A stretch of 64,000 bases of DNA from Bdellovibrionales bacterium (GTDB lineage Bacteria; Bdellovibrionota; Bdellovibrionia; Bdellovibrionales; CAYMLA01), in NCBI GenBank assembly GCA_965217115.1, contig OZ244239.1, positions 1,504,001-1,568,000 of the forward strand, given 5' to 3'. Under the pieces are notes generated by a model. That model saw only the letters and a list, made by a program, of their open reading frames with translations, was not told the DNA's origin and ran no database searches. Position 1 is the stretch's first letter. Every line of letters begins with the position of its first letter. This document shows, piece after piece, positions 1 to 64,000 of the stretch. The position numbers and the translations under genes were made by a program.

Positions 1-2
1 TT

Positions 3-695
3 CAGGAGTGGGAGAGAGACGCCAAGATGTTGCGAACCCAAGGGAGGGCTATCCCTTCGGGAAAGCTAAAGCCTGCTGCTGTCGCCGTATTGTCTTTTGT
101 TTTTGTTTTCAGTGGCTTCAATATTTTAGCTCAAGCTTCTTTTAGTGCTGCGTTGGTGGGGCTTGTTTCAGTGGTTCTTTATAATGGTTTTTATACTTTG
201 TGGTGGAAACCTAAGTGGACCTTTGGGGCTGTGCCAGGAGCAATCCCAGGGGCCCTACCTGTTGTGATTGGTTATGCCTCTTCACATCCAGATATTTTCA
301 CGATTGAATGTGTGTATATTTTTTTATTGATGTTTTTATGGCAAATGCCTCATTTTTGGATCATCAGCTTAAAAATAAAAGATCAGTATAAAGAGGCTGG
401 TTTCCCTGTTCTGCCTGTGGTTCTGGGGGAAGAAAAAACGGTCTATTATATTGGGTTGTATCTTTTTCCTTATTTGGGGCTGGCAATGGCAGCTCCTTGG
501 TTTGTAAAGGTGCAGTGGCTCTACATAGGGTTGATCGTTCCTTTTGTGATTAAAATTTTGATAGAGTTTTTTTATTTTTTTAGGAAAGATCAAAAAAATT
601 GGCTTTCATTTTTTATGTGGATCAATGTGAGTTTATTGGTTTTTTTGCTGGTTCCTATATTGGATCGATGGAGTTTTTTGATTATTTCTGATTGA
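3..695 (+). CDS. ctaB: Protoheme IX farnesyltransferase (heme o synthase), 5'-truncated by window edge
   Basis: Frame is open from base 3 (QEWERDAKMLRTQGRAIPSG); YTLWWKP, GAVPGAIPG and LWQMPHFW motifs; multi-TM. Confidence 0.92.
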   Translation, partial: QEWERDAKMLRTQGRAIPSGKLKPAAVAVLSFVFVFSGFNILAQASFSAALVGLVSVVLYNGFYTLWWKPKWTFGAVPGAIPGALPVVIGYASSHPDIFTIECVYIFLLMFLWQMPHFWIISLKIKDQYKEAGFPVLPVVLGEEKTVYYIGLYLFPYLGLAMAAPWFVKVQWLYIGLIVPFVIKILIEFFYFFRKDQKNWLSFFMWINVSLLVFLLVPILDRWSFLIISD

Positions 696-1472
696 GTTTT
701 TATTTTTCCAAAGATTTTTGACCAGTGAATTTTTCAATCCTATTGGAATAGTGCCAAAAAGGCGTTTGAGAGCTTTTGTGTTGACCTGAAAACCTTTGGT
801 TGCGATGAGAGATGATGGAACCATTTCTAAAGAAATTTTCTGTACGGGAGAGTTGGTAAAGATAGCTTCTCCTTTGGGGCTGAGAAGGCTTGTGAATTTT
901 GTTTTTTTAAATTCAGTGAGAACTCGGTAGAGCTTCATCTTTTTGTAGTTTGTGGTGTTTTTTATGTAGGAGGAGCCAGGATAAACTCCAGCGTCTTCTT
1001 CAGCAATGGCGTTGTAGGAGAATCTGAATCCTGGTTTGAGACCATCCTCATCTTTTAGTAGCATGTAGACGAGGAATGAACTTAGAAAAGTTCCCTTGGG
1101 CAGGTCTTTTTTAATGGTTTTTTTTCGACCATTTTCTATAATGATAGCTCGCATTTTATTTTTTGAAAAAACAGCTCGAATTGACTTTGTCGTCTTGTTG
1201 ATAGCACCATTATATTTAAAGAAAAGGGGTTGTAATTTGTTATTGGCGGTGGCCGTGAGACTTTCAGTGACATTTCCAGCAAGAGAGTTGGTTTTTACAT
1301 AGGAAGTCACGCGCCATTGTTTTTTTTTCGGATCAAATTCATAGCGGGAAATGGAAAAGCCGACATGTTTTTTCCCTAATTTAATAGCGGAGTAGCTCTC
1401 TTGTAGGATCGTGGCCAGAGAGAAGGAGGTAATGAAGAAAATGAAAAAAATAAATGTCAAAAAGGGTTTCAT
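633..1472 (-). CDS. Exported hypothetical protein (beta-rich, basic)
   Basis: Likely start MKPFLTFIFFIFF at 1472 gives a signal peptide; long open frame. Confidence 0.7.
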   Translation of the reverse strand: MKPFLTFIFFIFFITSFSLATILQESYSAIKLGKKHVGFSISRYEFDPKKKQWRVTSYVKTNSLAGNVTESLTATANNKLQPLFFKYNGAINKTTKSIRAVFSKNKMRAIIIENGRKKTIKKDLPKGTFLSSFLVYMLLKDEDGLKPGFRFSYNAIAEEDAGVYPGSSYIKNTTNYKKMKLYRVLTEFKKTKFTSLLSPKGEAIFTNSPVQKISLEMVPSSLIATKGFQVNTKALKRLFGTIPIGLKNSLVKNLWKNKNSIRNNQKTPSIQYRNQQKNQ

Positions 1473-1574
1473 CGGTAAAACTCCTAATGGGGCCGGTAGA
1501 GTTAACATGATGACTTTTATGGGAGACATAATCAACTTGGTTTTTAAGCTTTGAAGGACTAGTGTAGGGAGTAG

Positions 1575-3692
1575 ATGGGGTTGATAAAAATACAATGTTT
1601 AAGATCAAAACAAAATAAATGGCTAGGCTCTGAGTCAGGGCAGATATCAATATTTATTGCCTTGATTTTTCAAGTGCTCTTTGTCTTCTTTGCCATGGTG
1701 ATCAATGTGGGTCTCTTGGTTCACCATAAGATCAATCTACAAAATTCAGTGGATTTAGGAGCCTATTATGCCGCTTCTCGTCAGGCAGAGGTTCTTAATG
1801 CCATAGCCCATCAAAATTATCAAATTCGTCAAGCGTGGAAACTTTTAAGCTGGAGATATCGAGTCCTCGGCTCGGTGGGGTTTGCTGATCATCCATCTGA
1901 TCCATATGGAAGTGGAGATGATTCAGACACACTATGGACGAAGTCCCACTTTTTTGATCAACCAACGGGAGTGCCACCTCTCGTTTGTGTGACCCATACC
2001 CCGATGTGGAACAGAGGAGCCAGAGTAGGGAGGCAAAATCCTTGTCGTAAATTTTTTCAAAGTGGCGCCTTTAGAATAGTTCTACCAGCCGCTCCACGAA
2101 GTATTTTCCGTACAATAGGTGACACGCACAACTTAACATTAAACCTTAATGCAAGAGTAACAGAACAATGCCAACAAATGGGCATTGATAATTGGATGAT
2201 GGCCGCTCGTATTTTCCATGATTATAAGAATGATCAGGCTAACCGTAAATCTATTATTTATGCTTTGGCTGATGATTTGGGAAGAAGAAGAGAGGATTTT
2301 ACTGATTTAGATGGAAACTCTGTTGCTGAAGGGGTGAGAAAAACCATTTCTAAAAACCTCACAGATCCCAGTCGTGATGATTTCAATCAATCTAGCCGTC
2401 TTCAAGTTTTAAATGGTTTTGCTGTGGCTGGAGGATGTGAGGGAAGAAATTGGCTCTCTGAAATTAGGGTGGAGCCGACCCTTGCTTACGTAGATTCCGA
2501 ATGTACAAATTCAGGAGTTTTAGGAGCAAATATAAGGTATTTTGATAAACATGTGCATGAATTGCCGACGGAGATTGGGTTTTTAAGTTCTTTAGATCAG
2601 GCTCTGCTGTTGGACTTGCACTCTCAAGTTTCAACCGAACCCAGAACTCCAGGAAGTCCTAACTATTTATTGCATTCATCCCTAGGGGTGGAGAAGAACC
2701 CTTGGTGCATGGCTTATGTGGGAGTTAAAGCTCAGGTGACGCCCAAAATTCCCTTTTCTCCCCTGGGAGATATTACATTGGAAGCACGGGCTTTTGCCAA
2801 GCCTTTTGGAGGTAGAATTGGTCCGTGGTATATGTCGATGTGGCCCAGTGGCTCTGATCAATCTAATGGGGAGGAAATAGATAAACTATTGCCACCGAGG
2901 GTGGTGGGTAACGGTGGTAGCTCTGTTGACCCCAGGCGATGGCCGAATTACTCCCGTTTTCCAGGGGACACATTAGGAGTCAGTTCCAGAGCTGTGTTGA
3001 GTCAATATGGTAGTCAAATAAAAGGAATTAAAATTCGGTACCAAATGCTGGGACCTTTGATTGTTGATGTGAATGACGTTTCAAGTAGCGCTGGAGATGT
3101 ATTGTCGTCATCTGAGTGGGGCACTCTTACAGATGATGATAAAATAGAAGCGAATAAATTGCGCAATTTTGAGATTGCGGCGATATCTCCCGATATTTTT
3201 GACATTACTTATTACTCTATTGATGCGAATTATTCAGGAAATTACTTGATTCGTTTTGGAGATAATATTCATTCGAGTTCAGGGGAAAACCAAACCCCGA
3301 GAGGAGACATTGGTTCTCGGTTACCGAATTTATTTGTAAATGTGTCCCAACAAATAAATGTTTTGAATGGTCTTTTTAACAGCTCTTCTTTAGATAAAGA
3401 CAAACTTTACCATAAAATAACAAGTAAAGATAATTTACTAACAAGCTGGACTCAACTAACACCTAAAGATTACTCACTAAAAAGTGAACTCTTTGGCAAA
3501 TGCCTGTCTCCATCACCATCATCTCCTTTCCCAACGGGCCAGCCACCAAACCCAGGAGACTGCATCTCAGGAGGCCGTACAGGCTATTCAGTAAAACTTG
3601 TTGCCAAAGAATATTTAGAAAGCAAAGACCTCCCCCTAGGCGGAGGCCCAAACAAAGGCCCAATTAAAAACCCCCCCCCCCCTAATTTTTAA
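1575..3692 (+). CDS. Tad/TadG-like pilus-associated protein with large Cys-containing C-terminal region
   Basis: N-terminal SGQISIFIALIFQVLFVFFAMVINVG...KINLQNSVDLGAYYAA fits the Tad pseudopilin N-terminal pattern. Confidence 0.8.
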   Translation: MGLIKIQCLRSKQNKWLGSESGQISIFIALIFQVLFVFFAMVINVGLLVHHKINLQNSVDLGAYYAASRQAEVLNAIAHQNYQIRQAWKLLSWRYRVLGSVGFADHPSDPYGSGDDSDTLWTKSHFFDQPTGVPPLVCVTHTPMWNRGARVGRQNPCRKFFQSGAFRIVLPAAPRSIFRTIGDTHNLTLNLNARVTEQCQQMGIDNWMMAARIFHDYKNDQANRKSIIYALADDLGRRREDFTDLDGNSVAEGVRKTISKNLTDPSRDDFNQSSRLQVLNGFAVAGGCEGRNWLSEIRVEPTLAYVDSECTNSGVLGANIRYFDKHVHELPTEIGFLSSLDQALLLDLHSQVSTEPRTPGSPNYLLHSSLGVEKNPWCMAYVGVKAQVTPKIPFSPLGDITLEARAFAKPFGGRIGPWYMSMWPSGSDQSNGEEIDKLLPPRVVGNGGSSVDPRRWPNYSRFPGDTLGVSSRAVLSQYGSQIKGIKIRYQMLGPLIVDVNDVSSSAGDVLSSSEWGTLTDDDKIEANKLRNFEIAAISPDIFDITYYSIDANYSGNYLIRFGDNIHSSSGENQTPRGDIGSRLPNLFVNVSQQINVLNGLFNSSSLDKDKLYHKITSKDNLLTSWTQLTPKDYSLKSELFGKCLSPSPSSPFPTGQPPNPGDCISGGRTGYSVKLVAKEYLESKDLPLGGGPNKGPIKNPPPPNF

Positions 3693-4008
3693 AACCAAAC
3701 TCTTTTTGTTTTTTAGTTTTTTGTATTTCTCAAGAGTGCTTTCCTTTAACCTATCCCTACACATATCTCTAATGGCTTTTTGCTGCCATTTCTTCCAAGT
3801 GTATGGGGTTTTATTCTCTAGGATTTCATCGAGATCTCTTCTAGAATTATTTTAAGATTCTTAGGCTCTATGTTAAAAAAAATACGAACTAAAGCCATTC
3901 TTTAATCTTAAGAATCTCACTAACTCTCTTTTGGACAATACCAAAAAAACCTATGTTCTTACAAGTTCCTTATTAGATTATAAATTTACATCAACAACTC
4001 TAATCATT

Positions 4009-4911
4009 TTATTCATCATTAAAATAGCTTAGGTCAATTTTTTTCACTTTATAATTAGCAACATCATCAACACCAAGACTATATTCAAACATAAACTCAA
4101 CAAGTTGAACTCCTGATATCAAAATAATTCGATTATCAATGCCTTTAACATATTCTAATGCATCTTTAGAGTAATCAGATGTGGTGATAAATATGCCTTT
4201 CTTAGCTCTCCTGCCTTGTAAAGCTCCTACAAACTTTTGAATTTCTGGCCTACCAACTGTACTGTCCCATCTTTTAGCTTGAATATAAATTACATCAAGC
4301 CCTAGCTTGTCTTCATTAATAACACCATCTATGCCACCATCTCTTGCTTTACCAACAACTTTACCTGCTTCGAGCCTAGAGCCGCCATATCCCATTTTTA
4401 CTATTAAGTCCACAACGAGTTGTTCAAAAAAATTTGGAGAGCATTCTTTTATTGTAAAAAGCATCTCACTGAGAAGCACTTCTTTTAGTTTTGAATACTC
4501 TGACTCAAGTTTTTCTTCAGGGGTCGATAAAATTTCAAGAGATATTTCATTCTCACTCTTTTCTGTGCTTACATCTCTAAAAGCTAAGAACTCAGGGAAT
4601 TTATTTAAATAGTTAACATCAATACTCTTAGGGTTTTCCTCTAAAACCTTTTTCCCACGATCTGTAATCACAAACACTCCATGGGACACTGTCTCTAACA
4701 ACCTAGCTTTCGTTAAATACGTTTTAGCCCAACCCACACGGTTATAAAATATTTTTTGTCCACCAGAGGGCAGCAGTTTATTTTGCTCATCTTCCGTTAA
4801 CTTAAAATTATCAGCCAATTTACTCACAAGTTTTGCTGTTTTCCAGTTCTCCCCATTAGAAGACATATTTAAAACTGGGAGCATTAAAGATTGGTAATCT
4901 GGTATGTTCAT
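4009..4911 (-). CDS. mrr: Mrr type IV restriction endonuclease
   Basis: N-terminal IPDYQSLMLP...NRVGWAKTYLTKA wHTH; catalytic DGGIDG...IQAKRW; GIFITTS. Confidence 0.95.
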   Translation of the reverse strand: MNIPDYQSLMLPVLNMSSNGENWKTAKLVSKLADNFKLTEDEQNKLLPSGGQKIFYNRVGWAKTYLTKARLLETVSHGVFVITDRGKKVLEENPKSIDVNYLNKFPEFLAFRDVSTEKSENEISLEILSTPEEKLESEYSKLKEVLLSEMLFTIKECSPNFFEQLVVDLIVKMGYGGSRLEAGKVVGKARDGGIDGVINEDKLGLDVIYIQAKRWDSTVGRPEIQKFVGALQGRRAKKGIFITTSDYSKDALEYVKGIDNRIILISGVQLVEFMFEYSLGVDDVANYKVKKIDLSYFNDE

Positions 4912-5144
4912 TCATTCCTCCCATTATATATGGTGTCATTTTTCAAATCATTCACAATAGCACCATACTTTCTAACAAAAGACTGACAAATACTATAAGA
5001 AATTTCATAAAGTGAAACTTAAAAAACTCTTCTCAAATTAAAAGTGATAACACTTGAGAATAATTGAATTTTTGAAAATAGCTATAAAAGACTAACGATC
5101 TTTGGCGCCACCACCCGCATGTCTGAACACGGAGATAAAAACCT

Positions 5145-5413
5145 CCGTTATTCCCAGTCATTCCCAATTTTCAGAAAGAGTGTTTCAAAGCTTTTCTTTT
5201 ATCCCTAAATCTCTCAGCCAGTTGCCAACGGCAACCGCCCCCGTTGTTCCCAGTCATTCACAGCTTTCAGACGAGAGTGTTTTAAAGGGGTTTTTATCTC
5301 CAGGTGAGTTCGGATTGGTGCGATGCTCGCAAAGCGAGCGGCGCTGCCACCCGCATGTCTGAACATGGAGATGAAAACCCCTTTAAAACACGCCTCCCTG
5401 CCAAAAGCTATTT
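5145..5413. repeat. 269-bp direct repeat copy 1 (one 96-bp unit plus 115-bp long hairpin)
   Basis: Near-identical to 6389-6657; 26-bp inverted arms at 5277-5302 and 5366-5391. Confidence 0.95.
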
Positions 5414-5609
5414 AGTGTATTAAAAGGACTCAAAACAGCTACATACCATATAATTTTTACCCAGTATCTTTGGCTTTCAAGAGTTGAAAAATAAAAAAAC
5501 TAAGTAATATCAAATAGATACAAACTCGTACCAAGTGGTATAAAAAATGCTCTGCAAGAAGAGATAATATAAATAAATTGTAATAAAAGCACATAACTTA
5601 GGAGTTGAA

Positions 5610-6131
5610 ATGAAAATTTTTATGATTGGGCTGAGCCTATTATTCTCTACAACTGTTTTTGGGTTACTAGAAAATTGTCCAGGGATAGGTTGTCCTGCAC
5701 CTACAACATCGGCACCATTAACTTCAGGGCCAATTTATGAAAGCCAAAAACCTTTTCGAGAGAAAGTAAAAAAACATTTTCAAGAGCAACTTCAAAAACT
5801 TGGTTACTCCATGGAACCTGGGTTTTCTCTTGTTATAAATAATATAGAACGTTCTCATTCTGCTGATGTTCTTGTGCGAAAGGGCACTATAGAGAGTAGT
5901 TTTTTATTAAATAGTAATGAGATTTGTACGAATAGAAGTTTTTTAAATGCCATCTTTTTTTGGTCATATGATGAGTCAAAGTATATAGCTATTAGTCCGT
6001 CTGATTTGGAAGAAAAACTATTATTTAAGTGTTTCAATGTAGAAACTGGAACTCAAAATTCAAGCTCCTTTTTACTTTCTTTTCCTTCTGATGAGGAAAC
6101 ACGTAATTTTCTAACCAAATCTCTTCGTTAA
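5610..6131 (+). CDS. Exported hypothetical protein
   Basis: AGGAG RBS, signal peptide MKIFMIGLSLLFSTTVFG, CPGIGC motif. Confidence 0.8.
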   Translation: MKIFMIGLSLLFSTTVFGLLENCPGIGCPAPTTSAPLTSGPIYESQKPFREKVKKHFQEQLQKLGYSMEPGFSLVINNIERSHSADVLVRKGTIESSFLLNSNEICTNRSFLNAIFFWSYDESKYIAISPSDLEEKLLFKCFNVETGTQNSSSFLLSFPSDEETRNFLTKSLR

Positions 6132-6224
6132 TGAGAGGTCCTTTTTAAACCAAACTCTGTTGACTAGTAGATTTCCCAAGTTTTCACCACTGAGCAGCTG
6201 ACCAACAGCTGCTTCATTTTTTTA

Positions 6225-6657
6225 GAAAAGAGCATTTCAAAGCTTTTCTTTTATCCCTAAATCTCTCAGCCAGTTGCCAACGGCAACCGCCCCCGTTATT
6301 CCCAGTCATTCCCAATTTTCAGAAAGAGTGTTTCAAAGCTTTTCTTTTATCCCTAAATCCCTCAGCCAGTTGCCAACGGCAACCGCCCCCGTTGTTCCCA
6401 GTCATTCCCAATTTTCAGAAAGAGTGTTTCAAAGCTTTTCTTTTATCCCTAAATCCCTCAGCCAGTTGCCAACGGCAACCGCCCCCGTTGTTCCCAGTCA
6501 TTCACAGCTTTCAGACGAGAGTGTTTTAAAGGGGTTTTTATCTCCAGGTGAGTTCGGATTGGTGCGATGCTCGCAAAGCGAGCGGCGCTGCCACCCGCAT
6601 GTCTGAACATGGAGATGAAAACCCCTTTAAAACACGCCTCCCTGCCAAAAGCTATTT
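6225..6657. repeat. Three 96-bp tandem units followed by the 115-bp long hairpin (repeat copy 2)
   Basis: Units start at ~6225, 6321 and 6417; hairpin arms 6521-6546 and 6610-6635. Confidence 0.95.
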
Positions 6658-7152
6658 CTCAATAGTGAGGGAATTAATAAGAACATCCTCAACAGGCCGA
6701 TCCATCTCCCCCGTAGCTATCTTCCCAATAGTTTCGATAATATCCATACCCTCAACAACTTCGCCAAAGATAGAGTGTCGATTATCAAGCCAAGGAGTTG
6801 GAACAAGAGTTATAAAAAACTGACTTCCATTTGTGTTAGGCCCAGAGTTGGCCATTGATAGTAACCCTGATTTACTGTGTTGTAATTCAGGGTGAAATTC
6901 ATCTTCAAATCGATATCCAGGATCACCTGTCCCTTTTCCAAGAGGACAACCTCCTTGAATCATAAAATCACTGATAACTCGGTGAAAAATAAGGCCGTCA
7001 TAAAAAGGAGTGTCTTTTTTTTCTCCTTCAACGGAATACTCTTTACTGCCCTCGGCAAGACCAATGAAATTAGCCACTGTCTTTGGAGTTTTGTCATCAA
7101 AAAGATGAACTTTAAAAGTTCCAGAGGAAGTATTGAAATTAGCGTAGCTCAT
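6652..7152 (-). CDS. Cyclophilin-type peptidyl-prolyl isomerase (cytoplasmic)
   Basis: [41 protein letters not shown]. Confidence 0.96.
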
Positions 7153-7156
7153 GAAA

Positions 7157-7792
7157 TTACTCCTTTATGATGGTGACGTTACTCATACGTACTGTTTTTA
7201 AAGGTCTGTCGCCTTTTTGTGTTTTCGTTAGGCCTATTTTTTTTACAAGATCCATTCCTTTAATAACTTTTCCAAAGACAGTGTGACGGCCATCGAGCCA
7301 GGGCGTGGGGACGAGTGTGATAAAAAACTGACTTCCATTCGTATTAGGACCAGCATTGGCCATGGAAAGAACTCCAAAGGCGTCGTGTTTTAAGGATGAG
7401 TTGATTTCATCGGAAAAACTGTAACCAGGGCCACCTTGGCCAGACCCTTGTGGATCGCCCCCCTGAATCATAAAATCTTTAATAACTCGGTGAAAAATCA
7501 AGTTATTGTAGAATTTTTTGCCCTTATACTTTGAAGAAACTTTTTTATTTGTTCCTTCGGCGAGGGAGACAAAGTTTTTTACTGTTTTCGGAGCTTTCTT
7601 GTTGAAGAGTTTAATTTTTATTTGTCCGAGTTTTTTCTTTTCTTGAGTGATATCCATAACAGCGTAGATGTTTTTATAAGTTTTTATATTGGTTGTCGCT
7701 TTGGCTTGAGCATGGAAATTTAAATTCACAAGAACAAAGGAAATGACGTAGACAAGAAGGATTTGGTTTATTTTTTTTAACAATGAGGACAT
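7157..7792 (-). CDS. Cyclophilin-type peptidyl-prolyl isomerase (exported)
   Basis: Same cyclophilin motifs plus N-terminal hydrophobic signal; AAGGAG before ATG 7792. Confidence 0.95.
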
Positions 7793-7849
7793 AGTAATCT
7801 CCTTAGATGTGAGTGACTCATCGATCATTTGTCGAGAGTGGAGAGCAGG

Positions 7850-10312
7850 CTATACTTTGATTTTGAGGGGGTCAAGGGCATTCAGGAGAGCCTTATTTTC
7901 TTTTAAAATATTTTGAATTTCCAAGGAAAACTCCTCTGGGGAGAGGTTAAAGAATTTGGCAAGATACTGAAAGCTTTGTGATTTTGTGTTTAATAAAGAT
8001 GAAGGTTGTTGAGTGCTAAGTCGATGAAGTTGTTCCGCAGTGCGTAGAAAGTTGTAACCGTGGATGAGCCTTTTAGAGGAATTCTTCCAATCTGAGGACT
8101 CCTTACACAGGGCTTCTAACATGGAGAAAGACGAAGGGGATTTGAAAGGGAGTTGCATCTGCAAAATAGCAATTTGTATATGAAACTCACAATCAACAAT
8201 ACCGCCAGGAGACATCTTAATATCAATTTTATCAGGGCTGTTTTTCTTCAAAAGCTGATAACGAATAGATGAGAGAGCATTGAGATCATCGGGAGTGATT
8301 TTTTTTGCTAAAAGAGTTTCTTGTAAATCAAAATTGAGTTTTTCACTGAGAGATCTAGCTCTTAAGTAGGCCTGACATTGCCATGCTTCGGCAGAGTTCT
8401 CGAAGAAATCTTTTAAATGATCTTCACTGACAAGAAGAGTGTTGTTGCCTCCGTAGGGAGTGAGTCTCATATCAATATCATAAATGGTTCCTCCTCTTTG
8501 AGCGTCTGTCAGGCGTGAAACTAATCGTTTTGCGATTTTATTATCAATAGCCTGAGGTGATCCTGGAGTGACAAGAATGAAGTCAAGATCAGCTTTGAGA
8601 CCAAGTTCTTGCCCACCCCATTTTCCAAGACAAAGAACTTTGAGGTCGCTGTGACCGTACTCTTTTTTGAGAGATGCCAAAAGATGAGTTACGATATTGT
8701 CGGCACAGATGGTTAAAGAAGAGAAGAACTTATCCAGATTTTTATTGCCCAGAAAATGAAAACCTGAAACAAGCTCCGTGATAAGCTTGCGTTCAAGTAA
8801 TTCATCTAAAAGAAGGGCCATGTCATTGGAAAAATTTTTATGGGTTCTGAATAAGAAACTATCCAATAAATCAGGCCTCTGACAGATAATACGACTTAAA
8901 TAAGGGGAGAGGGAGAAGAGATAGCAGAGGTCCTTAATGAGTTGAGGGTGGTGATTAAAGAGAGAAAACAAAGATTCCTTTGCTTTCGTGGAGTCAATAA
9001 AATCAGCTAAGTTAGCTACAGCCAGATCTTTGTTTAAATCCAATTCGGCAGCATGCTCAATGAACTGTTTCAGAAAGTTATTTTGGGTTTTTGGATTTTT
9101 TCTTTTTCGTGAAGATTTTGTTTGGCTTTGTTGTAATCGTTGCCAGTGATGGTCGATCGTGTTTTTTTGAAATCCAAGCTTTTCAAGCCAGATGTTCTGT
9201 CCATCAGGAGAAGATGAGATATTTTGTTGTGGAACAGGTCCAATCACGGACTCAACTCTTTGACTGACAAGAGTCATTTTTGAAACAATATCGTCAAAAG
9301 AGACATTGAATTTCTGGCAGAAGCTCTTTGTAATGAAGTGAGTTTGTTGATCGTTCTCAATTTGAACAAGGTTTTCTAATTGTCGCAAATACCAATAGGT
9401 TTCTGATAAGAATTTTCCAAGTTCTTGTTCAATGAGCTTGTTTTCACTGAGTGCATTAAGAGCGATGGAGGTTTGTTGGTGACGAATTTGTGGTGTTTTG
9501 CCTCCGTGAATAACCAGAAGAGCGTGGGTGAAAAGCTCAATGTCTCTTATTCCTCCAGGATTTAATTTTAGGTTTATTTTTTCTGGATTATTGCTGCGAT
9601 AGTGAATGTGAATTTGTGAGCGTAAATGATGTATACTCTCTAAGAGGGAAAAATCTAGGTGTCGTCGGTAACAGAATTTTTGATTAAAACCTGCAATTTC
9701 TCTCTCTATGTTTTGGCTGCCGCAAATAAAGCGCATGCGTAGCAGAGCGAGTCTTTCCCATGTTTCGCCGTAATTACTGTAGTAATCTGTAAACTGTTGA
9801 GGGGAGGGGATTAAGGGTCCTAATCGTCCTCCTGGTCGAAGGTCAAAGTCCACTCGAAAGATAAAACCAAATTCATTAAAGTCATGGAGAAGGGCTTTGA
9901 AAGTTTTTAAAAAAGGTTCAAATAAATGTGGATCTTTGTCACAAATAAATAGAACATCAATATCAGAACTTAGGTTTAGTTCCCAAGAACCAAGTTTTCC
10001 AAAGGCAAAAAGAGCTAAAGAGTTTTCATTTTTAAAATTAAGCTGTTCACAGGTGATAGTCCAGGCTTCGGTAATAATTTTGTCAGCTTCTTGTGACCAA
10101 TAGAAACAGACCTCTTGTGCTGATGCTTTTTTAAAGAATGTGGCAAAGGCAGAGTTGAGCCAATGGCGGTGACGTTTTATAGATAGTTGATCTTTTTTAG
10201 AGGAAGTCGGTTGTTCACTAAGTCTTAGATAGCGAGCAACGGCAGGCAGCTTGTCTGCAATCAGATCAAGTTGTTCTTGCTCGTACTGTTTTATATCGAG
10301 AATACTATTCAT
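7850..10312 (-). CDS. glnE: Glutamine synthetase adenylyltransferase/adenylyl-removing enzyme
   Basis: Two nucleotidyltransferase motifs, GKLGSWELNLSSDIDVLF and GKWGGQELGLKADLDFI; RVDFDLRPGG; GGIRDIE. Confidence 0.9.
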   Translation of the reverse strand: MNSILDIKQYEQEQLDLIADKLPAVARYLRLSEQPTSSKKDQLSIKRHRHWLNSAFATFFKKASAQEVCFYWSQEADKIITEAWTITCEQLNFKNENSLALFAFGKLGSWELNLSSDIDVLFICDKDPHLFEPFLKTFKALLHDFNEFGFIFRVDFDLRPGGRLGPLIPSPQQFTDYYSNYGETWERLALLRMRFICGSQNIEREIAGFNQKFCYRRHLDFSLLESIHHLRSQIHIHYRSNNPEKINLKLNPGGIRDIELFTHALLVIHGGKTPQIRHQQTSIALNALSENKLIEQELGKFLSETYWYLRQLENLVQIENDQQTHFITKSFCQKFNVSFDDIVSKMTLVSQRVESVIGPVPQQNISSSPDGQNIWLEKLGFQKNTIDHHWQRLQQSQTKSSRKRKNPKTQNNFLKQFIEHAAELDLNKDLAVANLADFIDSTKAKESLFSLFNHHPQLIKDLCYLFSLSPYLSRIICQRPDLLDSFLFRTHKNFSNDMALLLDELLERKLITELVSGFHFLGNKNLDKFFSSLTICADNIVTHLLASLKKEYGHSDLKVLCLGKWGGQELGLKADLDFILVTPGSPQAIDNKIAKRLVSRLTDAQRGGTIYDIDMRLTPYGGNNTLLVSEDHLKDFFENSAEAWQCQAYLRARSLSEKLNFDLQETLLAKKITPDDLNALSSIRYQLLKKNSPDKIDIKMSPGGIVDCEFHIQIAILQMQLPFKSPSSFSMLEALCKESSDWKNSSKRLIHGYNFLRTAEQLHRLSTQQPSSLLNTKSQSFQYLAKFFNLSPEEFSLEIQNILKENKALLNALDPLKIKV

Positions 10313-10375
10313 AGTTAAATTATTTATTGTTAAAGGGATTATTATGTTCTGTAAAGGTTTTGATGGTTGATACTG

Positions 10376-11821
10376 TTATTCAAGAACAGGAGACCATTTT
10401 GGTTTATAGTAATTGTTTTGATCAAACGTTATACGACGTTCATTCGTCCCATCGGAATTGATAACGTAGAGCTGATTCCTTCCAGAGCGATTGCTAATAA
10501 ACATGATATGGCGGCCATCGGGGGACCAGGTGGGATCTTCGTTGTTAGAGTAGACACCATTGGCCTTACGGGCTGTTGTAAGACGAATAAGGCTTGTTCC
10601 ATTAGCTTTCATGGAGAAAATATCAAAATGTCCTTTATCATAACCAGCAAAGGCAAGTTTTTTTCCATCAGGAGACCATGAAGGACTGGCGTTGTAGCGC
10701 CCAGCGATGGTGACGCGTTTAGGTTTCTTTGTTCGAGTGTCCATAACGTAGATCATAGGCTTCCCAGTGCGATCGGACGAAAAAGCTATATGAGTGCCAC
10801 TCTTTGCAATAGCAGGTTCTACATTCATGGCTCGTCCAGGTCCATAGGTCATACGATCAAGGATTTTTCCAGATTTATTAATGCGAAAAATATCTGGTTT
10901 TCCTTTTTGCGAAATCGTGAGGAAGAGATCGCGGCCATTGGGGTGCCAAGTGGAGCCTGAGTTAACTCCAGGACGACTAGAGACGAGCCAACGTTTGTCT
11001 TTGTTGAGTTGATAGATAAATAAATCCCAATTTCGTTTTTGTGATCGTCTGTGTTTAACCAGCGCAGAATAAGCAATGGCTTTTCCATCGGGTGACCAAC
11101 TAGGTGAGAGAGTAATAGAACGATGTCGAGTGAGAGGCTTTGCATTAAAGCCATCCCAGTCCATAAGAAAAATTTCTCGCCAGCCTTTGTTTTTTGCGTA
11201 TTTATTAGCAGGACGAGTGGATGAAACGATGATTTTAGATTTGAACATGCCTTCTTTACCAGTGAGTTTTTTTATAAGATCTGTGGTAAAGCTATGAGCG
11301 ATGAGGCGAACTTTGTCCACAGACCCAGTGTAGCGTCTACCGAGAATGAGACTTGCCTGTTTAATAGAGTAGGAGTAGGTTTCTAAAGTGATTTTTCTTC
11401 CGTTGACGTTAAAACCAGCCATGATTAAAAAATCGCTACCAATCACGCGCCAGTTTTTGAAAAGAAAACCATTGGGATTTCCAGGGGCAGGCTTCATGCT
11501 TTTTTGCGCGGGGTTTTCAATATAAGCTTCGGGTTCGATGAATTGGAAAAAAGAAGCTACGGCAAGGTCATTGTAGATAGTTTTATAAAGTTCTACACCG
11601 ATAGAGTTATACTTACGAGCAGAGGAAGGGGTGCCAAGAAATCGAAATGGTGGCAAGGCAAGAAGACTTTTTTTTATCTTGGCTTCTCCGACTTTGATAT
11701 AAATACGATTTTGTGTAGAGCTCCATGCTCTTTCTATAGGTGCAAGAAGAAGAAAAAAGGAGAAAAATAAAAAAATAAATTGTTGTGAAACATTCTTATT
11801 AAGATGAAAATTTTTTTTCAT
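10376..11821 (-). CDS. tolB: Tol-Pal translocation protein TolB
   Basis: Repeated PSWSPDG PD40 beta-propeller motifs; follows tolQRA. Confidence 0.92.
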   Translation of the reverse strand: MKKNFHLNKNVSQQFIFLFFSFFLLLAPIERAWSSTQNRIYIKVGEAKIKKSLLALPPFRFLGTPSSARKYNSIGVELYKTIYNDLAVASFFQFIEPEAYIENPAQKSMKPAPGNPNGFLFKNWRVIGSDFLIMAGFNVNGRKITLETYSYSIKQASLILGRRYTGSVDKVRLIAHSFTTDLIKKLTGKEGMFKSKIIVSSTRPANKYAKNKGWREIFLMDWDGFNAKPLTRHRSITLSPSWSPDGKAIAYSALVKHRRSQKRNWDLFIYQLNKDKRWLVSSRPGVNSGSTWHPNGRDLFLTISQKGKPDIFRINKSGKILDRMTYGPGRAMNVEPAIAKSGTHIAFSSDRTGKPMIYVMDTRTKKPKRVTIAGRYNASPSWSPDGKKLAFAGYDKGHFDIFSMKANGTSLIRLTTARKANGVYSNNEDPTWSPDGRHIMFISNRSGRNQLYVINSDGTNERRITFDQNNYYKPKWSPVLE

Positions 11822-11825
11822 TAGG

Positions 11826-12524
11826 TCACTCCGGAAAGCCTAAGGTTATACCTTTTATCTTAACTATATCAATAAATTTCTTGCTAGGTGGAGGAAAAGG
11901 AGATGCACGCTGGATTGTGTTAAGAATAATTTCGTCATATTCAGGATTGTCAGAAGAGCGAAGAATTTTTTTTTCAATCACGAAACCTTGTGAGTTTAAT
12001 CTGACCAATGCGAGGGTTTTAAGATCAGATTGAGCTAACCACTCTGGTAACTCCCAGAATTGCTTGACGTGAATATCAATTTGAGTTTGGTAATCATCGT
12101 GTTCAAGCTTGTTAAGCCCTGTTAATTGGGTTCCTGCGGCAAGGGTATTGCCTTTGAACTTTTGTTTTGGAGTTTTACTCAGAAGTTCTCTCTTAAGAGC
12201 CTCGATAGCTCTCTGGGCCTTAATTTTATCAATGGCTTGTTGTTGTCGGTTTTTTTGTTTAAGATTTACTTTTGGAGATTGTTTTTTCTTATTAATCTTA
12301 GGTCTCTCAATAGAGACAGTTTTTTTGTGAGTGTTTTTTATTTTGTTAAGCTGTTTGTCAGGCAAAGCAATAATATCAACTTTGATTGCAGGGATATATT
12401 GATCTATAGAAGAGGGGAAATAAATATTTTTAACAGAGAAAGATAAAAACAAAAATACATGGGCGGCAACGGACCATAAAAGAGAGGATGTAAAAGAGTT
12501 TTTTTTTCTAATGTATTCTGTCAT
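11826..12524 (-). CDS. tolA: TolA/TonB-family energy transducer
   Basis: SxxxH TM anchor (SVAAH), Lys-rich linker, C-terminal RSSDNPEYD...ASPFPPP. Confidence 0.8.
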   Translation of the reverse strand: MTEYIRKKNSFTSSLLWSVAAHVFLFLSFSVKNIYFPSSIDQYIPAIKVDIIALPDKQLNKIKNTHKKTVSIERPKINKKKQSPKVNLKQKNRQQQAIDKIKAQRAIEALKRELLSKTPKQKFKGNTLAAGTQLTGLNKLEHDDYQTQIDIHVKQFWELPEWLAQSDLKTLALVRLNSQGFVIEKKILRSSDNPEYDEIILNTIQRASPFPPPSKKFIDIVKIKGITLGFPE

Positions 12525-12548
12525 TTAAAAAAACATCCTAATTGGTTT

Positions 12549-12962
12549 TTATTTTTTTGGTAGAGTAAGAAGACCCACGCTATAGACTCCTGCCGCTCTT
12601 ATTTCGCTAATAGTTTCGGCGACAAATCCGTAGTCAACTTTTTTGTCTGCTTGAAGATAGACTTGCTTTGTTTTTCTTTTTGAAAAAATGGATTTTAATT
12701 TTGCTCTGAGGTTTTTTGTTGGGATTTTCACATCCCCAATAAGAACTTGTCTTTTCGCATTAATAGTAAGAACAAAAGGGTCTCCTTTGGGGTTAACCCC
12801 TGAATTTGTTGTTTCAGGAAGATTAACTTCAATACCTTGTTGCATAAGGGGGGCCGTAACCATAAAGATAATAAGTAAGACGAGCATCACGTCGACGAGG
12901 GGAGTGATGTTAATCTCGCTTAAGGTGCTACGTTTGTTTGACGGCCCTTCATTCATGCCCAT
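12549..12962 (-). CDS. tolR: TolR/ExbD
   Basis: EINITPLVDVMLVLLIIFMVTAP. Confidence 0.93.
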   Translation of the reverse strand: MGMNEGPSNKRSTLSEINITPLVDVMLVLLIIFMVTAPLMQQGIEVNLPETTNSGVNPKGDPFVLTINAKRQVLIGDVKIPTKNLRAKLKSIFSKRKTKQVYLQADKKVDYGFVAETISEIRAAGVYSVGLLTLPKK

Positions 12963-12967
12963 TTGTA

Positions 12968-13732
12968 TTACTCTCCTTTAGAGAAGCTATGTTTAAGAAT
13001 ATTGAGAAAATCAGATGAAAAACTATTTAAGCTAAGTTCTTCTTTTTTTAATTTTGAAATGAAATGGTTGTAGGCAATAACAGCGGGAATAGCAGCGGCG
13101 AGACCAATGGCAGTGGCAACAAGGGCTTCGGCAATTCCAGGAGCAACGACGGCTAGACTTGCGCTGCCCGTTGCTCCAATGTTTTGAAAGGATGTCATAA
13201 TACCCCACACGGTTCCAAAGAGACCGATAAAAGGGCCAGTGCTTCCTGTTGTAGCAAGAATGGAAAGCTTTGACTCTAGCTCAGTGATTTCGTTGTCCAT
13301 CGTTTTGCGTAGAACTCGTTCGATGCTGTCGAGTTCAAGAAGACGAGGGGTTTCTCCATGAGCACTATTTTCAGCAGCGTTTCTAAAATGGGGAGAAGCG
13401 ATGATTTTTTGTCGCTCTAAGTAGGCAGCCTTAAAAAGTCGAGCTACGCTGCTTTTATAATAGAGATGAAGATCATCGTAAATCGCTTCAAGGGAGTTCG
13501 TCTTCCAAAAGAAATCGGAGAAAGAGGCGTTAATGATAAGAAGATTTTGAAATTGCTTACGTTTGGAAAAAATCACACTCCAACAAAGAATCGATAATCC
13601 AATGAGAATTAAAAGAGTGAACTGCACAACAGGGCTGCCGTTTATAACAGCGTCCCAGATATTTGTATTGACGGTGGTTGGAGGTAGAGGAGTTGCTGCA
13701 TGGGCGACAGTCAGGAAAAAATTTTGAAACAT
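12968..13732 (-). CDS. tolQ: TolQ (MotA/TolQ/ExbB)
   Basis: PFIGLFGTVWGIM, APGIAEALVATAIGL. Confidence 0.95.
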   Translation of the reverse strand: MFQNFFLTVAHAATPLPPTTVNTNIWDAVINGSPVVQFTLLILIGLSILCWSVIFSKRKQFQNLLIINASFSDFFWKTNSLEAIYDDLHLYYKSSVARLFKAAYLERQKIIASPHFRNAAENSAHGETPRLLELDSIERVLRKTMDNEITELESKLSILATTGSTGPFIGLFGTVWGIMTSFQNIGATGSASLAVVAPGIAEALVATAIGLAAAIPAVIAYNHFISKLKKEELSLNSFSSDFLNILKHSFSKGE

Positions 13733-13926
13733 AGAAGTTGCCTTTAAATTAGGAAGTTAATGATGTTTTTTTGATTTTATAGCTCGCGGGGCCTTTTGGC
13801 AAAGGGAGGCTCTTTGAGAAGAAGAGACAGGTCTTTTGTATTAAAGGCGTTAGTCTAGGTAATAGCCTAGGAAATAGTCTAGGCTATTTATCAGAATTTC
13901 TTTTGTAACTCCCTAGAGGGTCATTT

Positions 13927-14772
13927 CTATAGAAAAGGTGTGAGAATTCCATCCACACCTTCTCTGGTGAGTTTTTCAAGGTCTTCTCTTGAATGAATAG
14001 GGCCGAGAATCACCTTCATTTGTCGGCGGTGAATTTCTTTAATAAGTTTTTGGCTGAAGCTGCGTTGACCATGTTTTTTCTGATATAAGGAGGCGACGAT
14101 AATATCTCCTCTTATCGGAGAAATAGTCTCGATAAAAAGCCCTTCGAGAATTTTTAATTTTGTGAGTTCAGTTTGCCCTGAGCCAAAAAGCCAAAGGGGC
14201 TGCAATTTTTTTATCGTTTTTATAATAATATCGTAATCACTTTGAATCAGAACTCTCTTGTCTGCTTGGTGTTTTGTGACAATGGTAACAATTTTTTTGT
14301 GAATGCCTTTTTCATTAGCTTGAATATTAAGAATAAAGCGTGATGTGGGGAATGAAGCCAGAGCCTCTTCTAACGTGGGAACCTTCATTGAAGTTTTCTG
14401 TTCGTTCCATGGAATTGTCAAATTTTGGATTTCTTTAAGGGTGTGATCCTTGACTTTACCTAGCCCATTGGTTGTGCGGTCAAGGGTGTTGTCAGCCATA
14501 AGAAAAAGGTAACCATCTTTACTTTGCTGAATATCAACAAAGAAAACAACCAAAGGGTTGATTCGTCGCGCGGCCTCAAGAGCCTCCAAAGTATTTTCTG
14601 GATATTCGGAGCTAAGTCCTCGATAGGAAATAAGCTGAGGCCCTCCATTGAAGTCTCTTAGGAATTCGTGGGAAACATGGTAATTTGCTCTGGAGAGGCC
14701 ATATAAACGCAACCCGAATAAAGTTAGAAAGAGAGCCATCGTAGAAAAAACACAAATAACAATCAGTCGCAT
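13927..14772 (-). CDS. Glycerophosphodiester phosphodiesterase-like protein (catalytic residues altered)
   Basis: ISYRGLSSEYPENTLEA, DIQQSKDG, DNTLDRTTNG, VPTLEE. Confidence 0.85.
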   Translation of the reverse strand: MRLIVICVFSTMALFLTLFGLRLYGLSRANYHVSHEFLRDFNGGPQLISYRGLSSEYPENTLEALEAARRINPLVVFFVDIQQSKDGYLFLMADNTLDRTTNGLGKVKDHTLKEIQNLTIPWNEQKTSMKVPTLEEALASFPTSRFILNIQANEKGIHKKIVTIVTKHQADKRVLIQSDYDIIIKTIKKLQPLWLFGSGQTELTKLKILEGLFIETISPIRGDIIVASLYQKKHGQRSFSQKLIKEIHRRQMKVILGPIHSREDLEKLTREGVDGILTPFL

Positions 14773-14970
14773 GGGTTTTAAGCTCCTTTTGTATTCGATT
14801 TGATTGAATTTATATCTAAATTTGACGATTTGGCAATAGTTCCATGGGGAGGATTTTAGGTTTCCAGAGAAATAAGTACAAAAAAAGCTTATTTATGTTG
14901 AAAGCTGCTTAAAAAATGGTAGTTTTCCTCTGGATTTGCCAGAGTGCTTGTGAAGTCGTTTGAGGGAGAA

Positions 14971-15477
14971 ATGGTAAAAATAAATCGTAAATTGGAATAT
15001 GCAATTATGGCGTTGAAAGTTCTGAACGACAGGGCTGCCATGCAAGGGCAGGATGGGGGACTGACAACAGTTAAGGAGGTTTGTGATCTTCTTTTGTGCT
15101 CCTACGACGGCATGGCAAGAGTGATGCAAAAAATGGCACATGGGCAGCAGATAAAAGGACAGGAATTGTTGGTCTCTGAGCAGGGTATTGGGGGTGGTTA
15201 TCGTTTGAATCGAAACCTTGATCAAGTATCGATGTATTCTTTAATGGAAGTGGTTTTAGGTCCTATCGAAATTGCAAGGTGTCTTCAACAGAACAAGTCA
15301 TGTCAGATGATGAAGACCTGTAATATAGTGTCCCCAATAAATGCCTTAAATTTAAAGATTACGGAGTTTTATAAAACACTCAGTATGGCTGAAATTTTTT
15401 CGGTTTCAGAAAACGTAACATCTTTGATGGGACAGGCCCAGCAGCAGAAAAATGAAATACGAGGTATTGCTAAATGA
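14971..15477 (+). CDS. Rrf2-family transcriptional regulator (probably Fe-S binding)
   Basis: [20 protein letters not shown], three Cys ([15 protein letters not shown]); leads the suf operon. Confidence 0.9.
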
Positions 15478-16913
15478 GTGCTGAAAAGAATCAAATCGCT
15501 TCGAATCGGGATTATAAATATGGTTTCTATACTGATATTGAAACGGATCAAATTTCAAAGGGACTTAGCGAAGATATTATTCATTTAATTTCAGAAAAGA
15601 AGAAAGAACCAAAGTTTATGCTTGAGTTTCGCCTGCGGGCTTTTCATTATTGGCAGACTTTGCAAGAGCCACAGTGGACTGATCTGAGTTATCCAAAAAT
15701 TAATTTTCAGGATATTTGTTATTATTCCTCTCCCAAAAAGCAACAAGAAATAAAAAGCCTAGATGAAGTTGACCCTGAACTTTTAAAAACCTTCGAAAAA
15801 CTGGGAATTTCTTTAAATGAACAAAAAAGACTTTCTGGAGTTGCCGTGGATGTGGTCTTTGATAGTGTGAGTTTAGGGACGACTCATCAAGAGGAACTGG
15901 AAAAAGAAGGGGTCATTTTTTGTTCAATTTCAGAGGCATTACAAAAATATCCTGAGTTGGTAAAAAAATATTTAGGAACAGTTGTTCCTTATAAGGATAA
16001 CTTTTATGCGGCTCTGAATGCAGCAGTTTTTACTGATGGATCGTTTGCCTATATTCCCAAGGGAGTGACTTGTCCTCTAGACCTGTCGACTTATTTTCGT
16101 ATTAATGCTCAAGAGACGGGACAGTTTGAGAGAACTCTTGTTGTGGCCGAAGAGGGAAGTTTTGTTAATTATCTAGAAGGCTGCACGGCTCCACAGAGAG
16201 ATGAAAATCAACTTCATGCAGCGGTGGTTGAACTGGTCGCCTTGGACGATGCAGAAATTCGTTATTCTACTGTGCAAAATTGGTATGCGGGTAATAGAGA
16301 AGGCCAGGGTGGAATTTATAATTTTGTAACTAAACGTGGAAGATGTGCAGGAAAGAATTCTAAAATTTCTTGGACTCAGGTGGAAGCAGGTTCTGCTATC
16401 ACGTGGAAGTATCCAAGCTGTATTCTTGAAGGAGAAAATTCGGAGGGATATTTTTACTCTGTGGCTTTAACTCATGATAAAATGCAGGCTGACACTGGAA
16501 CAAAAATGATTCATGTGGGAAAAAATACGAAAAGCACAATTATCTCTAAGGGAATTTCAACAGATCAGTCGCAGAATGTTTATCGTGGATTGGTGAAAAT
16601 CATGCCCAGTGCCGAGGGAGCAAGAAATTTTTCTCAATGTGATTCAATGCTTGTTGGAGATCAGTGTGGTGCAAAAACTTATCCCTATATAGAGGTGAAG
16701 AACAATACTGCCACCTTAGAGCATGAGGCTTCGACGTCGAGAATGAGTGAAGAGCAGCTGTTTTATTTGCAATCCCGTGGCTTGGATATGGAAAAAGCCA
16801 TATCCACAGTGGTTAATGGCTTTTGCAAAGAAGTTTTTAAAACCTTGCCCTTAGAGTTTTCGGTGGAAGCAGTGAAATTAATTGAAATGAAGTTAGAAAA
16901 TAGTGTTGGTTAG
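15474..16913 (+). CDS. sufB: Fe-S cluster assembly protein SufB
   Basis: [38 protein letters not shown]. Confidence 0.97.
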
Positions 16914-16923
16914 GAGAGTTTAA

Positions 16924-17694
16924 ATGTTATCTATTAAAAACCTACATGTGAGTGTAGAAGAAAAAGAAATATTAAAAGGATTGAGCTTAAATGTAAAAGC
17001 TGGAGAAGTGCATGCCATCATGGGGCCAAATGGTTCGGGTAAGAGCACGTTGTCTAAAGTTATCGTAGGCGACTCATCTTATCAAGTTACAAAAGGTGAA
17101 GTTTTATACGATGTTAACTTTGAAATGAAAAATATCTTTGATCTTAGCGTAGATGAAAGAGCTAAAGAGGGTGTCTTTTTGGCATTTCAATATCCAGTGG
17201 AAGTGCCAGGAGTGTCAAACTTGACCTTTTTACACACGGCTTTTAATTCTATTTGTGAGCATCAAGGGTCAGAGACAATGTCCGAGGAAGAGTTTTATGA
17301 TTTCGTGCGTGAAAAGATGAAAACTGTCGATATAAATCCTCGTTTTTTGGATCGCCCAGTGAATGTGGGGTTTTCTGGAGGAGAAAAGAAGCGCAATGAG
17401 ATTTTACAAATGGCTGTTTTAGCACCAAAATTGGCTTTTTTGGATGAAACTGATTCAGGATTAGACATTGATGCCTTAAGGATTGTTGCCGGTGGAATCA
17501 ATAAATTAAAATCTTCTGAAAATGCCATTGTCTTAATAACTCATTATCAAAGACTACTTAACTATATTGAACCTGATTTTGTACATGTTTTGAGTGACGG
17601 TCAAATTATTGAAACAGGCGATAAAAATCTGGCTCTAAAATTAGAAGACAAGGGTTATGACTGGATGATAACGTCGGAGAAAATAAATAAATGA
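16924..17694 (+). CDS. sufC: Fe-S assembly ATPase SufC
   Basis: GPNGSGKST, GFSGGEKKRNEILQM, LDETDSGLDID. Confidence 0.97.
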   Translation: MLSIKNLHVSVEEKEILKGLSLNVKAGEVHAIMGPNGSGKSTLSKVIVGDSSYQVTKGEVLYDVNFEMKNIFDLSVDERAKEGVFLAFQYPVEVPGVSNLTFLHTAFNSICEHQGSETMSEEEFYDFVREKMKTVDINPRFLDRPVNVGFSGGEKKRNEILQMAVLAPKLAFLDETDSGLDIDALRIVAGGINKLKSSENAIVLITHYQRLLNYIEPDFVHVLSDGQIIETGDKNLALKLEDKGYDWMITSEKINK

Positions 17695-18998
17695 GTTTTG
17701 AAAGCCTGCTTTTTCAAAATAAGAGTAAAAACAATAAAATCTTGTGCTCTAAGGATGAAGAGTATTTGGATTATATTCAATCAGTGGGGTTCCCTAATCG
17801 TAAACAGGAATCTTGGAAATACCTAAATCTTGAAAAAATAAAAAAAACTCAATGGGTTTTGCAAGATCAGAAAAAAAAACCTTTGAATAAAGAAGATATA
17901 AAAGAGATTGAAAAGCTAAAAATAACAAATGCCATCCATGTCGTTTTTGTAAATGGTGTTTATATCCCTCAGATATCTAGTGAGGAAAAAGACACATCGC
18001 TATTTTCCATTTATGATAAAAGCAAAGACAGTCAGAGAGATGGTAAGAACCACTCAGAAAAGCGAAGCTGCTTTAACAAGAAGGTGAATTATTTTTCAGC
18101 ATTTGTTTTATTAAGCTCTGAAGAGGTTATTTCTTTTGAGGTTAAGAAAAACACCAAACTAAAAAAAATATTGCAAATCATTCATTGGCAAAATGGTGAC
18201 TCAGAAGAGTTAGAGGAAAGGCTATTTCGTCAGAGAATTAATTTTAAAATTGAGGAAGGAGCTGAATTAAAAGTTATTGAAACGATTGATCAGGCAGAGA
18301 GCCAAGTAAGATCATTTGAGAGTTTGTCATTAAGGGTGATTGATGTTCAGGTAGGAAAAAGAGGGTGTTTTGACCTCTGTCGAGTTCATAAGAGTAAGAA
18401 AATAAAATGTATAAATCACATTCGAGTGGAGCAGGAAGAGGGGAGTCAGTTTTATTATTTAGGAGCAGACATTCAGGGGGAATTGATTCGCAATGACATT
18501 AGTGTTTCGGTGAATGGCCGTCACTGCGAAACGTCTGTAGATGGGTTTTATTTAACAAAAGATAATCAAGAGATTGATAATCACGCCTTTATAGAACAGA
18601 GAAGTCCTGATTGTAAGACCCACCAGCTTTATAAGGGTTTTTTAACAGATAAATCTCACGCTGTGTTTGATGGTAAAATAGTGATTCAGGAAAAATCACA
18701 AAAAGTTAATGTTCAGCAGCTTAACAGAAACCTGCTAATTGGCTCTAAATCTCGTGTAGACACAAAACCTAATTTAGAGGTTTTGGCTGATGATGTAAAA
18801 GCGAGTCATGGAGCGACGGTGGGGCAGCTAAATGAAGAAGAATTATTTTATTTCCAAAGCCGAGCTATTTCAAAAAAGAAGGCATTGGAGATGATAGGTT
18901 TTGGTTTTTTAGTAGATGTGTCCTATCGGTTGCGAAATTTAGATGTAAGGGTTCGTGTTGAAGAGTGGATGAGAGAGTCTTTTAAAGGGTTGGTTTGA
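17691..18998 (+). CDS. sufD: Fe-S assembly protein SufD
   Basis: FPNRKQESWKY; KPNLEVLADDVKASHGATVG. Confidence 0.93.
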   Translation: MSFESLLFQNKSKNNKILCSKDEEYLDYIQSVGFPNRKQESWKYLNLEKIKKTQWVLQDQKKKPLNKEDIKEIEKLKITNAIHVVFVNGVYIPQISSEEKDTSLFSIYDKSKDSQRDGKNHSEKRSCFNKKVNYFSAFVLLSSEEVISFEVKKNTKLKKILQIIHWQNGDSEELEERLFRQRINFKIEEGAELKVIETIDQAESQVRSFESLSLRVIDVQVGKRGCFDLCRVHKSKKIKCINHIRVEQEEGSQFYYLGADIQGELIRNDISVSVNGRHCETSVDGFYLTKDNQEIDNHAFIEQRSPDCKTHQLYKGFLTDKSHAVFDGKIVIQEKSQKVNVQQLNRNLLIGSKSRVDTKPNLEVLADDVKASHGATVGQLNEEELFYFQSRAISKKKALEMIGFGFLVDVSYRLRNLDVRVRVEEWMRESFKGLV

Positions 18999-18999
18999 T

Positions 19000-20229
19000 A
19001 TCGAAAAAGAATTTGATGTTAATAAAATACGAGAAGATTTTCCTATTCTCAAAAAAGAGATAAACGGAAAACCCTTGGTGTATCTAGACAGTGCTGCATC
19101 GGCGTTAAAGCCTCGCTCTGTGGTAGACCGTTTATCAAATTATTACCTTTATGAGTCATCAAATGTTCATCGAGGTTCTCATTATCTAAGTGACCAAGGC
19201 ACTTCTAATTATGAAAATTCCAGAGAGAAAGTGAGAGGTTTTATCAATGCAGACTCTTGCCAAGAAATTATTTTCACTAAAGGGACAACGGAGTCAATTA
19301 ATTTGGTGGCGCAGTCTTGGGGGTACTCACAATTAAAACAAGGTGATGAGATTCTTCTTACAGAGATGGAGCATCACTCTAATATTGTTCCATGGCAGAT
19401 ATTGGCAGAAAAAGTTGGTGCTGTGATTAAAGTGCTTCCAATAGTAGATGAGAGAGGGAATCTCTGTGAGGAATCTTTTGAACGGCTTCTTTCGGAGAAG
19501 ACAAAAATGGTGGCGATCACTCATTGTTCTAACACCTTGGGAACGATCAATGACATAGAGAGAATTGTGAAAAAGGCTAAGGCTATCGGTGCCAAAGTTT
19601 TGGTTGATGGAGCTCAGGCAGTTTGTTGCCAGAAGGTGGACGTGAAGAAGCTTGATTGTGATTTTTATGCTTTTTCAGGACACAAACTTTGGGGACCTTA
19701 TGGCATTGGAGTTTTGTATGGAAAAAAAGATATTTTGAATGAAATGCCTCCCTATCAAAGTGGAGGGAGTATGATCTCAGAGGTGAGTTTTTTAAAAACA
19801 ACCTTTGGAGAGCTGCCGAATAAATTTGAAGGGGGAACTCCTCATATAGCAGGAGCGATTGGTCTGAGTGAGGCGATTGACTACACTTTGAGTGTTGGAA
19901 TAGAGGCTATTCATTCACATGGGGAGATGTTACTCAAGGAAGCCAGCGAAGGATTAAAGGCGATAGACGGTTTACGTGTAATAGGTGAGGCAGAAAAAAA
20001 GACAAGTTTGATTTCTTTTGTTATTGAGGGAGTTCATCACAGTGATTTGGGTCAAATTTTAGATGAGCAGGGTGTGGCGATAAGAACGGGGCATCATTGC
20101 ACTCAGCCATTAATGGAGAAATTGGGATTACCGGGTACAACGAGAGCTTCTTTTTCTATGTACAATACTCGATCAGACGTAGAGGCATTGATTGAAGGGG
20201 TTAAAAAATCTGTGGAGTTATTACGATGA
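19000..20229 (+). CDS. sufS: Cysteine desulfurase SufS (start uncertain)
   Basis: YLDSAASA, FSGHK, RTGHHCTQP; conserved N-terminus FDVNKIREDFPIL lies in frame upstream of TTG 19075. Confidence 0.93.
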   Translation: MEKEFDVNKIREDFPILKKEINGKPLVYLDSAASALKPRSVVDRLSNYYLYESSNVHRGSHYLSDQGTSNYENSREKVRGFINADSCQEIIFTKGTTESINLVAQSWGYSQLKQGDEILLTEMEHHSNIVPWQILAEKVGAVIKVLPIVDERGNLCEESFERLLSEKTKMVAITHCSNTLGTINDIERIVKKAKAIGAKVLVDGAQAVCCQKVDVKKLDCDFYAFSGHKLWGPYGIGVLYGKKDILNEMPPYQSGGSMISEVSFLKTTFGELPNKFEGGTPHIAGAIGLSEAIDYTLSVGIEAIHSHGEMLLKEASEGLKAIDGLRVIGEAEKKTSLISFVIEGVHHSDLGQILDEQGVAIRTGHHCTQPLMEKLGLPGTTRASFSMYNTRSDVEALIEGVKKSVELLR

Positions 20230-20807
20230 ATAAAGAAAATATTGATGCTGAAATTTTAATTCGTGTGCAAGCCACTCCCAATCCAAGTGCATGGAAATTT
20301 GTGATTAATCGAGTGGTCAAGACAGAGGGAAAAGCCTCCTATTCTTCGCAACAGGATGCCCAAGATCTTTTGTTAGTAAAATCTTTATTCTCTGTTTTGG
20401 GTGTGACCCAGGTGCATCTTTTCCGCAATATTGTGACAGTGACTCATATAACTGGTTTTGAAAAAGTAGAAAATTGGAAAGAATCTGTGAGTATTGTTTT
20501 ACAAACACGTTTACCTGTTCATAACCCTGATTTTGTCATTGAACAAAATGGGCAGAAGGAACGCCGAGAGCAGATAGATCCGGAGCTGAAAAAAATTGAT
20601 GATATTTTAGATCGTACGATCCGCCCAGGTCTACAGGGAGATGGGGGAGATATAGAGGTTGTGGAGTTAACAAATAATCGTTTGATTGTCCGTTACGAAG
20701 GGGCTTGTGGCTCTTGCCCCAGTGCCACAACAGGAACCTTAATGGCCATCGAAGGAATTTTGCAGGATCAATACAATAGCCAGATCGAAGTTATTCCCGT
20801 TCCTTAA
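20226..20807 (+). CDS. NfuA/NifU-like Fe-S carrier
   Basis: TPNPSAWKF N-terminal scaffold domain; IRPGLQGDGGD...GACGSCPS. Confidence 0.92.
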   Translation: MNKENIDAEILIRVQATPNPSAWKFVINRVVKTEGKASYSSQQDAQDLLLVKSLFSVLGVTQVHLFRNIVTVTHITGFEKVENWKESVSIVLQTRLPVHNPDFVIEQNGQKERREQIDPELKKIDDILDRTIRPGLQGDGGDIEVVELTNNRLIVRYEGACGSCPSATTGTLMAIEGILQDQYNSQIEVIPVP

Positions 20808-20913
20808 GGACTGAGCTTGTTTTTTTTTGGAAAAAACTGACACGGAACAACAACGGTCCTTTTTTGTATAAGGACCAGCTTTCTTGTCAAAATGAAAATG
20901 AAAGTCAGAATGA

Positions 20914-21501
20914 CTATTGAATAATTTTAAAGGGTGGAATTTTCTTTTCAGGAGATTTTTTGGATTTAGAAAAGAGATTGAGTGATTTTAAATGTCTCTC
21001 TTGTGGTTTTATCTTGTCTTGGGTCATCAGGGATGTTGTGTAGCCGAGCCGTCCATTATTAGGAGTTTCAGAGTAACTGTGTAGAAAAATTTGGTTATTT
21101 TTTTCTGAAGGAGACTGAATTTTTAGAGTCACAGTAAAGGACTCTCCATTTTTAATGGCTCCTAAGGTGTCACTTTTCTCCCCATCGACAACAGTGACGC
21201 CTTCAGGGAAAGACCACTGATAGTTAATATTTGGTAGGTTTCTACGGGCGACAATAGTGGCCCTCAATGAGATGATGCTCTGTTGTGAAGCGAGGGCTTC
21301 TGTGGAAATTTTATCTATTTTAATAAAAAGAGTTCCCCTTGCTTTGGCGTGTAGAAGGGTGTGTCTTTTTACAAAAGCAATAGTTCTTTTAATAGAGGAA
21401 GTTTTTACCCTATTATGGGAGATACTTCCATCCTCTTTGTTTACCGATGAGAGAGTGAATAAAGAAGTGAGAAAAGCGAGGGTCACCACTAATTTGGACA
21501 T
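20914..21501 (-). CDS. Exported hypothetical protein (Ig/NEW3-like beta domain possible)
   Basis: Signal-like N-terminus; WSFPEGVTVVDG...GAIKNGESFTVTL; overlaps stop of upstream lipoprotein. Confidence 0.65.
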   Translation of the reverse strand: MSKLVVTLAFLTSLFTLSSVNKEDGSISHNRVKTSSIKRTIAFVKRHTLLHAKARGTLFIKIDKISTEALASQQSIISLRATIVARRNLPNINYQWSFPEGVTVVDGEKSDTLGAIKNGESFTVTLKIQSPSEKNNQIFLHSYSETPNNGRLGYTTSLMTQDKIKPQERHLKSLNLFSKSKKSPEKKIPPFKIIQ

Positions 21502-23240
21502 AAACTACTCCCGTTAAGTTCTAAGGTGTAATTGGCGCCAGAGCCAATAGTGTCCTCGAAAATTTTAACATTGATCATATAAGTTCCTGCGGAAAGAGGT
21601 TCTAAGTTGATAACTTCGCTGCCATCTTCAGTTTCACCGACCCTAGCATCCTCATGTTCTGAGTCTCGATAACGGTCACTGCTCCCTGCAAGGCCCTCGT
21701 CGTTCTTATAATAGGTATACCCATCTCTGTAGAGAAAGAGATCTAAATCTGTGAGGTCGGTACCATCAACTTGTTCGTACTTAAGTGTGAGGGTTGACTC
21801 GTCGCCACTGAGAGTGAGTTCGTAGAAGTCATTGTCACTAAATTGATTGGATGACCCCAGCGACGACCCGGAAATATCAACTCTGGAACAAGATCCTCCC
21901 GTGGAGACAGGCTGTCCATAATCCTGGCGTGTGCCCCGTTGCTTTTCATTAATAAGAGCTGAAGCAATGTCATTGGTGCCGCCGTCTAGGTCGAGAAGAA
22001 AGCTATAAAAATAACCAGCATTGCGAAAATGAACATCGGAGGATTTAAATCCGTTGCTTGCACTTGTAAAAACACTCCAGAGTTCAGAAAAATCAAGAGT
22101 GACCTCTTCAGAACCATCATTGGAGCCATTTTCTCCATTGCCTGTAATGGGGTGGGGATCGATAAAATCCCAGAGAGTGCGTGTGACAGAAAACTCTCGA
22201 AAGTTTCCTTCTCCTAGAGTAGAGGGAATGTCGTTGTTAGGAGTTTCTAGGTTTTCGTAAAAGGCGTTAAAGATTGGACTTCCAGGGGCGCGATCGCTAT
22301 TACCTATTGTGTCTTGGTATACGGGGGTTCCTCTGATGGCGGCTTGAAAAAAACTGGCCCATCCCTCTCCCCATGCCAAACGGGGGTCAATAATGGAGTT
22401 TCCGCTGTGAGAACCACCAGGGGAGTCTGTGTCAGCAAACTTGTGTTCGATAAAATGTCCATATTCGTGGAGAATAATGGTGTTATCAAAATGATCTGTA
22501 TCAGAGTTATCAACATCGCCGTTCACTCCACCTAATATATACAGAGATTCTTTGGAGGGAATATAAAAACTAACGGGACCAACATTAAAATAGCTACCAG
22601 GATTGACTCCCTTGCTCCAATAGACAGTTACGTGGGGGGCGACAGTGAAGGGCGAGCAACCATAGCTTGCGCACTTAGCGGTTGTTATTTGTTGGCGTAA
22701 AAAATTATTGGCTTGCCAAATTTGCTCCATAATATTAAACGCTCCGCCTTTGACATCACCGGTTGCAGAGGCATTGATTGCTCCAAGATTAACATCGAAG
22801 CCAAAGATATTAAAGGATTTGTGTATATAATAGGAAACTTGATTTTCAGGGCTTTTTAATATGGAGACCTTTAGTTTTCCGTTATTAGCACGAGAAGAAA
22901 TCCGTATGGTGTAAGATGAGATATTGGGAGAGAGAAGAAAAGAAAAAGCGCCATTTTCATCTGTTTCAGAACATTGTATGGTTTTACCAGAAGAATCTAA
23001 AATACGGATTTCAGCATTACGAATGGGTTTGGGTGGTCCAGCTGCACCGAGGCCACTAGCTGAACTCTCCCTTGCCTGAAAAGTGGCAGACCCTGTTACA
23101 GTCACAGGGGAGATATAAGTTTTGATTGCTGAGCAATAGGGTTTTTCAAAGAGTGGTTCCTCAAATTCAGGTGGTTCAGCACAGCTGCTAAAAAGCATAA
23201 GTCCTGTGATGAGTAGAGAAAACTGTTTAATCAAGGTCAT
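21489..23240 (-). CDS. Lipoprotein zinc metallopeptidase with C-terminal PPC-like domain
   Basis: Lipobox LFSSC; ILHEYGH plus downstream WGEGWA; DLDLFLY...LSAGTYMINV. Confidence 0.78.
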   Translation of the reverse strand: MTLIKQFSLLITGLMLFSSCAEPPEFEEPLFEKPYCSAIKTYISPVTVTGSATFQARESSASGLGAAGPPKPIRNAEIRILDSSGKTIQCSETDENGAFSFLLSPNISSYTIRISSRANNGKLKVSILKSPENQVSYYIHKSFNIFGFDVNLGAINASATGDVKGGAFNIMEQIWQANNFLRQQITTAKCASYGCSPFTVAPHVTVYWSKGVNPGSYFNVGPVSFYIPSKESLYILGGVNGDVDNSDTDHFDNTIILHEYGHFIEHKFADTDSPGGSHSGNSIIDPRLAWGEGWASFFQAAIRGTPVYQDTIGNSDRAPGSPIFNAFYENLETPNNDIPSTLGEGNFREFSVTRTLWDFIDPHPITGNGENGSNDGSEEVTLDFSELWSVFTSASNGFKSSDVHFRNAGYFYSFLLDLDGGTNDIASALINEKQRGTRQDYGQPVSTGGSCSRVDISGSSLGSSNQFSDNDFYELTLSGDESTLTLKYEQVDGTDLTDLDLFLYRDGYTYYKNDEGLAGSSDRYRDSEHEDARVGETEDGSEVINLEPLSAGTYMINVKIFEDTIGSGANYTLELNGSSLCPN

Positions 23241-23367
23241 ACTTAATTCATCGGATAAATCAGTGGTTGCATTTAGATTTTTGAAGGGGAGGTTAGCTTT
23301 TTTTATTGATGATTTACTCTTAAATGTTATGACATGGGCTAAGGTCTTATTGCGCTTGGGTGAATTA

Positions 23368-23631
23368 ATGGAAATAGGGTTTAATTCGAATGTGGTGATT
23401 AAGGGAGAGGCTTATCATATCCAATCAGAGGATTGGGGAGAGTCTAGGGCCTTTTTAGTGAGCCAAATATTCAAATCAGGGGCCATTGTTAAAACAATAA
23501 AGGTTTCTTATTTAGAGGCTTTTGCGAAGTGTTTTCCAGGGGTGGTTCATTATGAGACAGAGTTGCTGAAAAAGGCTTTAAAGCATCAACATTCAGAAAT
23601 CTTGAAGAAGTTAATGGTTGGCAGATTGTAG
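23368..23631 (+). CDS. Small conserved hypothetical protein
   Basis: MEIGFNSNVVIKGEAYHIQSEDWG...KHQHSEIL; directly upstream of ftsE. Confidence 0.65.
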   Translation: MEIGFNSNVVIKGEAYHIQSEDWGESRAFLVSQIFKSGAIVKTIKVSYLEAFAKCFPGVVHYETELLKKALKHQHSEILKKLMVGRL

Positions 23632-23698
23632 CAGAGCCAAAGTCGAGTCTTGATGAGGAAGGTAGTCAAGTATCTATATAATGCCCTAAAATAAGAGA

Positions 23699-24361
23699 GT
23701 GCTAGAGTTTAAACATGTTTATAAAACTTATCCAGGGCCAGTTCATGCCTTGAGGAATATAGATATTTCTATAGATAAAGGTGAATTCGTTTTCTTAACA
23801 GGTCCGAGTGGATCAGGTAAAACCACATTATTTAGAATGTTATCAGCCTATGACCAACCAACATCTGGTCAAATCAATGTTGTAGGTTATAATCTAGCAA
23901 AACTTAAAGAGTCTCAAATTTGTTATTTTAGACGTAAAATTGGAGTGGTTTTCCAGGATTTTAAATTATTAAAAAATAGAACTTTATTTGAGAATGTCGC
24001 TTTGCCACTAGAAATTTTGGGAGAGCGTTCACAAAATATTGATAAAAAATGTCGAGAGGTTTTAGATCAAGTGGGTTTGGGTTTTAAAAGAGATCATTAC
24101 CCAGAACAAGTGTCAGGGGGGGAACAACAAAGAACGGCTATTGCCAGAGCCTTAGTTCATCAACCAAGCTTGATTATTGCTGATGAGCCAACAGGTAATC
24201 TTGATTCCGAATTGAGTGAGGAGATTATTAATCTTTTTGATCGAGCTAACTCCCGTGGAACAACAGTTTTTATAGCAAGCCATGATCATAATCTGGTCGA
24301 ACGACATGCACGTCGGCGATTAGATTTGCAGAGCGGTTGTGTTGCTGCGGATATCTGTTAA
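23699..24361 (+). CDS. ftsE: Cell division ATP-binding protein FtsE
   Basis: GPSGSGKTT, RRKIGVVFQDFKLL, SGGEQQR, ADEPTGNLD. Confidence 0.96.
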   Translation: MLEFKHVYKTYPGPVHALRNIDISIDKGEFVFLTGPSGSGKTTLFRMLSAYDQPTSGQINVVGYNLAKLKESQICYFRRKIGVVFQDFKLLKNRTLFENVALPLEILGERSQNIDKKCREVLDQVGLGFKRDHYPEQVSGGEQQRTAIARALVHQPSLIIADEPTGNLDSELSEEIINLFDRANSRGTTVFIASHDHNLVERHARRRLDLQSGCVAADIC

Positions 24362-24373
24362 GGGAATGCCTAG

Positions 24374-25297
24374 ATGAAGAGTAGCGTAAAAAATTTAAAA
24401 CGAACATGGGCAAATAACACAGGCATTCATGTGGCGACGTTGTCGGTATTCTCTCTTACATTAGTTGTTATTTGTGGGTTTCTTCTGATTTTTAAAAACA
24501 CTTCTCGTCTTATTGAAGTTTGGGGAGATAGCCAACAGTTAAGTGTTTATTTTTATCCAGAGGCGAAAAAAGAAGAGGTAGAAAAATTTGTTAAGAGTTT
24601 GAAAAGCCAAAAAGAAGTTAAAAGCTATCAGGTTGTAAGCAAGAAAAAGGCTATGGCAGTTTTTCAAAAGCAATTGAGAGGTATGAACTCAAAACTATTA
24701 GATGACAAAGAGATTGGATTGGCTGTTCCAACAACGGTATTAGTTTCTTTGCAAGGTGAAGGAATAGACGTCGGTAATTTATCGGCATTCACGGAGTTAA
24801 GAAAAATATTTAAAAAACAAAAAGGCGTGGAAGAAGTAAGCTTTGGGCATGAGTGGATAGAGAGATATATTGCTTTTCTTAAAATACTGAAAATAGGTGG
24901 TTGGTCGCTGATTGGCCTTCTCTTTGTTGTGGGGATTTTTGTTATTAGCAACTCAATTCGTGTTTCAGTAAATGCTCGTCGTGAGGACATTGAAATTATG
25001 GAGCTTGTTGGTAGCACTCAAAGCATGATTCGTCGTCCTTTTGTTGCGGAGGGTGCGAGTTTAGGTTTTTTAGGAGGAGTGGTAGGTGTTTTATTTACTT
25101 ATGCAGGCTATAGCTGGCTGGTAAAATTAATGGTAAATAGAGAGAGTTTCTCACAAATAACACCTTATATGTCTTTCTTATCTGTGACAGTGGTTTTATA
25201 TTGTCTTTTAATGGCCACATTTACAGGCGCGTTGGCATCTTATCTTTGTGTACGCAAAGTTAATGATGGTTGGGCAGCACGAGGTCGGCGAGCATGA
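24374..25297 (+). CDS. ftsX: Cell division permease FtsX
   Basis: ISNSIRVSVNARREDIEIMELVG...IRRPFVAEG. Confidence 0.93.
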   Translation: MKSSVKNLKRTWANNTGIHVATLSVFSLTLVVICGFLLIFKNTSRLIEVWGDSQQLSVYFYPEAKKEEVEKFVKSLKSQKEVKSYQVVSKKKAMAVFQKQLRGMNSKLLDDKEIGLAVPTTVLVSLQGEGIDVGNLSAFTELRKIFKKQKGVEEVSFGHEWIERYIAFLKILKIGGWSLIGLLFVVGIFVISNSIRVSVNARREDIEIMELVGSTQSMIRRPFVAEGASLGFLGGVVGVLFTYAGYSWLVKLMVNRESFSQITPYMSFLSVTVVLYCLLMATFTGALASYLCVRKVNDGWAARGRRA

Positions 25298-26463
25298 GGA
25301 TAATTTTATTAAAACCTCTCTCTATAACCGTATTTCTTTTTTTATTTCTAGGGTTCTCTTTTACAGAGGGAAATAATCGTGAGTCCAGAAAAGAAAAAAT
25401 TGGGAAAAAATATTATAAAACAAAGGAACATTTAAATAAATCGGAAGGGCTAAGACGTCAAATTTTAAGCCGACTATACGACCTTAATAAAAACATGAAA
25501 AAAGTTGAAAAAGAAAAAACAAATTTGAAGAAGAATCAACTAAGCGTAAAAATTCGAATAAATGATTTAAAAAGAAAAATTTGGAATAAAGAAAATGAAG
25601 TGCTTGAACAAAAAAAGAGAATACGGCGCAAAATGAATCTTATATATAGATTGGGAGGAAGTGGGTATTTCGGCGTGTTTTTTTCTGACATGACGATTTC
25701 CGAGAGAGAAATTAATTTAAAAATTTTATCGAATTTAACCCATTTAGATTTAAAGTTGATAAAACATTATCAAAAGAACTTAGCTATTTTGGAGCGGAAT
25801 AGAGCAGTGTTAGTTAAGCAAGGTATTTATTTAAAAAAAATAGTCTCTCAGTTACGAGGAAAAGAGGGGTCGTTAAAAAAAGTTTTTTATAAAAAAACCG
25901 TATTAATTCGTCAATTGAAGAAAGAGAGAAAAATTCAGTTAAAAAAACTTTTTAAATTACGTCATCGAGCTGAGAATCGTTATATTGAGAATTTATTAAA
26001 ACCGTCTATTTATGAGAGAAAGGGGAATTTGAATTGGCCTATAAAAGGCATCGTTTTGAGGGAGTCCGGCTTTATAAAGACAGAAGGGGTTGTCTTAAAT
26101 CATAAAGGGGTTTTCTTTTTAGCGCCAAGGGGAACGGCTGTTAAAAGTATTTTTCAAGGGAAGGTCTCCTACACTGGAGTGCGTCCAGGTTATGGAAAGT
26201 TAGTGATTGTAGATCATGGAGATCATTATTATTCAATTTATGCTCATAATAACAAAATTAGAGTGAGAGTTGGACAAGAGGTTAAGGCACAAGATGTATT
26301 GGCTACCTCTGGTGAGAGCAAGAATTTTATTCTCAATAAACTAGAAGAGGGATTGTATTTTGAAATTCGTCATTTCTCTGAAGCGAATGATCCTCTTGTG
26401 TGGCTAAAGAAAAAAAATAGATTACATATATCATCATCTCGATTAGAAGGGGAGTCTTTGTGA
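25294..26463 (+). CDS. envC: EnvC-like murein hydrolase activator (coiled coil plus degenerate M23)
   Basis: LNWPIKG, GYGKLVIVDHG, YSIYAH, LYFEIR; follows ftsEX. Confidence 0.85.
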   Translation: MRIILLKPLSITVFLFLFLGFSFTEGNNRESRKEKIGKKYYKTKEHLNKSEGLRRQILSRLYDLNKNMKKVEKEKTNLKKNQLSVKIRINDLKRKIWNKENEVLEQKKRIRRKMNLIYRLGGSGYFGVFFSDMTISEREINLKILSNLTHLDLKLIKHYQKNLAILERNRAVLVKQGIYLKKIVSQLRGKEGSLKKVFYKKTVLIRQLKKERKIQLKKLFKLRHRAENRYIENLLKPSIYERKGNLNWPIKGIVLRESGFIKTEGVVLNHKGVFFLAPRGTAVKSIFQGKVSYTGVRPGYGKLVIVDHGDHYYSIYAHNNKIRVRVGQEVKAQDVLATSGESKNFILNKLEEGLYFEIRHFSEANDPLVWLKKKNRLHISSSRLEGESL

Positions 26464-27824
26464 AGAAAAGAAAATCAATATTTATGGTGTGCAGTATTGT
26501 GATGAGTGTCTTTCTTATCCTTCAGGGATATCCTCAAAAATGGGCGCAAGCGACAGAGGGGCATTATAAAGAATTGCAAAAATTTGCTAGAATTCTTAAT
26601 TTGATTAAGCAGTATTATGTTGATGAGGTGAGCACTAAAAAGCTTATTTCTGGTGGTATTAATGGCATGCTTAATGAGCTAGATCCTCACACTAACTTTT
26701 TGCGACCAGAGGTGTTTAAAGAGTTTGAGAAGGAAACTTCTGGCAGATTTGGTGGGTTAGGTATAGAAATTTCTATTCAAAAAGGTTTTTTAAAAGTGAT
26801 TTCAGCAATAGAGGACACTCCAGCGTGGAAAGCAGGAATTGAAGCTGGCGATCGTATTATTTCGGTTAATGGAAAAGAAACAGAGGATTTAAGTTTAGTG
26901 GAAGCGGCTCAGTTAATGAGAGGAAAATTAGGAACAAAAGTTAAATTAAAGATTGCTCGCAAAGGAGAGGAGAATTTTTTAAATTTTACGATTAAGAGGG
27001 CGGAAGTTAAAGTGCGCTCGGTAAAGTATGTGAATTTAGATGATGGTTATGCATATATACGTTTGACGAGCTTTATTGAAAATTCGGCAAGGGATTTTAA
27101 AAAAACAATTGAAAAACATGAAAAATCGAGAAAGGACAAAAAAATTAAGGGATTAATTATTGATCTACGTCGAAATCCAGGGGGCTTGCTAACCCAAGCG
27201 GTGAAGCTGAGTGATTTCTTTTTGGAAAAAGGGATCATTGTAAGCACGATTGGTCGGGATAGAAAAGAAAAAGAAATTATTTATGCAACTAAAAAGGGAA
27301 CACGAACTGATTTTCCTGTGATTGTTATTGTGAATGAGTACTCTGCAAGTGCAAGTGAGATATTAGCAGGAGCTCTACAGGATAATAAAAGAGCAATTGT
27401 TATGGGTCGACGCAGTTTTGGTAAGGGATCAGTGCAGTCGGTTATAAAACTAAAAGATGGATCAGGTCTTAAAATGACTGTGGCACGATATTACACTCCT
27501 AGTGGTCGTTCCATTCAAGCGCAAGGGATCGTGCCTGATATTGTCTTAGATAAAATTGATCCAGAGGCTTTTGAGAAGGCGATTGTTCAGAGACGTTCCC
27601 GTCGTGAAAAAGATATTTCCAAGCATTTAAAAGCAGAAAAATTAAAAAAAATTAGTAAAAAAGAAGATGCCTCCCGTTCTTTTTATTATTGGATGAAGCA
27701 ATCGGCCACAAGCAAAGGAAAGAGTTCAGCTAAAATTCGTTTGTTATCTAAGGATTTTGAGGTGGTTCAGGCGTTGAATTATATTAAAACATGGCGTTTG
27801 ATGAAAACGTTGGAAAAATTATGA
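26460..27824 (+). CDS. ctpA: S41 carboxyl-terminal processing protease
   Basis: GLGIE PDZ motif, DLRRNPGG, SASASEI, FGKGSVQ, YYTPSG. Confidence 0.93.
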   Translation: MKKRKSIFMVCSIVMSVFLILQGYPQKWAQATEGHYKELQKFARILNLIKQYYVDEVSTKKLISGGINGMLNELDPHTNFLRPEVFKEFEKETSGRFGGLGIEISIQKGFLKVISAIEDTPAWKAGIEAGDRIISVNGKETEDLSLVEAAQLMRGKLGTKVKLKIARKGEENFLNFTIKRAEVKVRSVKYVNLDDGYAYIRLTSFIENSARDFKKTIEKHEKSRKDKKIKGLIIDLRRNPGGLLTQAVKLSDFFLEKGIIVSTIGRDRKEKEIIYATKKGTRTDFPVIVIVNEYSASASEILAGALQDNKRAIVMGRRSFGKGSVQSVIKLKDGSGLKMTVARYYTPSGRSIQAQGIVPDIVLDKIDPEAFEKAIVQRRSRREKDISKHLKAEKLKKISKKEDASRSFYYWMKQSATSKGKSSAKIRLLSKDFEVVQALNYIKTWRLMKTLEKL

Positions 27825-28216
27825 GTTCGGTGTTCACTCAAATAATAAATGGAAAAATACCTTGTTATAAAATTTTTGAAAATGAGAGTGTGTTTGCCTT
27901 TTTGGCTTTGGATCAGATTCAACTGGGACATACTTTGGTTGTACCGAAAAAAGAAATAGATCATTTCTCTGATGTGCCAGAGCCTTATTACTCAGAGATT
28001 TTTAAAATTTCCAAGGTATTATCTGTTGCTATTAAAAAAGCATCTGGCTGTGTGCGTGTGGGAAGTTTATTCGCGGGTTTTGAAGTCGCCCATTGTCATT
28101 ATCATCTGGTTCCTTTGTGGAAAGAATCTGACATGAGTTTTACAAATGCTAGTCAAAGACCAATGGATGAGATGAAATTGATTCAGAAAAAAATTATCGA
28201 ATATTTAACTTTTTAA
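27821..28216 (+). CDS. HIT-family hydrolase
   Basis: GHTLVVPK; histidine triad HCHYHLVP. Confidence 0.93.
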   Translation: MSSVFTQIINGKIPCYKIFENESVFAFLALDQIQLGHTLVVPKKEIDHFSDVPEPYYSEIFKISKVLSVAIKKASGCVRVGSLFAGFEVAHCHYHLVPLWKESDMSFTNASQRPMDEMKLIQKKIIEYLTF

Positions 28217-28935
28217 ATGATGGAGTTTTTTCGTCCTTTATACATAAAGGCAATGCCCATACTTAAGGAGCGGTATTGGGTGTCTTCAAATGCTTGTGTG
28301 GACTCCATAAGTCGAAGAAACTCTTCGCGACATGGGAAGAGGGCTGAAGACTTTTGCAAGTACTCATAGGCTGTTGGATTGCCTGTGACCCAACCTCCAA
28401 TTTTGGGCAAAACCTTTTCGGCATAGAAATTATAGGCAGGACCGATAATGGGCCAGTCGATGGAACCAAATTCAAGAATCATAACGAGTCCACCTGGCTT
28501 GGTTACGCGGGCAAGTTCAGAAAGGCCTCTGTGTCTATTTTCTACGTTACGAATACCAAAGGAAATGCTGGAGATATCAAATGAATTATCGTTATATGGC
28601 AATTGAGTGACATCAGCTTGTTTGAATTGAATATCCATGCCCTGGTTTCTGGCTTTTTCAGGAGCGGGGACCAGCATTTCAGCGCAAAAATCAGTGCCAA
28701 TAACAGCGCCAGACTGTCCAACGACTTTTTTAAAGGCGATGGCGAGATCTCCAGTTCCTGTAGCGCAGTCTAGGACGGAGTCTCCTTCCCGTGCGCCACT
28801 CCATTTAACCAATTGTGAGCGCCATAGGTGATGAACGCCCAGGGATAAAACGGAGTTGGCTCGATCATACTGTGAGGCAATGGAGCCAAACATTTGGCGA
28901 ATGGTCTCTGATTTAGGAGTATTTTGATTATTCAT
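28213..28935 (-). CDS. menG: Demethylmenaquinone methyltransferase
   Basis: YDRANSVLSLGVHHLWR, LDCATGTGD, SFGIRNV. Confidence 0.93.
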   Translation of the reverse strand: MNNQNTPKSETIRQMFGSIASQYDRANSVLSLGVHHLWRSQLVKWSGAREGDSVLDCATGTGDLAIAFKKVVGQSGAVIGTDFCAEMLVPAPEKARNQGMDIQFKQADVTQLPYNDNSFDISSISFGIRNVENRHRGLSELARVTKPGGLVMILEFGSIDWPIIGPAYNFYAEKVLPKIGGWVTGNPTAYEYLQKSSALFPCREEFLRLMESTQAFEDTQYRSLSMGIAFMYKGRKNSII

Positions 28936-29729
28936 TATGGATTCCGAGCTAAAGTGTGATCAAGAGCCTGTAGGACTTTTTCAAGAGAGTTGATCATACC
29001 ATGAAAACAAGAGGGGGTTAGGGCTTGAAAGCCGTCAGAGAGAGCTTTTTCTGGTTCGTTATGAACTTCTACAATCAAACCATCTGCTCCTACCGCGGCA
29101 GAGGCAATGGCTAATTGGGGAATAAGTTCCCGTATTCCTACGGCATGGGATGGGTCCACGATAATAGGGTAGTGGGTATTGGCTTTGACGTAGGCCACGG
29201 CCCCTAGATCCAGAGTGTTACGGGTTTTATTATCAAAGGAGCGAATGCCTCGTTCACAGAGAATAACTTGGGATTTCCCTTCGTTTTCAATGTATTGGGC
29301 AGCCATCAGCCATTCATCAATCATGGCTGAAAAGCCTCGTTTGAGCATGACGGGCTTGCCCACTTTTCCCAACTCTTTGAGTAGAGAGTAATTGTACATA
29401 TTGCGTGATCCTACTTGAAAAATATCAACGAGAGGGGACATTTCGGAAATTTGCCTCGGGTCAGTGACTTCAGAGATAAAAGGCATTTGAGTTTCTTCCT
29501 TAACCTTTTTTATGATGGAAAAGGCTTCTTTCCCCAGTCCTTGAAAAGATTCGGGGTTGGTGCGCATTTTAAAAACACCACCACGCAGAATCGTGGCACC
29601 AGCATTTTTTACGGAGGAAGCAATGGATGAGAGTTGGGCATGGGACTCAACTGAGCATGGACCAGCCATAACGACAAAAGGCGAAGAACCTATCTCTAAG
29701 TTTTGAACTTTAACTGTTTGAGTTTTCAT
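28935..29729 (-). CDS. aroF: DAHP synthase, class I-beta, no regulatory domain
   Basis: [34 protein letters not shown]. Confidence 0.92.
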
Positions 29730-29848
29730 ATCAAGCCCTGATGTCCCTCATTGATACAGAGAAGAAATATCGCATGATTACCTTGTCTTTTTAAGCAAAA
29801 AAACGTTAAAAACAAAGAATTGAGGATATTGCCAAAAAGGACGCTGCG

Positions 29849-30970
29849 ATGCAGGACATTATGGACGTTTTTCTCCAACAAGGCGCTTTGTTGGCTGGCG
29901 AAGGAGATTCTCTATGGCTTGGTGTCGGTGATAGGGGTGAAGATTATAAAACAGCCGAAGGCAGTGCAGCTTTTTTTCTTGTGAAAGATTTTTTTGATCT
30001 TGAACACTCGCGAAAATTTTATCCACGGCAGGTTCTTGAGATAAAAAAAAGCGATTTTTTAAGGGAATTGAAGAAATACGGAAAAGAACAGGGTTGGACT
30101 TCCTCCTACGTGTTTTATGATGAAGCTACAAAATCTGATTTTCAAGAGCCTTTGAAAAAAGATTTTCAACGTGATTTTGATAAAATCCAACAAGCTATTG
30201 AACGTGGTGAATTAGAGAAAGCGGTTCCTGTTGTGTGGGAGAGGTTTTTTTATGATTTTGATGGGCATGGAGTTTGGAGACTGCTTGTCCGGTTACTTGA
30301 AAATTCCCATGAGAATTTGATTCCCTATGGGCATTGGCAATTGGTGAAAAAAAAGAGCGAAGGGATGCTAGGAGCAACTCCTGAAGTCTTGTTCCAATCT
30401 CAAGATGAAAAAACTTTTCAAACAATGGCTTTGGCGGGAACTCGATTGGATGATGAAGAGGAGGAGATTCCTTTTGAGCAAGACCCTAAGGAGTTAGAAG
30501 AACATAGATATGTGGTTTCCTTCTTAAAAGAACGGTTAAAAATGTTAGCAGAGAGAGTTGAAATAGGGCAGACGGGAGTATTACCTCTTTCGGGTTTACG
30601 GCATTTGTGCACTCCAATGGAATTTTCCTTCCTTGAAGAGAAGAGAGATGCATGGTCTTTGATTGAGTATTTAATAAATCATTTACATCCGACACCTGCT
30701 TTAGGTGTATCATCAAAAAAATGGGATTGGCAGTGGTTAAAAAAACTTTCACATCAACGGGAGCGAAGAGAGTTTGGAGCGCCTTTTGGTTTTTACGATG
30801 GTCGGGAAAAAATGAAAGTCGTTGTTAGTATTCGAAATATTATGTGGCAAGGAAGTCAGGGTGTGTTGGGTTCTGGGTGTGGAATAGTTAAAGGCAGTCA
30901 GATGAATAAGGAGTGGAGTGAACTTTTTGGTAAGAGGCGGTCTGTTAAAAGGCTTTTTAGTATAATATGA
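29849..30970 (+). CDS. menF: Isochorismate synthase
   Basis: GATPEVL, TMALAGT, KELEEH, LHPTPALG, GCGIVKGS. Confidence 0.9.
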   Translation: MQDIMDVFLQQGALLAGEGDSLWLGVGDRGEDYKTAEGSAAFFLVKDFFDLEHSRKFYPRQVLEIKKSDFLRELKKYGKEQGWTSSYVFYDEATKSDFQEPLKKDFQRDFDKIQQAIERGELEKAVPVVWERFFYDFDGHGVWRLLVRLLENSHENLIPYGHWQLVKKKSEGMLGATPEVLFQSQDEKTFQTMALAGTRLDDEEEEIPFEQDPKELEEHRYVVSFLKERLKMLAERVEIGQTGVLPLSGLRHLCTPMEFSFLEEKRDAWSLIEYLINHLHPTPALGVSSKKWDWQWLKKLSHQRERREFGAPFGFYDGREKMKVVVSIRNIMWQGSQGVLGSGCGIVKGSQMNKEWSELFGKRRSVKRLFSII

Positions 30971-32679
30971 AGCAGAGAGGGTTTTCACGGAAATTAATAG
31001 AGTGTCTTTACTCACAAGGAGTGAGGAGTTTTGTTTTATGTGCAGGGGGAAGAAACAGTCCTCTAGTGATGGAGTTAGCTCATTTTTCTTCTCATTTTCT
31101 TTCTAAAAAAGAAGATAGCATAGCGATCTATCATTTTTTCAATGAAAATAGTGCGGCTTTTTTTGCTCTTGGCCAGATAAAAAAAGAGGGAAAACCTGTT
31201 GCAGTGGTGATCACTTCGGGAACGGCGGTGGCCGAAACACTGCCTGCAGTGGTTGAAGCCCATTACACAAATCTGCCTTTAGTCATAGTGTCGGCAGACC
31301 GTCCTGTTTCTTATCGTGGATCGGGGGCTCCACAGTCGATAGAGCAGGTTGGGCTATTTTCTGATTATGTACAAAATTGTTTTGAGTTAGAGGGATATTT
31401 ACAAGATGAGCAGCTTAAAGAACAGTTAAAAAAGCTACAGGAAATTCACATAGGAGATCGCCCTATTCATATTAATGTTGGATTTGATGAACCATTGAAT
31501 GAAACATCAGATGAGCAGTTGGGCAGTGAAGAGGTTAACGAAAATGTAGAGACTGTAAGTCTGGAGTTATTAGCAAAGAAAGAGTTGGAAGATATTACGT
31601 CGCTAAAGGCGGAAAAGAACAGAGAGATATTAACGACATTTTTGAAAGAAAATTTAAAGCCTATTGTTATTGTGGGAGAATTGAATTCACAGGAACGTCA
31701 ATGGGTGATGTTGTTTTTGAAAAATTTGCGAGCACCTATTTTTGCGGAGAGTTTATCAGGAATTGATATACAAAAAGGAAAGGGAGGCGTTGAGAAGTTT
31801 TTTTTGCATTCAGGAGATGCCTTTGTACAGGAAAAATTGTTTCAGGGAGAGTTTGATTCTGTTTTACGTATAGGCGGTGTCCCCTTATTAAGGGCGTGGA
31901 GAGATTTGGAAAAAAAATTGAAAAATGTCCCTGTGCTATCCATTAGTTCTCGGCCCTTTTCTGGATTATCAGAGAAAAGAAATTTGCTAAAACTTGGAAA
32001 ATGGATGAGTTCTTTATTTAAAGAGGGGAAAGATAATATTTTTAAAAGTGAGTGGAGAGAGGGAGATTTGGTAGAGATTTTCCGCTCAGATCTAGTACGG
32101 GCAGAAGAGATAGAAAAACTTTTAAAAGAGCTGCCTGAATCTGAGATGGGACTTCTTTACGGGATATCTCAGAAAATGTCGAATGGGGGAAGAGCCTATG
32201 TGGGCAATAGCATGGCTATTCGGCAGTGGGATATTTTACATCGTTTTAAAAAGAAAAATTATTTGAGCGCAGTAGCGGCCAATCGAGGTGCTAATGGTAT
32301 TGATGGGCAGGTGTCGACTTTCTTGGGCTGGGCACAGAGTGGTTGTGAGAACTGGGCCTTTCTTGGGGATTTGACAAGCCTGTATGATCAAAGTGGTTTG
32401 TGGGCAGCTCGTTATTCTGATGGTGATTTGCGGCTTGTGGTGATTAATAATAGTGGCGGAAGAATTTTCTCACGTATTTTTTCTAATCCAGCATTTTTGA
32501 ATGAGCACGAGATAGAATTCTCTGGATGGGCTAAGATGTGGGGTTTTGATTATCGCTGTTGGGAAAAAATCCCTGGGGATATTTCTGAATTACCGTCTCG
32601 AGTGATTATTGAGCTACGGCCTAATTTAGAAGAGACAGAGAAGTTTTGGCAGAGTTACAAGAGGGTTTTTAAAAATTGA
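30967..32679 (+). CDS. menD: SEPHCHC synthase
   Basis: GGRNSPL, TSGTAVA, SADRP, ANRGANGIDG, GDLTSLYD, INNSGG. Confidence 0.95.
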   Translation: MKQRGFSRKLIECLYSQGVRSFVLCAGGRNSPLVMELAHFSSHFLSKKEDSIAIYHFFNENSAAFFALGQIKKEGKPVAVVITSGTAVAETLPAVVEAHYTNLPLVIVSADRPVSYRGSGAPQSIEQVGLFSDYVQNCFELEGYLQDEQLKEQLKKLQEIHIGDRPIHINVGFDEPLNETSDEQLGSEEVNENVETVSLELLAKKELEDITSLKAEKNREILTTFLKENLKPIVIVGELNSQERQWVMLFLKNLRAPIFAESLSGIDIQKGKGGVEKFFLHSGDAFVQEKLFQGEFDSVLRIGGVPLLRAWRDLEKKLKNVPVLSISSRPFSGLSEKRNLLKLGKWMSSLFKEGKDNIFKSEWREGDLVEIFRSDLVRAEEIEKLLKELPESEMGLLYGISQKMSNGGRAYVGNSMAIRQWDILHRFKKKNYLSAVAANRGANGIDGQVSTFLGWAQSGCENWAFLGDLTSLYDQSGLWAARYSDGDLRLVVINNSGGRIFSRIFSNPAFLNEHEIEFSGWAKMWGFDYRCWEKIPGDISELPSRVIIELRPNLEETEKFWQSYKRVFKN

Positions 32680-32713
32680 TCGGCGGGGGCAATATGGTTT
32701 ATTGTAGAAGAGC

Positions 32714-33463
32714 TTGAAGGAGCTTTTTGCAAGAGATGAAATAAAGTCATCTAAGATATTGGCCTTTCATGGTTTTTTAGGTTGTGATCGAGATTGGAAT
32801 CATTTCAAAGACAGTCCTTTGAGGTTGGAGATAGATGCGCCGTCTCTTTTTAGTCCAGAGAGTCAGAGTGTAGAGACAGATGATAAACCAGTGTTTCCAG
32901 ATTTTTTAAAACATGGTTCACAGGAGAGTTTGGAGAATTGGGCCAAATTTTTTTTATCGTCATACAACGGGGGTGCAGATGTTTTATTGGGATATTCTAT
33001 GGGTGGGCGCTTGGCGTTGCATCTCTATGAATTAGCCCCTGAACGTTGGCGAGAGGTGATTTTAATTTCAACTCATCTCGGAATAGAAAATAGGATAGAG
33101 AGAGAAAAGCGGGTTTTACATGACCAGAAGTGGGCAGAGAGATTTCGCCGTGATGATTGGCAGAGTTTGTTGAATGACTGGAACGCTCAAGAGGTGTTTG
33201 CAAGAGGTGTGGTCAATGGGGCTCCCGATAGGAGAGAATCCAATTTTGATCGAGAAAAATTAGCTCTAGCCTTGGAAAATTGGTCAACAGGGAGACAAAA
33301 GGATTTCCGTCCGCTATTGACAAAATCAAGCGTCTCTATTGAATATGTCGTTGGAGAGTTGGATGAAAAATATTTACAATTTTCTAAAGAAATTAAACAA
33401 TTAAACCCACGCATTCGTGTGACGGTGGTGCCAAATCAAGGGCACCGAGTGGGGGCTTGGTAA
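32714..33463 (+). CDS. menH: SHCHC synthase (alpha/beta hydrolase)
   Basis: FHGFLG, GYSMGGRLAL, GELDEKY, GHRV; position in men cluster. Confidence 0.88.
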   Translation: MKELFARDEIKSSKILAFHGFLGCDRDWNHFKDSPLRLEIDAPSLFSPESQSVETDDKPVFPDFLKHGSQESLENWAKFFLSSYNGGADVLLGYSMGGRLALHLYELAPERWREVILISTHLGIENRIEREKRVLHDQKWAERFRRDDWQSLLNDWNAQEVFARGVVNGAPDRRESNFDREKLALALENWSTGRQKDFRPLLTKSSVSIEYVVGELDEKYLQFSKEIKQLNPRIRVTVVPNQGHRVGAW

Positions 33464-33685
33464 ACTGTTATTTCTGAGTTCAGAGCCTAAAAGATTTTAG
33501 TCAGAACAGCCTAGAGGCATCTTATTCGAATTGAGGGTGTTTTTATCAGAAATGAACTGTTTCAGGGCGAATTAATAGCAGCGGTGTGTAACCGTGCAAA
33601 AAGTTGAAATTCGCCTTGTTTTGTGGCAGTCATAGTATCTAGCAAAGAGTGGTATTTTATTTAACAAATAGAGAGGGAGTCCAAG

Positions 33686-34576
33686 ATGGGTATCGACGTT
33701 AATCATACAAATCGATCAAGTAAAACAAACGATAAAACAACAGAGACTCAAATAGTAGAGACTCAATGGCAGTCGATAAAAACCTATGAAGATATTAAAT
33801 TTGAAAAAACCTCTGATGGGATTGCGAAAATCACAATCAATCGTCCAGAAGTTCGTAATGCCTTTAGACCACAAACGGTCCATGAACTTATTGATGCTTT
33901 TAATCTTAGTCGAGAAGATGGATCTATTGGTGTGATTGTTTTAACAGGAGAGGGGAAGGATGCTTTTTGCTCAGGTGGAGATCAAAAGGTTCGAGGACAC
34001 GGAGGTTATATCGGCGGAGATGGAGTGGCCCGCTTAAATATTTTGGATGTGCAAAAACAAATTCGCCATATGCCTAAGCCTGTTGTTGCTATGGTGGCAG
34101 GGTATGCCATTGGTGGTGGACACATACTCCATGTAATTTGTGATTTAACCATAGCTGCTGATAATGCGCGATTTGGTCAAACAGGTGCCAAAGTAGGCTC
34201 CTTTGATGGTGGTTTTGGTAGCAGTTACCTCTCTCGCATCGTTGGACAGAAAAAAGCCCGTGAGATATGGTTTCTCTCCCGTCAATATGATGCTAAACAA
34301 GCTTTGGATATGGGGCTTGTGAATACGGTGGTTCCTTATGAGGAGCTTGAGGCCGAAACTTTAAAGTGGTGTCGTGAAATGTTAGAGATGTCACCAATGG
34401 CTCTGCGCTTGCTGAAATCTTCAATGAACGCTGACTGTGACGGTCAAGTGGGTTTACAAGAATTAGCAGGAAATGCCACGCTTCTTTACTATATGTCAGA
34501 AGAAGCCAAAGAGGGTAAAGATGCATTTATTGAAAAGCGAAAACCCGATTTCAGTAAATTCCCACGACTACCATAA
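33686..34576 (+). CDS. menB: 1,4-dihydroxy-2-naphthoyl-CoA synthase
   Basis: [27 protein letters not shown]. Confidence 0.97.
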
Positions 34577-34590
34577 ATAGTAGAGATTTT

Positions 34591-35475
34591 ATGTTAAAGA
34601 TTTATCTCAGAGCATGGACACAAGCTTTTCGTCCAAAAACTTTAACGGCAGCAGTGGTTCCTATTTTTGTAGCGACAGCTTTGGTCTCAGCTGTTGGTAT
34701 ACCCATCAAATGGCATTTGTCTGTTTTTGCGTTGCTATCGTCGTTACTGATTCAAATTGGTACGAATTTATTTAATGATGCCATTGATTTTAAAAAAGGA
34801 GCTGACACAGAAGATCGTCTAGGTCCCAAGAGAATCACACAAAGCGGTCAATTCTCTTCTCAACAAGTGATGTTTGCCGGGGTGATGAGTTTACTTGCAG
34901 CCACGGCCATGGGAGTGCCTTTAATTTTGGAAGGAGGTTGGCCCATATTGATCGTTGGAGTTTTCTCTCTTTTTTTGGCTTACTCTTACACTGGTGGGCC
35001 TTTTCCTTTAGCTTATTTAGGGTTAGGGGACTTATTTGTAATGTTGTTTTTTGGTGTGATCGCTATCGTGGGGCTTTTTTATATTCAAACAAAGGAGATA
35101 TCTCTATGGGCCTTATTGGGAGGTGTGCAGATTGGCTCTCTGGCAACAGTGTTGATTGTCATTAATAATCTTCGTGATAGAGAAGGAGATAAAAAAGTTG
35201 GTAAAAAAACACTGGCCGTGCGTTTTGGAGAAAAATTTTCTAAGCATGAGATGACGATACTGTCTATTTTTCCATTTTTTTTAGGTCTTGTGTGGTGGCA
35301 AGGGGGATTTTTATGGGCGGCTGGTTTACCGGTATTGGTTTTGCCCTTGAGCTGGTTTTTATTGAGGAACATCTATCGCCATTCGCCCAGCGAGATTTAT
35401 AATCAATTTTTGATGCAAGCAGCAGGGGTGCATTTGGTGTTTGGATTACTTTTGAGTTTAGGACTTGTGTTGTGA
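34591..35475 (+). CDS. menA: DHNA polyprenyltransferase
   Basis: [38 protein letters not shown]. Confidence 0.95.
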
Positions 35476-35533
35476 ATAATCCAAGCGATTTAAAAAAAAC
35501 ATTATTGATTCAGTGTAGAGATAAGGATTTAAA

Positions 35534-36571
35534 ATGAAAATACAGTTTTCACCCTATGAAATTCAACCTTTAGCCCCTTTAAACAGCCTCTCTCAAATTC
35601 AGGTTAAAAAAACTCACGTAAGAACGGGTGCTCTCCTAAAAATTGAATTTGAAAAGGGAGTCGTGGGGTATGCCGATATTCATCCATGGGTTGAATTGGG
35701 GGATCGGCCATTGGCTGAGCAGCTTTATAGTTTATGTGTAGGAGAGCTGACGGATTTAACACGTAAATCCATTGGTTTTGCTGGTATTGATGCCAAGGCG
35801 AGACAGGAGGGAGTGAATCTTTTAGCAGGAGTTGAAATACCAGAAAGTCACGCTCTGATATTAGAACCATTGGTTCTTAAACTGGAGCATATTGATGCTC
35901 TTTTTCAAAAAGGATATCGTTTTGCTAAGTGTAAGATGGGAGTAGACCTAGAAAAAGAATTGCAGCACTTGAATGATTTGGCCAAGCATGAATGGAAAGA
36001 ACAGTCAGGTGAGAGGTTAAAACTGCGTTTAGATTTTAATGCGAGCCATTCAGCCAAAGATGTTAAAGAAAAATTTATATCAAAAATATCAAATAAATTA
36101 AAAGACAAGATCGATTTTATTGAAGATCCTTGCAAATATGATTTCACATCTTGGCAAGATTTTCGTCAACAGGGTTTTGTTCTTGCTTATGACAGAAAAG
36201 AAGATGGTCTGCCCATTGGTGAAGTGGCAGCAGATATACTGATATATAAGCCAGCGATTGAGGATGGTGCTGAGTTAGAGGAGTATTGTCATCTCCACGG
36301 AAAGAAGATTTTTATAACCTCTTATATGGATCATCCTGTGGGGCAAATGTTTTCAGCCATCGAGGCTGTAAAATATAAAGAGAAAGACCAAGAAAGAAAA
36401 GAAAAAATACTTCATGGTGCAGGGTTGCTGTCTCATCTGGTTTATGAGAAAAATGAATTTTCCTCGTTACTTACAGTACAAGGTTCGAGATTTGTAATAA
36501 ATGACGGATTAGGAATTGGTTTTGATAAATTACTTGAACAGAGAACTTGGCTGGATATAAGTAGGAGATAG
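35534..36571 (+). CDS. menC: o-succinylbenzoate synthase
   Basis: KCKMG, LRLDFN, FIEDP (enolase superfamily); cluster context. Confidence 0.85.
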   Translation: MKIQFSPYEIQPLAPLNSLSQIQVKKTHVRTGALLKIEFEKGVVGYADIHPWVELGDRPLAEQLYSLCVGELTDLTRKSIGFAGIDAKARQEGVNLLAGVEIPESHALILEPLVLKLEHIDALFQKGYRFAKCKMGVDLEKELQHLNDLAKHEWKEQSGERLKLRLDFNASHSAKDVKEKFISKISNKLKDKIDFIEDPCKYDFTSWQDFRQQGFVLAYDRKEDGLPIGEVAADILIYKPAIEDGAELEEYCHLHGKKIFITSYMDHPVGQMFSAIEAVKYKEKDQERKEKILHGAGLLSHLVYEKNEFSSLLTVQGSRFVINDGLGIGFDKLLEQRTWLDISRR

Positions 36572-36577
36572 TGAGTT

Positions 36578-37741
36578 TTGGTAGGAAAGCATTCTAATCA
36601 GTTTGTAAATAATAGAATTATTGAAAGTAAACCTATCCATTGGGAATCTGAGGAGAGTCATATTCTATTGAACCCGTGTTTAATAGAGACCTTTTTTAAG
36701 GAAGATTCGTCGAAAGAAAATCTTGAGAGGATAGGTCATTTACACGAAGAAGACCCGAAGCTTAGAGGGCATTTGTGGTTTTTAACTTCAGGAACGACAG
36801 GGGGCCCTAAATGGGTGGCTCTGTCTAAGGTGGCTTTTTTAGAAGCAGCTCAGAGTGTGAATGATTATTTAGAAATCGTTAAGGAAGATCGGTTTTTAAA
36901 TGTTCTTCCTGAATTTCATGTAGGGGGTTTGGCAATAGAGGCCAGAGCGTATCTAAGTGGAAGCAGTGTGAATCGAGTGGATGATAATTGGAAATGGAAT
37001 CCTAGTGAGTTTACGCAGAAGATTATTCAAGAAAAAACAACCTTAACATCTTTGGTGCCAACACAGGTTTTTGATTTGGTAACAGATGGGCAAGTTTGTC
37101 CAGGCTCTTTACGAGCTGTTGTTGTGGGAGGAGATAGATTATCCACTAAACTTTATACTAGAGCAAGAGAGCTTGGTTGGCCACTTCTGCCGAGTTACGG
37201 CATGACGGAAACGAGTGCCTTGGTGGCGGGGGCCTCTCTTGATAGCTTGCAAGAAAAAAAATTTCCTAAGGTTGAAATTTTAAGTCATATGCAAATCAAG
37301 GAAGGTTTAAAGGGTTTTCTGTGTTTTAAAGGAAAGGGCCTCTTAACAGGGTATTATTTAGAAGATGGGTTTATAGATCCCAAGAGTGATGGTTGGTTTA
37401 AGTCAGAGGATCGAGGTGTTGTTATGAATGGAGGTGACTTAAGTGTCTTAGGGCGAGGAAATGGATTTTTTAAAATTAAGGGCGAGAATATTAGTCTTTT
37501 TCATTTACGAGAAAAATGGAGTCAGCTATCACTCTCCTTAGAGCATCATTTGTCTGTCACAAATGATGAACGCCAGGGGAAATCTCTGATCTTATTAACT
37601 AAGAACCCTCAAGAGGGTGAAATTTTAAAAAAACAATTTAATAAACAGGTCAATCCTTTTGAAAGAATTGATAAAATTGTCGTTGTTTCTGAAATTCTAA
37701 GAACGGAACTGGGAAAAGTGATTGAGGAAAAGCAAAGGTAA
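36578..37741 (+). CDS. menE: o-succinylbenzoate-CoA ligase
   Basis: TSGTTGGPK, HVGGL, SLVPTQ, SYGMTET, RTELGK. Confidence 0.9.
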   Translation: MVGKHSNQFVNNRIIESKPIHWESEESHILLNPCLIETFFKEDSSKENLERIGHLHEEDPKLRGHLWFLTSGTTGGPKWVALSKVAFLEAAQSVNDYLEIVKEDRFLNVLPEFHVGGLAIEARAYLSGSSVNRVDDNWKWNPSEFTQKIIQEKTTLTSLVPTQVFDLVTDGQVCPGSLRAVVVGGDRLSTKLYTRARELGWPLLPSYGMTETSALVAGASLDSLQEKKFPKVEILSHMQIKEGLKGFLCFKGKGLLTGYYLEDGFIDPKSDGWFKSEDRGVVMNGGDLSVLGRGNGFFKIKGENISLFHLREKWSQLSLSLEHHLSVTNDERQGKSLILLTKNPQEGEILKKQFNKQVNPFERIDKIVVVSEILRTELGKVIEEKQR

Positions 37742-37754
37742 TTATTTAAGTGTA

Positions 37755-38153
37755 TTAAAAAAAATCGTTTGCAATGGGAAGTTTATTTTTTGATTTTCGA
37801 TCAATACAGACATGAATGGTTTTTACCTCAGCCATCACTGTGTTTTGTTGATCTGTAAACTTGTAAGTGAATTCTAGAGAACGCTCCCGTTTTTGACTGA
37901 GTTTAACATTCACTTGATAAGTTTGCCCCCCTTCTAAGGGTTTTCTGTATTTAGATTCTGCAGAGAGAATAGGATAGGCTTTCTGTGGGTGATTGAACCA
38001 TTCTTCATACGAAATACCTTGATTTAGTAGGGTTTCTTCGAGTAAATCGTGGCAGAGATCAAAAATATTGGCAAAAAACAAGATACCTGCAGGATCGCAG
38101 TGAGCAAAACGAATGGTGAGCTCTTTTTTTAATAACATGAAAATATTCTCCAT
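37755..38153 (-). CDS. Hotdog acyl-CoA thioesterase, probable DHNA-CoA thioesterase
   Basis: IRFAHCDPAGILFFAN 4HBT motif; adjacent to men cluster. Confidence 0.82.
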   Translation of the reverse strand: MENIFMLLKKELTIRFAHCDPAGILFFANIFDLCHDLLEETLLNQGISYEEWFNHPQKAYPILSAESKYRKPLEGGQTYQVNVKLSQKRERSLEFTYKFTDQQNTVMAEVKTIHVCIDRKSKNKLPIANDFF

Positions 38154-38300
38154 AATAGTTATTCTATTTGAGCTTGTACCTATTATAGTTACTTCTGTCA
38201 GCCCTTTTAAATGGTGCTGAGCGTGTTTATGGCGATAATAATAGGGAAGTGAGTGATTTTCTGAGTGAAATTTCTTTAAAACTTAGTTATAAGTGCATAA

Positions 38301-39239
38301 ATGGAAAAAATTAAAATTTACAGTCCTAATGATTTCCCTGATTATTTGCCTAAACTCAATGATCTCTATGATGATCTTTTTAGTGGGGGCAAGGAGTTTC
38401 GTTCAAAATTAATACAGCAAATATCGAAACATTTAAAGTTAGATAGAAAAACAATAATTCTTTTAAGTCAGACCATTGAATTTATTCATAATGCCTCGCT
38501 ACTCCATGATGATCTAATAGATCAGTCGAATCTGCGGAGGGGCAAGACCACGGCATGGCTAAAATACAGTCCAGAATATGCTGTTCTTGCAGGGGATTAT
38601 TTATTGGCCCGTGTTATTGTGAATCTTTGTGATTTTGGCCAATTACGATTGGTTAAATTTACTGGAGAGACTATTTCTAATTTGTTAGAGGGGGAGTGGC
38701 TTCAAGATTCATTATTGAATCGTTGGAATTTAACTCCAGAGGAATTGGATCGAGTTCATACGTTTAAAACGTCTTCGTTATTTAAGTGGTGCTTGCAGGC
38801 GCCATTTATGGCCAAAGGCCTTTATTCGAAAGATCTACATAACAAGCTTTCAGAGATGGGAGACATATTGGGGCAACTCTTCCAAAGAGGCGATGATCTT
38901 TTAGATTTTGATGTGAGAAATAAAGAGGGCAAACACACTCTGGGAGACTTGAAGTCAGGTTATTTGAATTCATTTGCAACGTTTGTATTGAAAAGATCTA
39001 AGAAGGATATTGAATCTTGGCGACATAGCTCCACTATTGATGAGTTAAAGAGTAATTTAGGGAAAGAGTTTTTTTCTGATTGTTTAAAGGATTTTGACGG
39101 AATCAATGAGAAGATGATTGAGCGTTACGATGCTTTAAACAAGTCTTTGAAAGAGTTACTTCCTTCTGAATCTCAGAGTTTATGTCAGGAGCTTGCTCTG
39201 CTGCCATTTCTTCTTTATTGGCGAGGAGAAGAGAAGTGA
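38301..39239 (+). CDS. Polyprenyl diphosphate synthase
   Basis: GGKEFR, IHNASLLHDDLIDQSNLRRG, FQRGDDLLD. Confidence 0.93.
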   Translation: MEKIKIYSPNDFPDYLPKLNDLYDDLFSGGKEFRSKLIQQISKHLKLDRKTIILLSQTIEFIHNASLLHDDLIDQSNLRRGKTTAWLKYSPEYAVLAGDYLLARVIVNLCDFGQLRLVKFTGETISNLLEGEWLQDSLLNRWNLTPEELDRVHTFKTSSLFKWCLQAPFMAKGLYSKDLHNKLSEMGDILGQLFQRGDDLLDFDVRNKEGKHTLGDLKSGYLNSFATFVLKRSKKDIESWRHSSTIDELKSNLGKEFFSDCLKDFDGINEKMIERYDALNKSLKELLPSESQSLCQELALLPFLLYWRGEEK

Positions 39240-40285
39240 CTGAAACGATAACTCTATTTAAAGAGGATTCTTTATTTAAATCTTACTTGACGGGAGTTTT
39301 CTCAGAGAAGAAAAGAGCAATCCCCGTACAAACATTGAATGCAGGTACGACAGAAGAGAGTGTTACTTTTGAAATAAAAGAGATTCAAGAGATAGACGCG
39401 CCATCGGTATTTTATGTATGTCTAGAGATGGCCCGATTGCAGAGTTTGGGGCTATTGATTCTGATTTCATCCCTTATTCTGTTGTTTTTTAATAAGGAGC
39501 AGATTGTTTGGAACCATCAACTTGCCCTGATAAGCTTTATAGGTTGTCTGTTTATTCACATTGGGTGCAATCTGTTAAATGATTATATCGGCCATATTAA
39601 GGGGGTTGATCGTCAGAGCCCAAGTTCAGGAAGTAGAGTTATTCAAAAGGGTTGGGTGACAGCGATTGTAGTTAAAAGAATAGGATATTTCTGTCTGATT
39701 GTAGGTGGGTTGTTAGGAGTTCCTGCGATGTTAGTTCACCCTGCAGTGATTTATGTTGTGTTATTTGGAGTGTTGATAGCGGCCCTTGTTTTTTTAGCAT
39801 ATAAAATGAATTTGATGCTAAAAGGAGTAGGAGAAACTTTGATATTTGCTTTATCTGGACCTTTAATGGTCAATGGTTTCTCTTTAGCTATTACAGGAAG
39901 AACGAATTTAGAAATTCTGATGTTTAGTGTTTTAGTTGGATGGTCGTCTACTTTGCTTCTGCATATAAAAAACTTGGAGCAAGTGGTGTATAATTCTAAA
40001 AAAAATCATAAAAACTGGGTTGGCCATCTGGGTTTTGAAAAAGGTCGGGTATTAATTTATTTTTGGATAATAGCCCAGGTTTGTCTGGTGACCTTGCAGG
40101 TCAGTTTTTATCAGAAATTTTCGTGGGTGTTATTTAATTCAGTTCTTATTTTAAGTCTGGGGCTATTTTTGAAAATCAAACAATCGAAGCTTGCCCATGT
40201 AAAGGACAAATGGAGTGGCCGTTTTTTTGGTAATACCTATCTTTATTTACTCTATATAGTGCTGTTAGTTTCTTTCCGTATTTAA
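39236..40285 (+). CDS. UbiA/MenA-like membrane protein with degenerate Asp-rich motifs
   Basis: NLLNDYIGHIKGVDR...GSRVIQKG; multi-TM; overlaps polyprenyl synthase stop. Confidence 0.75.
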   Translation: MTETITLFKEDSLFKSYLTGVFSEKKRAIPVQTLNAGTTEESVTFEIKEIQEIDAPSVFYVCLEMARLQSLGLLILISSLILLFFNKEQIVWNHQLALISFIGCLFIHIGCNLLNDYIGHIKGVDRQSPSSGSRVIQKGWVTAIVVKRIGYFCLIVGGLLGVPAMLVHPAVIYVVLFGVLIAALVFLAYKMNLMLKGVGETLIFALSGPLMVNGFSLAITGRTNLEILMFSVLVGWSSTLLLHIKNLEQVVYNSKKNHKNWVGHLGFEKGRVLIYFWIIAQVCLVTLQVSFYQKFSWVLFNSVLILSLGLFLKIKQSKLAHVKDKWSGRFFGNTYLYLLYIVLLVSFRI

Positions 40286-40295
40286 TGAGAGTGTT

Positions 40296-41054
40296 TTGAA
40301 AATCCTTATTGTCGATAAAAAATCTCAAAAAATAGCAGAAGAAGCCGCAGAAGTAACAGGGCTTGTTTGTACTAAGACAGAGAGAGATGACGCCTATCTT
40401 TTGGCTCAAGAAGGAACTATTCGCTTTATCCCTAGTGATAATCTGTTTAAGCCTGTAACTTTTGGTTGGTTGTCTTTGATGGACAGTTGTGATGTTCGTA
40501 TTTTTCGTACTAAGAAGGACTTACTCTATAGAGCCGTTGGATTAAAAAATGGTTTGAACAGTATTGTGGATGTAACAACAGGAATGGGCTGGGATGCTTT
40601 GAGCTTGTGGTGCATGAATCGTTGGGGAGGCTCTCCATTGACTGTTCATGCTGTGGAGAGGAACCCGATCGTTTACAGCCTTCTTTTGAGTTCTTTTCGA
40701 CAATTGGAAGATCACGGGTATGATTGTTCGGGGTTAGCAATACATTTTTCTGAAGCGAGGGATTTTTTGCTAAAGCATACGCAGGAGAGCAGACCTGATG
40801 TTGTTTTTTTAGATCCGATGTTTACAGAAAAGAAAAAAAAATCTTTGCCGCGTAAAGAGATGCAGGTTTTTAGAGAGATCGTTGGTGATGATCTAGACTC
40901 TGAAGATCTGTTAAATCAGGCTTTGGAGGTGGCAAAGAAGAGAGTCGTGGTGAAAAGACCTATCAAAGCTCCCAGTTTACGATCGAAGGAGGAGCAAGTA
41001 GAACCTCAAAGCATTCAAGGGAAGTTGATTCGTTACGATATTTACATGAAGTAA
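40296..41054 (+). CDS. rsmJ: 16S rRNA m2G1516 methyltransferase RsmJ-like
   Basis: VDVTTGMGWDA, ERNP, DVVFLDPMF, RVVVKRP. Confidence 0.88.
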   Translation: MKILIVDKKSQKIAEEAAEVTGLVCTKTERDDAYLLAQEGTIRFIPSDNLFKPVTFGWLSLMDSCDVRIFRTKKDLLYRAVGLKNGLNSIVDVTTGMGWDALSLWCMNRWGGSPLTVHAVERNPIVYSLLLSSFRQLEDHGYDCSGLAIHFSEARDFLLKHTQESRPDVVFLDPMFTEKKKKSLPRKEMQVFREIVGDDLDSEDLLNQALEVAKKRVVVKRPIKAPSLRSKEEQVEPQSIQGKLIRYDIYMK

Positions 41055-41168
41055 ACTATGAGTAATCATCTGAGCGTCTTTTAAAATGAAATCTTTTAAT
41101 ACCCTTATATGAGCTTGAATTGAACAGGTGTGAATAAGATTTATCTTGTTTTTGGGCAAGATATTGAT

Positions 41169-41279
41169 TTGATATTCTGACATAGGTCGAGGCTAGTTTT
41201 TTAAATTGATATCTGTACATGAGTCGAGGCTAATTCCTTAACTTAATATCTTGACATAAGTCGAGACTAGTTCCTCACC
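41169..41279. repeat. Three degenerate 37-bp tandem repeats
   Basis: Units at 41169, 41206 and 41243; core ACATRRGTCGAGRCTARTT. Confidence 0.85.
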
Positions 41280-41360
41280 ATATAGCTATAACTACTGTAC
41301 ACTGTTGGTAGGTTTTTTTAGCCTGAATCGCATTAATTATTAGATCGGAGGTAAAGGTTC

Positions 41361-42617
41361 GTGTCACGGTTTTGTCTATTGCTGGTAGTTATTTATGTAA
41401 GTTTTATATCTAGCGCCTATGGAAAAGGGAAGAGTTGTTCTAGTCGAAATTTATATAATCCAAAGTGGCTTGAAGCTGAGCATGAATATTTAGCTAATAA
41501 AGGTTTCTTGGATGCCTGCGCTCAAATGAAATTTTCTAAAAAGAAATGCTTTAAAAATAAAATCCCAAGAAAAGACAAGAAAATTCGCTTAAGCTACGGT
41601 CAGATAGCTCTACTTGGAGACAATTATCTAAAAGAAAATCTTTTATTTGAAGAAGATGGTGAAGGGGAAATCTCTAACGAAGGTATGAAGAAAATTTTCA
41701 AATGTATTAATAGAAGCGGTGAAGTTCATGAAGAGCAAAGAAGAAGGCCAGACGTCAAGTATCCAGATTGTCAGTGGGTCATATTTTTTAATTCGCAAGG
41801 CATGGTAGAAACTATAAGTCACAATACTCATCACTTTGGTTGGTATAATATGAAGGCCTATGTTCGCATACATCAAAAATCTTTAAATGAAGCAAAATTA
41901 TCTGGAGAGTTAAGAAGGCGAGGTTTTATAAGAGAAAGCGATTATTATTTTAGAAAGGCGCTCTATACTAATGGATATGCTGACCATCTTTTGTCTGATG
42001 CCTTCTCGGCTGGGCATATTCGTATTCCAAGAACACAGTTAAAAAAATGGGGTCGAAATAACCTTCGTGGTTTATTAAGAAAATACAAAGGGGACGTTTT
42101 AGCCACCATATTACATAATACCGAAGCTAAAGATAGTTCTGGATCGGAAATTGGTTTTAGTGTAAAAAATTCTGTGGGTAATAAATGGAAAACTCGTTCT
42201 GATTCTAAATTGAACGAATGTCGACAAGAGAGTCATATTGGTATTAGACTGCCTATTGAGGCGATAAAAGCTTCAGTTATAGAGGTATTGCGCGCTTACA
42301 AAACAGGAAAGCAGCCTAAGGGGGTTTTTGCAGCGACCAAATTAGTGCCATTTTCAGATGAGCCGAGTTTCAAAGAAAAATTTGACTCTTTAATTCAAAG
42401 AGAGGGTTTGAGACCTCTAGCAAAACGATTGAGAAAAGCAGCGCCCGTGCCCCTTCGATGGGTGATTACTAAAAGAAATGTCGCTCATATGTTAAATAAC
42501 ATAGAGCCCATTATGTCTAGTTTTAGAGCTGATGTGGGTCTGAATTTAGGAATTAATTCGGAACTTGAACATCGACTTCCCAAAAAATACATAGATGCTT
42601 ATTTAAATGTTCAATAG
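41361..42617 (+). CDS. Secreted Zn-dependent phospholipase C-like protein
   Basis: Signal peptide; EH, LSYGQIALLGD, HNTHHFG, ADHLLSDAFSAGH, LHNTE resemble Legionella PlcA/B-type motifs. Confidence 0.65.
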   Translation: MSRFCLLLVVIYVSFISSAYGKGKSCSSRNLYNPKWLEAEHEYLANKGFLDACAQMKFSKKKCFKNKIPRKDKKIRLSYGQIALLGDNYLKENLLFEEDGEGEISNEGMKKIFKCINRSGEVHEEQRRRPDVKYPDCQWVIFFNSQGMVETISHNTHHFGWYNMKAYVRIHQKSLNEAKLSGELRRRGFIRESDYYFRKALYTNGYADHLLSDAFSAGHIRIPRTQLKKWGRNNLRGLLRKYKGDVLATILHNTEAKDSSGSEIGFSVKNSVGNKWKTRSDSKLNECRQESHIGIRLPIEAIKASVIEVLRAYKTGKQPKGVFAATKLVPFSDEPSFKEKFDSLIQREGLRPLAKRLRKAAPVPLRWVITKRNVAHMLNNIEPIMSSFRADVGLNLGINSELEHRLPKKYIDAYLNVQ

Positions 42618-42659
42618 ATGTATCGAATTACTGTGAAAAGAGTTAAAAAAAAATTGTGT

Positions 42660-43289
42660 TTAAGGGGCATCAGGTTGATTGGCTGGGTGGGCTTTTTGAA
42701 AGGCTTCAAGCTCTTCACAATGGGTGTAAATATTTTTAATGATTGGCAGAGATGACATATTTACATTAAAACGATGTGCATTATAAACCTGTGGAATCAG
42801 ACAAGCGTCTGCAGCGGTGACCGTTCCTCCGAAACAGAAATTTCCAGCTGTATTTTGCAGGGTACTCTCTAAGGCCTTAAGACCCTTTTCAATCCAGTGA
42901 TGGGACCATTTGTTTGGATCGAGTTGATGTTCTCTCTGGATGAACTGCAAAAGAGAGAGGTTTTGTAGAGGTTGAAGTCCACTGTTGATGAGTTCACACA
43001 CCTGCCAAACACGAGCTTTATCTTTAGAGTTTTTAGGGAATAACTGGGGAAGAGAGTGCTTTTCATCGAGGTATTGCAATATAGCCAGAGACTGGCTCAG
43101 TTTAAAATCACCATCTACAAGAGTGGGGACTTGTTCCATGGGGTTGAGTTTTTTGTAGTTTTCAGAGTGTTGTTGCCCTCCATCTTGTACGAGGTGTACA
43201 GAGATGTTCTCAAAAGGTATTTCTTTTAAATGTAAAGCAATGCGAACTCTATAGGAGGCTGAACTGCGAAAGTACCCGTAAAGTTTCAT
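42660..43289 (-). CDS. maiA: Maleylacetoacetate isomerase (GST zeta)
   Basis: YFRSSASYRVRIAL, LQPLQNL, AHPANQPDAP. Confidence 0.95.
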   Translation of the reverse strand: MKLYGYFRSSASYRVRIALHLKEIPFENISVHLVQDGGQQHSENYKKLNPMEQVPTLVDGDFKLSQSLAILQYLDEKHSLPQLFPKNSKDKARVWQVCELINSGLQPLQNLSLLQFIQREHQLDPNKWSHHWIEKGLKALESTLQNTAGNFCFGGTVTAADACLIPQVYNAHRFNVNMSSLPIIKNIYTHCEELEAFQKAHPANQPDAP

Positions 43290-43572
43290 AGAGGCTCCAT
43301 TATTAAGAATCATATAGAGTATTTAGCAAAAAAATAGTGAAAAGTATATAGATTTTATAGTACCTATAAGGGCACTTGCAAAGAGGCTTCTTTAAAAGAG
43401 GCTTCTTTAAAACATGCTGAGTGCTTACATTAGAAGAGGGCAGAGAAGAAATATGATTTTGAGGGGTTTTGACTTTGCTTTAGAGGTGTGTGTAAGTTTA
43501 GTCGTGATTTAATCCGTAAATAATGATTTTTTATAGAGTGATCGTTTTTTTAAGATAAAGGAGATAGGAATA

Positions 43573-44556
43573 ATGAAATTAGGAACTTTAAAAACAAAGG
43601 GCTGTTTAGATGGAGAATTGGTGGTTGTGAGTCGTGATGGCCGTACGGCGATTAAAGCGCCTGATGTTGCGAGAAATATGCAGACAGTGATGGATAATTG
43701 GGATGAGATGTCGGCTCCATTGGAGAGACTCTATCAAGAGCTTAATGGGAAAAAATTGGATGGGGCATTTGAAGTGGATCAGACAAAGTTTCACTCTCCT
43801 TTGCCGAGGGCGTATCAATTTGCAGATGGTTCGGCTTTTATCCACCATATTCGTTTGGTTAGGATGGCTCGTAATGCTCCTATGCCTGAAAAGTTAGAAA
43901 CGGTGCCGTTAATGTATCAGGGTTTAAGCGATGGTTTTCTTGGGCCATATGATGATATTCCTCAGATAGCGATGGAGCATGGGACAGATTTTGAAGGAGA
44001 GGTGGGGATTATTACTGATTTTGTCCCTATGGGAACGAAAGCTTCTGATGCGATTCAATACATACGCTTACTTGTTTTAATTAATGATGTTTCTCTGCGT
44101 GGTTTAATCCCAGAAGAGTTGAAGACAGGATTTGGTTTTTTTCAGAGTAAACCAGCATCATCATTTTCCCCCTTTGCAGTGACTCCTGATGAGTTGGGAG
44201 ATGCGTGGAAAAAAGGCCGAGTGCATTTACCTCTTCTTGTTGATTATAATGGAGATTTTTTTGGAAATGCTGATGCTGGACACATGCACTTTGACTTTGG
44301 GCAACTGGTTGAGCATGCAGCCAAGACACGGGATTTATCTGCTGGAACAATTATTGGTAGTGGCACTGTCTCGAACGAAGATATGTCTAGAGGTAGCTCT
44401 TGTTTAGCTGAAAAAAGAATGTTGGAAAAAATCCATGACGGGGATTTCAAGACGTCTTTTATGAAGTCAGGAGATAGAGTTAAAATCCGTATGAAGAGCA
44501 CTGAAGGAGAGGATGTTTTTGGCACTATTGAGCAAAAAGTTGTGTCTAGTTTGTAA
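43573..44556 (+). CDS. Fumarylacetoacetate hydrolase family protein
   Basis: SPLPRAYQFADGSA, DFEGE, NDVSLR, GTIIGSGTVSN; divergent from maiA. Confidence 0.93.
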   Translation: MKLGTLKTKGCLDGELVVVSRDGRTAIKAPDVARNMQTVMDNWDEMSAPLERLYQELNGKKLDGAFEVDQTKFHSPLPRAYQFADGSAFIHHIRLVRMARNAPMPEKLETVPLMYQGLSDGFLGPYDDIPQIAMEHGTDFEGEVGIITDFVPMGTKASDAIQYIRLLVLINDVSLRGLIPEELKTGFGFFQSKPASSFSPFAVTPDELGDAWKKGRVHLPLLVDYNGDFFGNADAGHMHFDFGQLVEHAAKTRDLSAGTIIGSGTVSNEDMSRGSSCLAEKRMLEKIHDGDFKTSFMKSGDRVKIRMKSTEGEDVFGTIEQKVVSSL

Positions 44557-47401
44557 AAATAAGTCGAATACTATCGAGCCTTGGTGTGGTTCTCTTTATG
44601 TGGGAGATAATGTCTTTAGCATTGTTTTTTTGATACTCGATATCTTCTGAAGTCACGTTTGGATTTACTTTTTCTAAGTAAATGATTCTCTGAATTTCTT
44701 GATCAAGGGATTTTTGAGTTGTTTCTTCTGACGATAGAACTTCTTGTTCAGCCCATTGGTTAATTTCTATGAGAGCTTCTCTTATAAGTGGTTCTATTAT
44801 GGGGCGGCTATTTTCAAGGTTTTCGGGTCTTTCCTGTTCTCGTAGTTCCTTGAGGAGATCGGGGTTTTCTTTATGGAGGGATTCCTGTATTTTTTCCCCG
44901 AGGTGATTGATTTGAAGTTCTTTTATTTTTGTCGGAAAATAGGTCTCAAGCTCTAGATATCTCGGTCCTAGGGGCTCAATAACGAAGGAGAGTTCTAACA
45001 AAAAGCCTTTTCCCTGTTGAGAATCGGACCACTGGCAAACACTGGCGGCACCTTCATTGCGGTCGAGAAGCATACTCAGGACTTCGTCAGTGATGGGATG
45101 GTCTTGGGTAAGAAAGACAATATCTTCTCTTTTCAGAGCGAGTTGGCGATCAAATGTGAAGAGTGTATTGTCGTGTTTTTTTAGACCAGGAAAATCTTCA
45201 ATGAACATAAGATCGCTGGGACGAATAAGAAGGGTCCCGTGTTCGTCAGGCTCTTCAAAATCAACTCCATAGTGAATAAAGAGATCCTTGAGGAGTAACT
45301 CTAAAGAGGGGTCGTCTTCCATGTCATCGACATGATCGAGTATTTTTTGTGCTGAGGTCTCATTAAAAGAATTCAGATCAATAAGTATATCAATACTTTC
45401 TTTGGTAAGTTTTTTCTGTTCTTTAGCAACTAATTTTGTTTCATTAATAAGTTCCTGTAGTGATTGGTTAAAGTCCTCCTTGTTTAAGGTCATAGAAATA
45501 ACATGGCAAAGTCGACTTTCAAATTGAATGAATATATCTCCTGCGCCATTCCATGATGATTCGAAGGAGTTGAGGCCTTGCTCGTACCATTTAAAGAGAA
45601 TGTGTTCAGGTGAATTAAGTATCCAAGGGAGGTGTATAAAAAGATCTCCTTTTTGTCCTATGCGATCGAGTCGGCCAATTCTCTGTTCAACAATGTCAGG
45701 GTGATTGGGGAGATCGAAGAGAATCATGTTTTGCACAAATTGAAAATTACGTCCTTCGCCACCGATTTCACTACAGATAAGGATTTGGGTGTTTTCTTTT
45801 TGTGCAAAGTTTGCGGCTTGAATATCTCTTTCTACAATTGAAAGGTCTTCATGGAAGATAGCAAAATTAATGGAAGTATTTTTGAGAAAACTTGCTATCT
45901 TTAAGACGGTTTTCTTTGTCGAGCAGAGAAGAAGGACTTGATCATTTTTATGAGTCTCAAGAAACGATTTTAACCAGGAGAGTTTGATGTCCATGGTATT
46001 TTGATTATGGGTAAAATGATAAAAAATTTCTTTTAGAGACCATTTGTCTTGAAGAGAAAACGGGGTGTCGAGCGATTTTTGTACTGGTTGGGGAATGGTG
46101 TGAGAGATGAGGTTTCTTTTTGAGAAGCCTTTAAGTCGTTGTCTTCTGTTGCGGAACAAAACTCTACCCGTGCCATGTCGGTCGATGAGGATGTTTAGCA
46201 GTTCTTCGGGATTGGTTTTATTGAGTGGTGCATCGATTATTTTTTGAATTTCGGAATCGTTGGCGAAAATATTTTTAAGTGCTTTGAGTTGAGATTGATT
46301 GAGATTATTTTCGTAGCATGATTTGGCGATTTTAGCTACTTTCCCCATCTGTTGAGCTTCATTTTTAAAATTTTCGAAATTAGAGAATCGAGAGGAATCA
46401 ACGATATTGAGAAGCCCAAACTGCGATTCTAAACCATGGAGTTGAGGAGTGGCGGTGAGTAGTAGAACTCCGAGGCTTGCTTGACTGAGTTTGTTAACAA
46501 GTGTCCATTCGGGAGAGGGGTCTTCTGATGACCAGTGGAGGTGGTGTGCTTCGTCGATGATGATAAGATCCCATTGTTCAGATAGAGATTGTTCAAAAGC
46601 GTCGGGTGTATTTAAGAGAAAATCAATAGAGCAGATGAATTTTTGATAATTTAAGAAAGGGTTTATTGAGTTTTGATTTTCTTCGCTATAGCGTTCTTCA
46701 TCAAAGACGGTGAAGAGTTCGTTAAAACGTCGAAACATTTCCGAGAGCCATTGGTGTTTAAGACTTTCGGGGGTGATGATGAGCACTCGATGGGCTCGAT
46801 CTGCAGCTTTTAGGGCGCTAAATACAAGTCCTGCTTCAATGGTTTTTCCTAATCCGACTTCATCGGCAAGAAGTACTCGTGGGCGTGGGTATTGTGAAAT
46901 TGTTTTAGCGACATAGAGTTGGTGTGGTAATGGGATGATCTTGGGACTGACGAGCCCCTGTGCGGGGGATTGTTTTGTTGAGCTGCGAATATTCCATGCA
47001 ATTTGACGAAAATCATAGGTTCGATGGTGGGTCCAAAGTCCAGCAAAAAACCGTTCGATGGTTCCAGGGTCTTGTGGCTGATGGCAAAGGTTAGTTTCAA
47101 TGAGTTTTTTTCCTTGGCCGTGGTAGGTGAGTAGCCCCTGTTGTTCTGTGATGGATTCCACGGTTATTTTAGTGGAGGGCTCTGTGTTTTGGTTCGTCTG
47201 AGCGGTGTCTCCAATGGAAAGCTGGAAGCGGTGTAGAGAATTACTATTTAGGGAGTAATGTCTTGAGTTTTTTGTTAAAGGAAAGTGAACTTCGAGGGAA
47301 TTTTGTCCAGGGTCAATATTGATGATAAGTCCAATGCCTAGCTGAGGCTCGGTGCGGGTAACGATTCTTTGATTGATTTTCCACGAGGTTTTTTTTGTCA
47401 T
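44546..47401 (-). CDS. rapA: RNA polymerase-associated SNF2 ATPase RapA/HepA
   Basis: LLADEVGLGKTIEAG, DEAHHL, LLTATP, SEIGGEGRNFQF, EQRIGRLDRIGQ. Confidence 0.95.
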   Translation of the reverse strand: MTKKTSWKINQRIVTRTEPQLGIGLIINIDPGQNSLEVHFPLTKNSRHYSLNSNSLHRFQLSIGDTAQTNQNTEPSTKITVESITEQQGLLTYHGQGKKLIETNLCHQPQDPGTIERFFAGLWTHHRTYDFRQIAWNIRSSTKQSPAQGLVSPKIIPLPHQLYVAKTISQYPRPRVLLADEVGLGKTIEAGLVFSALKAADRAHRVLIITPESLKHQWLSEMFRRFNELFTVFDEERYSEENQNSINPFLNYQKFICSIDFLLNTPDAFEQSLSEQWDLIIIDEAHHLHWSSEDPSPEWTLVNKLSQASLGVLLLTATPQLHGLESQFGLLNIVDSSRFSNFENFKNEAQQMGKVAKIAKSCYENNLNQSQLKALKNIFANDSEIQKIIDAPLNKTNPEELLNILIDRHGTGRVLFRNRRQRLKGFSKRNLISHTIPQPVQKSLDTPFSLQDKWSLKEIFYHFTHNQNTMDIKLSWLKSFLETHKNDQVLLLCSTKKTVLKIASFLKNTSINFAIFHEDLSIVERDIQAANFAQKENTQILICSEIGGEGRNFQFVQNMILFDLPNHPDIVEQRIGRLDRIGQKGDLFIHLPWILNSPEHILFKWYEQGLNSFESSWNGAGDIFIQFESRLCHVISMTLNKEDFNQSLQELINETKLVAKEQKKLTKESIDILIDLNSFNETSAQKILDHVDDMEDDPSLELLLKDLFIHYGVDFEEPDEHGTLLIRPSDLMFIEDFPGLKKHDNTLFTFDRQLALKREDIVFLTQDHPITDEVLSMLLDRNEGAASVCQWSDSQQGKGFLLELSFVIEPLGPRYLELETYFPTKIKELQINHLGEKIQESLHKENPDLLKELREQERPENLENSRPIIEPLIREALIEINQWAEQEVLSSEETTQKSLDQEIQRIIYLEKVNPNVTSEDIEYQKNNAKDIISHIKRTTPRLDSIRLIFTN

Positions 47402-47523
47402 GACGTTAGATAATATGCCTGAAAATGGCGGGGAGGTATAGCAGGCTTTTGAAGATCACCTTCTATAATGTGTTGTGTTTTTTTAAATCTTATTTTAGAT
47501 TGAGGCACTGTTTTTGTTCAAAT

Positions 47524-47613
47524 GGAGAGGTGGCCGAGTGGTTGAAGGCGCACGCCTGGAACGCGTGTGTACTGGAAACAGTACCCAGAGTTCGAATCTC
47601 TGTCTCTCCGCCA
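47524..47613 (+). tRNA. tRNA-Ser(GGA)
   Basis: Cloverleaf with anticodon loop CTGGAAC, long variable arm, GTTCGAATC, encoded CCA. Confidence 0.97.
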
Positions 47614-47834
47614 TTTTAAGTAAACATCTAGAATAACTAGTGTTTAGCCTGTATGAAAGTCCTCTTTCCCCTGTTTTTGAGGAAAAACCCATCAAGTATA
47701 ATTTGTTGCCCTTTCTTCTAGAGTTAATAATATTTTAGGGTTACTATTTAGAAGCAAGAGAATATGGCGGAATTAATTTGTGATTTCATAGGTTTAGTCG
47801 TACCTTGTATCATAAGAATGGCAGGTAAAATTAT

Positions 47835-48521
47835 ATGCTCACAACACGTTTAAAAACTCATCGCTCTCTGCTTTCGTCGCAAAGTGGATTGAGTCTGACT
47901 AAACTCCTTCTTGTTCTGGCTGTGTTGTCCGTGCTTTTTTCTGGGTCAAAGAAAGTTTTTTTACCTACTGCATCCGAAGTTGATAAGCATGCAGCTCTTT
48001 TAAAAGACTTAGTTCAGTCTTTGATCATAAATGAAAAAGCATGGGAGAACACCTTAAAATCTAATATTGAGATGGCTTGTTTGCAAAGTGGAGTCGAGTG
48101 CTCCAGAATTATTTCTTTCGGCACTGAGTTTATTTTAAAAGATGAAAAAAACAGGGCGGTCAATGGCCCAGGACAGGGATTTAAAGAAAATGGCACTCCC
48201 TGTACTGGTTATGTTGATGTGGGTTTTACAGGTAATGATGAGTGTCCTTTCTCCATGGATCTTGAGTTTAAGACGGCCCCTTGCTCAGGTGATTTTTGTG
48301 ATGACTACGATGTTATCATCGAAGGGTATATTGGATACAACCCAAAACGCCCTAACTTGTCTTATAGATCTGTAAGTCCAAATTTTTCTGTGCAAAGGGG
48401 TGGTAAAGGAGAGAGTAAAATGTTGAAAGAGTGCCTTTCAAAAGGCGAAGGGTATCTGTATAATATGTATTCAGGCGAGTGTCTGCAATTTGGAAATGGC
48501 AAGCCGCCAGAGAAAAATTGA
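47835..48521 (+). CDS. Pilin/pseudopilin-like exported Cys-rich protein
   Basis: SQSG|LSLTKLLLVLAVLSVL class III-like signal; eight Cys. Confidence 0.6.
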   Translation: MLTTRLKTHRSLLSSQSGLSLTKLLLVLAVLSVLFSGSKKVFLPTASEVDKHAALLKDLVQSLIINEKAWENTLKSNIEMACLQSGVECSRIISFGTEFILKDEKNRAVNGPGQGFKENGTPCTGYVDVGFTGNDECPFSMDLEFKTAPCSGDFCDDYDVIIEGYIGYNPKRPNLSYRSVSPNFSVQRGGKGESKMLKECLSKGEGYLYNMYSGECLQFGNGKPPEKN

Positions 48522-48601
48522 AATGTTTAGAGAGAGTGGACTCTTCTCCAGTTAAGAGGAGGGTTTTTGTGGCGACATAGTGATTGCAAATAAGTGACTG
48601 C

Positions 48602-49024
48602 TTAAGCCGCTGAATTTAATTCCTTATGTTTTAAAATCCATTTATTAAGAACTTTTAGCGCGGCAGAAGGTTTTTGGGTGAAGGCTAAACGGTTGGGGTT
48701 GAAAAGGTCACCGACTAATTTGGCGCTGAAAGTAATTCTCTCTTGGGTTTCGGGGTGAATGATTAAGATTTCACAAATGCCGCAAAAACCTTCAGGAACA
48801 GGCTGTTCAAGGAGCATTCCTCCTGTAGAGATATTACGAGATTTATTAGAGTGGGAGCCATTGGGGCCAAACAGCTTAATGTCTAGTTGAAGCTCGTATC
48901 TCTCGCTTTGACGGCGATTCTTCGACTGGTCGAGGGACTGTTCAGTGTTGTCAGAGAATAAATCAGACAAGGTTAACTCGTCTCCGTGAAAGGAGCATTT
49001 GTCTGATTTTAGATGATTCCCCAT
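48602..49024 (-). CDS. PilZ domain protein
   Basis: RRQSER and NISTGG c-di-GMP-binding motifs. Confidence 0.88.
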   Translation of the reverse strand: MGNHLKSDKCSFHGDELTLSDLFSDNTEQSLDQSKNRRQSERYELQLDIKLFGPNGSHSNKSRNISTGGMLLEQPVPEGFCGICEILIIHPETQERITFSAKLVGDLFNPNRLAFTQKPSAALKVLNKWILKHKELNSAA

Positions 49025-49151
49025 TTACCCCCCCCTCTCTCTTCTTAGACACTTGCACATAGTTATCGGTAAAAAAGCGAAATAGCTTTAAAAGAGTGAG
49101 ACAGCTGGGAGATGACTGGGAAATGACTGGGAGATTATGAATAAATATTAT

Positions 49152-49634
49152 TTAATTCTCTTTTTGAGAATTCCCTTCCCTGAGATTGGCAAAGAAGCTT
49201 CTAAGAAGGCGGGAAGACTCTGAGGCGAGAACTCCAGAGATAACTTCGGGGCTGTGATTGAGTTTTCCGTCCAGGCAAATTTCGTAGACACTGCCTATGG
49301 CCCCTGCTTTGGGGTCTTTGACAGCATAAACGACTCGTTCAATGCGTGAATTAACGATGGCGCCTGCGCACATGCAGCATGGCTCTAGAGTGACATACAG
49401 AGTGCAGTTGATAAGGCGCCATGATTTGAGTTTTTTGGAGGCTCCTTGGATGGCGGTGATTTCAGCGTGCTCTAAGGGGTTTTGACTGGATTCTCGAGTG
49501 TTGTGGGCTTGGGAGATGACTTGGCCGTCTTTGACAATAATAGCGCCAACGGGGACTTCTCCCTGGTTTGCGGCAATTTCTGCCAAATCGAGGGCTTTTT
49601 CCATCCATTTCCGGTGAGAGGAGACGTTTTCCAT
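49152..49634 (-). CDS. tadA: tRNA adenosine(34) deaminase
   Basis: EVPVGA, HAE, TLEPCCMCAGA. Confidence 0.95.
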   Translation of the reverse strand: MENVSSHRKWMEKALDLAEIAANQGEVPVGAIIVKDGQVISQAHNTRESSQNPLEHAEITAIQGASKKLKSWRLINCTLYVTLEPCCMCAGAIVNSRIERVVYAVKDPKAGAIGSVYEICLDGKLNHSPEVISGVLASESSRLLRSFFANLREGNSQKEN

Positions 49635-49745
49635 GGAATAGCTAGTATATGATGTTTGGAAAATAGGCAAACATGGTTGTCATATTTACTTTATTTTGTT
49701 ATTTATTTCTGCTTGAAATATTTGCCGTGAAGGATGGTGATATAA

Positions 49746-49943
49746 ATGGCAATGGTAAAGGCGCGGGATTCAGAAAGTTTTGATCAGTTGTTTAGACGTT
49801 TTAAGAAGTTATGCGAGAAATCAGGAACTCTTTCAGAGGTGAAGAAACGCGAACATTATGAAAAACCAGGAGTTAAGGCGAAGAAGAAATCAATCGCTGC
49901 AAGAAAGCGACTTGTGAAGAAAGGTCGCGGTGATAGAAGATAA
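49746..49943 (+). CDS. rpsU: 30S ribosomal protein S21
   Basis: RRFKK...[10 protein letters not shown]. Confidence 0.96.
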
Positions 49944-49973
49944 CAACAAAAATAAATAAGGTGTTATTGTTAG

Positions 49974-50420
49974 ATGAAAGTTAGAGAGACGATCATGGCT
50001 GACATTAAGTCAGCTATGAAAAACAAAGAAGCAGAGAGATTGTCTGCGCTAAGATTATTGAGTTCTGCGATCAAGAACAAAGAGATCGAAAATCGCCCGA
50101 AAGAACTTACTGATAATGATGTTATCTCTGTGATTAAGAAATCGATAAAGCAGAGAAAAGATTCTATTGAGCAATACGGCAAGGCAAATCGTCAAGACTT
50201 GGTGGACAAGGAAAAAACGGAGTTGCTTGTTTTAGAGGTATATTTGCCTGAGCAGATGAGTAAAGAACAAGTTGTGTTGATCGTGGAAGAAGTGATTGCA
50301 TCCACAGGTGCTCAGACCATGAAAGATATGGGCAAGGTCATGGGGTTGGTTTCCAAGAAAACTGAAGGCAATGCCGACAACAGCATAGTGAGCGAGCTGG
50401 TAAAGACTAGATTGCAGTAG
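49974..50420 (+). CDS. GatB/YqeY domain protein
   Basis: KSAMKNKE...KQRKDSIEQY...YLPEQM...DMGKVM. Confidence 0.93.
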   Translation: MKVRETIMADIKSAMKNKEAERLSALRLLSSAIKNKEIENRPKELTDNDVISVIKKSIKQRKDSIEQYGKANRQDLVDKEKTELLVLEVYLPEQMSKEQVVLIVEEVIASTGAQTMKDMGKVMGLVSKKTEGNADNSIVSELVKTRLQ

Positions 50421-50457
50421 CTTGAGCCATTGTTGTAAAAGATATTTGGAGCATTGA

Positions 50458-52305
50458 TTGCGTTTTTCTTCAGAATTCATTGATAAGGTTTTAGAGGCAA
50501 CAGATATTTACGATCTGATCTCTCAATACACTTCCTTTAAAAAATCATCAGGTCATCGTCATACAGGGCTTTGTCCGTTTCCTGATCATAATGAAAAAAC
50601 TCCAAGTTTCTCTGTGGATGTTGGTAAGCAACTCTATTATTGTTTTGGCTGTAAGAAGGCGGGGAACGGATATAACTTTATTCAAGATTACATGGGTCTG
50701 TCTTTTCCTGAAGCGTTGGAATTTTTGAGTCGTCGTGCAGGAATATCGATGCCAGAGCCTGAGAGAAAAGGAAGGGAAGGTGGAGCTTCTTATGCTGATC
50801 GTAAAAAAAGTTTAATCAATTTGAATCGATTGGCAGAGACTTTTTATTTGGAGTCTTTTAATAAGTTAGAGAAGACCCATCCGGCGAGGGTGTATGCTCA
50901 GAAGAGGGGATTGTCGTCTGAGATCTGTGAGAGATTTAAAATTGGTTATGCTCCCGAAGAGTGGGAGGCGTTGGTGGGTTTTCTCGATACAAAAAAAGCG
51001 TCTCTGTCGTTAGCGGCGGAATTGGGGTTAGTGCGTAGGCGATCTGATGGTAAATCTGGTTGTTATGATATGCAGAGGGGGCGGTTGATTTTTCCTATTC
51101 TATCTACTTTGGGTGAACCCCTGGGGTTTGGTGGTAGAATCATAGGCGAGGGTGAGCCCAAGTATTTGAATAGTCCTGAGTCATTAGTTTTTAAAAAAGG
51201 AAAGCTGCTCTATGGCTTGAATGAAGCGGTGAGAGAAATTCGTAGCCAAGATCGTATTGTGATTGTTGAGGGCTATATGGATGCCATTGCCTTGCACAGT
51301 TCGGGAATCAAAGAAGTGGGAGCTGTTTTAGGGACGGCTTTGACGGAAGATCATGGGCGTTTAATTAAGCGTTATACAAAGAATGTGGTGTTACTTTTTG
51401 ATGGAGATCGGGCTGGATTGGCGGCGGCGGAGAAGAGTTTGCCTGTGTTGTTGACCTCGGGTTTGTTTCCTAAGGCTGTGTTTTTGCCAGATAAGATGGA
51501 TCCAGATGATTATCTTTGTCAACACGGGGAGGCATCCCTACGAGAGAAGTTAGATCGGGCCTCAGATTTGTTTAATTTGGTTGTCGATGGCTGGATGGAG
51601 TCTTATTCGGGGGCGGCTTCGGAAAAAGTAAAACTGGTACAGAAATTGACAGCCATTCTGCCCATGGGGAGCAATAAGAGTTTGATGGGACTTTACTTGG
51701 AGGATGTTTCCCAGAGGCTAGGGGTGTCTCTTCAGTGGTTGGTAGATGCGATTCGTCAAAATCGTGGAGATGAAAAAGGAACGGGGCTGAGGAGAGCTGT
51801 TGCGTCTGAGGAAGAAAAAATAGAAATTGATGGGTCAAATGAAGTTGAGCGAATAGACGTTTCAAAAGCTCCCGTGGAGCAGTTAAAACTGTTGCAGTTG
51901 GCCTGTAAGCGGGAGGAGCTTTTTGCCAGAGTAGAGGGAGAAGATATTTTAAAATATATGAGTCACGAGGGAGTTTTGAAGGTTTTTGAACGTTTGGTGG
52001 ATGCCTATAGACAGACCCCCGAAAAATTTGCTACATTTGGCGCCCTGCTATCCTCTTATGTCCTGGACCCAATGGAGCTGTTGAGTATGGATAAAAATGG
52101 GGAAGAGGTTGATTTAGGTGTGGATTTTCAAGAGTTTGAAGGGTGCGTTAAGAGGTTGAAGCAGAAGAGTTTTCAGGAACAAACATTGCAGTTAAAAAAC
52201 ATGGCCAAGAGTCAGAGCTTGGATGATGACCTCTTGGAGAAATTTATGAAGTTAAAGCGTAGCAAAATGGCTCTGGACAAGGAATCGAATAAGCGAGATG
52301 ATTGA
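50458..52305 (+). CDS. dnaG: DNA primase
   Basis: CPFPDHNEKTPSF, CFGC, KYLNSPES, VEGYMD, FDGDRAG, DPDD. Confidence 0.97.
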   Translation: MRFSSEFIDKVLEATDIYDLISQYTSFKKSSGHRHTGLCPFPDHNEKTPSFSVDVGKQLYYCFGCKKAGNGYNFIQDYMGLSFPEALEFLSRRAGISMPEPERKGREGGASYADRKKSLINLNRLAETFYLESFNKLEKTHPARVYAQKRGLSSEICERFKIGYAPEEWEALVGFLDTKKASLSLAAELGLVRRRSDGKSGCYDMQRGRLIFPILSTLGEPLGFGGRIIGEGEPKYLNSPESLVFKKGKLLYGLNEAVREIRSQDRIVIVEGYMDAIALHSSGIKEVGAVLGTALTEDHGRLIKRYTKNVVLLFDGDRAGLAAAEKSLPVLLTSGLFPKAVFLPDKMDPDDYLCQHGEASLREKLDRASDLFNLVVDGWMESYSGAASEKVKLVQKLTAILPMGSNKSLMGLYLEDVSQRLGVSLQWLVDAIRQNRGDEKGTGLRRAVASEEEKIEIDGSNEVERIDVSKAPVEQLKLLQLACKREELFARVEGEDILKYMSHEGVLKVFERLVDAYRQTPEKFATFGALLSSYVLDPMELLSMDKNGEEVDLGVDFQEFEGCVKRLKQKSFQEQTLQLKNMAKSQSLDDDLLEKFMKLKRSKMALDKESNKRDD

Positions 52306-52358
52306 CGGAATTTCTTAGATTTATTAAAGTGATGATTAATTCTTAGAGAGGGTTCTTG

Positions 52359-54143
52359 ATGGAAGCATTGATGGAAACGACTGTTGAAGAACAAAAAGCG
52401 ATTGTTAAGGTCGAGGTAAAACGTTTTGTTGCTTTAGCCAAAGAGAAAAATCATATTTTTGTTGAGGAGATCAACGATCTTTTGCCAATTGAGGTGATAT
52501 CGATCGAAGCGCTTGATATGTTGATGTTGGCTTTAGAGGTCAATGGTGTTGATGTTAAGTCCTTAGCTCAAATGGAGAATGACAAAGAGGGTTTTCTATC
52601 TGATCCGACAGAAGAAGATGGAGTAGATGCTGAGGATCGAGCTGAAGAAGAGGCAGTGAAGGGCAATGACCCTGTTCGATTGTATTTGCGTAAAATGGGA
52701 AGCGTCTCTCTTTTGACCCGTGAGGGCGAAGTTGAGATTGCTAAAAGAATCGAGAATGGTGAGCGAGAGATTGTGATGGCAATCTTGATGTCTCCCATGG
52801 GAACCACTGAAATTATTCAGCTGGGTGAGAGATTGAATGCGGGAAAGATAAAATTAAAAGCTATCTTTCGTGGAATGGAGGATGAGGAAACTCAGTATAC
52901 TGAAGAGGAGTACTTAGAAAAAATCCATGAATTAATTGGTGAAATTAAAAAATATCAAAAAAAGGCACAACCCTTTTTTAATAAACTTCGTAATGAGTCT
53001 ATTACAACTGAAGAGAAACGAGAGATTCTTAAAAAGGTGGGAGAACAGAATGTCGTTTTGATGAATGGTTTTAATGCGGTTAACTTCAATCGCAAGACGA
53101 TCAATCGTATTGTGATTAAATTTAAAAACCTTGTGTCTCGAATGACGGAATTACGTAAGCGAGTGAATGAGGCGTTGAAAAAAGCATTTGCGAAAGATCT
53201 AGTGGAGATGAGTGCTCGCGTAAAATTAATTGCGAGTAATGAGAAGGAGTTGATTAGGCTAAATCGTGATACGGGTTTAAGTTATGATCAGTACAAGACC
53301 TATTGCTCTAGGGCGGAGGATGCTCAAAAGCGTTTGGCTCATATTCATGATGACACTCAGATGAACTTCTCCTGGATTCGCGACACTTACACGGCGATTT
53401 GGAAGGGTGAACATGCAGCTGATGAAGCTAAATCTGAGTTAGTTGAAGCGAATTTACGTCTAGTGGTCTCCATTGCTAAGAAGTACACAAACCGTGGTTT
53501 GCAGTTTTTGGATCTTATTCAAGAGGGCAACATCGGTTTGATGAAGGCTGTGGATAAATTTGAATATCGTCGTGGTTATAAGTTTTCGACCTATGCAACT
53601 TGGTGGATTCGTCAGGCGATTACGAGAGCTATTGCTGATCAAGCAAGAACGATTCGTATTCCTGTTCATATGATTGAAACAATTAATAAGCTGGTAAGAA
53701 CCTCTCGTTATTTGGTGCAGGAGTTGGGTCGAGAGCCGATGCCTGAGGAGATTGCGGAGAAGATGGATATGCCCGTGGACAAGGTCCGCAAGGTTCTTAA
53801 GATAGCTAAGGAACCAATCAGTCTAGAAACTCCTGTTGGAGAGGAGGAGGATTCTCATCTCGGTGATTTTATTGAAGATAAGAAAGTGATTAATCCTTCT
53901 GAGGCTATTGTAAATATGAATTTGGCGGAGCAAACTCGCCGAGTTTTATCAACGTTGACTCCGCGAGAGGAGAAAGTTTTACGTATGCGTTTTGGGATAG
54001 GTGAAGACAGTGATCACACTTTGGAAGAGGTGGGTCAGGATTTCAATGTAACCCGTGAGCGCATTCGTCAAATTGAAGCAAAGGCTTTAAGAAAATTACG
54101 TCATCCTAGCCGATCAGGTAAATTGAAATCATTTGTTGATTAG
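52359..54143 (+). CDS. rpoD: RNA polymerase primary sigma factor
   Basis: [47 protein letters not shown]. Confidence 0.98.
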
Positions 54144-54173
54144 CTACTGAGGACTCAGTGAAATATCTCTAGT

Positions 54174-54250
54174 GGGGGTTTAGCTTAGCTGGTTAAAGCA
54201 TTCGGCTCATAACCGAAGGATCCGGGGTTCGAGTCCCTGAGCCCCTACCA
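54174..54250 (+). tRNA. tRNA with CAT anticodon, probably Ile2 (elongator Met not excluded)
   Basis: Cloverleaf; loop CTCATAA; lacks the initiator GGG/CCC anticodon stem; encoded CCA; after rpoD like E. coli ileX. Confidence 0.93.
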
Positions 54251-54461
54251 TTTTATTAGGTCTTTTTAGCTGTAAGTTTAAAACCCAAGTAAGGTTCAAG
54301 TGTTAATAATTTTAATCTGAAGCAGGATTCTTTAGTCTTCTTTCACGAAATTTCAACCTATTTCACAATGTGGAACCTTTTAGTTGTTTGGAGTGTGTTT
54401 TATTTATTCTGTCATGCCATTGGTAGACCTGAAGTCCCTGTGACTTTGATTTGGCGACTTC

Positions 54462-54881
54462 ATCATAAAGTGATGAGTGGTATTGATAAACCTTGGGGTT
54501 GTCCAAGCCCTTTTAATAAAGAGGCTTGCACGAAGTGGAACAAGGTTTCTTCTGCAAAGATAAATCGTCGTGGGGAGGTGAGAGATGGAAATTAATATCT
54601 TAAACTTAAGTCCATCACATTGAGAAGAAGATGTCTGAAAACTCAGAGTCATCTGTCAGGTTTTCGTATCTCTTGCAGACGCTTCTTGAGAATACAGAAG
54701 GTCAAAGGGATAGGTCAGTATGATTGGGACTCCAATGGTTGTAAAAAGTATTGTTGATTCTGGGTTTACGGCTTTTACAAGTACGCTGACTTCAGTGGTG
54801 GCGATGACTATGGTTAGTGTAAAGGCTAAGGCTATGAGCCTTGCAGGGGCTGGAAAAAGAGCTTTTAAAAGATAATCTAAA
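54462..54881 (+). ncRNA. Candidate ~420-nt structured non-coding element, copy 1
   Basis: Direct repeat with 62310-62729; many nested helices with G-U pairs on the + strand. Confidence 0.5.
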
Positions 54882-54943
54882 CATGAAGTCTTTATTTTTA
54901 AAGATGTCATATCCCAATTTTCTAACCACTTGGCCCATTTCAT
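54882..54943 (-). pseudogene. 5' stub of a gene truncated at the 420-bp element
   Basis: MKWAKWLENWDMTSLKIKT with RBS-like AAGG, then runs into the repeat. Confidence 0.55.
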
Positions 54944-54957
54944 TTATTAACCTTGAG

Positions 54958-55176
54958 TCATCCTAGATTGTTACTATTTTTTTTATCTGGGTTAGAGACT
55001 GGAGTTTTTACTCCATTAATTTCTCGAGTATGATAATCATCATAATTACCTTTATCAATCTTTTTAACAAATTCAGCACGAGTCATTTTAATTCCAGTAC
55101 TCTTATCTCTAAATAGCTGGTTTCTTCCTTTATTGTTTTCTGCTATAGTTTCGACTGTTTTTCCTTTCTTTCCCAT
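54958..55176 (-). CDS. DUF3892-like small protein
   Basis: GGAGG RBS; MTRAEFVKKIDKG...SNPDKKNSNNLG. Confidence 0.7.
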   Translation of the reverse strand: MGKKGKTVETIAENNKGRNQLFRDKSTGIKMTRAEFVKKIDKGNYDDYHTREINGVKTPVSNPDKKNSNNLG

Positions 55177-55476
55177 GCAATATCCTCCATTTAGTGTCCA
55201 CCTTCTCCACCAAGTATACTCTGAAAATTAAATCCCTCATCACCTAAAACCAAAGATGTGCCATTTTGCAACAAGTTTAGATGAAGATTTGTAGATTTTT
55301 TGTATGATTTCCTTGAGGATACGGAGAGTTTTTCCTGAAGCACGAGAATTTAGTTCTTGAATCATATTATTCATGGAGTTTTCTTTATAAGTCCAATGAG
55401 CATTATTTTTCAATTTTGACTTGCCTAAGAGCCTTTGGATTGAAGTTGGCAAGCTATTGATTCAAATAATTAACAT

Positions 55477-55669
55477 TGAAGTTCCCTCAAAAAACTGGAG
55501 TGCGTAGCCTGGCTGTGGTGCACTAAATTAATCAATTTTTCTATCCAATAAAAAGCAGAAAGAAACACATTGGCGACATTGTTTAAAATCACAATACTTG
55601 ATGAGTTAAGTGTAGCTTAGTGTCTCTTTTTATTTATAGAAAAGTGTCCAGTTTTTTGGGGGAAGTACA
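55477..55669. mobile_element. IS3-family-derived MITE / internally deleted IS (193 bp)
   Basis: TG...CA ends; TGAAGTTCCCTCAAAAAACTGGAG vs reverse-complemented right end TGTACTTCCCCCAAAAAACTGGAC (20/24). Confidence 0.75.
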
Positions 55670-55686
55670 TTGTGCCCCCTATCTTC

Positions 55687-56256
55687 TTATTTTTTGAGGC
55701 CCTCTATTGGATATGCGCATAGATATAATCGTTCTATTTGGTCGCAAAGCTGCGTAAATTCATATCCTCCTACTAACAATTCAACATATCCATCTTGGAA
55801 TCCTATTTCTCCATTTTCTCCAGTGATACGAAAGCTTCCATGCGCAATAGAGTTTCTAATGCGGCGACATAATCCAATTGGAAGCTCTGTGCTTATAGTT
55901 TGTTGATTTTCGTCTTTCTCAAATATCTGCTTAAACAAATGTAGTGATGATGATTTATCAATGGAGATCAACTGAGATTCAAGCAAATCATTTCTCATGC
56001 ATATAAAGACAGCGTAGGCCCTTAGGATTACTTGTCCCCAAACAAGACAAAATTTACTAGTGGAATCAGAATAATTATGCTCAAGCACTGGAATTTTCTT
56101 AGCCAAACCGTTTAGCATCAGAGAATTTCTAAAATAAGTTTCTTTCAATTGCGAATCTTGGAGAGTGTCAGCGATATCTTTATTGGGAATATTTTTTAAC
56201 TTTTCAACAATTTTAGATAAGTTGATAGCGGTCAGGTGGAATGATTTGTTAGGCAT
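55687..56256 (-). CDS. HEPN-motif protein (putative RNase / defence effector)
   Basis: RxxxxH motif in RRIRNSIAHG; RBS before MPNKSF. Confidence 0.6.
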   Translation of the reverse strand: MPNKSFHLTAINLSKIVEKLKNIPNKDIADTLQDSQLKETYFRNSLMLNGLAKKIPVLEHNYSDSTSKFCLVWGQVILRAYAVFICMRNDLLESQLISIDKSSSLHLFKQIFEKDENQQTISTELPIGLCRRIRNSIAHGSFRITGENGEIGFQDGYVELLVGGYEFTQLCDQIERLYLCAYPIEGLKK

Positions 56257-56442
56257 AGCCTTTCCTTTTTTGGTCTTGAATATGACATTCATGATGAACA
56301 AGCCTTACATTGCTTTCTTGGTATCCAAGAAATGCCTCGAACCGATCAAGTTCGGAGCCTTTTTCAATAAGAGATTTTTTACACAAAGCACAAATGCCTT
56401 TTTAATATTTCCACAAAAAAAGCCCAAGGCAGAATACAAATA

Positions 56443-56476
56443 AAAAAAGGCTACAAATTAAATTGTAGCCTTTTTT
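56443..56476. terminator. Bidirectional intrinsic terminator of paralog A
   Basis: AAAAAAGGCTACAA-attaaa-TTGTAGCCTTTTTT. Confidence 0.85.
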
Positions 56477-56496
56477 AGATAGGAAAGTTAATATTT

Positions 56497-57027
56497 TTAA
56501 TAAACTTTTTTAAAGTAATAGCAATTTGCAATAACAGTATGAGTATTCAGATCAAAAACCTGACCCACAAAATAATCTCCATATTTTTTTAATGAGTAGT
56601 GTGTAAATTCATTTGCAGATACTAAAGAGCCCTCCTGTTCCTTGGTGGTAAAGACCTCATTATCGAACATCCGTGTAAGTTCTTTCACATCATTTTTAAA
56701 TTCTGATAAATTATTATCAAAATAGTTCGCTGGTAGGGTTCTTCTATCAGAAACAAATATCATTTGCTGTGCTGTCCTTGGAGGAAAGTCGTTACGATTA
56801 TCTGGATGTATAATTACGCGATATGTTAATAGTCCAGCTTCTGGCTTGCTTGGCTTTCTTGCATTGTAACATCTTCCAGACCACCAACCAAAAATTTCTT
56901 CTTTTGTAGGTAGGGTTCCTTGGTCAAACATCTCTCCGAGTTCTTCAAAATCAGTGGGAAATTCTGATGCTGCATGGACATTGCTAAATGCTAGGCATGA
57001 TAAGAGAACAATAGATAGAAACTTCAT
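56497..57027 (-). CDS. Secreted paralog family member A
   Basis: AAGGAG RBS, signal peptide (VHA|ASE), conserved GWWSGRCY and ANCY.FKKVY. Confidence 0.9.
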   Translation of the reverse strand: MKFLSIVLLSCLAFSNVHAASEFPTDFEELGEMFDQGTLPTKEEIFGWWSGRCYNARKPSKPEAGLLTYRVIIHPDNRNDFPPRTAQQMIFVSDRRTLPANYFDNNLSEFKNDVKELTRMFDNEVFTTKEQEGSLVSANEFTHYSLKKYGDYFVGQVFDLNTHTVIANCYYFKKVY

Positions 57028-57133
57028 TTCAACTCCTTATTTATATTGCCTACTTAGGCAATGGTTTTGTTACGAGCTTTACCGCTCATAAAGTTATTGT
57101 GCTTTATTTAAAACACACAGCCTATTTAACAGT

Positions 57134-57182
57134 TCACAGATGGGGCTTTTTATTTTGTGTCCCATTTTTGGGGTACAGATCA
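57134..57182. mobile_element. Isolated 49-bp IS3 end
   Basis: Identical to 59416-59464, the end of the full IS. Confidence 0.9.
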
Positions 57183-57221
57183 TAAATTGTAGCCTTTTTT
57201 TAGATAAGAAAGTTAATATTT

Positions 57222-57746
57222 TTAATAAACTTTTTTAAAGAAATAGCAATTTGCATAAACACCCCTAAGATAATGAGAAGACTGGCCCACAAAATAATCT
57301 CTATATTTTCTTAGTGAGAAGATTACAGATCCATCTGTAGCTAAAGAACCCTCCTTTTCCTCGGTGATAAATTTCTGATTACCACGGTCCCTTATACGTT
57401 GTGTCACATTACCTTTAAACCTTGATAAATCATTATCAAAAGAGTTCGCTGGTGCTTTTGTTGTTGGACGATGAAACATCATTTGATGTGCTGTCTTTGG
57501 GGGGAAATCGCCACCATTATCTGGGTGTATATTTATGCGAGATGTTAATAGGCCAGCTACTGGTTCGCTTGGCGCTTTTGCTGTGTAACATCTTCCAGAC
57601 CACCAACCAAAAGTTTCTTCTTCTGTAGGTAGGGTTCCTTGGTCAAACATCTCTCCGAGTTCTTCAAAATTAGTGGGAAATTCTGATGCTGCATGGACAT
57701 TGCTAAATGCTAGGCATGATAAGAGAACAATAGATAGAAACTTCAT
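57222..57746 (-). CDS. Secreted paralog family member B
   Basis: Same signal peptide, RBS and Cys motifs as A. Confidence 0.9.
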   Translation of the reverse strand: MKFLSIVLLSCLAFSNVHAASEFPTNFEELGEMFDQGTLPTEEETFGWWSGRCYTAKAPSEPVAGLLTSRINIHPDNGGDFPPKTAHQMMFHRPTTKAPANSFDNDLSRFKGNVTQRIRDRGNQKFITEEKEGSLATDGSVIFSLRKYRDYFVGQSSHYLRGVYANCYFFKKVY

Positions 57747-57986
57747 TTCAACTCCTTATTTATATTGCCTACTTAGGCAATGGTTTTGTTACGAGCTTTA
57801 CTGCTCATATACTTATTGCGTTTTATTTAAAACACACAGTCTATTTAACAGTTTTTCTATAAATGTCTACAATTATAATAATGGATTCACTAGTACCTAA
57901 AAAAAACCTACAATGCAAAAAAACTAAATAAAAACAAATATTTAACCAAGGCCACTCTCTTTTAATAAAACAAAAAGGAGTCAAAA

Positions 57987-58072
57987 ATGCTTCAACAAAC
58001 AGCTAGAAAATACTTTGAAGTCTGGGGAGACACTCAATCTCAAAACACTTTTCTAAAAGGCCTACTCATACT
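57987..58072 (+). pseudogene. Gene start interrupted by the IS3 element
   Basis: AAGGAG RBS, then MLQQTARKYFEVWGDTQSQNTFLKGLLI ending at the IS end. Confidence 0.55.
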
Positions 58073-58116
58073 TGATCTGTACCCCAAAAATGGGACAGGT
58101 TAATAAAAGGCCCAAG

Positions 58117-58978
58117 TTAAAAATTAAGATGCCTTCGATATTCACTCGGGGGCATCTTTTTTAGTCCTAACTGTGGACGTCTATGGTTATAATACTTTAT
58201 TTTCTTCGTCACTTCTTTTTTACATCTTCAAGTGTTTTACATTCTTTCAAATCTAGATGATCTTTTAGAAGTCCAAAAAACTTTCTATTGGTGCATTATC
58301 TAAACAATTTCCTTTTCTACTCATTGATTGAGTTACCCCTTTTCTTGCAAGTTTGTCTCTAAAGCTAAAATGAGTAAAGTGGAGTCCTTGATCAGAATGC
58401 ACAACAAGCCCCTCTAAAACCTCCTCTGATAAGTTTTTTAGTGTTTTATCAATCGCTCTATTACTCATCCCCAAATCAATTTTATTAGAAACATCAAAAC
58501 CAACAACCTCCTTTGTCCCAATATCTTTAACAGCTGCAAGGTAAGCTTTTTTATTCTCATATTGAAGGGTCGTTATATCTATTGAATAAATTTGATCTGG
58601 CTTCAAATCTTTAAAGTTTCTATCAACTAAGTTTGCACATGTTTCATGCTCAAGTTTCTTTTTAGAAAAACAACGATGTTTGTTCTTCTTTCTAATCTGA
58701 GTCTCCAATCCAAATTTCTTTTTTATCCGTGCAATTCTTTTATGGTTCAGAACAAGTCCCTCTCCAAGCTCTATAGACATCTTCAATTGCCTTATCCCAT
58801 CTCTACCCTTGCTTTTTTGATAATACTTTTTAATGATTTTAAACAAGTCTTTGTCACGTTTACTCATTTTAAGATTTGTTCGATAGTAATTACTTTTTGA
58901 TATCTTAAATTGATGTAGAAGATAACTTACGCGAATACATTTTCTTTTTATTTTGGCCTTAGCTATTTGTATTTTTAA
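58117..58978 (-). pseudogene. IS3 transposase OrfB (DDE) with two frameshifts near the C-terminus
   Basis: SIDIT, HSDQG, SRKGNCLDNAPIESF; remainder GLLKDHL...YYNHRRPQLGLKKMPP lies in shifted frames. Confidence 0.85.
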
Positions 58979-59382
58979 GATTTCTTTTTCGCTAAGGCCT
59001 TCTTCTTTTTTAGCTCTTCAATGACTCCTTCTTGAACATCAATAATCGCCAAAAGCTCATCATAACTTAGATTCTCATAATTTATTTTTTTGGGCCTTCC
59101 CGAACTACCAAGCCCTCGATATTCAGTGAAAAATGAGCTTTTCCCTAGGGTTTGATGTTTCTCCCTCCATTTTTTAATGCTGTTTACAGGATAAGTTGAA
59201 ATAAAAAAACTTAAATCAATATCTGCATCTTTAAAAATGAGAACTTGGCTCTTCCCTCTAAAATACTCTTCTACTGCATGAATCTTAAATTCAGGAGTAA
59301 AAACAACGTGCTTTTTAGTTAATTTTTCTACATTAGGGTTCTCAAGAAGCTTTTGCCTTTGAAATTTAGATAGTTTATGCAT
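58975..59382 (-). CDS. IS3 transposase OrfA (HTH)
   Basis: LLENPNV...FTPEFKIHAV; GRPKK; ends IEELKKKKAL at the frameshift window. Confidence 0.88.
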   Translation of the reverse strand: MHKLSKFQRQKLLENPNVEKLTKKHVVFTPEFKIHAVEEYFRGKSQVLIFKDADIDLSFFISTYPVNSIKKWREKHQTLGKSSFFTEYRGLGSSGRPKKINYENLSYDELLAIIDVQEGVIEELKKKKALAKKKS

Positions 59383-59504
59383 TTCTGTACTCCTAAAACA
59401 ATAAACCCCATCATATCACAGATGGGGCTTTTTATTTTGTGTCCCATTTTTGGGGTACAGATCATTAAATTGTAGCCTTTTTTTAGATAGGAAAGTTAAT
59501 ATTT

Positions 59505-60035
59505 TTAATAAACTTTTTTAAAGTAATAGCAATTTGCAATAACAGTATGAGTATTCAGATAAATAATCTGACCCACAAAATAATCTCCATATTTTTTTAA
59601 TGAGTAGTGTGTATATTTATCTGCAGATACTAAAGAGCTCTCCTGTTCCTTGGTGGTAAAGACCTCATTATCGAACATCCGTGTAAGTTTTTTCACACCA
59701 TTTTTAAACTCTGATAAATTATTATCATAATAGTTCGCTGGTGGGGTTCCTGTACTAGAAACAAATATCATTTGCTGTGCTGTCCTTGGAGGAAAGTCGT
59801 TACGATTATCTGGATGTATAATTACGCGATATGTTAATAGTCCAGCTGTTGGCTTGCTTGGCTCTCCTCCTCTGTAACATCTTCCAGACCACCAACCAAA
59901 AGTTTCTTCTTTTGTAGGTAGGGTTCCTTGGTCAAACATCTCTCCGAGTTCTTCAAAATCAGTGGAAAGCTCTGATGCTGCATGGACACTGCTAAATGCT
60001 AGGCATGAGAAGATAACAATAGATAAAAACTTCAT
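59505..60035 (-). CDS. Secreted paralog family member C
   Basis: Closest to A; same flanks. Confidence 0.9.
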   Translation of the reverse strand: MKFLSIVIFSCLAFSSVHAASELSTDFEELGEMFDQGTLPTKEETFGWWSGRCYRGGEPSKPTAGLLTYRVIIHPDNRNDFPPRTAQQMIFVSSTGTPPANYYDNNLSEFKNGVKKLTRMFDNEVFTTKEQESSLVSADKYTHYSLKKYGDYFVGQIIYLNTHTVIANCYYFKKVY

Positions 60036-60305
60036 TACAACTCCTTATTTATATTGCCTATTTAGGCAATGGTTTTATTATGAGGCTTACCGCCCATAAA
60101 TTTATTGCGTTTTATTTAAAACACACAGTTTATTTAACAGTTTTTCTATAAATGTCTACAATTATAATTGTAGCCTCAAATCGTAATAAATTCACCGAAT
60201 TGACTCATAAATAATCAGATCGAAGAGGCCTGGAGTCCTAGAATTAAGATTTGTACTTAGGATTCTAGGTATGTAAAAATTATATTTCCTACGGAAGAAC
60301 AAGTA

Positions 60306-60864
60306 ATGCAGGCTAAGGAGCTTAGAATTTTCTGTCATCAAATTGGACTCAGAGAGGCCAAATTTCATGATCTAAGAGAGACGTATATTACAAATTTACT
60401 GAGTAATGGAGTCGGAATTAGTAAGGTTATGAAGCAAGTAGTTAAAACAGTTTTACAGTATGTGACTGTTGATGAGAAGAGAAAGAAAACACTGGATAAC
60501 TCGCTCCAAGATATTGAGCAAATTTCTGAGAATCTTCTCATTAAATACAGAGAGGATGAGAAAGAAGGATTCGATGACAGTGCTTGTCTTATCTCATTTT
60601 GGGAATCAAAAAAAAATTGAACATAGTGATAGAGGTATAGAATTTACTGAGAGTATAAAATGGAACGATTTAGATAAGATCAAAGAATCTATTGGCCTTA
60701 AAAGAACACTCTCAAACATCATCAACAATGCCGTAGAAGCGGTAGAACCAGGCAATGGGATAGGGCTTTTAAATGCTCAGAAGTATATTGACTCTGTTGG
60801 TGGGACTTTGAGGATTAAAGGTCTAACTAAGAACACAACGATTAAATGCATTGTTCGATCTTGA
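60306..60864 (+). pseudogene. Mosaic remnant: tyrosine recombinase C-terminal fragment joined to histidine-kinase fragments
   Basis: FHDLRETYITNLLSNGV (HxxR box); LSNIINNAVEA (N box) joined to GNGIGL...VGGTL (G2 box). Confidence 0.7.
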
Positions 60865-60910
60865 CCTTTATATTTGAATGTGATTGCTTTGGTGGCAAAG
60901 GAGGTTGTTT

Positions 60911-62215
60911 GTGAGTCATGGTAGTCGAATATATAAACTAGAAGAGGTTTTTGTTAAGAGTGGAGTGCCACTTCATACCTTTGTTGATCGAGAAATCTTG
61001 AAGAAAGAATTAGAATCAAATATTACTTTGAGAAGTAACGCGATATTTTTTCTTGGATATTCAAAAAGCGGAAAAACTGTTTTTAGAAAAAAATATTTTG
61101 ATTCCACTAACGAATTTGAAGAATGTCTTTTTCGCTGCTCCAGAGATTCAACAAAGGAGCAGTTATACAATTTTATGGCAAACGAGTTTCAAATACATCC
61201 TCCAAGTTCAACGACAGAAACAAATTCTTCTTCAAATGAAGGGAGAATTTCCTTGGGAATCAGTAATCTCAAGCTATTAGGGAAAAAGAATAACTTAGTC
61301 TCAAAGTCAACGACCTCGCAAAATTTAACTGATAAAATTGATGTTAATTACCTTTGTAAAAGTATACCTAGTAATTCAAAAAAGATAATTGTTCTAGAAG
61401 ATTATCATCTTTTAGACAGAGATTTTACAGAATCTTTTACTGAAGATTTAAAACATTTTTTAGATCAAGAGATTGTTTTTATTATTATAGGAATTCCAAG
61501 TTCTCCAGATAGAACGTTTGCAGCAAACCCTGATTTAACGGGGCGTGTAAAAGGGCTGAATTTTGATTATCTAACAGAGGAAGAGTCAAGAAAACTTATT
61601 AGTAAAGGGGAAAAATGTTTAAATATTCGTATTGATGATGAGTCAAAGAAACAAATTTTTGAAAAATCTTTTGGGAATGCCTATTTGATTCAGTCAATAT
61701 GCCAGGAAGTTTTTAGGAAAAGTAATGTTGAGAGTACATCAGAAATAGAAAAAGTTATTAATGTTTTGGACTCTATAGATACGGCGTGTAGAGAACTGGC
61801 AAGTAGTTTAAAGAATGATTATTCATCTATTATGGAAGTAATAATTAAAGGGGCAAGAAAACAACAGGAGGGAAAAGCTTTTAATCAATATGAGGAAATT
61901 TTAAAATCGATTAAATCTACAGATATAAGTGACTTAGAAAAAGGCTTAAGCCATACTACAATAGCGAGCAATACATGGAGTTCTTTTGGAGAAGAAACCA
62001 TTAATAAATTTGTCAAAAAAGAAAAAAAATATCAAAGTGAAAAGTCATTTAAAGGGTCTGTACAGAGTCAAATAACTTCAGCTTTGAATTCTTTAGAAGA
62101 AAATTTTAAAAAAGCAAATGCAAGAAAGATAATCCATGTATATGAAAAAACTTTATATTTAAGTGATATTGTTTTTAAATTTTATCTTGATTGGAGTGAG
62201 GATAGTGTTTATTGA
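60911..62215 (+). CDS. P-loop (AAA/STAND-like) ATPase of unknown function
   Basis: Walker A GYSKSGKT, Walker B IIVLEDYH; GGAGG before GTG 60911. Confidence 0.8.
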   Translation: MSHGSRIYKLEEVFVKSGVPLHTFVDREILKKELESNITLRSNAIFFLGYSKSGKTVFRKKYFDSTNEFEECLFRCSRDSTKEQLYNFMANEFQIHPPSSTTETNSSSNEGRISLGISNLKLLGKKNNLVSKSTTSQNLTDKIDVNYLCKSIPSNSKKIIVLEDYHLLDRDFTESFTEDLKHFLDQEIVFIIIGIPSSPDRTFAANPDLTGRVKGLNFDYLTEEESRKLISKGEKCLNIRIDDESKKQIFEKSFGNAYLIQSICQEVFRKSNVESTSEIEKVINVLDSIDTACRELASSLKNDYSSIMEVIIKGARKQQEGKAFNQYEEILKSIKSTDISDLEKGLSHTTIASNTWSSFGEETINKFVKKEKKYQSEKSFKGSVQSQITSALNSLEENFKKANARKIIHVYEKTLYLSDIVFKFYLDWSEDSVY

Positions 62216-62309
62216 AGAATAAAACAAATGTAGTTAAATAGTATTCTGTATTAATAAAAAGAAAACGAATTTAGAAATTATGTGACCTATATATGAACTA
62301 TAGTTCAAA

Positions 62310-62729
62310 ATCATAAAGTGATGAGTGGTATTGATAAACCTTGGGGTTGTCCAAGCCCTTTTAATAAAGAGGCTTGCACGAAGTGGAACAAGGTTTCTTC
62401 TGCAAAGATAAATCGTCGTGGGGAGGTGAGAGATGGAAATTAATATCTTAAACTTAAGTCCATCACACTGAGAAGAAGATGTCTGAAAACCCAGAGTTAT
62501 CTGTCAGGTTTTCGTATCTCTTGCAGACGCTTCTTGAGAATACAGAAGGTCAAAGGGATAGGTCAGTATGATTGGGACTCCAATGGTTGTAAAAAGTATT
62601 GTTGGGTCTGGGTTTACGGCTTTTACAAGTACGCTGACTTCAGTGGTGGAGATGACTATGCTTAGTGTAAAGGCTAAGGCTATGAGCCTTGCAGGGGCTG
62701 GAAAAAGGTCTTTTAAAAGACAGTCTAAA
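62310..62729 (+). ncRNA. Candidate ~420-nt structured non-coding element, copy 2
   Basis: 11 substitutions counted by eye versus copy 1, no indels seen. Confidence 0.5.
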
Positions 62730-62782
62730 TAATAGCTACAGTTAAAAAATTACTTACAAAAAATCCAGGCCAGCTTACAAAT

Positions 62783-62820
62783 AAAAAAGGCTACAAATCA
62801 TTAAATTGTAGCCTTTTTTT
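62783..62820. terminator. Bidirectional intrinsic terminator of paralog D
   Basis: AAAAAAGGCTACAA-atcattaaa-TTGTAGCCTTTTTTT. Confidence 0.85.
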
Positions 62821-62831
62821 AGATAGAAAAA

Positions 62832-63371
62832 TTAATACGAATAAACTTTTTTAAAGAAATAGCAATTTGCATAAACGCTAATTGTATGACTTATATCAAG
62901 ACTCTGTCCCACAAAATAATTGTTATATTTTTTTACTGAGAAGACTGTAACTCCATTTGTAGATGCTAAAGAGCCCCATTGTTCCTTGATGGTAAAGGTC
63001 TGATGATCAAGGCTCTTCATATATGCCATCACATTATCCTTAAACTCTGGTAAATTATTGTCATAATAATTCATTGGTAGTTCTGGCCTATTACGAAGAA
63101 ACTTCATGTGATGTGATGTCCTTGGAGGAAGGTTGCCACCATTATTTGGAGCTATATTTATGTGAGATGCTAATAGAACAGATCTTGGCTTGCTTGGCGC
63201 TTTTGCTTTGTAACATCTTCCAGACCACCAACCAAAAATTTCTTCTTCTGTAGGTAGGGTTCCTTGGTCATACATTTCTCCCAGTTCTTCAAAATTAGTG
63301 GGAAACTCTGATGCTGCATGGACATTGCTAAATGCTAGGCATGATAAGATAACAATAGATAAAAACTTCAT
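62832..63371 (-). CDS. Secreted paralog family member D
   Basis: Same signal peptide, RBS and Cys motifs. Confidence 0.9.
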   Translation of the reverse strand: MKFLSIVILSCLAFSNVHAASEFPTNFEELGEMYDQGTLPTEEEIFGWWSGRCYKAKAPSKPRSVLLASHINIAPNNGGNLPPRTSHHMKFLRNRPELPMNYYDNNLPEFKDNVMAYMKSLDHQTFTIKEQWGSLASTNGVTVFSVKKYNNYFVGQSLDISHTISVYANCYFFKKVYSY

Positions 63372-63607
63372 TTCAACTCCTTATTTATATTGCCTACTTG
63401 GGCAATGGTTTTGTTACGAGCTTTACCACCCATAAAGTTATTGCACTTTATTTAAAACACAGAGTCTATTTAACAGTTTTTCTATAAATGTCTACAATAA
63501 AGTGTAATAAATTCATGAATTGACTCATAAATAATCACATCGAAAAGGCCTTTCGATAGAACAGTTTTCTTTAATGATATTTCATATTTTAGAGGAAGAA
63601 ATACGAC

Positions 63608-64000
63608 CTATCTCTTCTTTTCACTGGTCACAGAACGCCCCCATAGTCCTTTACGCCATTTCTTTGTATTCATACGAATGTCAAAAATTCGGATTTTTTG
63701 GATTTTACAATATTCTGGTTGTATGGATCTAAGCCATTGAAGCTTACTTGTTGGTTGATTTTTATTCTGAGTATTTATCATTAAAGTAATGTTCTTAAAC
63801 ACTTCGGACGACATAATTTTATCATTCGGGTCACAGTCACCTCTCAAAAATTCAATTGTGATATTAGGTGAAACACCTCTTATTTGGTCTTCAATGAATT
63901 CTAGTGATAAAGGACAGGAGAGTGTTTTTTTAATACCTTTTCTTTTAAACTTTAGAAGTCCGACACCAGTAGAGTCTAACGATATTATACCTGTCCATTG
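63608..64000 (-). CDS. Hypothetical protein, C-terminal part (start beyond window)
   Basis: Frame is open from 64000 (QWTGIISLDSTGVG...) to the stop at 63608. Confidence 0.6.
   Translation of the reverse strand, partial: QWTGIISLDSTGVGLLKFKRKGIKKTLSCPLSLEFIEDQIRGVSPNITIEFLRGDCDPNDKIMSSEVFKNITLMINTQNKNQPTSKLQWLRSIQPEYCKIQKIRIFDIRMNTKKWRKGLWGRSVTSEKKR

What the first reader, a model, noticed from the sequence alone, without database searches (positions are those of the whole stretch)
56497..63371. Four-member secreted paralog family with clustered, nearly all non-synonymous variation
Seen: four 174-179 aa genes (56497, 57222, 59505, 62832; all minus strand) share RBS, signal peptide, the first ~54 residues, two Cys (GRCY...ANCY) and a FKKVY end. 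A versus C by eye: 25 amino-acid changes but only about 3 silent codon changes. The changes cluster in four patches (NARK/RGGE, DRRTL/STGTP, NEF/DKY, VFD/IIY) between identical stretches, and B and D differ in the same patches. Third codon positions are mostly unchanged. Inference: a disulfide-stabilised scaffold with diversifying loops under positive selection, as expected for prey or ligand recognition, toxin immunity or phage-receptor decoys. I recognise no family.
Basis: partly seen in the sequence, partly recalled or inferred. Interest (0 to 1): 0.75.

Follow-up and report, generated by a model that had tools for sequence, protein, structure and literature searches.

The report
Fast-evolving exported barrel protein family
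These four genes belong to an eight-copy, unnamed family of likely exported proteins that are predicted to fold as small lipocalin-like barrels and are changing far faster than chance at one predicted end, so they likely act as a natural set of variable binders against a still unknown foreign target.

Summary
In detail: A versus C has 25 amino-acid and 3 silent changes, though that pair alone is not significant (p=0.078). The genome holds eight copies, not four. Across six close copies codon site models give strong diversifying selection (about 22% of sites, omega about 10, LRT 100.8). The signal survives gap removal, per-segment trees and multi-base mutation models, and exceeds all 40 recombining null simulations (maximum 29). 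AlphaFold (pLDDT 93.9) predicts an eight-stranded up-down barrel resembling calycins and PliC (Z at most 7.4). By strand topology, 21 of 22 selected mature sites lie at one end of it. The family is in no Pfam, NCBIfam, PHROGs, PADLOC or PDB-sequence entry, yet has 769 distant clusters. It occurs in about 16% of sampled relatives, usually at 1-2 copies, with a second, separate expansion in G260. Copies sit on a conjugative element, its remnants and IS3 ends. It is not a DGR product. Best reading: an exported, anticalin-like variable binder, most likely neutralising foreign proteins; the target is unknown. Against: the scaffold half shows omega near 1, and other exported families here also diversify.

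The parts
56497..57027 (-). Copy A, 176 aa; signal-peptide-like start ending VHA (by inspection), Cys53 and Cys169
   Evidence: model
57222..57746 (-). Copy B, 174 aa; with its upstream DNA it matches the copy inside the conjugative element (89% over 906 nt)
59505..60035 (-). Copy C, 176 aa, 94% nucleotide identity to A
62832..63371 (-). Copy D, 179 aa; its downstream DNA mirrors that of the conjugative-element copy G (82% over 973 nt)
56839..56865 (-). A codons 55-63: predicted loop 1 and top of strand 2; selected sites 55, 58, 63
56734..56751 (-). A codons 93-98: start of predicted loop 3; selected sites 93-96 (next to an indel in E and G)
56653..56703 (-). A codons 109-125: helix inside loop 3 and the residues after it; selected sites 109, 113, 115, 116, 117, 120, 125
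56599..56613 (-). A codons 139-143: predicted loop 5; selected sites 141, 143
56527..56559 (-). A codons 157-167: predicted loop 7 and flanks; selected sites 157, 160, 161, 163, 167
57028..57134 (-). Shared ~108-nt upstream module with ribosome-binding site before A; also before B, C, D, E, F, G (0-14% divergent)
56443..56476 (-). Intact terminator-like hairpin after A (D has one at about 62783-62820)
58073..59464 (-). IS3-type element (rve and HTH_21 domains, second ORF ends early); one end sits in the terminator of C, the other abuts the upstream DNA of B
57134..57182 (-). Lone IS end in the terminator of B, joined directly to the upstream module of A
54462..54881 (.). 420-nt direct repeat, copy 1; its last 164 nt match the 3' end of a membrane gene of the conjugative element
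62310..62729 (.). 420-nt direct repeat, copy 2 (97.4% identical), just downstream of D
54174..54250 (+). tRNA with CAT anticodon at the left edge of the island (likely integration site)
   Evidence: the DNA after it matches the DNA after tRNA-Gln

Best explanation
The genes encode a family of likely exported proteins, predicted to fold as disulfide-closed eight-stranded barrels, whose one predicted end is under strong diversifying selection, so each copy likely binds, and most likely neutralises, a different version of a foreign protein. SHOWN: eight intact copies; excess amino-acid change at about 22% of codons; recombination signal between copies; location on a conjugative element, its remnants and IS3 ends. 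PREDICTED: an N-terminal helix and G-x-W-x-G motif closing one barrel end, Cys53-Cys169 tying strand 1 to strand 8, and loops 1, 3 (with its helix), 5 and 7 forming the other end. INFERRED: export by Sec without a lipid anchor; mobile elements and IS-driven rearrangement supply copies, gene conversion mixes them, and selection remodels the open end as in an anticalin library. LEAST SUPPORTED: the target is a variable lytic enzyme or toxin from prey, competitors or a host, which makes the copies an orphan antidote or inhibitor repertoire. I put about 0.8 on 'variable binder in an arms race' and about 0.45 on 'neutraliser of foreign proteins'.
For: M2a versus M1a LRT 100.8, omega2 10.2 at 22% of sites; M8 versus M8a 100.6. 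Robust to F1x4 and F61 frequencies (101.0, 95.7), removal of 24 gap-flanking codons (70.9), and per-segment trees (54.6, 77.8). Robust to double and triple base changes (75.5); window copies alone 47.1; all eight 130.0. 0 of 40 recombining no-selection simulations exceeded 29.0. Open-end half omega 2.45 (p=8e-5 against 1; 2.88 without gap flanks). 21 of 22 mature sites with posterior over 0.9 lie at that end, p=9e-7; 11 of 12 without loop 3. Model pLDDT 93.9, pTM 0.89. Weak fold neighbours include protein-binding inhibitors: PliC Z 6.1, BtaiB immunity protein Z 6.0, potempin E 4.7, staphostatin 4.6. Arg52 and Cys169 are invariant in 150 homologues. The domain also occurs fused behind Kelch repeats and as a tandem pair (P0147), as a binding module would. 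No anchor is evident, which fits a soluble inhibitor better than an adhesin (inference).
Against: No target, partner or expression evidence. Fold matches are all under Z 8, which may mean only a common barrel; ligand-binding and enzymatic barrels (4mve, nitrobindin, FABPs, OlmO) score as well as or better than the inhibitors. Signal peptide, N-terminus and closed half show omega 1.38, 0.85 and 1.10 among the six young copies, so purifying selection there is not visible. dS is also raised in the open half (0.54 against 0.16-0.35), so import of divergent segments may contribute. Loops are variable family-wide, so site location partly reflects tolerance. The G260 expansion gives only LRT 9.9, inside the range of my recombination null (mean 11.5), so it does not replicate the selection. 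No cognate toxin gene is evident beside any copy. Posteriors are naive empirical Bayes on six sequences.
Confidence: 0.45

Rival explanations
1. Prey or host recognition or manipulation: the barrels would be exported to bind variable surface molecules or enzymes of the cells this bacterium lives on, as a non-fibre counterpart of MAT tips.
For: Named holders of the family are Bdellovibrionales, Oligoflexia and Elusimicrobiota. The genome has no flagellin but six secretion or pilus ATPases and pilin paralog pairs with omega up to 1.44. MAT fibres show that such predators use diverse binding tips (PMC10769870, abstract seen).
Against: No membrane anchor or fibre domain. The family is patchy: 44 of 280 genomes of the order, and only 3 of 40 in the largest genus sampled, so it is not core predation machinery.
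Confidence: 0.22
2. Lipocalin-type small-molecule binder: the copies would be diversifying a pocket for different hydrophobic ligands (nutrients, signals or toxic metabolites).
For: G-x-W-x-G at the start of strand 1 after a helix. An Atlas feature hit to a GXWXG/DUF4334 cluster scored 0.81, a lead only. FABP, nitrobindin and 4mve are among fold neighbours. Selected sites 63, 93, 157, 163 and 167 may face inward (inferred from strand alternation).
Against: Omega near 10 over 22% of sites, including one face of a helix, suggests a large, fast-moving protein interface (inference). No transporter or enzyme is a conserved neighbour. No cavity could be measured.
Confidence: 0.17
3. Relaxed or decaying mobile cargo: the excess amino-acid change would come from relaxed selection, recombination and alignment error.
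For: Scaffold omega near 1; PHI-type test p=0.0004; recombination alone inflates the LRT to a mean of 11.5; degenerate IS and integrase fragment beside the copies.
Against: The null models already allow omega=1. The observed LRT is 3.5 times the largest null value. All eight frames and both cysteines are intact. The excess is confined to one predicted end.
Confidence: 0.07
4. Entry or surface exclusion protein of the conjugative element, kept as orphans against related elements.
For: Copy G lies inside the transfer region, between a TraE-like gene and a 269-aa membrane gene, with integrase, coupling protein, TrbI, CagX and VirB4-like genes around it. B and D carry pieces of that context.
Against: G is on the opposite strand to the transfer genes. 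None of the 56 scanned neighbours (of 75 listed) of distant homologues hit a conjugation family. The 269-aa gene has no Pfam hit, so its VirB6-like role is a guess.
Confidence: 0.05
5. Phage decoy or variable phage receptor.
For: Arms-race rate of change; island with weak HEPN-like (E 0.013) and AAA genes.
Against: No anchor; no PADLOC hit in 150 members; no PHROGs hit in 14; no match in 50,697 phage records or viral contigs.
Confidence: 0.04

Closest known systems
Calycin superfamily barrels (lipocalins, FABPs, nitrobindin; Tcur_1030, PDB 4mve) and engineered anticalins (anticalin concept recalled, from no call)
   Same: Predicted eight-stranded up-down barrel with G-x-W at the start of strand 1 and four variable loops at the opposite end; 4mve Z 7.0, rmsd 3.8, 117 aligned including the N-terminal helix.
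   Different: No sequence match; Z under 8; a long loop with a 17-residue helix between strands 3 and 4; no C-terminal helix; strand 1 to strand 8 disulfide predicted; variation is natural and spread over paralogs.
GXWXG / DUF4334 proteins (PF14231, PF14232)
   Same: Helix followed by a literal G-W-W-S-G; Atlas feature score 0.81 for homologue P0011 (lead only).
   Different: 0 of 150 members hit either Pfam model at E up to 0.01; this family has a signal peptide, an invariant GRC and a C-terminal CY(Y/F)F.
Periplasmic barrel inhibitors and immunity proteins: PliC (4mir, 3oe3), BtaiB (9jdd), potempin E, staphostatin
   Same: Small exported barrel of similar topology: PliC Z 6.1, rmsd 3.0, 78 aligned; BtaiB Z 6.0, rmsd 3.8, 93 aligned.
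   Different: Larger, with two extra helices; no Pfam hit; no cognate toxin or enzyme gene adjacent; multi-copy with omega about 10.
MAT fibre proteins of Bdellovibrio bacteriovorus (PMC10769870; abstract and section list seen)
   Same: A repertoire of diverse exported binders in a related group of bacteria.
   Different: MATs are surface-displayed trimeric fibres that diversify by mosaic tips; these are small single barrels that diversify by point substitution and conversion.
Diversity-generating retroelement targets
   Same: Variation concentrated on one binding face, with third codon positions spared.
   Different: Changes are not adenine-specific and are spread over five zones; no DGR cassette was found.

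Membership tests
Calycin-type barrel (fold level) | Eight antiparallel strands in sequential up-down order | tested here: met
   DSSP on a pLDDT 93.9 model; 97-98 residues align in order to the designed barrel 6czj
Calycin-type barrel (fold level) | G-x-W motif at the start of strand 1 after a short helix (feature recalled) | tested here: met
   G47-W48-W49 after helix 42-45; G 84%, W 69% and W 42% in up to 140 distant homologues
Calycin-type barrel (fold level) | Clear structural match to a solved member | tested here: inconclusive
   Best Z 7.0-7.4, none at 8 or more; Foldseek no match at E under 0.001
Lipocalin proper | C-terminal helix after strand 8 (feature recalled) | tested here: not met
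   The model ends in strand 8
Lipocalin proper | Internal ligand cavity | not testable with these tools
   Model coordinates are not returned
GXWXG / DUF4334 (PF14231, PF14232) | Score over the Pfam cut-off | tested here: not met
   0 of 150 members at E up to 0.01
PliC/MliC lysozyme inhibitors | Pfam family hit | tested here: not met
   0 of 150 members
PliC/MliC lysozyme inhibitors | Inhibition of a lysozyme | not testable with these tools
   Needs an assay
Toxin-linked immunity protein | Cognate toxin gene adjacent | tested here: not met
   Neighbours of the eight copies and 56 of 75 neighbours of distant homologues show none; an orphan role is not excluded
DGR target gene | Reverse transcriptase with a template repeat | tested here: not met
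   One RT about 300 kb away with no repeat in 12 kb around it
DGR target gene | Adenine-only mutagenesis | tested here: not met
   35% of pairwise mismatches among six copies involve no A
Entry exclusion protein | Located within the transfer region | tested here: met
   Copy G only, 1 of 8
Entry exclusion protein | Family-wide linkage to conjugation genes | tested here: not met
   0 of 56 scanned neighbours
MAT fibre | Long trimeric fibre architecture | tested here: not met
   157-residue single barrel

The most novel reading that the evidence does not exclude
An undescribed bacterial 'natural anticalin' system: a calycin-like barrel spread across Bdellovibrio-like bacteria and Elusimicrobiota, repeatedly expanded by mobile DNA, whose four open-end loops and lid helix are driven apart by selection to give a repertoire of binders against prey, competitor or host proteins, without any retroelement.
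Probability: 0.35. Interest if true: 0.8.

Novelty: new variant of a known kind. Interest (0 to 1): 0.6.

Why it matters
How small-genome Bdellovibrio-like bacteria recognise or withstand their partners is largely open. Here the selection map points to the interface before any experiment: A and C differ at only 25 residues, 18 of them at the predicted open end, which makes a ready pair for pull-downs and loop swaps. If the barrel is a true variable binder, it is a small disulfide-closed scaffold whose tolerated positions nature has already mapped. It also puts an unnamed family of at least 769 clusters on the map.

Tried and rejected
Family libraries: no real hit in Pfam, NCBIfam, PADLOC, PHROGs or PDB sequences. 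A PF14231 genome search found 0 of 121, but no control rang, so it shows nothing; the same holds for the ATP/ADP translocase family. Homodimer prediction: no answer, score 0.00, no evidence either way. No RNA holder listed. Metagenome and viral scans found no confirmed locus. No fused forms of 504-2000 aa were found, which is weak evidence. The three-sequence G260 subgroup (LRT 25.4) was dropped because one member ends in an apparent frameshift. The third segment scheme did not finish. Read depth over the conjugative element was not obtained, so whether it is in all cells is open. A lipoprotein reading (LLSC at residue 11) was rejected by inspection: the Cys is early and a VHA cleavage site follows; no signal-peptide predictor was run. 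Six paper searches (listings seen) found no description of this family; word searches cannot exclude a locus-tag mention, and no supplements were read.
Full report
OBSERVATION. A codon alignment gives exactly 25 amino-acid and 3 silent differences between A and C, with 16, 11 and 4 changes at codon positions 1, 2 and 3. The changes are clustered (11 adjacent pairs, 3.4 expected, p=5e-5), but only 14 of 25 are in the four named patches. On its own the pair gives omega 2.56 with Fisher p=0.078. The 2.17-Mb single-contig genome holds eight intact copies: A-D here, E and F at 428-430 kb, G at 753 kb and H at 788 kb. A 150-sequence profile finds no further copy.

SELECTION. All 15 pairs among the six close copies (A, B, C, D, E, G) have omega above 1 (1.07-2.56; 4 of 15 nominally significant). 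All 13 pairs involving F or H are below 1. With BLAST alignments one of the 15 (B-D) drops to 0.96. I wrote codon site models in the Python box. M2a beats M1a by LRT 100.8, with 22% of sites at omega 10.2; M8 beats M8a by 100.6. The result holds with other codon frequencies (101.0, 95.7), after removing 24 gap-flanking codons (70.9), and with separate trees for five or three segments (54.6, 77.8). It also holds when double and triple base changes are allowed (75.5), for the four window copies alone (47.1) and for all eight (130.0). A PHI-type test indicates recombination (p=0.0004). I therefore simulated 40 no-selection data sets with segment-specific trees: mean LRT 11.5, maximum 29.0. Recombination thus inflates the test but cannot account for 100.8. 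Against my reading: the signal peptide, N-terminus and closed half have omega 1.38, 0.85 and 1.10 among the six copies, and dS is higher in the variable half (0.54) than elsewhere (0.16-0.35). The A and C upstream modules differ by 12% while their silent sites differ by under 3%, a sign of mosaic history.

STRUCTURE. With 150 homologues AlphaFold gives pLDDT 93.9 and pTM 0.89. The elements, in full-length numbering, are helix 26-36, then strands 47-55, 58-73, 85-93, a long loop with helix 107-123, and strands at about 127-131, 134-138, 142-149, 152-159 and 164-174. Fold searches return eight-stranded up-down barrels, all weak: designed barrel 6czj Z 7.1-7.4, Tcur_1030 (4mve) Z 7.0, PliC 6.1, BtaiB 6.0, nitrobindin and FABPs 5-6; Foldseek has nothing under E 0.001. 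In such a barrel loops 1, 3, 5 and 7 share one end. Taking those loops and the adjoining half of each strand (77 codons), 21 of 22 mature sites with posterior over 0.9 fall there (p=9e-7; 11 of 12 if loop 3 is left out). That half has omega 2.45 (p=8e-5 against 1) and holds 18 of the 25 A-C changes. I defined the end from topology after seeing the sites, and I had no coordinates, so one contiguous surface is inferred, not measured. The conserved G-W-W-S-G-R-C, the G-P motif, Asp104 and C-Y-Y-F look structural (inference).

RANGE. A profile search finds 769 clusters at 50% identity, none in Pfam, NCBIfam, PADLOC, PHROGs or PDB sequences. Members occur in 48 of 301 genomes of the phylum and 44 of 280 of the order, mostly at one or two copies. 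Named holders are Bdellovibrionales, Oligoflexia and Elusimicrobiota. I infer that the window's organism is Bdellovibrio-like; I ran no marker-gene placement. G260 has 11 matches (12 ORFs in the fetched regions, two truncated). In a quick 65-sequence tree these form their own branch (SH-aLRT 98), apart from this genome's copies (98). Six G260 copies give LRT 9.9, and 8 of their 11 flagged sites overlap the sites found here (odds ratio 10.7). That LRT lies within my recombination null, so I count it as a separate expansion but not as replicated selection. Neighbours are not conserved: among 75 neighbouring ORFs only DUF4423 regulators recur between loci (56 of them scanned). The domain appears behind Kelch repeats in one protein and twice in tandem in another.

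HOW THE COPIES AROSE. Copy G lies on the opposite strand inside the transfer region of a conjugative element with integrase, coupling protein, TrbI, CagX, TraE-like and VirB4-like genes. D and its downstream DNA match G's context over 973 nt, and B with its upstream DNA over 906 nt. The window island follows a tRNA and carries an integrase fragment and two 420-nt repeats that end in a piece of the element's membrane gene; it looks like a decayed relative (inference). Of 7 IS3-type ends in the genome, 4 sit at the same point in the terminators of B, C, E and F, in both orientations. The IS after C abuts B's upstream DNA, and the lone end after B abuts A's, so IS-driven rearrangement likely built the C-B-A array. 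A DGR is excluded: the single reverse transcriptase has no template repeat nearby and 35% of mismatches involve no adenine.

MECHANISM. Shown: duplication on mobile DNA, recombination signal and strong diversifying selection. Predicted: barrel fold with the selected residues at one end. Inferred: export by Sec as a soluble protein and use of that end as a binding site. I commit to a binder that neutralises variable foreign proteins (0.45), because the protein has no anchor, inhibitor barrels are among its fold neighbours, and orphan copies pile up on islands. Prey or host recognition (0.22) and small-ligand binding (0.17) remain open. No test here identifies a target.

CONTEXT. The genome lacks flagellin. 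Small, non-flagellated Bdellovibrionota have been reported as sponge associates (PMC9944714, passages seen), but the habitat of this organism was not established. Other exported paralog families here, including pilins, also have pairs with omega above 1, so this family is the clearest case of a genome-wide pattern, not a lone oddity. PMC5941755 (one passage seen) mentions a DUF4334 gene in a Bdellovibrio as likely acquired, nothing more. PMC10769870 (abstract and section list seen) describes MAT fibres. Six paper searches found no description of this family. The scan's own notes hold nothing like this sequence.

VERDICT. A real and statistically strong case of diversifying selection in an unnamed, widespread family with a calycin-like predicted fold. 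It works like a variable-binder repertoire; it is not a member of any tested family. New variant of a known kind; interest 0.6.

Noticed in passing
window 54462-62729: In run X1 the four contigs between the two 420-nt repeats have depth 15.8-20.9, against 27.4-33.5 for three outside and 43.1 for the repeat. This hints that the A-B-C cassette is missing from part of the population. X2-X4 (same sample) do not show it clearly, and contig depth is not a share of cells.
   Followed up: partly
window 57182 and 59464; G000:C1:428103 and 429414: IS3-type ends sit at the same base in the terminator loop of four family copies, in both orientations; the intact terminators of D and H contain a 12-mer resembling the IS end. 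Possible insertion hot spot.
   Followed up: partly
G000:C1:743316-758984: Compact conjugative element with integrase, relaxase-like, coupling and transfer genes, carrying copy G.
   Followed up: partly
G000:C1:95850-100274, 195939-197484, 1244765-1246765, 1816960-1821356, 2154451-2169496: Other exported or pilin paralog families with pairwise omega of about 1 to 2.3; no site models were run on them.
   Followed up: no
window 60188-60237 and 63509-63551: A 36-50-nt motif upstream of C, D and H recurs upstream of unrelated genes at about 404, 735, 740, 2004 and 2005 kb.
   Followed up: partly
G000:C1:1867570-1877763: A 315-aa reverse transcriptase between a small HTH-like gene and a membrane gene, next to restriction-modification-like genes; looks retron-like by context, not tested.
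   Followed up: no
window 54958-56301 and 60884-62215: Island cargo: 72-aa weak DUF3892-like ORF, 204-aa weak HEPN-like ORF, 443-aa AAA ATPase; a multi-copy inverted repeat at 55473-55673.
   Followed up: no
P0003, P0006, P0008, P0010, P0166: Close homologues on short contigs. P0003 has D's body with a G-like N-terminus, which may be a natural recombinant or an assembly chimera; P0006, P0008 and P0166 all list a 6550-nt contig.
   Followed up: no
L020:1211-2020 and L038:985-1842: Family domain fused behind an unnamed domain with an HEY motif, beside DUF4423 regulators.
   Followed up: no
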